Source of the DNA: Candidatus Thorarchaeota archaeon
Lineage (GTDB): Archaea > Asgardarchaeota > Heimdallarchaeia > Hodarchaeales > Hodarchaeaceae
Reading direction: 5' to 3'
NCBI GenBank assembly: GCA_048882505.1
Contig: JBHLRO010000009.1
Span: 90,001 to 122,000, forward strand
DNA length: 32,000 bases
The notes beneath the pieces were generated by a model that saw nothing but the letters and a program-made list of their open reading frames with translations, ran no database searches and was not told the DNA's origin. The position numbers were made by a program, and so were the translations under genes. Positions 1 through 32,000 of the stretch are shown in pieces; position 1 is the first letter of the stretch; each line of letters starts with the position of its first letter.

Positions 1-314
1 ATCCCCAGCTGAATATTGATTTAACGTCTAGCGTCAGCGGTTTGTATTTTAGGGGATTCTAGTTTAATTCCTGCCCAAATTTTACCTTTCAAAATCCGTA
101 ATATTGGGGAGGTGAAAAATTATTTCCTCTATGGTAACGAGAAATATATTAGATACCGAAAACCATCAGTATCTGTTTTTGGAGAAAAAATCCTCTCTCA
201 AATCTAGGGAATATTGACAGTAGAAAAAAGAAACATCAGTTTTCTTAAAGGTAATTTCAAATTCTTTGTCAGGTCTCCCTTTACATAGTCCAGGTTATCT
301 ATTCATTAACGATA

Positions 315-1664
315 ATGTGGAGTTCACCCCAACAATGGGTTGACAAGATGTACGAGAATGAACGATACGATGTAATAATATGTGGAGCTGGCGTGGCTGG
401 ATCTGCCACCGCAATACGGCTCATGCAAAAAAATCCCGAATTAAAGGTAGCATTAATAGATCGTGGAGACCCGATTGGATCAAAAAACGTATCAGGAGGG
501 GTTTTATGGGGATCCGCTCTTGAGGAAATCATTCCCGAATGGTGGACCAAGGCCCCCATCGAACGACGGATAATTCAGAAACGAACAGGACTTCTTACAA
601 AAACAGATGCCTTAACCGTGGATTTTCATTATCCGAATTGGAGGTCAAATCCTGATGGATCTCCAAACGCTGTTAGTCTTCTTTTGGGAAAATTCGTGCA
701 TTGGTTGGCTGAAGAAGCGGAAAGAAGCGGTGCCCACGTTTACAGTGGAATTACCGTTGATGATTTATCACGAGACCCAGAAGGGCGTATTAATGGAATT
801 TACCAAGCAGATGATTTCTTTGAATGCGATGTGGTGGTAATTGCCGATGGTGCGAATTCTCGTCTAGCGTTGTCCTCTGGCCTCTGTAAAGAAATGAAAA
901 AAGAACATTACGGGTTGGCGGTAAAAGAGATTTTAAGCCTCTCCGCAAAGACTATTAATGATCGATTTAATAATCTAACCGCTACAACAGGTCTAGCAGC
1001 GGAATACGTCATAGGAGGGCTCCCCAATGGTATCCGTGCTGGTGGATTTCTCTACACGAATGAGGAGACATTATCATTAGGAGTGATCATTCAGATTGAC
1101 ACGTTAACCGATCCGGAGTTTCCTCCAGTAAAGGTATACGAAACTTTCAAACAACATCCTCATATTCGAAATTTGGTTGAAGGCGCCGAACTTCTGCAGT
1201 ATTCCTCTCATTGGGTACCAGAGGGAGGGATTCATATGGTTCCCCAACTTTTCGATGATCACGTATTGGTTGTTGGAGACGCAGCGGGTCTCGTTCTATC
1301 AAATGGTATGATAATTCAGGGGATCAATTATGCGATAGAAAGCGGAATAATGGCTGCTGATACGATTCATGACGCCTATAGAAAACGCGATTTCTCTCGA
1401 GCGACTCTTAAACAATATGAACGGAAACTTGATAAATCGGTACTAAAGGATCTAAAGAATTTCAAGAATGTTCACAAAATTACCCGAAATCCTCGTCTTT
1501 ACGACCAATATCCCGATATTTTCCTTGAAATGTTTCATGAAATGCTCACAGAGCGGAGGAAACCTAAAAAACATCTTATAACACTATTTCGAAACGCAAA
1601 AAAGACTCAGAAAGTCGGATGGTTACGTCTGATCCGTGATGGATTAACCTTAAGACACTTTTAG
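315..1664 (+). CDS. fixC: FixC/EtfC-type FAD-dependent oxidoreductase (ETF:quinone oxidoreductase flavoprotein subunit)
   Basis: GAGVAGSA Rossmann motif, GSKNVSGG, APIER, ADGANS, GGFLYTN and VVGDAAG motifs. Adjacent to a FixX-like ferredoxin and an ETF pair. The start could be ATG 315 or ATG 348. Confidence 0.9.
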   Translation: MWSSPQQWVDKMYENERYDVIICGAGVAGSATAIRLMQKNPELKVALIDRGDPIGSKNVSGGVLWGSALEEIIPEWWTKAPIERRIIQKRTGLLTKTDALTVDFHYPNWRSNPDGSPNAVSLLLGKFVHWLAEEAERSGAHVYSGITVDDLSRDPEGRINGIYQADDFFECDVVVIADGANSRLALSSGLCKEMKKEHYGLAVKEILSLSAKTINDRFNNLTATTGLAAEYVIGGLPNGIRAGGFLYTNEETLSLGVIIQIDTLTDPEFPPVKVYETFKQHPHIRNLVEGAELLQYSSHWVPEGGIHMVPQLFDDHVLVVGDAAGLVLSNGMIIQGINYAIESGIMAADTIHDAYRKRDFSRATLKQYERKLDKSVLKDLKNFKNVHKITRNPRLYDQYPDIFLEMFHEMLTERRKPKKHLITLFRNAKKTQKVGWLRLIRDGLTLRHF

Positions 1665-1689
1665 CCATTCTCGATGGAGATGACAAGAT

Positions 1690-1977
1690 TTGGCAGAAGA
1701 AGTCAAAGTTCAGGATAAACTGGGTTCGGTACCTTATGTAACAGATTCTGAAGAAAACGCACACATAACTGTGCAACCGGATATTTGCAGAAAGTGTCCT
1801 CATCACCTCTGTATTGCAGGATGTCCTGCTGGTTGCTTTACCTTTATCGATGGAGAGATGGTATTTCGCTATGAAGACTGCGTAGAATGTGGTACATGCT
1901 TTCTTCAATGTGACCAGGGATCAGTCACTTGGAATAACCCTCGTGGCAGTTTCGGTGTGAAATATTATACTGGGTAG
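1690..1977 (+). CDS. fixX: FixX/EtfX ferredoxin-like protein
   Basis: CRKC...CIAGCPAGCF and YEDCVECGTC...C, ending W.NPRGSFGVKY. TTG start lies 6 nt after GGAGATGA (1676-1683). Confidence 0.9.
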   Translation: MAEEVKVQDKLGSVPYVTDSEENAHITVQPDICRKCPHHLCIAGCPAGCFTFIDGEMVFRYEDCVECGTCFLQCDQGSVTWNNPRGSFGVKYYTG

Positions 1978-1978
1978 A

Positions 1979-2788
1979 ATGGAGTCAACAATGAACATTC
2001 TTGTTTTGATTAAACAGGTACCCCTCCCGAAAGAGATGAAAACGACTCAGGAGGGATTCATGGCTCGGACGGGTGTTCGTTCGATCATGAATCCTTACTG
2101 TAAGCACGCTTTAGAAGAAGCTTTACGGTTTAGAGAACAAACAGGAGGAAAATGTACAGTTTTGGCAATGGGACCACCCAGTTTTGAGCAAAGCCTAAAG
2201 GAAGCCTTGTCCATGGGAGCGGACGACGCCTATCTCTTAACTGACCGTCGTCTTGCTGGTTCTGACACGATGGCGACCGCCCAAGCCCTCTCAAGGGCCA
2301 TTAAATCCATTGAACAAAAGTTTGATATCGTATTTGCCGGGATACAAACTATTGATGGCGATACAGGACATGTAGGACCGCAAGTCGCTGAACGTATTGG
2401 ATACCCTCAAATAACATACGCCGATCAGGTTATAGATAAAGGAGGAACCATCCAAGTCAGGAGGATCACGGAGCATGGCTTTGAGATCGTAGAGTCAGGC
2501 TATCCCATCCTCGTGACTGTGACCAAGTATGCGAACGTTCCTAGGGGCCCTCGTCTTAAACATGCTATTAGAGCACGAAATTACGATATCAAGACGCTAA
2601 ACATAGATGATATAGGTCTTAGCGAAGAAGATGCTGGAATAACTGGTTCTCCAACCATTGTTTCGAAAGTAAGAAATGTTGACTTCGATAGGCCCCCGTG
2701 TCATCTGCTAGATGGAAATACGGCAGAGGAAAAAGTAGATAGATTGATTGAATTCCTAAAGCTAAACCCTCACAGGGAGGTCGCTTGA
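1979..2788 (+). CDS. fixA: Electron transfer flavoprotein beta subunit (FixA/EtfB)
   Basis: LIKQVP, MNPYC..ALEEAL, MGADDAYLLTDRRLAGSDT, QTIDGDTGHVGPQVAE and GSPTIV motifs. ATG 1991 is an alternative start. Confidence 0.9.
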   Translation: MESTMNILVLIKQVPLPKEMKTTQEGFMARTGVRSIMNPYCKHALEEALRFREQTGGKCTVLAMGPPSFEQSLKEALSMGADDAYLLTDRRLAGSDTMATAQALSRAIKSIEQKFDIVFAGIQTIDGDTGHVGPQVAERIGYPQITYADQVIDKGGTIQVRRITEHGFEIVESGYPILVTVTKYANVPRGPRLKHAIRARNYDIKTLNIDDIGLSEEDAGITGSPTIVSKVRNVDFDRPPCHLLDGNTAEEKVDRLIEFLKLNPHREVA

Positions 2789-2789
2789 C

Positions 2790-3908
2790 CTGGAAACAAC
2801 AGAGGATTATGAAATCGTTAATCTTGGAACCCAGGTGGATGGAGTTTTTACCTTTGTAGAAACCACACGCCAAGGAGAAATCGAACCGGTCTCATATGAA
2901 ATCCTTGCCATCGGACGTACGCTAGCGGATAAATTGGGAACCTTGGTTACTGCAGTCCATTTAGGAGCCGATTTCGAGAGACTAAAGGCTCAAGCGGCAA
3001 CTTTGGCGACCTACGGTGCCGATCGGGTCATTCTTGTTGCGGATAGCCAACTTAATTCGCAAGCCTACCCTACTTTACCCTACACGAGGGCTCTAACCCA
3101 GCTTATCATTCACTATAAGCCAGAAATATTCTTATTTGGTGCCACAACCACTGGGCGGGACCTTGCCCCAAGAGTGGCGGCACGATGTAATGCAGGACTC
3201 TCTGCTGATTGCACCGCGTTCGATATTGGCGACTACTTATACAAAAAAGAGAAGAAGCTATACAAAAAGCTAGCAAATTTCATTCGTCCCTCCTTTGCTG
3301 AGGCGAAACTGGCCACCATCTTGGGTAATCCAAGAAAATTCACGTATCCCCAAATGGGAACAGCACGACCGGGAGCATTTACTCCCCTAACCCCAGATCC
3401 ATCACGTTCACCAAAAATAGAACAGTTCGCTGTTTCATTCCAGTCAGGGGATTTAGATGTTACTATTCGAGAAATAATCCCAACAACGAAGGATTTTGTA
3501 GATTTTGACCGAGCTCAGATAATAGTATCTGGAGGATCCGGAGTCACCAGAGAAGATTTCTCCGGACTGTTGCCGGAACTGGTTCAAGCCATTAATACGA
3601 ATGGTCAGTCCTGCGAACTTGGCGCTAGTCGTCGTGCGGTTGAAGAAGGTAAAATTTCCAGACCCCACCAGGTTGGGCAAACAGGCCGTACTGTTAGACC
3701 TGATTACTATATTGCCATCGGGATTTCTGGAGCAATCCAACATATTGAGGGTATGAAGAACGCCAAACGCATCATCGCAATTAACAAGAATCCTGATGCT
3801 CGAATTTTTAGTTTTGCTGATGTTGGAATAATAGACGATTATCAGAACGTTATCCCCCCTTTTCTACAAAGAATCAAGGATGGATTTCGATTTCCTGAAG
3901 TTCCCTAA
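2790..3908 (+). CDS. fixB: Electron transfer flavoprotein alpha subunit (FixB/EtfA)
   Basis: GRDLAPRVA, GLSADCT, SGGSG, GASRRAV, QVGQTG, YIAIGISGAIQH and AINKNPDARIF motifs. The frame is open upstream of the track's GTG 2835; CTG 2790 has the best SD spacing (inferred start). Confidence 0.88.
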   Translation: METTEDYEIVNLGTQVDGVFTFVETTRQGEIEPVSYEILAIGRTLADKLGTLVTAVHLGADFERLKAQAATLATYGADRVILVADSQLNSQAYPTLPYTRALTQLIIHYKPEIFLFGATTTGRDLAPRVAARCNAGLSADCTAFDIGDYLYKKEKKLYKKLANFIRPSFAEAKLATILGNPRKFTYPQMGTARPGAFTPLTPDPSRSPKIEQFAVSFQSGDLDVTIREIIPTTKDFVDFDRAQIIVSGGSGVTREDFSGLLPELVQAINTNGQSCELGASRRAVEEGKISRPHQVGQTGRTVRPDYYIAIGISGAIQHIEGMKNAKRIIAINKNPDARIFSFADVGIIDDYQNVIPPFLQRIKDGFRFPEVP

Positions 3909-3974
3909 GAAGAAAATGCAAAAAGGAAAAAACAGAGTTTTTAAGATACTCTAAGGACAAGGATACGTATAAAG

Positions 3975-4211
3975 ATGAACGCTGACACTATTAACTTGGA
4001 TGTCCGAACTCTACATGAAGACGCCAAATGCAGGGCAACCATTTTTGAGAATTGGGAGAAAATTAAGCCAGGACAAACCTTAAGGATCACGAATAGCCAC
4101 GATCCCCAACCTCTCAAGGGGAGATTTGAAAGAATCTTTACAAATCAGTTTAGTTGGGAATACGAACTCCGTGGTCCCGAGATTTGGATTATTCGAATTA
4201 CTAAACGCTAA
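3975..4211 (+). CDS. DUF2249-domain small protein
   Basis: LDVR.L.....IF..W..IKPGQTLRITNSHDPQPL...F...FSWEY...GPEIW.IRITK matches the DUF2249 pattern. Confidence 0.8.
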   Translation: MNADTINLDVRTLHEDAKCRATIFENWEKIKPGQTLRITNSHDPQPLKGRFERIFTNQFSWEYELRGPEIWIIRITKR

Positions 4212-4233
4212 TCCAAATCAGATCTTTGAAGTC

Positions 4234-5406
4234 TTACGGTCGTTCCCAAGGGAAATAGGAATATTTCTGCACCGCTTCTAACATAGAAAGAGCAAATCCC
4301 AGTAGAACGAGCATTGCTGGCCATCCTGAAGTTTCAGCTAAAAATTTTACCTCTGGAATCCAGTTGAGGCCTAAATTTCCTATGATTCTCAGAATTAGCG
4401 CCCCCCAGAGGAGAACAGGCCAAATCAGTCCGCCGCGAAGCTTTTGAATCGGGGCCTTTCCGATTAATCCCGGAAAAATGAGTGGAGCGTGCCCAATGAC
4501 CATAGAGAGTATAAATCCGATAGTAATTGAATGTAGGGCCGAATCATATATCCCAACAAGCGGAAGAGATACACTATATGCCCCTAGAAGTAGGAGTCCA
4601 AAACCTAACCAAGAATAGGCTCCTCTAAGAATCCACCGCTGATAATTCCTAATCCATGTTGAACCCTGGATTGAAGTTAATCCCGTATCAAATACGATTA
4701 AAAAGACAAGGATGAGGGTCATCATCCCCAAAAAGACTTGAAACATTAGGGTAGATGCAAAAATCAAGTCTCCAAATGCAACAAATGGTAAAACTATTCC
4801 TCCTCCAACAACAACTCTGAACACTATATTTGGTACACTCCCAAGATCCAAACGCTCTCCAAGAACTATTAAAACCAAGTACAAAACTAGGTACAGATAA
4901 AGCCTATGCAGATTCCAGTTTAGAATGAGTAAAAGTGCCATACCACCCAGAAGGAAAGAAGCAAGAATGAGGAAACTGGAACTACCCCGTGACTGAGGAA
5001 TCGTTCGGAAGACCCATGACTGAGCCCAAATCATAAAAAATAATCCAATTAATGTCCAAAACCACCCTAGATACCAGAGGATTGAATTTTGACCGTTTAT
5101 CCATAGTGGCAGTAGATTAAGAAGAAAGCATGCTGCGCTCAGACCTGGAGGGACTATCAGGAACTCCGATGTCCATCGACCTGGATGTTCAATGGAACCA
5201 CGTGCCTCCCATCGCTCCAAGTAGATTACAAGATTAAAAAAACCGAGTATAATTATTTCGGGATGTGCTACGAAGACGGAAACCGTTAGATATGGGGGAA
5301 GAGGAATCGATGGAAATCCAAGACGAAGTACTCCAATCAAAATGCCAGTTACGGCGGACAGCATTGCCAGAAATAACGCAGGATACCGAAACTGAGTGAT
5401 TATCAT
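4234..5406 (-). CDS. Polytopic membrane protein, NnrS-like
   Basis: About 11-12 hydrophobic segments. H...LGFF.LVIYLER and LHSITIGFILSMVIGHAP motifs contain membrane-embedded His residues. Adjacent to DUF2249. Confidence 0.55.
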   Translation of the reverse strand: MIITQFRYPALFLAMLSAVTGILIGVLRLGFPSIPLPPYLTVSVFVAHPEIIILGFFNLVIYLERWEARGSIEHPGRWTSEFLIVPPGLSAACFLLNLLPLWINGQNSILWYLGWFWTLIGLFFMIWAQSWVFRTIPQSRGSSSFLILASFLLGGMALLLILNWNLHRLYLYLVLYLVLIVLGERLDLGSVPNIVFRVVVGGGIVLPFVAFGDLIFASTLMFQVFLGMMTLILVFLIVFDTGLTSIQGSTWIRNYQRWILRGAYSWLGFGLLLLGAYSVSLPLVGIYDSALHSITIGFILSMVIGHAPLIFPGLIGKAPIQKLRGGLIWPVLLWGALILRIIGNLGLNWIPEVKFLAETSGWPAMLVLLGFALSMLEAVQKYSYFPWERP

Positions 5407-5500
5407 ACTAGACTTCCGAATGCGCCCTGTTTTATCATCTATCGTGTTTGGTATGAAGTGTGCCTACAAATATTTGACTGGTGAGTCCATCGATCCCTAA

Positions 5501-6196
5501 TTAGGCGTCTGCGGTTTCCTGAATTAACTGTACAACCTGACCAACAACAAGATCAATGGTCCAATCTACAGAAGTATGTTTAGCCCTAACGTGACCGGAT
5601 CCATCAATGATAGATAATCCCATGTTATGTACCATAATTGTGTGATTCTCATGGCGAGTGTTATGAATTTCAGTAAGAGTAGAACCCCAATCTGCTGCAG
5701 ACACTAGATTGCTTGTAACATTAGGATATCCCGCAAAAATACCGTAAGCACTTGTAACGTGTTCAATCTGACTTTCGTTTCCCCATAAAAAGGACCATAC
5801 AGAAGGATCAGCGCCATATTTCTGGGAATAATTCTTCATATCATCTAAACCATCATTCAGCCAGTCGAAAGAAATCGAAAGTAAATGGAAATCAAGGCCA
5901 GTAAACCCCTTATCTAAGAGGGCAGACTGAACACCTTTTAGCATTGAAGAACTAAGCGGGCACTTAGTCAAATCAGGACAGTTTGTATATATGAAGTCTA
6001 CTACTACTACCCGTTCTCCGCTATTATAAGTTGCGAGTGTCACAGCTTCGTTGTTCTCATCCTTAAGGGTAAAATCAGGGGCAAGACCGAAGTCTGCTAA
6101 TGGTTCTTTATAGGTCAAAATCATAAAAAGCGTTCCCGAAATCAATATTAGTGCTATCACTCCAATACCCAGAGTAAGCGTTCTATATGAGACCAT
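5501..6196 (-). CDS. SCO1/SenC family copper chaperone
   Basis: N-terminal TM helix, APDFTLKDEN, DFIYTNCPDLTKCP, LLSISFD, WSFLWG and a distal His (MVHNMG). Confidence 0.85.
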   Translation of the reverse strand: MVSYRTLTLGIGVIALILISGTLFMILTYKEPLADFGLAPDFTLKDENNEAVTLATYNSGERVVVVDFIYTNCPDLTKCPLSSSMLKGVQSALLDKGFTGLDFHLLSISFDWLNDGLDDMKNYSQKYGADPSVWSFLWGNESQIEHVTSAYGIFAGYPNVTSNLVSAADWGSTLTEIHNTRHENHTIMVHNMGLSIIDGSGHVRAKHTSVDWTIDLVVGQVVQLIQETADA

Positions 6197-6433
6197 CCTG
6201 GTTATACCTTCTCATATAACGACTGCTATTTCTTATTTTAACCGCTTGCATACGAATGTACTAAAGATCGGTTGGAAGTGTTTGCAGATCAATACTTCAG
6301 CCAAAATACCCCAGATACTAATATCCGTCCGGTTTCAATATAGACCGATCAGTACCAATTAATGATTTTGTCAAACGCATTGGGCCTATGGATCGGATTT
6401 ACCGGAAACCTTGGTTGAATATTCACGATGCGA

Positions 6434-7129
6434 CTATCGCGTACGGCTGATTTTTCTTAAATATATGTGATCAGTCACATCATGTTCTAGAGCGATCACC
6501 ATTTCATCTACTTTCACGACACTTCCAGGTGATTTATGTAGGATATCAATTCTCCTCCCTGGAATTAAACCGAAATCCATCAGCTTCTTTAATCGACGGT
6601 ACTTGGTGGTCGCAATGTATGCCACAACAGCGCTATGGCCAGGTTCTACCTCGGTTAGCGGAAGTATAGCAGGCTGAGCAGTTTTCTTATGGTTTTTGCA
6701 ACAGACACCTTCAGGTATTGAACGCTGGTGAGGACAGACAGTAGGGTGCCCGAGGAGTGTACACACCTGTGTTTCAACGTCCGCCTTCAGTACATGTTCC
6801 CAAGAACATGCAGTAGATTCAATTTGATTCGAAGGAAGGCTGAGAATATCAGCGAGCATTCTTTCCGCCAATCGGTGTCTTCGGACTGCTTTTCGACCCT
6901 TAAGCCGTCCTTGGGAGGTAAGACTGATGAGACCACCAGGATGTATCCTCAGAATATCCCCTTTTTTCAGCAGATCATCAAGTATTAGCTCAACATTTAG
7001 ATTGTGATCTTTAACATTCTCTTTTAGGGTCTCAATACCGATTGATCCATTACCTGCCGTCTCTTCTTTGAAAACCAACCAAAGGTGTTCCAAGAGTTCC
7101 TCTTCATGTTGTATTGATGACTCACTCAG
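6434..7129 (-). CDS. DtxR/MntR-family metal-dependent transcriptional regulator with a C-terminal FeoA (SH3-like) domain
   Basis: EEELLEHLW, LTSQGR, RRHRLAERML, ACSWEH and LGHPTVCPH motifs, followed by FeoA-like PLTEV.PG...RLKKLMDFGLIPG. Start inferred at CTG 7129 (GGTGA at 7139-7135) or GTG 7138. The track's extension to 7309 overlaps another gene. Confidence 0.88.
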   Translation of the reverse strand: MSESSIQHEEELLEHLWLVFKEETAGNGSIGIETLKENVKDHNLNVELILDDLLKKGDILRIHPGGLISLTSQGRLKGRKAVRRHRLAERMLADILSLPSNQIESTACSWEHVLKADVETQVCTLLGHPTVCPHQRSIPEGVCCKNHKKTAQPAILPLTEVEPGHSAVVAYIATTKYRRLKKLMDFGLIPGRRIDILHKSPGSVVKVDEMVIALEHDVTDHIYLRKISRTR

Positions 7130-7358
7130 ATTGGTCACCCATGTTTGTTTTAACGATTGCAGACTTGATTTTTCTGTAAAACTTCCCAAGTGTCGTCTGG
7201 TGGTGCGGAAAAGAGTAACCGCAATTAGGGCACCTAATAAGATCGCATGATAAGAGACAAGAAGAACAAAGCGTATTGCACTCTTCATTAGGTGAGAATG
7301 TATACCCACACAGGCTACATTGAATATTTAACTTGCCATTTTTGCCAGGAATAATTAT
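7122..7358 (-). CDS. Small 8-Cys protein (78 aa) between feoB and the DtxR gene; FeoC-like or Zn/Fe-S-binding candidate; absent from the ORF track
   Basis: Hand translation: (M)IIPGKNGKLNIQCSLCGYTFSPNEECNTLCSSCLLSCDLIRCPNCGYSFPHHQTTLGKFYRKIKSAIVKTNMGDQSE*. It has two CxxCGYxF motifs. GGAGGTG (7372-7366) precedes ATA 7358, which overlaps the feoB TAA stop. Confidence 0.8.
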   Translation of the reverse strand: MIIPGKNGKLNIQCSLCGYTFSPNEECNTLCSSCLLSCDLIRCPNCGYSFPHHQTTLGKFYRKIKSAIVKTNMGDQSE

Positions 7359-9580
7359 AGGATGACACCTCCTGCACTCAGGAACAAGTTCACAATAGCT
7401 CCAACAAGAATAGCAAAGGGAATTATAAATAATACCATAATTAGCGCCGTTTTCATTCCATGCTCTTTAGCTATAACGAAGAAATTTGCAATACATGGAA
7501 CGAAAAGCGTGAGTACAATTGTACCCACGACAATCTGATTGGTTCCGATGAGGCCTTGGGTTGCCATGTCATAAAAACCAGCAGCTCCATAATCTCTTCG
7601 TAGAAAACCTAAGATGTACATTACAGTTGCTTGAGGAGGTAAACCCAGTAATGTCACAACAACGGGTTTAGAAAGTTCTAGAATGACATCCAAGAATTTG
7701 GGTTCCAATAAAAAGCCAATATTGGGAAACAAGATAATAAAGTATGTGGTGATTTGGTTCGGAATTTGAGAGAGGTAGAAGGAAAGAAACAGCAGGGGCA
7801 GAAGAAAATATGATGTGATTTTGGAAGAAAAGATTGGACTTTTATCTAACTTCCGAATTGGGACGGTTCTCCATAGCATTATGAAAATGACGAAGAGAAT
7901 TGAGTATTGAAGGAGTTCCAAGACATTAAAATTGGCCAAAAAAGAGATGAACAACGTTCCAATTATGAACAAAGGGATTGCTTCTTTCAGGAACCATTCA
8001 ACCCGTCCCCAGGTTTTTAATATGATGTTCTTGGTTGGAAAACGTAAGGGAGGAAGTTCCATAATAAAATCCGATTTCTCTCCAGGAAGCAGCTTGCTGA
8101 CTAAAAAGGTTACAAGCATCAATTGACTGAAGACAACGCCAAAAACAGTCATCATTCCGATGGGCGAAATATACGTCATGATGCCAAAAATAACAGCAAG
8201 TTGGGCAGAGCAGGGTATCCCCAGAGCAATAGCTAATGTAGCAATTATGCGTTCTTTTCGAGTTTCCAGGATTCGTGTTGTCATCGTCGCCATTGTCCCG
8301 CATCCTGTGCCAAGAACAATTGGCAGAACTGCTTTTCCATTCAGACCAACCTTGCGAAAGAGACGATCTGCCAAAAAAGCCAATCTTGGGAGATATCCTG
8401 AGTCTTCAAGAATAGCAAATGCAATGAAAAAACTTGTGACGACTGGGAAAACTATCGCGATGGCGTAGGTTAACCCGAATGTAATTATTCCGTACTCTCC
8501 TACCAAAAATTTCTGAAGAATTGGAATAGGAATCCCTGTCTCTACTAATTCCACTAAAAAGGGATTGATCAGTTCGCCAAATATCCTCCTCTCAATTAAA
8601 TCAACCAATTCTCCCGCTCCTATAATTCCTACAAAAAAAAACATAGCCAGAATTGTAAGGAAGAAAATCGGAACACCAGTCACAGGATTCAGAGTAAGTT
8701 CATCAAGGGCTTTTCTAAAGGATCTTTCCTTGACCGGAACAATGCTTTGGCACTCAACAATGATCGTGGACACCGTTAAATCTTGCTGTTTTTTCATAGA
8801 TACATAAAAAGGAATCAGCCCATCTCCCTGTAAACCCTCCATAGCCGCTCTGAGTTGTAGTGATAAAGATGAATCAGAAAAATCCTTAGTTAGATCAAGG
8901 ATTTCCCTTTCTCCTTGTAGAAATAATTCAGCGCTAGCCCGCGGATCCAAATAATTTGGAAACTCTTCTGCTCCGCTAAGAATTGATTGGATTTCGGAGA
9001 TTGCCTCTGATATTTTGGGGGAATATTCAACGAAAAACATTCCTTGTTCGGTTCTAGGTTTCCTATCGCTAATTTCCTTCACTAATTCAAGAGTTCCCTG
9101 ATTTTTTGTGGCAACGGTGGGGATCACAGGGACACCAAGCCATCTGCTTAACTTTCGGATATTGATCTGTATTCCCAGATTTTCCGCTTCATCTTTCATA
9201 TTCAATACTAGAATAATGGGGGTTTTTGGCAGCAGTACCAATAACTGACGAGTCAGGAAAAGCGTTCTCCGCAGGTTTTTCATATCCCCTACCTGTACAA
9301 TTACGTCAGCTGGACCCTCTATCAATATTTTTTTTGTGATACGTTCATCCTCGGATCCAGGGATAAGGCTATTTGTACCTGGAGTATCGATTACAAGGTT
9401 GTTTGTGCCAATCATTTTACCCGTGGAAACCTCAACCGTGGTACCAGGATAATTTGAAACAGTAACGTACTTTCCAGTTAAATTACGAAAAAGAACCGAT
9501 TTCCCAACGTTTGGATTACCAACAAGAACAACAGCATTCTTATGGCGTGAATGCTCGGGATGTACTTGGTGATCGTGCAC
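7355..9580 (-). CDS. feoB: Ferrous iron transport protein B
   Basis: G1 GNPNVGKS, G2 NYPGTTV, G3 DTPG and G4 NMKD motifs. Membrane domain contains LEDSGYLPRLAF, GTGCGTMA, IPCSAQ, FIMELP, GFLRRDYGAAG and LFVPCIA. GTG start. Confidence 0.95.
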   Translation of the reverse strand: MHDHQVHPEHSRHKNAVVLVGNPNVGKSVLFRNLTGKYVTVSNYPGTTVEVSTGKMIGTNNLVIDTPGTNSLIPGSEDERITKKILIEGPADVIVQVGDMKNLRRTLFLTRQLLVLLPKTPIILVLNMKDEAENLGIQINIRKLSRWLGVPVIPTVATKNQGTLELVKEISDRKPRTEQGMFFVEYSPKISEAISEIQSILSGAEEFPNYLDPRASAELFLQGEREILDLTKDFSDSSLSLQLRAAMEGLQGDGLIPFYVSMKKQQDLTVSTIIVECQSIVPVKERSFRKALDELTLNPVTGVPIFFLTILAMFFFVGIIGAGELVDLIERRIFGELINPFLVELVETGIPIPILQKFLVGEYGIITFGLTYAIAIVFPVVTSFFIAFAILEDSGYLPRLAFLADRLFRKVGLNGKAVLPIVLGTGCGTMATMTTRILETRKERIIATLAIALGIPCSAQLAVIFGIMTYISPIGMMTVFGVVFSQLMLVTFLVSKLLPGEKSDFIMELPPLRFPTKNIILKTWGRVEWFLKEAIPLFIIGTLFISFLANFNVLELLQYSILFVIFIMLWRTVPIRKLDKSPIFSSKITSYFLLPLLFLSFYLSQIPNQITTYFIILFPNIGFLLEPKFLDVILELSKPVVVTLLGLPPQATVMYILGFLRRDYGAAGFYDMATQGLIGTNQIVVGTIVLTLFVPCIANFFVIAKEHGMKTALIMVLFIIPFAILVGAIVNLFLSAGGVIL

Positions 9581-9643
9581 CAGAACCTTCTCTTTTAGTG
9601 TTTACATTAGATGCTTCTGTCCTGTCCTATAGCTTTCGAATAT

Positions 9644-9671
9644 AAAAAAGTTCACACGAGGGAACTTTTTT
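9644..9671. promoter_or_regulatory. Perfect 10-bp inverted repeat abutting the putative feoB TATA box (operator or terminator hairpin)
   Basis: AAAAAAGTTC-acacgagg-GAACTTTTTT. On the minus strand it runs into TTTATATT about 60 nt upstream of feoB. Confidence 0.45.
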
Positions 9672-9856
9672 TCCTTTGGCGGTGAAACGGTGCAAATCTT
9701 GATTGAGGGCAAGGTAAAAGGATGAAAATTATTGACCGCATATTTTCATTAAACAGTCTGATGCAGAGCGAAAACTACTGGAACAGCGGTACCGTGGAAA
9801 AAAAGAGTTCTGATACACAACCGAGTTCATTAGAAGAGTTAATGTGAAACCTATAA

Positions 9857-10582
9857 TCAAATCAATCCAAAACCCGCGAGTACTTCCAGAAGAGCATTCC
9901 AAGTCTCAACTAGCATCAGACCAGCGAAATAGAGAAGAATCAGAGCTGTTCCTTTCGTGATCCATTGAAACAACCTGGGATTAGGCAAACGACCAACTAT
10001 TGACAACAGAGTAGGGAAGAGGAGTACCCACGCCATGATACCCGATAGGAACATTATTACTACAAGGACACGAACAGCCAAATCAGCGGTCATCGCCAAG
10101 TCACTAAACAATATAAGTGTACCAACACTTATCCACCAACCATAGGTCAAGGGGGAAGTAACAACCAATGAAAATCCAGTTAAATATTGGTGAGCAAACT
10201 TTCGTTTCCACATAGGTCTTGTTCCCTGTTGGTCCGGGATTTCTTCATAGCTCGATAATTGAGGGGGTTCACTCACCAAAGCGGAAAACCCCAAATATCC
10301 TAATATCAAGACATTCAATGTGAATAATCCTAATCGAATCAATGGGTTTGAAAAGAGATTTATGAGAATTTCTCCTCCTATGGTTAAGGCGCTGAAAGCT
10401 ATTAAAAAATCGCCAGTCATAGCCCCAATTCCAGTAAGAACAGCTGCGATCCATTTAATATTTTCCGATATTGATCTATCTAGAATGGTTTTAATCATTT
10501 CAACATTTACTGGCCCTAGGGGTACGGCGAGGGTAAATCCTAGGGCTGCCACAATGACCCAAGTTTCAAAAATGCTTACCAA
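9857..10582 (-). CDS. LysE/ArgO-family amino acid exporter
   Basis: LGFTLAVPLGPVN, GIGAMTGD and GF..V.TSP.TYGWW motifs with about 6 TM segments. TTG start follows GGGTGG. Confidence 0.85.
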   Translation of the reverse strand: MVSIFETWVIVAALGFTLAVPLGPVNVEMIKTILDRSISENIKWIAAVLTGIGAMTGDFLIAFSALTIGGEILINLFSNPLIRLGLFTLNVLILGYLGFSALVSEPPQLSSYEEIPDQQGTRPMWKRKFAHQYLTGFSLVVTSPLTYGWWISVGTLILFSDLAMTADLAVRVLVVIMFLSGIMAWVLLFPTLLSIVGRLPNPRLFQWITKGTALILLYFAGLMLVETWNALLEVLAGFGLI

Positions 10583-10703
10583 AACGGTAAACCACCCGGA
10601 AATGGTCTAAAGAACGTCAAAAACGGGGAGAACGGAAATTCATTTTTAGTTATGCATGCTGACGTTCATTGCTCTCCTAGGAAATATATTTGGTTGATCT
10701 AAG

Positions 10704-11558
10704 ATGGATATATGCCTAATTGCGGTCCCATATCACCTGGGCCAAGAAAAACAGGGAATGGGATTGGGTCCACTGAAATATCTAGAAGCGGGTATTGAAC
10801 AAGAGCTTTCAACGAATGTGCGTAAAACCTCTGTCGAAATTGTTCACATTTCAGAGCTTGGAGGAGATGAAAAAAGCCGTATTATTCAAGTTAACCAGGA
10901 TCTACGTAGAAGAGTTGCCCGTGCAAGGAGCGAAAATCGGTTCCCATTAATTTTAGGTGGAAACTGTAATACATGTTTTGGAACCTTGGCGGGTCTCAAC
11001 AATCAGGATGTGGGTATAGTGTATTTAGATGCCCATGGAGATTACAACACTCCAGAAACTACCTTGACTGGATTTTTCGATGGAATGCCATTGGCAGTCG
11101 CTACTGGTCAATGTCATAGAGATCTTTGGGATCAAATTGCAGATATGGACCCAATCGCAGAATCACAAACCGTTCATTTGGGGGGACGTGACTTCGATGC
11201 TCCAGAAAAAAAGCTCTTGGATACTTCAGCTGTCATGGTTGTAAATACCGCAGACATAAAGGATAAAGGGATTGAAAACGCGTTACTACCTGTTTTAAAA
11301 AAACTGCAAGAAAGAGTTTCAGAGATATACTTGCACATTGACATTGATGTCATTGATCCAACAGAAGTTCCAGGAGTCGATTACCGAACTCCAAATGGCC
11401 TTTCGAGCAATGATGTTCACCAAATTATCCAAATTCTGAACAATCGCTTTTCGATAAGTGCAGCAGCGCTAACTGCCTATAATCCGGAAAAAGATATCGG
11501 AGAAGCCACAGTAACCGTTGGAAAACAGTTAATTCATAAAATTGCTAAACTAAGGTAG
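10704..11558 (+). CDS. Arginase/ureohydrolase-family metallohydrolase with an atypical active site
   Basis: GP motif, GGNC, YLDAHGDYNTPET, DGMPLA, HIDIDVIDP and PG...PNGL motifs. Confidence 0.85.
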   Translation: MDICLIAVPYHLGQEKQGMGLGPLKYLEAGIEQELSTNVRKTSVEIVHISELGGDEKSRIIQVNQDLRRRVARARSENRFPLILGGNCNTCFGTLAGLNNQDVGIVYLDAHGDYNTPETTLTGFFDGMPLAVATGQCHRDLWDQIADMDPIAESQTVHLGGRDFDAPEKKLLDTSAVMVVNTADIKDKGIENALLPVLKKLQERVSEIYLHIDIDVIDPTEVPGVDYRTPNGLSSNDVHQIIQILNNRFSISAAALTAYNPEKDIGEATVTVGKQLIHKIAKLR

Positions 11559-11570
11559 CTGGTGAAATAA

Positions 11571-12503
11571 TTGGGAACAGAAGAGTTCGGTTCGAGTTGT
11601 GAATATCTTCCATTACGGAAAGTTATGATGTTTCGCCCCGGAGAAGAAGTTAAACAAATAACAGTGGATACTTACAGAGAATTTTCCTTTCGAGACGTAG
11701 TTTACTGGAAACGTTTCCAAGAAGAACACGATTCCTATTGCGATGTCCTCAGAGGGGAAAACGTTGAGGTCATTTATCTAAATGATCACTTGACCGATTC
11801 TGAATACCAGGTGGTAGATCCCAATCTTGTCTATATGAAAGATACATGTACCATCACAGCCGCAGGATTTATCCAAATGCGGATGGCCAAGCAAGTCCGG
11901 ACGCGAGAACCTGAACTGGTGGCACTAGCACTCGAAAGACTTGGGGTACCACTGTTCCACAGAGCTCAGGCTCCAGGATTACTAGAGGGAGGAGACTTTG
12001 TATTCCCTGATCAAGACACGGTCTTCATCGGGTATAATCCTCGCTCTAACGAAGAAGGAGGGATGAAAGTGGGTCGCGATCTTCTGGATAAACAGATAAT
12101 GAATACTGTGGTTCTAGTTCCCCTCCCTTCGTGGAGGGTTCATCTTGATGGCGGGCTTATGTTTGTTAATGAAAATTTAATTCTCGTTTATCCTCCAGCA
12201 GTGCAAACGTTTCCAGCTCGTGTTATGCGTAAGAACGAGCCCCCGTTCCTGATCCCTTTAACGGATTTTATTAAAGAAGAATATAATCCTGACAAAATTA
12301 TTGTCTCAGACAATGAGGTTTACGGTTTCGGGGCAAACGTAGTATGTCTTAACAGCAGGAAATGTGTTATCTATGAGTGGAATGAAAGAATAATCTTAGA
12401 GATGGGGGAAAGAGGGGTAGAGGCTCTGACAATCCCTGGTAGTGAACTGGCCCGAGGCGGAGGAGGGCCCCATTGTATGACGCTCCCCCTTCTCCGCAAA
12501 TAA
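11571..12503 (+). CDS. Amidinotransferase-fold enzyme (arginine deiminase/DDAH-like)
   Basis: EYLPLRKV, PNLVYMKD, LEGGD, HLD and ELARGGGGPHCMTLPL (catalytic Cys) motifs. TTG start lies 5 nt after GGTGA. Confidence 0.88.
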   Translation: MGTEEFGSSCEYLPLRKVMMFRPGEEVKQITVDTYREFSFRDVVYWKRFQEEHDSYCDVLRGENVEVIYLNDHLTDSEYQVVDPNLVYMKDTCTITAAGFIQMRMAKQVRTREPELVALALERLGVPLFHRAQAPGLLEGGDFVFPDQDTVFIGYNPRSNEEGGMKVGRDLLDKQIMNTVVLVPLPSWRVHLDGGLMFVNENLILVYPPAVQTFPARVMRKNEPPFLIPLTDFIKEEYNPDKIIVSDNEVYGFGANVVCLNSRKCVIYEWNERIILEMGERGVEALTIPGSELARGGGGPHCMTLPLLRK

Positions 12504-12510
12504 CACATTA

Positions 12511-13296
12511 ATGGAACGAACTTTAATGACTGATAAATTAACGGTATGTCTGACATTTGACTTTGACGCTGAAAGCGTTCAAATACGACAGCTAGAAGAG
12601 CCTGCTCGTGTTTCGAAAGGAAAATTCGCCGTTAAGAGAGGTGTACCACGGATTCTTTCTCTTTTAAAGCAACAGCAAATTCATGGAACCTTTTTTACCT
12701 GTGGCTGGGTTGCAGAGAACTACCCGGATCTTACGCGGCGAATTATCGCAGATGGTCATGAGGTTGCAGCTCATGGGTACCTCCATGAATATTTGGACAC
12801 GTTACCCATTGAAGAAGAGAGAAACGTCCATGAACGGACAGAAAGGGTTTTGGAATCTATCGGGCAACGGGTTAGAGGTTTCCGAGCTCCCTATTGGAAG
12901 TTATCCCCCAACACTTTAAGCCTTTTAGCTGAACGAAACTACCTTTATGATTCCAGTCTGTTTGATGATGACCGTCCATATCCCTTTCAACCCTCGAATT
13001 CATCAAAAACTCTGATAGAATTCCCCGTAGAATGGTTTATGGATGATTGGATCTTATTTGAAGAGAAACAATCTTCTCCCGCGCAAGCGTTCGATATCTG
13101 GAAGTCTCAGATTGACGCTTATGTAGCAATGACCGATATCAAGGACAATCACCGAGTTCTGACTCTTACCTGCCATCCCGCCTGTATCGGACATGCGTAT
13201 CGAATAAGAATTCTAGAAAAAACCATTGAGCATTTGAAGAAATACGACGTTCTTTTCGAAAGAATGGACAAAGTCGCAGAGATTCTAAAGGGGTAG
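12511..13296 (+). CDS. NodB/CE4 polysaccharide-deacetylase-family hydrolase (PuuE/PgdA-like)
   Basis: TFDFD, TFF..GW.AE.YP, HEVAAHGYLHE, GFRAP, YDSS and HP motifs. Confidence 0.88.
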   Translation: MERTLMTDKLTVCLTFDFDAESVQIRQLEEPARVSKGKFAVKRGVPRILSLLKQQQIHGTFFTCGWVAENYPDLTRRIIADGHEVAAHGYLHEYLDTLPIEEERNVHERTERVLESIGQRVRGFRAPYWKLSPNTLSLLAERNYLYDSSLFDDDRPYPFQPSNSSKTLIEFPVEWFMDDWILFEEKQSSPAQAFDIWKSQIDAYVAMTDIKDNHRVLTLTCHPACIGHAYRIRILEKTIEHLKKYDVLFERMDKVAEILKG

Positions 13297-13304
13297 GCCC
13301 AAGA

Positions 13305-13931
13305 ATGGAATACCCATATGCTAGTGATATCATGGAGCCATCTCACCGCTCTTCTCATCTCATTAAAGCTCAAGAGTGTTTGGTTCTCATTATAGATGTC
13401 CAGGAACCATTTATGAAAGGTTTAACACCAGAAAATCGTACTAGGTTTTTGAAGAAACACGCTTGGTTAATTCAGCTGTGTAGTGTTCTTGAAATCCCGT
13501 ACATCTTGACCGCGGAGGACATAGCCAAAAATGGCTCAATTCATGACCTCTTAAAAACTCAAGTTCAAAAAGAGACCAAGTCTCTCCCCATCTTCGATAA
13601 ATTCATTTACAGCTGTTGGGGACAAACTGAAATCCGTGAGGCAATTAAATCCATAGGACGATCGGTCGTTGTATTAGCTGGTTTGGAAACGGACGTTTGC
13701 ATCATGCAGAGCGCCTTGGATCTACTGGACCATGGTTATAGAGTAGTAGTATTAGTCGATCTTTGCTATTCCAGGAATGAATTTGAACATTCGATTGGAA
13801 TACGGCGAATGGAATCCCATGGCGTGATTTTTGCAACTCTTAAATCATGGCAAGAAGAGATAACTGGAGGGCTGAAAACCAGAATTAATCATCTGTTGAT
13901 AGAAAAGGGGCTCACTGAGATTCCCCAATGA
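13305..13931 (+). CDS. Isochorismatase/cysteine hydrolase family protein (YcaC-like)
   Basis: IIDVQE, DKF..SC and LAGLETDVCIMQSALDLL give an intact Asp-Lys-Cys triad. Confidence 0.88.
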   Translation: MEYPYASDIMEPSHRSSHLIKAQECLVLIIDVQEPFMKGLTPENRTRFLKKHAWLIQLCSVLEIPYILTAEDIAKNGSIHDLLKTQVQKETKSLPIFDKFIYSCWGQTEIREAIKSIGRSVVVLAGLETDVCIMQSALDLLDHGYRVVVLVDLCYSRNEFEHSIGIRRMESHGVIFATLKSWQEEITGGLKTRINHLLIEKGLTEIPQ

Positions 13932-14022
13932 TAGTTCACAAGGTAAACTTTATCAACTGATTAATATGAAAAACAGCTAGTTCGACGCAAGATCCCTCTA
14001 TGAACATTATGAGGCAATAAGT

Positions 14023-14958
14023 ATGCTCCAAAAGAAAGAAGGCGTAAAAATTGATATTCCAGAGGAATGGGGTGGAGTTATCCCGTTGGAAGTGTTTATT
14101 GACGAGGCCAAGAATCTAGTCACAAAAGCTGAAGAATTCGGAGTTTATTTTAGATTGGTCGGGGGCCTTGCTATTCGTCTCCATGTCCAGCCCCATGGCC
14201 TAGAAACCCTTTACAAGAGCCTGAAACGTTTAGGGGATGAGGCAGGGGCTGAAATAACGGACATCGATGGAGGAATTTCCTATAAACATATGAAAAAGAT
14301 GGATAAGTTCATGCAGAAACTAGGTTATGCTAAACGAAAACCCACTTTATCCACAGCCGCTAGCCAACGTCGTATCTATATCCATCCCAAGAATTGGTGG
14401 TTTGTGGATTGCTTCTATGGTAAAATGAAGTTCAACCATGACATAGATCTTGACCATAAACGTCTTGCATTAGACTCGCCAACCTTACCCCTTGCCGAGC
14501 TACTTTTGGGGAAAACCCAAATTGTCCAAATGAATTACAAAGATATCGCAGATACAATAATGTTGCTCATTCCTCATAAGATCGGCTTTGATGACGAGCC
14601 TGAAACGATCAACATTGAACATGTGGGAGAAAAATACCTGCGAAAAGGCGCCTACGCTTGGGGTTTTTATCACACAGTTACAACAAATCTGACAAACATC
14701 AAGAACGTCCTAGATGAATTTAAAGAGCTCTCCGAAGACCAACGAGGAGATGTAGCTGGAAAGATCGATAAGATAAGCGAATACTTTAGGCAGCTCCCAA
14801 AAAATCGCGCCTGGAAGGCACGGGCAAAAATAGGCGCCTCAAAACGGTGGTACCGCCCAGTAGAAACAACTGAAAGTGTGGGTGAATTTAGAATCTTTTC
14901 TGGAAAACATCTAATTGATAGACCCACAACCCTCGAAAATTCTAGTCAAGATAGTTAA
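14023..14958 (+). CDS. Uncharacterised nucleotidyltransferase-fold protein A
   Basis: RLVGGLAIRLH...TDID...VDCF resembles the Pol-beta-superfamily GG/DxD/D signature. LLLGK...KDIAD resembles the AbiEii-type K...KD..D motif. C-terminal WKARAKIG..KRWY.PVE. Confidence 0.65.
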   Translation: MLQKKEGVKIDIPEEWGGVIPLEVFIDEAKNLVTKAEEFGVYFRLVGGLAIRLHVQPHGLETLYKSLKRLGDEAGAEITDIDGGISYKHMKKMDKFMQKLGYAKRKPTLSTAASQRRIYIHPKNWWFVDCFYGKMKFNHDIDLDHKRLALDSPTLPLAELLLGKTQIVQMNYKDIADTIMLLIPHKIGFDDEPETINIEHVGEKYLRKGAYAWGFYHTVTTNLTNIKNVLDEFKELSEDQRGDVAGKIDKISEYFRQLPKNRAWKARAKIGASKRWYRPVETTESVGEFRIFSGKHLIDRPTTLENSSQDS

Positions 14959-15821
14959 CGGGTTCGGGCATCAACACGAACAGGTTTCTCCTTTTTCACC
15001 TTAGATAAAAATCCAAGGGATTCATCTTTCTCTTCTAGAGGTTTCAGGAAATCAATGATCTCAAGGATTTTGGTTTTTCCATTTTGAGTTAATCCTGCGT
15101 GAAGTAAAACCTCGGATAGATTTCTAACCAGTGTTCCTGCAAAATCAAGCTTCCTAGCAGCCACTTTCTCGAAAATATCTTTTCCTATGACATATTGCCC
15201 CGGTTGACCTGGATTGATGCCCTCAAATATTGTATCTGTGGATCCCACTTCACATTGATGCGAATTCACAACTCGGGCAATGTCCTGGATATCTTTCAAG
15301 TCAAAATCATCGGGATGAATAGCGTGGGCTTTGAGGGCGATCTGGAAACCTGGTGGGCAGATCAGACTTTCAAAATAATTAGAGGGTAGATCCTTGATTT
15401 TGAAAGTCCAACACAACCGAATTCCATTAACGAAGAGTTCTATTTTTTGAAATTTGGCGTTTTCAACATTGCTTTTTCGACCATGGAAGACACTATCGAC
15501 TTCGGTTTGCGAGAGCTCACGGTCAGGCCGATAAAACTCTCTCCTTTTGGGGTCATACTGATTTTGCATATTATTGAATGTCTTGTATGGTAGGAACCCC
15601 ATCTCCTCTAGAAGTCCCTGAACCTCATGATCTACCTTTAAAGGGAGAAGAAATTCCATATCACTCATTTTCCGATAATCCATCCTCCCGCCCAAGAAGT
15701 GGTATATCGCGCCGCCGCCCCAAAGAAAACAGGGAATTGAATGTTCTTTACATTGGTTTAGGAATTCATAGCCAAGTTCCATTAGGGCATCGTTGTGAGC
15801 CTGCGCCGAGGATTTTTGCAT
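14955..15821 (-). CDS. Uncharacterised nucleotidyltransferase-fold protein B (paralogue of A)
   Basis: LWGGGAI...SDMEF...IELF and LKAH...LKDIQD motifs. The motif order is the same as in protein A. Confidence 0.6.
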   Translation of the reverse strand: MQKSSAQAHNDALMELGYEFLNQCKEHSIPCFLWGGGAIYHFLGGRMDYRKMSDMEFLLPLKVDHEVQGLLEEMGFLPYKTFNNMQNQYDPKRREFYRPDRELSQTEVDSVFHGRKSNVENAKFQKIELFVNGIRLCWTFKIKDLPSNYFESLICPPGFQIALKAHAIHPDDFDLKDIQDIARVVNSHQCEVGSTDTIFEGINPGQPGQYVIGKDIFEKVAARKLDFAGTLVRNLSEVLLHAGLTQNGKTKILEIIDFLKPLEEKDESLGFLSKVKKEKPVRVDARTR

Positions 15822-15972
15822 AGTTTGACCTTCAGACTATTATTCGAGTTTTTAAAGAATCATTTATACGTCTTTTTTCCTGTTTCTCATGGTATCCAGA
15901 AATTTGTTAAAATCCCATCTCTCAAAATAACTGATTCCACGGGTTATAAAACGGGTGTCAAATCCGAAAGTT

Positions 15973-16983
15973 CTAAGCTTCGACCCTCTGCATTCGTTTT
16001 AGTTCCCCTTTCTCCAGTTCAACAAGGAAACCTTTGAGGATAGCTTCAGTATACTCACTTCCGGGGTTTAAACAATAAGTTCGACCAATCTTGACACTGC
16101 CAGGGGATTCGTGGATGTGTCCATGGAGTCCCAGAAGTGGCTGGTACTTTTCAATTGCCTTTCTTACAGCTTTACTACCTACGGGGCCGCGAACCGGTTC
16201 CCCTCCACTATATCCCGCATAGGTAAGATCGGGATTCAATAACGGAGCCTCATCGATTTTACTTTCAAAAGGTGGAGCATGAAAGCAAAAAACCGCATTT
16301 TCCAGATTTCGGATAAGGGGAACGAGTTCTTCGATCTTGGCCTCAATTTCATCATCATTTGTCTCTCTGTAGGTGTGCCAAGGTGTTGGATTGGTCCAAC
16401 CATAGGATATCATTTCATGGTGATCATCCAAATCTACCTTTGCCCCCTCTCCAAAGATAACACGGGGATCTTTATTAAGAATTTCATCAATCGCAAACTT
16501 ATCGTCATTTCCTGGACATATGATAATCTGGGTACCATTGGGAACCCGTTTTGATCCATCTTTCATGGTATCGTCAATCATATCTATCCAGAGTTGAAGG
16601 GAACTTGCTTCAACCTTGTCAAATAATTTGTCTAGGGCCCCACCTTTTATCATCTTGCCCTCTTCTGTTACAGAATCAAGCGATGAGAGTTGACGATCTT
16701 CCTCGGGAGTCAATCGATAAGTATAACAGCCAGCCATTCGTGCACGGAATTCGAAGTCCTTAATGTCTTTTTCAGTTCGCATTATTACTTCTTGTTCCGC
16801 CACTCCATAGATAGAACCCTTCCATGTCCCATCGGATTGTTCTATTATTGGGACTATCCTTTTTCCTGTTATATCGCCACCCATGATTAGAGTGTCTACC
16901 TTCAAATACTTAGCCGAGTTAAGAAATTTCCTCCATACGGCTTCGGATCCATGTATATCAGTGCAATAGAAGAATCTGACCAA
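15973..16983 (-). CDS. Calcineurin-like (Icc-related) metallophosphoesterase
   Basis: TDIHG, GGDITG, PGNDD, HAPP and GLHGHIHE motifs. TTG start lies 7 nt after GGGTGA. Confidence 0.9.
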   Translation of the reverse strand: MVRFFYCTDIHGSEAVWRKFLNSAKYLKVDTLIMGGDITGKRIVPIIEQSDGTWKGSIYGVAEQEVIMRTEKDIKDFEFRARMAGCYTYRLTPEEDRQLSSLDSVTEEGKMIKGGALDKLFDKVEASSLQLWIDMIDDTMKDGSKRVPNGTQIIICPGNDDKFAIDEILNKDPRVIFGEGAKVDLDDHHEMISYGWTNPTPWHTYRETNDDEIEAKIEELVPLIRNLENAVFCFHAPPFESKIDEAPLLNPDLTYAGYSGGEPVRGPVGSKAVRKAIEKYQPLLGLHGHIHESPGSVKIGRTYCLNPGSEYTEAILKGFLVELEKGELKRMQRVEA

Positions 16984-17478
16984 GCTAATTTCACCCTATA
17001 TTGCTATTTCTTCGCTTTTTTTAAAATAACTTAGCATATATCAATCGGCGTTCTATTTACCACAAATCCATAAATTGAATTATTTATTTTTCGAAAGATT
17101 CCCAGATTTCTATAACAGATTACTGAATTGGAGGTAAAAAGCGTTAAGAATCTTGATTTAGGAGGAAGTATGGTTTTCGCTTGGTTTTAATTAATGTATA
17201 TGAAGAACAGTGTAAAGTATTACTGAGGATCTTAAGTTAGATTTCCTAGTTAAGGAGTAATGCACGATGCTCTACCCCCTGTAAATTAAAAAAACGGCCT
17301 ATCGGTTCTGAAACCTTACGTTTCGCAGCAACGGAGGAGTTTCTAATTCAAATATAAATAGAGATTTCGGTCGAAAACCTTTTAATATTTCTATATTATA
17401 CAATTTTTATACCATTACTTTAGGAATAGAGATGCCTCTATTTTACACGGTGGCATTATGGGAAGGAGTGCAGTCCAA

Positions 17479-17493
17479 CGAAAAATATATAAA
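17479..17493 (+). promoter_or_regulatory. Putative BRE-TATA promoter of the APC permease
   Basis: CGAAAAA immediately followed by TATATAAA, about 190 nt upstream of the permease start. Confidence 0.5.
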
Positions 17494-17579
17494 ACCTCCA
17501 GTATGAAACCAATGGCTGTACAGCTGTCGATTTGTATTCTACAATTTATCGTACAAGTCGGCCTGTGTTAGGTAATCTA

Positions 17580-17667
17580 TTCGAAAATCACCAATGATGG
17601 GCAATCTATCCCTGTAAATACTTAGACATATAGGACAACTCCCCTAGCGATCATTGGTTGATTCGAA
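17580..17667 (+). promoter_or_regulatory. Stem-loop in the permease 5' leader ending next to the SD
   Basis: 17580-17598 (TTCGAAAATCACCAATGAT) pairs with 17650-17667 (ATCATTGGTTGATTCGAA), giving 17 bp with two bulges. The SD GGTGA is at 17668-17672. Confidence 0.5.
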
Positions 17668-17679
17668 GGTGAAATAAAC

Positions 17680-19434
17680 GTGTCTGAATCAAAAACCTAC
17701 GTCCGAGACGCAACAGGTCTCGTACGAGAAATCGGGGTAGTCACCGCAACTATTTTCATTCTTTCGAATGTTATAGGTGGCGGATGGCAGAAACGAGTCT
17801 TTCAAACTACCGGATGGGCTCCGCTACACCCCAGTAAAATTCTCTTGGTAGATCCACTTGTGGTCGCCTTCCTCCTGACAGGGATTGCCGCGATAGCAAC
17901 CGTTTTCGTATTTGCCGTCATGGCAACCGCGATGCCACGAGCAGGTGGCGGATACGTCTACATTTCCCGTACGATCAGCCCAGGGGTCGGCTTTGTTTCC
18001 GCCTGGGCTGAATTTCTAGGGATCGCGATTAGTTATGGTTTAATCGCAGTAGCCGTGGTTGAGTTCGCAGTACTATTCCTACCTGTGGCGGGGTATGATG
18101 TCGGATTCCTTGGATCTTCGCTCATGTTAACCGTCCTGGGAATAGTCTTTGTATTCCTGTTTGCAGGTCTTGCTTTCTTCGGGGCCTCCATGACAGGCAA
18201 GCTATTGCATCTGATGTTCTGGATTCCTGCAGTAATTACCGTAGCCATCTATGGCTCACTACTTCTAGGTGTTCTTAACCCAGCTGCAATGGAGACTGGT
18301 ATCCAAAGTATCACAGGTTCGTCGGCCGACGCTTGGATTGCAGATGCCGTCGCGTCGGGAATCGATTCACAAGCAGCTCCGGACTATTTTTCAGCAGTGA
18401 ACACAGCGATTTTAGGAGCCTATTGGTCATGGATTGGATATGCTGCTATCTCGTTCGCCGCAGGCGAAGTTAAAGAGGCAAATAGGTCTCTGCCTATCTC
18501 TCATCTCGCTGCCGGGTTCATTATCCTCGGCGTCTATATGTCGATTAGCACTTTGCTTTCTATGGCAGCCTCTGTCGGAACACATTCAAGTGGTTGGACG
18601 TTCTTCCAAGCTTTGGGTTTCAACAACTACGGTACAACTACCTCTGACCCCGCTAATACTGGGTATGGATGGATGCCGTTTGTAGCTGTAATGGCAGCGG
18701 ATGGCCTTGGATTTGGGTTCTTGGCTATTTTCTTTGCTGTCGCTGCTGTCTTGTGGCTAGCCAACGATCTTCCTCCATTCGTAACAACTTCTTCCAGAAT
18801 TCTCTTTGCCATGTCCTTCGACCGAGCTCTCCCTGAAGCCTTCGCTAAGGTAGACGAACGCTGGCACTCTCCTACCAACGCCATATTGGTGACCGCCATT
18901 ATTGCAATCCTTGGGTGCTTTGCTGAAGCCGGTACCTTCACAGTGGGCGGTGTAATACACATCCCTGTTCTCGCTGAAGCTCTAGGCAGTGGAATTACTG
19001 CAACCGATCTTCTCGACGGTATATTCTTCACTATGGCCTGTATTGCTGCCATTCTTCTCCCAAGACGGTTAAAGGATGTCTATGAGAGAACTGCATGGCG
19101 TCCGAAGATTGCTGGTATGGAAGGCGTCGTTTTAATAGGTATTATCGCGCTAGTTGCGAATATCTATCTGGATCTCGTTATCCTTGGAGAATTTGGCATT
19201 TTAACACCCATGGCTGGTCTAGAAGCTATTCCATTGCTTGGAGCTATGCCCATTGTGCCTGATCCCAATGCTTTGATACCTAGCGGCGATATTATAGCTT
19301 CGCTGAATTGGGGTTTCTACACCATCTTGGTACTCGTTATAATAGGGGCCATTCTGTACTTCTATTATCGCTCGTACTATTCGAGAAAAGGTGTGGACTT
19401 CACAACCATCTACGCTTCGATCCCTCCAGAGTAG
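17680..19434 (+). CDS. APC-superfamily amino acid/polyamine permease
   Basis: YVRDATGLVRE, AMPRAGGGYVYISR, AGEVKEA, SRILFAMSFDRALP and WHSP..AI motifs with at least 12 TM segments. GTG start lies 7 nt after GGTGA. Confidence 0.93.
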   Translation: MSESKTYVRDATGLVREIGVVTATIFILSNVIGGGWQKRVFQTTGWAPLHPSKILLVDPLVVAFLLTGIAAIATVFVFAVMATAMPRAGGGYVYISRTISPGVGFVSAWAEFLGIAISYGLIAVAVVEFAVLFLPVAGYDVGFLGSSLMLTVLGIVFVFLFAGLAFFGASMTGKLLHLMFWIPAVITVAIYGSLLLGVLNPAAMETGIQSITGSSADAWIADAVASGIDSQAAPDYFSAVNTAILGAYWSWIGYAAISFAAGEVKEANRSLPISHLAAGFIILGVYMSISTLLSMAASVGTHSSGWTFFQALGFNNYGTTTSDPANTGYGWMPFVAVMAADGLGFGFLAIFFAVAAVLWLANDLPPFVTTSSRILFAMSFDRALPEAFAKVDERWHSPTNAILVTAIIAILGCFAEAGTFTVGGVIHIPVLAEALGSGITATDLLDGIFFTMACIAAILLPRRLKDVYERTAWRPKIAGMEGVVLIGIIALVANIYLDLVILGEFGILTPMAGLEAIPLLGAMPIVPDPNALIPSGDIIASLNWGFYTILVLVIIGAILYFYYRSYYSRKGVDFTTIYASIPPE

Positions 19435-19459
19435 CCAAATCTACCGTCCCTCCCCCCCA

Positions 19460-19478
19460 TTTTTTTTTTCTTTTTTTT
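19460..19478 (+). terminator. Archaeal oligo-T terminator candidate after the permease
   Basis: T10-C-T8 tract 25 nt after the stop, preceded by a C-rich run. Confidence 0.55.
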
Positions 19479-19545
19479 CCCCAATCGATTCTAATTTTTT
19501 CGATAGGCTAAAATAACTCCCTACGGTCATAAGTTTTGAGGCCCT

Positions 19546-20169
19546 GTGACAACTCTAACTGAACCAATCGACGAGAATTATCTTCGGATGGTTGAAGAAG
19601 AGCTAATGATCCGAGGTGGAAGATGGATAGCAAGTTTCGATACTGCATTTCGTAAATTTCTTGTTTCTAATGCCCTCAAAAACGTAGATACAGATAAAAC
19701 TCACAATAAGTCCGAATATGCGACAATGGTTTACGGGGGGGTTAGGAGCGGAGGTTTATTACTTTCCAGGGCTTTTGCTTTTATGGCCAGTCCAACCTAT
19801 AAAGTTGGATTAGGGGCAATATTTTTGCCTGATCCGACGAGGGCCAAATGGTCGACAATCGTCCAGTATCTTCGTGAGTCTGGTTTCGTAAAAGATGTGA
19901 TGGAATTCGAGTGGATGTGGATTCTGTTGTTTGGCCACGGAAAGCTCCCTCCCAAGGCGGCTGATAACCTTCAGCGCCATACCTCTAGGGAGCTGGGACT
20001 CCTTTATGCGGATTTAAAACATAAAACAATTATTAATTCGGACGCATTTATTTCTCGTAGAGGCGCAAAGCTATTTAATCCTGCAAATCTTGATAAAAAG
20101 CCGTACCGATCAAAATTTACGGCAAAAAGAGCTGAAGAAGTTGACTCCAGAAAAGGATACTCCTCTTAA
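19546..20169 (+). CDS. Hypothetical soluble protein, 207 aa
   Basis: Long ORF with a protein-like alpha/beta pattern (WIASFDTAFR, LLSRAF, EWMWILLF). No family recognised. Confidence 0.65.
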   Translation: MTTLTEPIDENYLRMVEEELMIRGGRWIASFDTAFRKFLVSNALKNVDTDKTHNKSEYATMVYGGVRSGGLLLSRAFAFMASPTYKVGLGAIFLPDPTRAKWSTIVQYLRESGFVKDVMEFEWMWILLFGHGKLPPKAADNLQRHTSRELGLLYADLKHKTIINSDAFISRRGAKLFNPANLDKKPYRSKFTAKRAEEVDSRKGYSS

Positions 20170-20656
20170 ACCTAGTGAAGAATTTTCACCGAATATTCTT
20201 CAAACAAGGGCACTGTGGAATTTTCTCTGGATCTTTCTGACCATCCTTGCCGTGGAAACTTTAGGATTTGTATTAATTCGAGTAAACATCGCCGCCTGGC
20301 AAGGAATTATAGTAATCGATCTTGGAGCGGTTTTTTTCTTGATTCTTGGGGCATTAACCCTGGGATACCTATATTACACAAGATACGTAAAACGTGTGAT
20401 AATTTTCGGTGATAAGAGATTTAGCATAAGTGTAGGTAAAAATCTCTATCAATATGAGTGGAAGAATTTTAGAATGGTTGCATTAGCTATCGCTAGGGGT
20501 ACAGCAGGCGTGAAAGGTTTCCTAATTCGCATTTATCAAGGCGACCTTGAGTCAGAGTATGTAGACCTTCCGATTTATAGGTTTTCAAAAAAAATCAATG
20601 CCTTTGACCTAAGGAGCCAGATTGACGAAAAGATTAGTTCGGTTGGAGGTAAGTAA
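20141..20656 (+). CDS. Hypothetical membrane protein: 2 TM helices plus a beta-rich (PH-like?) soluble domain
   Basis: Two hydrophobic helices, then FGDKRFSISVG...YEWKNFRMV. TTG 20141 lies 5 nt after GAGCTGA and is preferred to the track start at 20090. Confidence 0.65.
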   Translation: MTPEKDTPLKPSEEFSPNILQTRALWNFLWIFLTILAVETLGFVLIRVNIAAWQGIIVIDLGAVFFLILGALTLGYLYYTRYVKRVIIFGDKRFSISVGKNLYQYEWKNFRMVALAIARGTAGVKGFLIRIYQGDLESEYVDLPIYRFSKKINAFDLRSQIDEKISSVGGK

Positions 20657-20774
20657 TAGATACTTTAATTGAAATGGGTGGGAACATAAGACTGGGCGAG
20701 AATCTTCTCTGATTCCACCTTGACCTTTACTCTAAAGACGATTCACCTCTGTTTGAAGTTGGAATACTCATATA

Positions 20775-21602
20775 CTAGCGATTCCTAGAGCGGGGTTCCC
20801 CTGGAAACCGTGGTTTCCCATCATCTTTGATCGATGGATCCTTAACGACCCGACCAACACGTTGCTTAGCATAAAAGCCTTTATTCCCGAGCTTAGCGAG
20901 ATTCGTGGTCATCTCCAATACCAAACGGAGGAGGAGAGGAGATTTCGTGTCTTCATCTAGTTTTGCCACAACACGGATCGATGGAGTCGCTAAAGGATAG
21001 AGGGACACCCGAACAAGATGCTTTCTGGCAGAAAAGACGATTTTTAGGATATTGGGGGCCCCCTCAAAAAGCGCCTGAAAGAACTCCAGATCGTTTACTC
21101 GAAGAAGAAATTGAGCATCTAGGTCTTTGTTTCGAAAATCCATCACCTCCATTCTCCCCAGCATATCCATGAGCGATTTTATCCCTTTTTCATCGCTTCG
21201 GGCCAGGATTTCTAATTGATATCGATGGACAATCTTATCCCTGGGATCTGCTTCTATGAGAACGTAATCCTTGCGCTTACGAACCAAGGCTCCTAGCTTA
21301 CTCACGATTAGATGTCGTGGAACCATCGTATAGTGAAGTCTCAGATTTTGAATAGCCAAATCCTGTTTGAATTCAGTTCGGTATGATCTACCAATAGTAC
21401 TGGTCTCATCAAGTATAAATGTGTCAATCCATGCACTTGAACTTTGTTTTATATCCTCAAATGATGAGTCCATGATTTTATTGTTCTTTCTTTTGCCAAA
21501 GACGTATATCATAATCCCCACCATTACCGCGAGGAGGGAGATAACTAGTGTTGGCAAGAAGTAGATAAAATAGGCCCAGACAATATCGATAATGGATGCC
21601 AT
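20775..21602 (-). CDS. CCDC47/DUF1682-like single-pass membrane protein
   Basis: TM helix followed directly by GKRKN, later L.Y..VPRHLIVSKL...RKRKDYVLIE. This resembles the GKNKN...KRQDLL...D.V.I pattern of eukaryotic CCDC47 as recalled from memory. Confidence 0.6.
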   Translation of the reverse strand: MASIIDIVWAYFIYFLPTLVISLLAVMVGIMIYVFGKRKNNKIMDSSFEDIKQSSSAWIDTFILDETSTIGRSYRTEFKQDLAIQNLRLHYTMVPRHLIVSKLGALVRKRKDYVLIEADPRDKIVHRYQLEILARSDEKGIKSLMDMLGRMEVMDFRNKDLDAQFLLRVNDLEFFQALFEGAPNILKIVFSARKHLVRVSLYPLATPSIRVVAKLDEDTKSPLLLRLVLEMTTNLAKLGNKGFYAKQRVGRVVKDPSIKDDGKPRFPGEPRSRNR

Positions 21603-21730
21603 TTATTTTTCAATCCATTAGGTGGTTCACCGCAAATAAAGTTTGAATCTAAAGAATTTTCGTTGAAGCAATACTCAGAAATCCCACGAGCATTCAGATT
21701 TTATTTGGTTTTAAATCCAAAGATTCCAAC

Positions 21731-22402
21731 CTATGGCGCATATCCTGCCTCTCGCATGATTTGTATGGATGAGCTAACTCCCAAACGACTTGCACCTGCA
21801 TTGATCATACTGAGAGCATCTTCAAAATGGCGGATACCTCCTGCGGCCTTGACCTTAATTCGGTTACCGACCGTTTCGGCCAGGAGTTTAACATCATGAA
21901 TTGTGGCTCCAGTAGGGGCGAAGCCCGTACTTGTTTTGACATAAGCAGCCTCTGCCTCCGCTACACAGCGTGCTGCTTCTCTTTTTAGAGAATCTGTAAG
22001 ATAAGCTGTCTCGATAATAACCTTAACTGGAATATCTGGGACGCTTTCAACAACTGCAAGGATATCTTGCCTAGCTTTGATCCAATTCTCTTCCAAAATC
22101 AAGCCTAGGTTTGCCACCATGTCAATTTCCGTAGCCCCGTTCTTCACAGCTTCTCGAGCCTCATATGCCTTTTGATTTGGAGGTAAAGCCCCAAATGGAA
22201 AAGAAATACAAGCGGTTACATCAATTCCAGTGTTTTTAAGTTCCTGTGCTGTTAGTTTTACCCACACTGGATTAACCGTCATTGAGGCAAAATTCCAGTC
22301 TCTTGTTTCCTGTGCTACACGTTTTATGTCTTTCTCACCTGTAGTTGGCCGTAGAACTGAATGATCTATGAACTTCGCAAATTCCTCTTTAGAGAAACTC
22401 AT
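21731..22402 (-). CDS. deoC: Deoxyribose-phosphate aldolase
   Basis: IDHSVL, ISFPFG, GATEIDMV, KVIIET, YVKTSTGF, KAAGGIR and GASRLGVS motifs. ATG 22402 lies 6 nt after GGTGA. Confidence 0.96.
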   Translation of the reverse strand: MSFSKEEFAKFIDHSVLRPTTGEKDIKRVAQETRDWNFASMTVNPVWVKLTAQELKNTGIDVTACISFPFGALPPNQKAYEAREAVKNGATEIDMVANLGLILEENWIKARQDILAVVESVPDIPVKVIIETAYLTDSLKREAARCVAEAEAAYVKTSTGFAPTGATIHDVKLLAETVGNRIKVKAAGGIRHFEDALSMINAGASRLGVSSSIQIMREAGYAP

Positions 22403-22590
22403 TTTCAATCACCTTAAGGTTTTTCACGTCTGAGAAACCCAAGTATAACCCTTTAATTATCATATCCCAGACACAGGTAGGCAAGGGGTTTATCGCTTTA
22501 TGCCCGTTTTATCATTATATATGGATTCAACAACACTCAAGTTTAATAGAATTGAGTAATTCTCATCTAAGAGATTTCTGAGAGATTTTA

Positions 22591-23895
22591 ATGAATAATC
22601 AATCCATGCTGATTATCGGCGTACTCTCAATGTTTGCCATCGTGTTTGTATTTTATGAATTTCGCCTTCCCATAGATTCCTCAACTACAGGTAGCTATTC
22701 CCTAGAGAATGCTTTTCCCAATCTAACGTTCACAAATCCAGTTGGCATCTACTCACCTGGAAATTCAAGCAACCGGTTGTTTGTGGTAGAACAAGCAGGA
22801 AACATCTTTTCATTTGAGAATACTCCGGGAGTAGATACCAAGGAGCTGTTTCTTGACATTACTGAAAAAGTCCTATACGGAGGGGAACAGGGTCTGCTGG
22901 GACTAGCATTTTATCCGAATTATTTCGAAAATGGATATTTCTATATCAACTATATGACGAGTAATCCTCGCAGAACGGTTATCTCCCGCTTCACGGTCGA
23001 TTTGAAAACCCCCCTATTTGCAGATATTGCGAGTGAAGAAATTATTATCGAGATCGGTCAACCGTATGCCAATCATAATGGAGGTCAGATAGCCTTTAAT
23101 CTGGCCGATGGATTCCTATATATAGGTCTTGGTGATGGTGGAAGTGGAGGAGACCCTTTAAATCATGGACAAAACCGATCCACGTTATTAGGAAGCATGC
23201 TGAGAATTGATGTCAATCATCAGAAAAATGGCCTAGCTTATGCCATTCCTGCTGATAACCCATTTAATGGAAACACCCAGGGGTACAGAGAGGAGATTTA
23301 TGCTTGGGGTTTCAGAAATCCTTGGCGATTTAGCTTTGATCAGAACGGTACCGTCTGGGTCGGAGATGTTGGCCAAAATACTAAAGAAGAAATCAGTCTT
23401 ATCACAAAAAAAGGTCAGAATTTCGGGTGGAACATCATGGAGGGATTTTCTTGTTACAGCCCAGCAGGCGGCTGTAATCAGACTGGTTTAACATTACCAA
23501 TCTGGGATTATGGCCGATCTGAAGGAACAACCATCATAGGTGGATTTGTCTATGATGGGAATTCACTCTCTGAACTCGTTGGAAAATATGTCTATGGAGA
23601 TTATGGGTCAGGAAAGATCTGGGCGCTGGAATACGATGGAATAAAAGCCGTGAATACCCTTCTCATTGACTCCAATTTGGATATTCTTTCATTTGGAGTA
23701 GATAATGCAAAGGACATCTATGTTTGTTCTTCTGATGGGCGGATCTATAAGTTAGCGGCCCCTAAGAATTCTTCGGTTACGACTCTTACTACAACAACTA
23801 GTATGCCAAATATCACCAGTTTTTTATCTTTCATGATAGTCCCTGTTCTATTAATTTTAGCTATCAGGAAACAAAAGAGAAAAAAAATGGCTTAA
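22591..23895 (+). CDS. PQQ-dependent sugar dehydrogenase family (GSDH/YliI-like beta-propeller), membrane-anchored
   Basis: GEQGLLGLAF, NHNGGQI, GDGGSGGDP, LLGSMLRID, GFRNPWRFSFD and GDVGQ...EEI motifs. N-terminal hydrophobic segment; C-terminal Ser/Thr linker, TM helix and basic tail. Confidence 0.88.
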   Translation: MNNQSMLIIGVLSMFAIVFVFYEFRLPIDSSTTGSYSLENAFPNLTFTNPVGIYSPGNSSNRLFVVEQAGNIFSFENTPGVDTKELFLDITEKVLYGGEQGLLGLAFYPNYFENGYFYINYMTSNPRRTVISRFTVDLKTPLFADIASEEIIIEIGQPYANHNGGQIAFNLADGFLYIGLGDGGSGGDPLNHGQNRSTLLGSMLRIDVNHQKNGLAYAIPADNPFNGNTQGYREEIYAWGFRNPWRFSFDQNGTVWVGDVGQNTKEEISLITKKGQNFGWNIMEGFSCYSPAGGCNQTGLTLPIWDYGRSEGTTIIGGFVYDGNSLSELVGKYVYGDYGSGKIWALEYDGIKAVNTLLIDSNLDILSFGVDNAKDIYVCSSDGRIYKLAAPKNSSVTTLTTTTSMPNITSFLSFMIVPVLLILAIRKQKRKKMA

Positions 23896-23908
23896 GGGGA
23901 TCCCTCTA

Positions 23909-26644
23909 TCAGGTTGTGGCGCGCGAGTTTCGGAGTGAGGTCTGGGCGGCTGCAAGTCGTGCGACCGGAACCCGAAAAGGCGAACAAGAGACATAATCCA
24001 TTCCAAGTCTATAACAAAAATCAATACTCTTGGGATCTCCCCCTTGTTCCCCGCATATGCCAATCTTGATCAAAGGGTTGACTTCTCTAGCTTCTTTGAC
24101 ACACAATTCCATTAGACGTCCCACGCCCTTAAAATCGATTTCTATGAATGGATCTGTATCGAGAAGCCTTTTTTCAATATATAGAGGAAGGAACTTGGCA
24201 ACATCGTCACGCGAGAACCCTAAGGTCATTTGGTGAAGATCGTTTGTACCAAATGAAAGAAATTCAGCTCCCCGGGTTGCAATACGAGCGGCAGTGAGAG
24301 CCGCCCTGGGAGTTTCAATCATTGTACCAAGTTTATAAGGAATGACCATTCCTTTCTGTTCAAATTCTTCTTTGATTGTTTTATCAATGATCTCTCTGAC
24401 AAAAGTAAATTCACGACCTGTAATAAGCAATGGTACCATAATTTCGGGTAGAACATCCATTCCTTCTTGTTTAACATTCATCGCTCCCTCGATAATTGCC
24501 TTGGCCTGCATCACGATGATTTCGGGGTAAACAATCGAAAGCCTAACTCCTCGAAATCCCATCATTGGATTTGCTTCTTCGAACTCTCGAAGCCGAGGGA
24601 GTAGTTTCTTGACAGCCTCTATATCGCCAGGCTGAATTTCCCCCTTCAAAAGTTCTAGTTCTAGTTTATTTGGATCGGGTAAAAACTCGTGTAACGGGGG
24701 GTCAATAAGTCGAATTGTAACAGGTTTCCCCTCTGCTGCCCGAAAAAGATTTTCGAAATCTGATCTTTGAAATCCAATTAGGAGGTCAAGTTTACTCTGC
24801 CGTTCTTTGAGGGTATTGGCCAGGATCATCTCACGGACTATTGGCAGCCGATTTTTTTCGAAAAACTGGTGTTCAGTTCGGGCCAATCCAATACCTTGTG
24901 CTTTGAACTTCATAGCGATTGCTGTGTCTTCAGCCTTATCAGCATTTGTCCGTACACCAATCTTAGCCCGCGAATCGGCCCAGTCCAGAATCTTGACTAG
25001 TTCAGGTGGAAGATCACTAGGAATGATAATTGCTCCCTTGCCTGAGTAGATCTTCCCTTCAAATGCGTCCAATGTTATCCACTCTCCTTCCCTAATTGAG
25101 TGTTCCTTAGATGCGAGTACGGGCACACCTGCTTGTTCAAAAACTGTAAGTCCGGAAAGTTCAGCTCCCACTATGCAGCGTTTGCCTATTTGCCTGGATA
25201 CGATCGCAGCGTGACTTGTAATCCCTCCTCGAATAGTCAGGATACCGTCGCTTGCCACCATACCATGAAAATCCTCAGGGCTAGTCTCCTCCCGCACTAG
25301 AATGACCGAATGCTTGGGATGTTCCTTTTTATATTGCTCTGCTCGGTCACTATCAAAGATCGCGTACCCAGTAGCTGCGCCGGGCCCAGCTGCAAGACCT
25401 CTTCCTAGTAGAGTAAGTGTTTCATGTCTTTCCTCTCCATTTTCTTTCACTAACTGGAGACCGTGCTTTTCCGATATCCAATTAATCCGTGGAAACATAC
25501 AATTTTCGACATCACGTGGAGTAACGCGTAAAATAGCATCATCCTTAGTAATGAGGCCTTCCTCCGCCATATCATGAGCGATTTTTACCGCAGCAACTCC
25601 CGTTCGCTTACCATTGCGCGTCTGGAGCAGGAAGAGTTTCCCATCCATAATTGTAAATTCAACATCTTGCATGTCAGTATAATGCCGCTCTAACATTTTC
25701 ACGGTATCATATAATTGCGAGTATATTTCAGGGAACTGTTTTTGAAGGTGAGCGATTGGAACTGGGGTTCGAATACCCGCGACAACGTCCTCCCCTTGCG
25801 CATTCACCAAGTATTCTCCATAGATTTCATCTTCTCCGCTTGAGGGGTTCCTAGTAAACAATACACCAGTCCCCGAATCATCTCCCAGGTTGCCATATAC
25901 CATCATTTGAACATTGACCGCGGTTCCAAGGTCATCTGGGATCATTTCGTGCTCTCGATAGGCAATTGCTCGGGGATTATTCCAGCTCTTAAATACACTT
26001 GTAATAGCTAGTTTTAATTGTTCTATGGGATCTTGGGGAAAATCAGTGCCCAAATTTTCACGATATATCTTTTTGTAAAGGCCAACCAAGCGTCTTAGGT
26101 GTGTCGAATCTAATTCAAAGTCGTATTCTACATTAGCTTCTTTTTTAATGTTAAGAAGGGCAGTTTCGAAGAGTTTACTAGGGATATTCATTGCAACATT
26201 GCTAAACATTTGGATGAAGCGACGGTATGAGTCCCAGGCAAACCGCGGATTGGTTTCATGGCTCATATTCTCTACGATTATATCGTTGATACCTAAATTG
26301 AGGATAGTATCCATCATCCCTGGCATAGAGAACTTTGCACCACTTCTTACCGAAACCAGCAACGTTTTGCCGCTTCCTCGTGTTTCGGATCCAAATTTCA
26401 TTTGTACATCGCTTTCTAGCGATTTTAGAGCTTCTCTGATTTGATGTTCCAAACCTTCAGGCCAGGAGACATTTTTCATATAATAAATACATGCTTTGGT
26501 TGTTATAGTAAAACCAAGGGGTACAGGTACCCCTAGATTTGTCATTTCAGCAATATTAGCCCCTTTTCCCCCAAGTAAGTCCCTAAGTTCCTTATTCCCT
26601 TCTCGGAATAGATACGCCCATTTCTGTACCATTTTAATTGTCAT
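23909..26644 (-). CDS. ppdK: Pyruvate, phosphate dikinase
   Basis: GGKGAN, SVRSGA..SMPGMMDTILNLG, GGITSHAAIV (phospho-His), GIGLARTEH, FGTNDL and GICGE motifs. The start is ambiguous (ATG 26671, 26644 or 26632). Confidence 0.97.
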   Translation of the reverse strand: MTIKMVQKWAYLFREGNKELRDLLGGKGANIAEMTNLGVPVPLGFTITTKACIYYMKNVSWPEGLEHQIREALKSLESDVQMKFGSETRGSGKTLLVSVRSGAKFSMPGMMDTILNLGINDIIVENMSHETNPRFAWDSYRRFIQMFSNVAMNIPSKLFETALLNIKKEANVEYDFELDSTHLRRLVGLYKKIYRENLGTDFPQDPIEQLKLAITSVFKSWNNPRAIAYREHEMIPDDLGTAVNVQMMVYGNLGDDSGTGVLFTRNPSSGEDEIYGEYLVNAQGEDVVAGIRTPVPIAHLQKQFPEIYSQLYDTVKMLERHYTDMQDVEFTIMDGKLFLLQTRNGKRTGVAAVKIAHDMAEEGLITKDDAILRVTPRDVENCMFPRINWISEKHGLQLVKENGEERHETLTLLGRGLAAGPGAATGYAIFDSDRAEQYKKEHPKHSVILVREETSPEDFHGMVASDGILTIRGGITSHAAIVSRQIGKRCIVGAELSGLTVFEQAGVPVLASKEHSIREGEWITLDAFEGKIYSGKGAIIIPSDLPPELVKILDWADSRAKIGVRTNADKAEDTAIAMKFKAQGIGLARTEHQFFEKNRLPIVREMILANTLKERQSKLDLLIGFQRSDFENLFRAAEGKPVTIRLIDPPLHEFLPDPNKLELELLKGEIQPGDIEAVKKLLPRLREFEEANPMMGFRGVRLSIVYPEIIVMQAKAIIEGAMNVKQEGMDVLPEIMVPLLITGREFTFVREIIDKTIKEEFEQKGMVIPYKLGTMIETPRAALTAARIATRGAEFLSFGTNDLHQMTLGFSRDDVAKFLPLYIEKRLLDTDPFIEIDFKGVGRLMELCVKEAREVNPLIKIGICGEQGGDPKSIDFCYRLGMDYVSCSPFRVPVARLAAAQTSLRNSRATT

Positions 26645-26874
26645 TCCTGATATTGAGGAGCATCCTGCCACTCATAGTTAAGCCAAAGGAGACATTGTTC
26701 CATTGTAAATAAGATTTCGACCATCTCAAAAAACTGGGTAAAGAATTATCGTAGTGAAAAAGCTCTTCAAGAGTGGTTTCATCCATATGTTGTGCTCTTG
26801 AATAAACATCTGAAGAATGGAAATTAATTTTTCCATCATCCCATGGAACATCTATCTCCCCTAAGGTGATCGTG

Positions 26875-27627
26875 TTGATTGGTGTTGAAATCATGGATAA
26901 AGGGTCAGGACTACCCTTATTTTCTTATGAATTCCGTCCTCACATGCTTTTTCACCCAGAGATCCGTGGTGGAATTATTACATCAATCATGCAAGTAATG
27001 GAAGACACATTTGGCGACCAAGTGCAAGCAACACGGCACGTTAAATATGGGCAATATGTGGCAATTGTTGCAGAGGGAAAACACACCTATGGCGTGTTTT
27101 TTACATACCAAACGGGGCCAGTTTATGAAAGGTTTATTGTTGACTTGGTTAACAGCTTTGAAAGCAAATTCGGCAAGGCTTTGGCTGATAAATCATGGGA
27201 TGGAGTTGTAGACACCAAACAGTTCGAGTTTACAAAGGAGTGCAATCAAGCGTTTGAATCACTCATAAAACTGGATACAGAAAAACTGGAAAAGTTATTG
27301 GAAATCCTTCATTCCCAAAGCGATTACTTCTTTGATGATATGCTCATCTATTCTAGACCAGAAATGAGTCAGATATACACACATTTAACAAGTGATCGTC
27401 TAGCTTCTGTGGGAGATGAAGTTGCAGCAACAATAAAGCAGGTCCTAGACCTTTCTAATCGAACACAATTTCCTATTAATAATTTTCAGCTTGGATTATC
27501 TGGAGAATTTTACGCTCTGCTATGGAATGTTTTCCCGTATGCAATTGTGATTTTTGTAGAAAAGAAGGATTTAGATCTAGCTCATTTACGGATAACGGAG
27601 ATTACTGACAACTTTAAGGAAGGGTGA
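26875..27627 (+). CDS. Longin-like domain protein with a second longin/roadblock-like domain
   Basis: MIGVEIMDKGSGLPLF...GGIITSI...F...FESKF...WDG...F follows the beta-beta-alpha-beta-beta-beta-alpha longin pattern. TTG 26875 lies 5 nt after GGTGA; the track's start at 26866 is inside the SD. Confidence 0.6.
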   Translation: MIGVEIMDKGSGLPLFSYEFRPHMLFHPEIRGGIITSIMQVMEDTFGDQVQATRHVKYGQYVAIVAEGKHTYGVFFTYQTGPVYERFIVDLVNSFESKFGKALADKSWDGVVDTKQFEFTKECNQAFESLIKLDTEKLEKLLEILHSQSDYFFDDMLIYSRPEMSQIYTHLTSDRLASVGDEVAATIKQVLDLSNRTQFPINNFQLGLSGEFYALLWNVFPYAIVIFVEKKDLDLAHLRITEITDNFKEG

Positions 27628-28006
27628 ACGGGAATAACTGGGATGCTATTGGAGTTTAATTCATCTAATTACCCAAGAGAATACGTTTTTCATCCTAATT
27701 CTAAATGCTTCAGAGATATGGAAAAAAACTCCCGAAGATTCCTAAATTTGAGCAATGGACAATAGATAAAGAATGTATTTCCTGAAATTTACCACGGTTT
27801 CATTGCCGGACAGATGAAGGGCATCCATAAGCAAGAGTGAGATAAAGGGTGGAATGGGTGTTTGATTATCCATTTTTTGCTTGAATCATAGATGTCCCGC
27901 ATTATTGCGTAAGAACGATATGTTCTGGACGTTTTCCCAAAGCAAGCATTTAAAGGTCAAAACAAAGGCAGGATTGGCATAAGCAGTAGTTGAGCGTTCC
28001 AATTAG

Positions 28007-29668
28007 ATGTCAGAAACATCAAAACCAACCCCTATCCATTGGATAGATGAACTGACAAGCAAAATAATTGACAATTGGCCTGATATCAAACACTTTAATT
28101 GCAATTGTGGGATTTCTGTATCAGGCAGACAGCACGTTGGCCGATTGCGAGGCGAAATCGTCTTAACGAACGCAGTTGTCAATGAATTGGAGCGTGCTGG
28201 CTATTCTGCAAGCCATTCCCTAATCTTATATACATCAGATCCGTGGAAGGGGAAACCTGCTCAAATTAATGCCTTTAAAGATTCCCAGGAAGGCCAGCAA
28301 TATATTGATTGGCGTCTCGTAGACGTACCTGACCCGACAGGAAAATATTCATCCTGGGTGGACTTTTTTTGGCAAGATTTTGGTGATCCGCTTCCCCTCT
28401 TTGGGCGAGATGTCCAAATAGTTCGAACGCATGAGCTTTACCAAGAAAAGCGAATGCAAGACGTAATTCTTGAGTTGATTGGAAAAAAGGAACAAGTACG
28501 CGAGATACTCAACAAATATCGCCCAGAAAATCCATTTCCTGAGGGATGGATTCCGTTCAATCCGAGATGTTCTAACTGCAACCGAATTGGCACGACTACC
28601 GCTCTCGAAGTGAACCTTTCTTCATATGAAGTCCGTTATTCCTGTAAAGGTTGTCATACGGAGGGATGGGCGGATATGAAGCTGGGAAAACTGAACTGGC
28701 GCCTAGAATGGGCTACGATTTGGTACTTGCTCGATGTACACTTTGAACCCTATGGGAAGGATCATGCAACAGCGGGTGGTTCACGGGATAGCTGTGTTGA
28801 AGTTCTTCGATCTGTTCTCGGTCATCCTGGCCCATATGGTTATTGGAACGAATGGGTCGGATATTCCGAAGGAAGGACTGATTACGGTGACATGACGAGC
28901 TCAGGATTCATCGGTTTCACTCCAAAGGATTGGCTCAAATACGCGAGCCCAGAAGTCCTTAAATATCTTTACCTAAAGATTCCTCCACGAAGACGAATTG
29001 TTTTGGGATTTGATAAAATTCCTTACTACATTGCGGACTATGACCGGGCTGAAAGGGTCTATTCAGGACAAGAAACCTTGGACGACCCCTCAGAACGTCA
29101 CGCTATAGTTCGAAGTTTCGAGATTGTATTCTACAATGAAGTTCCGGAATATCGGGAGTTTCAATTAGACTTTAATCATTCAGTAATCTTGGCACAAATT
29201 GTACTTCCTGATGAACGCGGAGTGGAACAGGCGATTCAAAAACTGTCGACCACTGAAATCTTATCTGAAACACCAGATCAGGAAGGACGATCTTATATCT
29301 CATCACGACTGACACAAGCCCGACAATGGGCTCTTGATCACGCTCCTGAATCCTTACGCTTCAAGATTACCGATAAAATTCCTGATGTTTTACCAGATGG
29401 CGTTGATCGACGATATTATGACCTGATCACTAAATTGAAAACCAGGTTATCTCAAATCAAATGGACAGAGTTAGAAATCAAGAGGTGTATGGTCGAAATA
29501 CGTGACGGAGAAGAGCTCAGCAAAAAAGAAATGCAACAATTCTTCAAAACCTTATATTATCTTTTTCTTGGCTCGTCGCGCGGTCCACGATTGGCTCCTT
29601 TTCTTGCGGCCCTCGACCAGGAATGGGTAATTAATCGTCTTGAAGCCTTTGAAACACTGGTTGTATAG
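28007..29668 (+). CDS. lysS: Lysyl-tRNA synthetase, class I
   Basis: HWID, SVSGRQHVGRLR (HIGH-like), CxxC...C.xC Zn sites, KLNWRLEW, EPYGKDHA..GGS, MTSS (KMSKS-like) and GPRLAPFL motifs. Confidence 0.96.
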   Translation: MSETSKPTPIHWIDELTSKIIDNWPDIKHFNCNCGISVSGRQHVGRLRGEIVLTNAVVNELERAGYSASHSLILYTSDPWKGKPAQINAFKDSQEGQQYIDWRLVDVPDPTGKYSSWVDFFWQDFGDPLPLFGRDVQIVRTHELYQEKRMQDVILELIGKKEQVREILNKYRPENPFPEGWIPFNPRCSNCNRIGTTTALEVNLSSYEVRYSCKGCHTEGWADMKLGKLNWRLEWATIWYLLDVHFEPYGKDHATAGGSRDSCVEVLRSVLGHPGPYGYWNEWVGYSEGRTDYGDMTSSGFIGFTPKDWLKYASPEVLKYLYLKIPPRRRIVLGFDKIPYYIADYDRAERVYSGQETLDDPSERHAIVRSFEIVFYNEVPEYREFQLDFNHSVILAQIVLPDERGVEQAIQKLSTTEILSETPDQEGRSYISSRLTQARQWALDHAPESLRFKITDKIPDVLPDGVDRRYYDLITKLKTRLSQIKWTELEIKRCMVEIRDGEELSKKEMQQFFKTLYYLFLGSSRGPRLAPFLAALDQEWVINRLEAFETLVV

Positions 29669-29678
29669 TGGTGATCTT

Positions 29679-30158
29679 GTGACAAGTGAACAGAGTATCG
29701 ATACGAATAACACGAGCTCGGTTACCGCCTCAATAGGCTGGTGGGATCTCTTAATTGCCATTACAACGGCCTCCGCCACAAATATGGCTCTTGTATTCTT
29801 TTTTACTAGTATCCTCACTGTAATTTCGACATGGGAATGGTCTAATAGTCTTCTATGGCCTCAGGAATTCTATATTGCGGGCTTTTTGGGCGGTTTTATT
29901 GGAGGCGGTTATACGTATTATGAAATTAAGAAGTCTATCCAGCAGAATCATAAATTAAAACCAGGAACAGTGATGTCATCAGATCTCTTATACATAATAG
30001 GCGTGCTGGGAGTCGTATACTTCCTAAATTTCTTATCAGAAAGTTCCCTATTATATGGCCTATTTTTTGTCATTGTGATACTCTGGTTTACGGTTTTCGC
30101 TCAAAACGTCATAAAAATCATCTGGTGGGGGTACGATTTTCACCCAGTTGAATCCTAA
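29679..30158 (+). CDS. Hypothetical membrane protein with about 4 TM helices
   Basis: Four hydrophobic segments. GTG 29679 follows GGTGA 10 nt after the lysS stop, so it is probably co-transcribed. Confidence 0.7.
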   Translation: MTSEQSIDTNNTSSVTASIGWWDLLIAITTASATNMALVFFFTSILTVISTWEWSNSLLWPQEFYIAGFLGGFIGGGYTYYEIKKSIQQNHKLKPGTVMSSDLLYIIGVLGVVYFLNFLSESSLLYGLFFVIVILWFTVFAQNVIKIIWWGYDFHPVES

Positions 30159-30228
30159 ACGTTTGCAAGAGGAATTATTCGAACGAGACTACGGGACATC
30201 TGATGAAAAAACTCCTCATTTACCCCTT

Positions 30229-30248
30229 AAAACCTGAAAGGTTTTTTT
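30229..30248 (+). terminator. Hairpin plus T-tract terminator candidate
   Basis: AAAACCT-GAA-AGGTTTT continuing into T7, about 70 nt after the preceding stop. Confidence 0.4.
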
Positions 30249-30332
30249 AGCTTAAAGTCCCTGAGAATATGAAACAGGAAGAAAGTTCTCGGCGAAATTG
30301 CAGCTATGGATTATTGAAGTTAGTGGAAAAAA

Positions 30333-30746
30333 GTGGCACAATTTAGAACCTTTGGCTGGATCGCTCGACAAAATCCGCATGTTCGGGTTACAGAAGACGT
30401 TGTTTCAAATGATTCTGGATATAAATTCCCTCAGCTGTCCGATAAAGTCCCTCAATTGAATATCCCCTTAGAAGAGCGAAAAAAGTGGTTTAAAAGAGGT
30501 AGTCTCTGGCCTACAATGATCCTTGTCGAAAAAAGATATGGGGAAGCAAATTCTCAAAGAATTGAGCGAGCCTACGTGCGCGTTTATCGTCAATCAGATG
30601 GTGCCATACTTGATGTTCTGGTCGGGGATAGCCTCGATCTCGCTACTCTTCTCGCAGTAGAATTTGGAGTTCCCCTATTTAGTGTAACATGTAGTAGAAA
30701 GGGGATGCGTGGGGTGGCACAACGTATTCCAATTGAGCTCGAGTGA
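30333..30746 (+). CDS. Hypothetical protein; the C-terminal half weakly resembles the bifunctional nuclease (DUF151) domain
   Basis: 137-aa ORF filling the gap. AYVRV...DSLDLATLLAVEFGVPLF loosely resembles the DUF151 C-terminus. Confidence 0.5.
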   Translation: MAQFRTFGWIARQNPHVRVTEDVVSNDSGYKFPQLSDKVPQLNIPLEERKKWFKRGSLWPTMILVEKRYGEANSQRIERAYVRVYRQSDGAILDVLVGDSLDLATLLAVEFGVPLFSVTCSRKGMRGVAQRIPIELE

Positions 30747-30790
30747 AAATGGAAACTAACGAGAGCCACTGAGACAGATCTCGACCACTT

Positions 30791-31027
30791 TTATTTATGG
30801 AGTACTTGACTGAACTTTAAAACAGTCGAGATAGTACGAACTACACCTTCCGTATCAATGTACAGCAGCCGTACATGCGGATGTTCCGCGTCATCAAGAC
30901 CGTGATTGTCGATAAAGAGATCCAGACCCGTTACGTCGGGCTTCAGCTCGTCCGCAGAAATACCAAGAGCTAGTGTTTCATTACAGATACTACAAGGTTC
31001 GGTTCGAAGTCTAAGAATCTCATTCAA
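30791..31027 (-). CDS. Small CxxC/HxH protein
   Basis: CSIC...HPH...LYID..G.VR in 78 aa, 37 nt downstream of the next gene on the same strand. Confidence 0.65.
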   Translation of the reverse strand: MNEILRLRTEPCSICNETLALGISADELKPDVTGLDLFIDNHGLDDAEHPHVRLLYIDTEGVVRTISTVLKFSQVLHK

Positions 31028-31064
31028 GGCTGATCAACCCTACGATACATTTATTTACCCGAAT

Positions 31065-32000
31065 CTACGAGAATCGGTCCCTCTCATCAGAGGGATCAAA
31101 AGAAGGGGCTTCTTCGTCTGATCCAAGGAAATCCGCTTCAAAATCCTCCATGATGTCGTCGGAGATATCTTCGACCTCTGTTTCGATTTCCTCAAGGACT
31201 TCAACTGTACCTGAGATAAATGAACGAAACTCTCTTGTTTTTTGGAGAAATTTCTCCTTGGTTTCACCAGCCAAGAGTAGTTCCTTCAATTCAACAATTC
31301 CATCCGCGATCTCTTCCTGAAACGTATGGGCGACCTCTGCCCATTTTTCCCGCATGAGTAACATTAGTAATAAGACACCTTGACCGCCTCCTTCTGGAAC
31401 TTGATCAAGTGTGAGAGTAGATAGCCATTGTTGAGGTAGTGTCGATACTGGATACGCATACACTAGCGCCGTACACCCAATTTCTTCTATCTGGAAATCG
31501 ACAAAAGTAGTCTGATCGGTTGCTCTTAGTTGCATAATAAAATCAACCGAATTATTCGCTTTATCAGCCAATTCTTTCAAGTACTGATAGAAATTCCCAA
31601 TCATGCTAGGTTCCCAAGCTAGGATACTAACAATTCCCTCCCGTTGACCAAATGCGCCCACAAACCCGAACATTGCTTCTTCCCCTATATAAGCCAAGCG
31701 TTCACTCCGACGTAAAGCAACATCGAAGCGTTGTCGGCGCACGATACGGACACGACGACGTTGGACTGCTTTGATCAACGTAAAGAACGCAACAAAGATC
31801 GTTACAACCACCGCTTCCGCTGCAATTAATCCCACTACTGTAGTAACAAAAATTGGCGTTACATAAATCCGACTAACGCCAAATTCATCATTATCATTGT
31901 TATCCACTACATAGACTCTATATTCGATTCTTTCGCTTCCTACCACATCTGTCTGGAGTGTAAGATAGTACAAAAGCCCATCATCAGTCTTTGGGGTCAT
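31065..32000 (-). CDS. C-terminal part of a type I membrane protein, probably truncated by the window edge
   Basis: Beta-rich segment, one long TM helix, an Arg-rich stop-transfer (QRRRVRIVRRQR), a soluble domain of about 190 aa and an acidic tail. The ORF reaches position 32000. Confidence 0.75.
   Translation of the reverse strand: MTPKTDDGLLYYLTLQTDVVGSERIEYRVYVVDNNDNDEFGVSRIYVTPIFVTTVVGLIAAEAVVVTIFVAFFTLIKAVQRRRVRIVRRQRFDVALRRSERLAYIGEEAMFGFVGAFGQREGIVSILAWEPSMIGNFYQYLKELADKANNSVDFIMQLRATDQTTFVDFQIEEIGCTALVYAYPVSTLPQQWLSTLTLDQVPEGGGQGVLLLMLLMREKWAEVAHTFQEEIADGIVELKELLLAGETKEKFLQKTREFRSFISGTVEVLEEIETEVEDISDDIMEDFEADFLGSDEEAPSFDPSDERDRFS

Follow-up and report, generated by a model that had tools for sequence, protein, structure and literature searches.

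The leader of an APC-superfamily permease gene in an uncultured Asgard archaeon raises the question of how a long 5' untranslated region is to be read when it carries a long stem directly before the Shine-Dalgarno (SD) sequence and an exact complement of that SD within one arm of the stem. A sequence-only reading of the locus had proposed a translational switch controlled by a ligand or protein; a structured leader of a more ordinary kind is the other obvious answer. Asgard archaea are the closest prokaryotic relatives of eukaryotes. To our knowledge very little has been learned of their post-transcriptional control, and validated archaeal riboswitches are few. The window analyzed here is a stretch of 32,000 nucleotides (contig C9, positions 90001-122000) from a 4.3 Mb genome of 41% GC. 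That genome is labeled G000 and its closest relative G016. Relatives of the permease come from MAGs named Hodarchaeota or Heimdallarchaeota, which places the genome in the Asgard order Hodarchaeales. The leader region lies within a 696-bp gap between two divergent genes:

15973-16983, minus strand: metallophosphoesterase-like gene, divergent neighbor of the permease gene
17680-19434, plus strand: APC-superfamily permease gene, 584 amino acids, GTG start (Pfam AA_permease_2, 3.7e-22)

An NCBIfam search with the permease returned weak matches only, and a search of the PDB by sequence found no relative. Thirteen orthologues, 63-83% identical, are present in the genus, and none was found in 39 genomes of other genera; the GTG at 17680 aligns with the ATG of all of them. 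The permease homologues P0003-P0008 are 79-82% identical.

The extent of the leader is predicted from its promoter, which lies far upstream of the start codon and is preceded by a conserved block:

17462-17476, no strand: block kept with G016 (G000/G016 alignment), directly 5' of the BRE
17479-17496, plus strand: BRE/TATA-like promoter cGAAAAATATATAAAAcc, kept in G016, its motif class present in 14/14 orthologues

The BRE/TATA-like sequence reads cGAAAAATATATAAAA, and in each of the 14 orthologues a near-consensus BRE/TATA (GAAA-N-TTTATAA) stands between -158 and -236. The transcript start is predicted at ~17515-17520, and the earlier estimate of a leader of about 160 nt for the permease mRNA is plausible. 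Since the BRE/TATA is far upstream in every orthologue, a long leader appears, from promoter distance, to be genus-wide. A TGTAC in the G000 leader sits at the same distance from the TATA box as the TGTGC of other leaders. Another BRE/TATA, further upstream at 17369-17392, is also conserved between G000 and G016. A genome-wide map of promoter distances made with a strict BRE/TATA pattern gave too few matches for use, and a search of the literature found no TSS map for Asgard archaea. The block before the BRE holds a quasi-palindrome, GGAnTGCAnTCC (GGAGTGCAGTCC, ~17465-17476, judged palindromic by eye), that is possibly a regulator site, and a second conserved palindromic block in the G000/G016 alignment, GCTGTACAGC, coincides with the predicted TSS; the two flank the promoter and may be protein sites.

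The stem that attracted attention to the locus, here called P2, is a bulged stem of 17 bp directly before the permease SD:

17580-17598, plus strand: P2 5' arm TTCGAAAATCACCAATGAT, 82% identical to G016
17599-17649, plus strand: P2 interior, 51 nt, 20/50 (40%) identical to G016
17650-17667, plus strand: P2 3' arm ATCATTGGTTGATTCGAA, 88% identical to G016
17668-17672, plus strand: Shine-Dalgarno sequence GGTGA, invariant in 13/14 orthologues

Direct reading of the letters bears out the whole sequence description given previously: the BRE/TATA, the 17-bp stem with its 51-nt interior, the SD GGTGA abutting the stem, and TCACC in the 5' arm (17588-17592). Three helical segments make up the stem: 6 bp (TTCGAA/TTCGAA) followed by a 2-nt bulge, then 2 bp followed by a bulge of 1 nt, and lastly 9 bp. 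The 16S rRNA of this genome ends in ...GGATCACCTCCT, complementary to GGTGA, so that GGTGA is a true SD, and the 16S-like AUCACC of the P2 5' arm copies the rRNA tail. The 3' arm carries an SD-like GGTTGA together with the GATT motif that is common to SD-adjacent hairpins of the genus. RNAfold forms P2 with pair probabilities of 0.5-1.0, and folding energies are z = -1.7 for the P2 segment and z = -1.5 for the whole leader. Stems of this strength, counted with a minimum seed of 8 bp, a maximum loop of 80 nt and a duplex energy of -17.0 kcal/mol or lower, number five in the real 32-kb window, as compared with 0-9, or roughly 5, in each of 30 Markov shuffles. The expected number of TCACC occurrences in 150 nt is 0.12. 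Judged from the G000 sequence alone, P2 and its anti-SD are unremarkable, and it is because of its place and its conservation in G016 that P2 rises above chance.

If the leader is a switch, a ligand or protein would keep P2 from closing, UCACC would pair with the SD and permease translation would fall, or the reverse would occur. Two mutually exclusive pairings had been claimed and are physically possible: when the P2 3' arm is scrambled in silico, TCACC captures GGTGA at p ~0.45, and SD accessibility is halved, to 0.25. That reduced value is, however, about the median of the genome (0.27), and the forced TCACC:GGTGA state, an alternative of only 5 bp, lies 5.6 kcal/mol above the minimum free energy. 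In addition, transcription reaches the 3' arm of P2 earlier than the SD, and the anti-SD would thus be captured first. An SD-sequestering operator or an RNA thermometer would hold its SD paired in the default fold; here the SD has a mean probability of 0.54 of being unpaired, at the 89th percentile of 346 other GGTGA-led genes, and its partial pairing involves only GGU (p ~0.5), with AUC at 17575-17577. SD accessibility stays at 0.50-0.54 when the 5' arm is scrambled or the interior is replaced by GAAA, and with P2 wholly deleted it is 0.50, as open as in the wild type. Because deletion of P2 leaves the SD open, any benefit of P2 as an "insulator" exists only because the anti-SD is present. 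The effect predicted by these in silico folds is small, and P2 would mainly neutralize an anti-SD that belongs to P2 itself.

Conservation of the arms also bears on the switch. In G016 the arms are conserved, including TCACC and the SD-like GGTTGA (GGTAGA), a hairpin on the SD side would be a good place for a repressor protein, and GATTT of the 3' arm is conserved in the genus. Against this, TCACC occurs in the leaders of G000 and G016 only and in none of the 12 others, and the interior, 40% identical between the two, holds no aptamer core: it matches at 20 of 50 positions between G000 and G016, and the 12 other leaders are of different sequence, so that no ligand-binding core conserved across species was found. 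Nor was recurrence before several genes of one pathway found, the element being single-copy by covariance model R1 and BLAST and confined to G000 and G016 among 22 genomes. An Rfam search had been proposed as a check; with Rfam 15 (cmscan, E <= 10) it gave no match on 16500-18200 of the window, and on the 13 orthologous loci it gave only two chance-level matches. Taken with the energetic cost of the alternative pairing, the lack of a conserved interior, Rfam match or second copy argues against control by a ligand or protein, which we regard as improbable.

Several other classes were considered and set aside. A search for tRNA and tmRNA found none, and there were no Rfam matches to snoRNA in the window. 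A C/D box sRNA, with C (RUGAUGA) and D (CUGA) boxes next to a terminal stem, was rejected: AUGAUGG is present, but the 3' arm is not preceded by CUGA, and the sequence in G016 is AAUAAUG. A K-turn or a BHB intron was rejected by inspection, P2 having, in place of two 3-nt bulges separated by 4 bp, bulges of 2 nt and 1 nt that are 2 bp apart. A MITE or other inverted-repeat mobile element was discarded as well, the sequence being unique in the genome and in the genus with no direct repeat flanking the arms; other CCAATRAT...ATYATTGG pairs have unrelated interiors.

The leader of G016 is the only one recognizably homologous to that of G000: BLAST of the window's own genome and 60 relatives found a further copy in G016 alone, and model R1, run on 22 genomes of the genus, matched once in G000, once in G016 and nowhere in the remaining 20. 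The blocks conserved between the two species include the minus-strand promoter of the divergent gene, the P2 arms and the SD region. G016 keeps P2 and also a hairpin near the predicted 5' end, P1, that is separated from P2 by a conserved linker:

17526-17562, plus strand: P1, 5'-proximal hairpin of 12 bp with a 13-nt loop, supported by z-score and by pair changes in G016
17563-17572, plus strand: linker CTGTGTTAGG, conserved and unpaired, 9/10 bases identical in G016

P1 folds with z = -2.9 in G000 and z = -3.2 in G016, where one pair has changed in a compensatory way from U-A to C-G, a second is altered on one side and a third is broken. The linker bases identical in G016 are 17564-17572, TGTGTTAGG, and a wider segment (alignment A3) has 14 of 19 positions identical between G000 and G016. 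All 24 of the scored P1 and P2 pairs form in G000 and G016 alike, two of the changes being compensatory and three one-sided, in a structure derived partly from the same two sequences and with the P1 pair broken in G016 left out. A covariation shuffle control matched the observed values in 125 of 500 runs, with almost no power at n = 2 sequences. The probability of P2 in G016 ranges from 0.27 to 0.94 with the length of flanking sequence folded. Across these two sequences, the pair-preserving changes of P1 and P2 are suggestive of RNA structure. Among the orthologous leaders, for which the earlier reading had proposed a test of covariation, P2 is kept with a compensatory change in G016 and is present in G000 and G016 only. 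By comparison of the two sequences, then, the 17-bp stem is real and is kept in one close relative.

Conservation of the arms as sequence would also be expected of a DNA-level element, in which a transcription factor would bind the inverted repeat and the promoter palindromes (GGAnTGCAnTCC, 5' of the BRE, and GCTGTACAGC, on the predicted TSS) and would block the template or draw it into a loop. The half-sites of P2 are, however, 60 bp apart from center to center and the distance from the TATA box down to P2 is 70-150 bp, while equivalent hairpins of the genus vary in spacing and sequence and yet stay complementary. Tolerance of G-U pairs also argues for RNA: P1 has three, which favors RNA of the plus strand, and those in P1 and the basal part of P2 of G016 fit only plus-strand RNA. 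Binding of this kind at the DNA level is very unlikely.

The same alignment brings up a short open reading frame that starts at the ATG at 17512 and has 19 codons in G000 and 28 in G016, where its stop falls inside the 5' arm of P2, overlapping another ATG. Were it translated, the ribosome might remodel P1 and P2 and so couple the ORF to the permease gene. The ATG and first nine codons (MxVQLSxCI) are conserved, and a TAATG/TGATG stop-start overlap is found at the same alignment position in both species. Against translation, the frame is not conserved (the stretch is 86 nt in G000 and 87 nt in G016), no SD precedes the ORF, the predicted TSS coincides with the ATG or lies just downstream of it, the third-position bias is not significant (4 of 7 changes), and the other 12 leaders have no equivalent. 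Coupling through this ORF is extremely unlikely. A leader-peptide attenuator was likewise rejected, on the difference in frame between G000 and G016, the missing SD and the absence of the ORF from other leaders.

A further alternative is that P2 is neutral and specific to its lineage: in the ancestor of G000 and G016 a stretch flanked by a 9-bp inverted repeat would have been inserted or expanded and would have persisted with no function in itself, the preservation of pairing being a matter of luck. Stems equally strong arise about five times per 32 kb by chance, P2 is carried by two related sequences while the other 12 orthologues are without it, and its deletion in silico leaves SD accessibility unchanged. 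Neutrality is at odds with arms that are twice as conserved as the interior, with the five of six variable pairs that stay paired, and with a search of genome and genus that gave no repeat family or other copy. It also fits poorly with the position of P2, exactly at the place of a hairpin that is conserved in the genus. We consider a neutral origin unlikely, though it deserves to be weighed seriously.

That position becomes apparent from the remaining orthologues, whose leaders differ in sequence and share a layout. Nearly all have a 5'-proximal hairpin. A hairpin of 6-7 bp that ends 1-5 nt before GGTGA is present in 8 of 14 orthologues, whereas only 3.4% of 349 other GGTGA-led genes of the same genome (G000) have an SD-adjacent hairpin of at least 6 bp. 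The arms of these hairpins vary (AAATCT/AGATTT, AAGTCT/AGACTT, AAAGTCT/GGACTTT and others), their loops are 3-8 nt, and a GATTT motif in the 3' arm is conserved in the genus. P2 occupies the exact place of the SD-adjacent hairpin. Its basal helix, AAAAUC/GAUU with GAAGGUGA, aligns with AAAUCU/AGAUUU-AAAAGGUGA of other leaders, and its 3' arm can be aligned locally (TAGATTTCGAAGGTGA of G016 vs TAGATTTAAAAGGTGA of G002, and also vs G009); these alignments are short and score only near the top of the null range. From position and motif, P2 looks like an enlarged, lineage-specific form of the genus-wide SD-adjacent hairpin. Identities of 9-10 nt, TTCGCAGCA and CCCTGTAAAT, among the upstream region, the P2 interiors and other leaders of the genus (the type A leaders described below) were within the null range of scores.

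Nine species have in common a leader of a different sequence, type A, with a hairpin of constant length (43-44 nt). The base of this hairpin is conserved (AUGCUUAC/GUAAGCAU) and its upper stem, though variable in sequence from species to species, pairs in each of them (z = -3.7 to -7.1); a covarying form of the hairpin occurs in G010. Besides the hairpin of invariant length, the type A form has conserved single-stranded boxes and a run of six T. A search with a type A model found matches only before the permease gene, and a loose pattern search with the hairpin arms gave a frequency not above control. Two weak R2 matches, in G013 and G001, were to an unrelated conserved stretch. A metagenome scan for more relatives added only two loci from Hodarchaeales, of which the first is identical to G002 and the second carries yet another leader. 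It might be that the permease leaders across Hodarchaeales are one fast-evolving, undescribed cis-regulatory RNA that answers a substrate-linked protein or small molecule, the type A form included and P2, with its anti-SD and decoy SD, being its expression platform in G000 and G016, a proposal that we hold to be quite improbable.

The explanation that we favor, with confidence about evenly balanced, is a constitutive structured leader in which an SD-adjacent clamp insulates the SD or stabilizes the mRNA. A stabilizing or insulating leader would be expected to have conserved hairpins close to its 5' end and next to an SD that is left exposed, and this arrangement is found here in the predicted folds. 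Transcription from the conserved distal promoter would produce a leader of ~160 nt with the layout that appears typical of the genus: BRE/TATA far upstream, a 5' hairpin (P1), a middle part that varies and, immediately before the SD, another hairpin. This last hairpin would have grown, in the lineage of G000 and G016, into the 17-bp P2, which encloses an interior free to vary. P2 would pair AUCACC of its 5' arm with the SD-like GGUUGA of its 3' arm, AUCACC would thereby be held off the true SD, and the SD would remain single-stranded just beyond the base of the stem. P2 might then serve as a clamp or insulator, so that the SD would stay accessible regardless of how the rest of the long leader behaves, and P1 and P2 together may protect the mRNA from decay. 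The transcript start, the folding in the cell and the insulating or stabilizing function are inferred.

As it stands, the permease leader is an ordinary-looking structured 5' UTR. It is important to emphasize that an anti-SD motif and a long stem in one sequence are insufficient for calling a riboswitch. The permease leader keeps its architecture across the genus although its sequence has been replaced, a pattern suggesting that selection acts on shape and not on a ligand pocket, and it offers a concrete and testable Asgard case.

The leader resembles riboswitch expression platforms that act on translation through anti-SD and anti-anti-SD helices (thiM TPP, SAM-II) and RNA thermometers in having an anti-SD pentamer, an SD-like competitor and the true SD within 90 nt, with two possible pairings that exclude each other. 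It is unlike them in having no conserved aptamer or Rfam match and an SD that is open by default, and, unlike in riboswitch platforms, its anti-SD is kept in two species only. A parallel in design may be the E. coli ompA leader, a stabilizing, structured 5' UTR with a 5'-terminal hairpin and a second hairpin next to the SD. The permease leader likewise would exceed 130 nt and work without a ligand, one hairpin lying close to its 5' end and another directly against an SD that is exposed; it belongs to an archaeal transcript that would meet other decay enzymes and it has no sequence relation to ompA, and the likeness is architectural only. Among archaea, long 5' UTRs are seen in the primary transcriptomes of T. 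kodakarensis, M. mazei and P. abyssi, their regulatory role being unproven, and in T. kodakarensis 245 mRNAs have 5' UTRs of 50-300 nt, 20 of which encode transporters (PMC4247193). The predicted permease leader falls within the same range of length and likewise precedes a transporter gene. It differs from those cases in that its TSS is predicted and its host is an uncultured Asgard archaeon, and in that its architecture is conserved through the genus while its sequence turns over.

A leader that we designate type A is common to the orthologous permeases of nine species (alignments A2 and A4), at the following loci:

L012, 3259-3478, minus strand: type A leader
L014, 160-382: type A leader
L013, L016, L018, L019, L020, L021 and L022: type A leaders

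The type A hairpin is of constant length (43-44 nt) and is closed at its base by AUGCUUAC/GUAAGCAU. The sequence of the upper stem varies among the species, yet it is paired in each of them (z = -3.7 to -7.1), and the boxes GUUCGCAGUAGAAAA and CAAUGA follow downstream of the hairpin. Each genome has one copy of the leader, and Rfam holds no type A leader. As a structured RNA, the type A leader is better supported than the leader of the window.

Mid-leader, the type A sequences of genomes G002, G008, G007, G015 and G012 also carry an A-rich/U-rich hairpin (AGAAAAA...UUUUUUCU) whose 3' arm is a run of T6-T9, located about -113 from the start codon in G012 and about -87 in the other four. Oligo-T is the termination signal in archaea, and premature termination at this run is therefore conceivable in type A leaders. 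The run is absent from the leaders of the window genome (G000) and of its closest relative (G016), the two genomes with the bulged P2 stem adjoining the permease Shine-Dalgarno sequence.

One of the conserved boxes in type A leaders, at about -110, is the 9-mer TTCGCAGCA. It recurs in the P2 interior of G016 (locus L028, 2925-2934) and in the G000 sequence that precedes the two promoters (window 17321-17330). Similarly, CCCTGTAAAT occurs twice in the window, at 17277 and within the P2 interior (17610). Match scores for these recurrences lie inside the null range, so they may reflect chance or remnants of rearrangement.

Short open reading frames are present in the leaders of both P2 genomes:

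window 17512-17571: short leader ORF
window 17594-17617: short leader ORF
L028 2831-2917: short leader ORF

The first 9 codons of MAVQLSICILQFIVQVGLC (G000) and MVVQLSSCINGFLRKSANVLGNVSENHQ (G016) are similar, and the frames diverge thereafter. Where the 5' arm of P2 reaches its top, a stop codon and an ATG overlap in both genomes (TGATG or TAATG). The permease itself begins with GTG in G000 (window 17680); the aligned position is ATG in 13 of 13 orthologues.

Several elements surround the permease promoter:

window 17078-17096, minus strand: strongly conserved block reading TTTCGAAAAATAAATAAT, about 100 nt before the start of the divergent metallophosphoesterase-like gene
window 17369-17392: second near-consensus BRE/TATA, ggtCGAAAACCTTTTAATATttc, 110 bp upstream of the first, kept in G016
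window 17421-17444: hairpin GGAAUAGAG-AUGC-CUCUAUUUU, about 40 nt downstream of the second BRE/TATA
window 17465-17476: palindromic block GGAGTGCAGTCC, directly 5' of the BRE, kept in G016
window 17514-17523: palindromic block GCTGTACAGC, at the predicted transcription start, kept in G016

The minus-strand block is likely the BRE/TATA of the divergent gene. The second BRE/TATA may act as a promoter in tandem with the first, or it and the hairpin downstream may mark a short transcript of their own. The two palindromic blocks flank the permease promoter; archaeal activator and repressor sites typically lie just before the BRE and at the transcription start.
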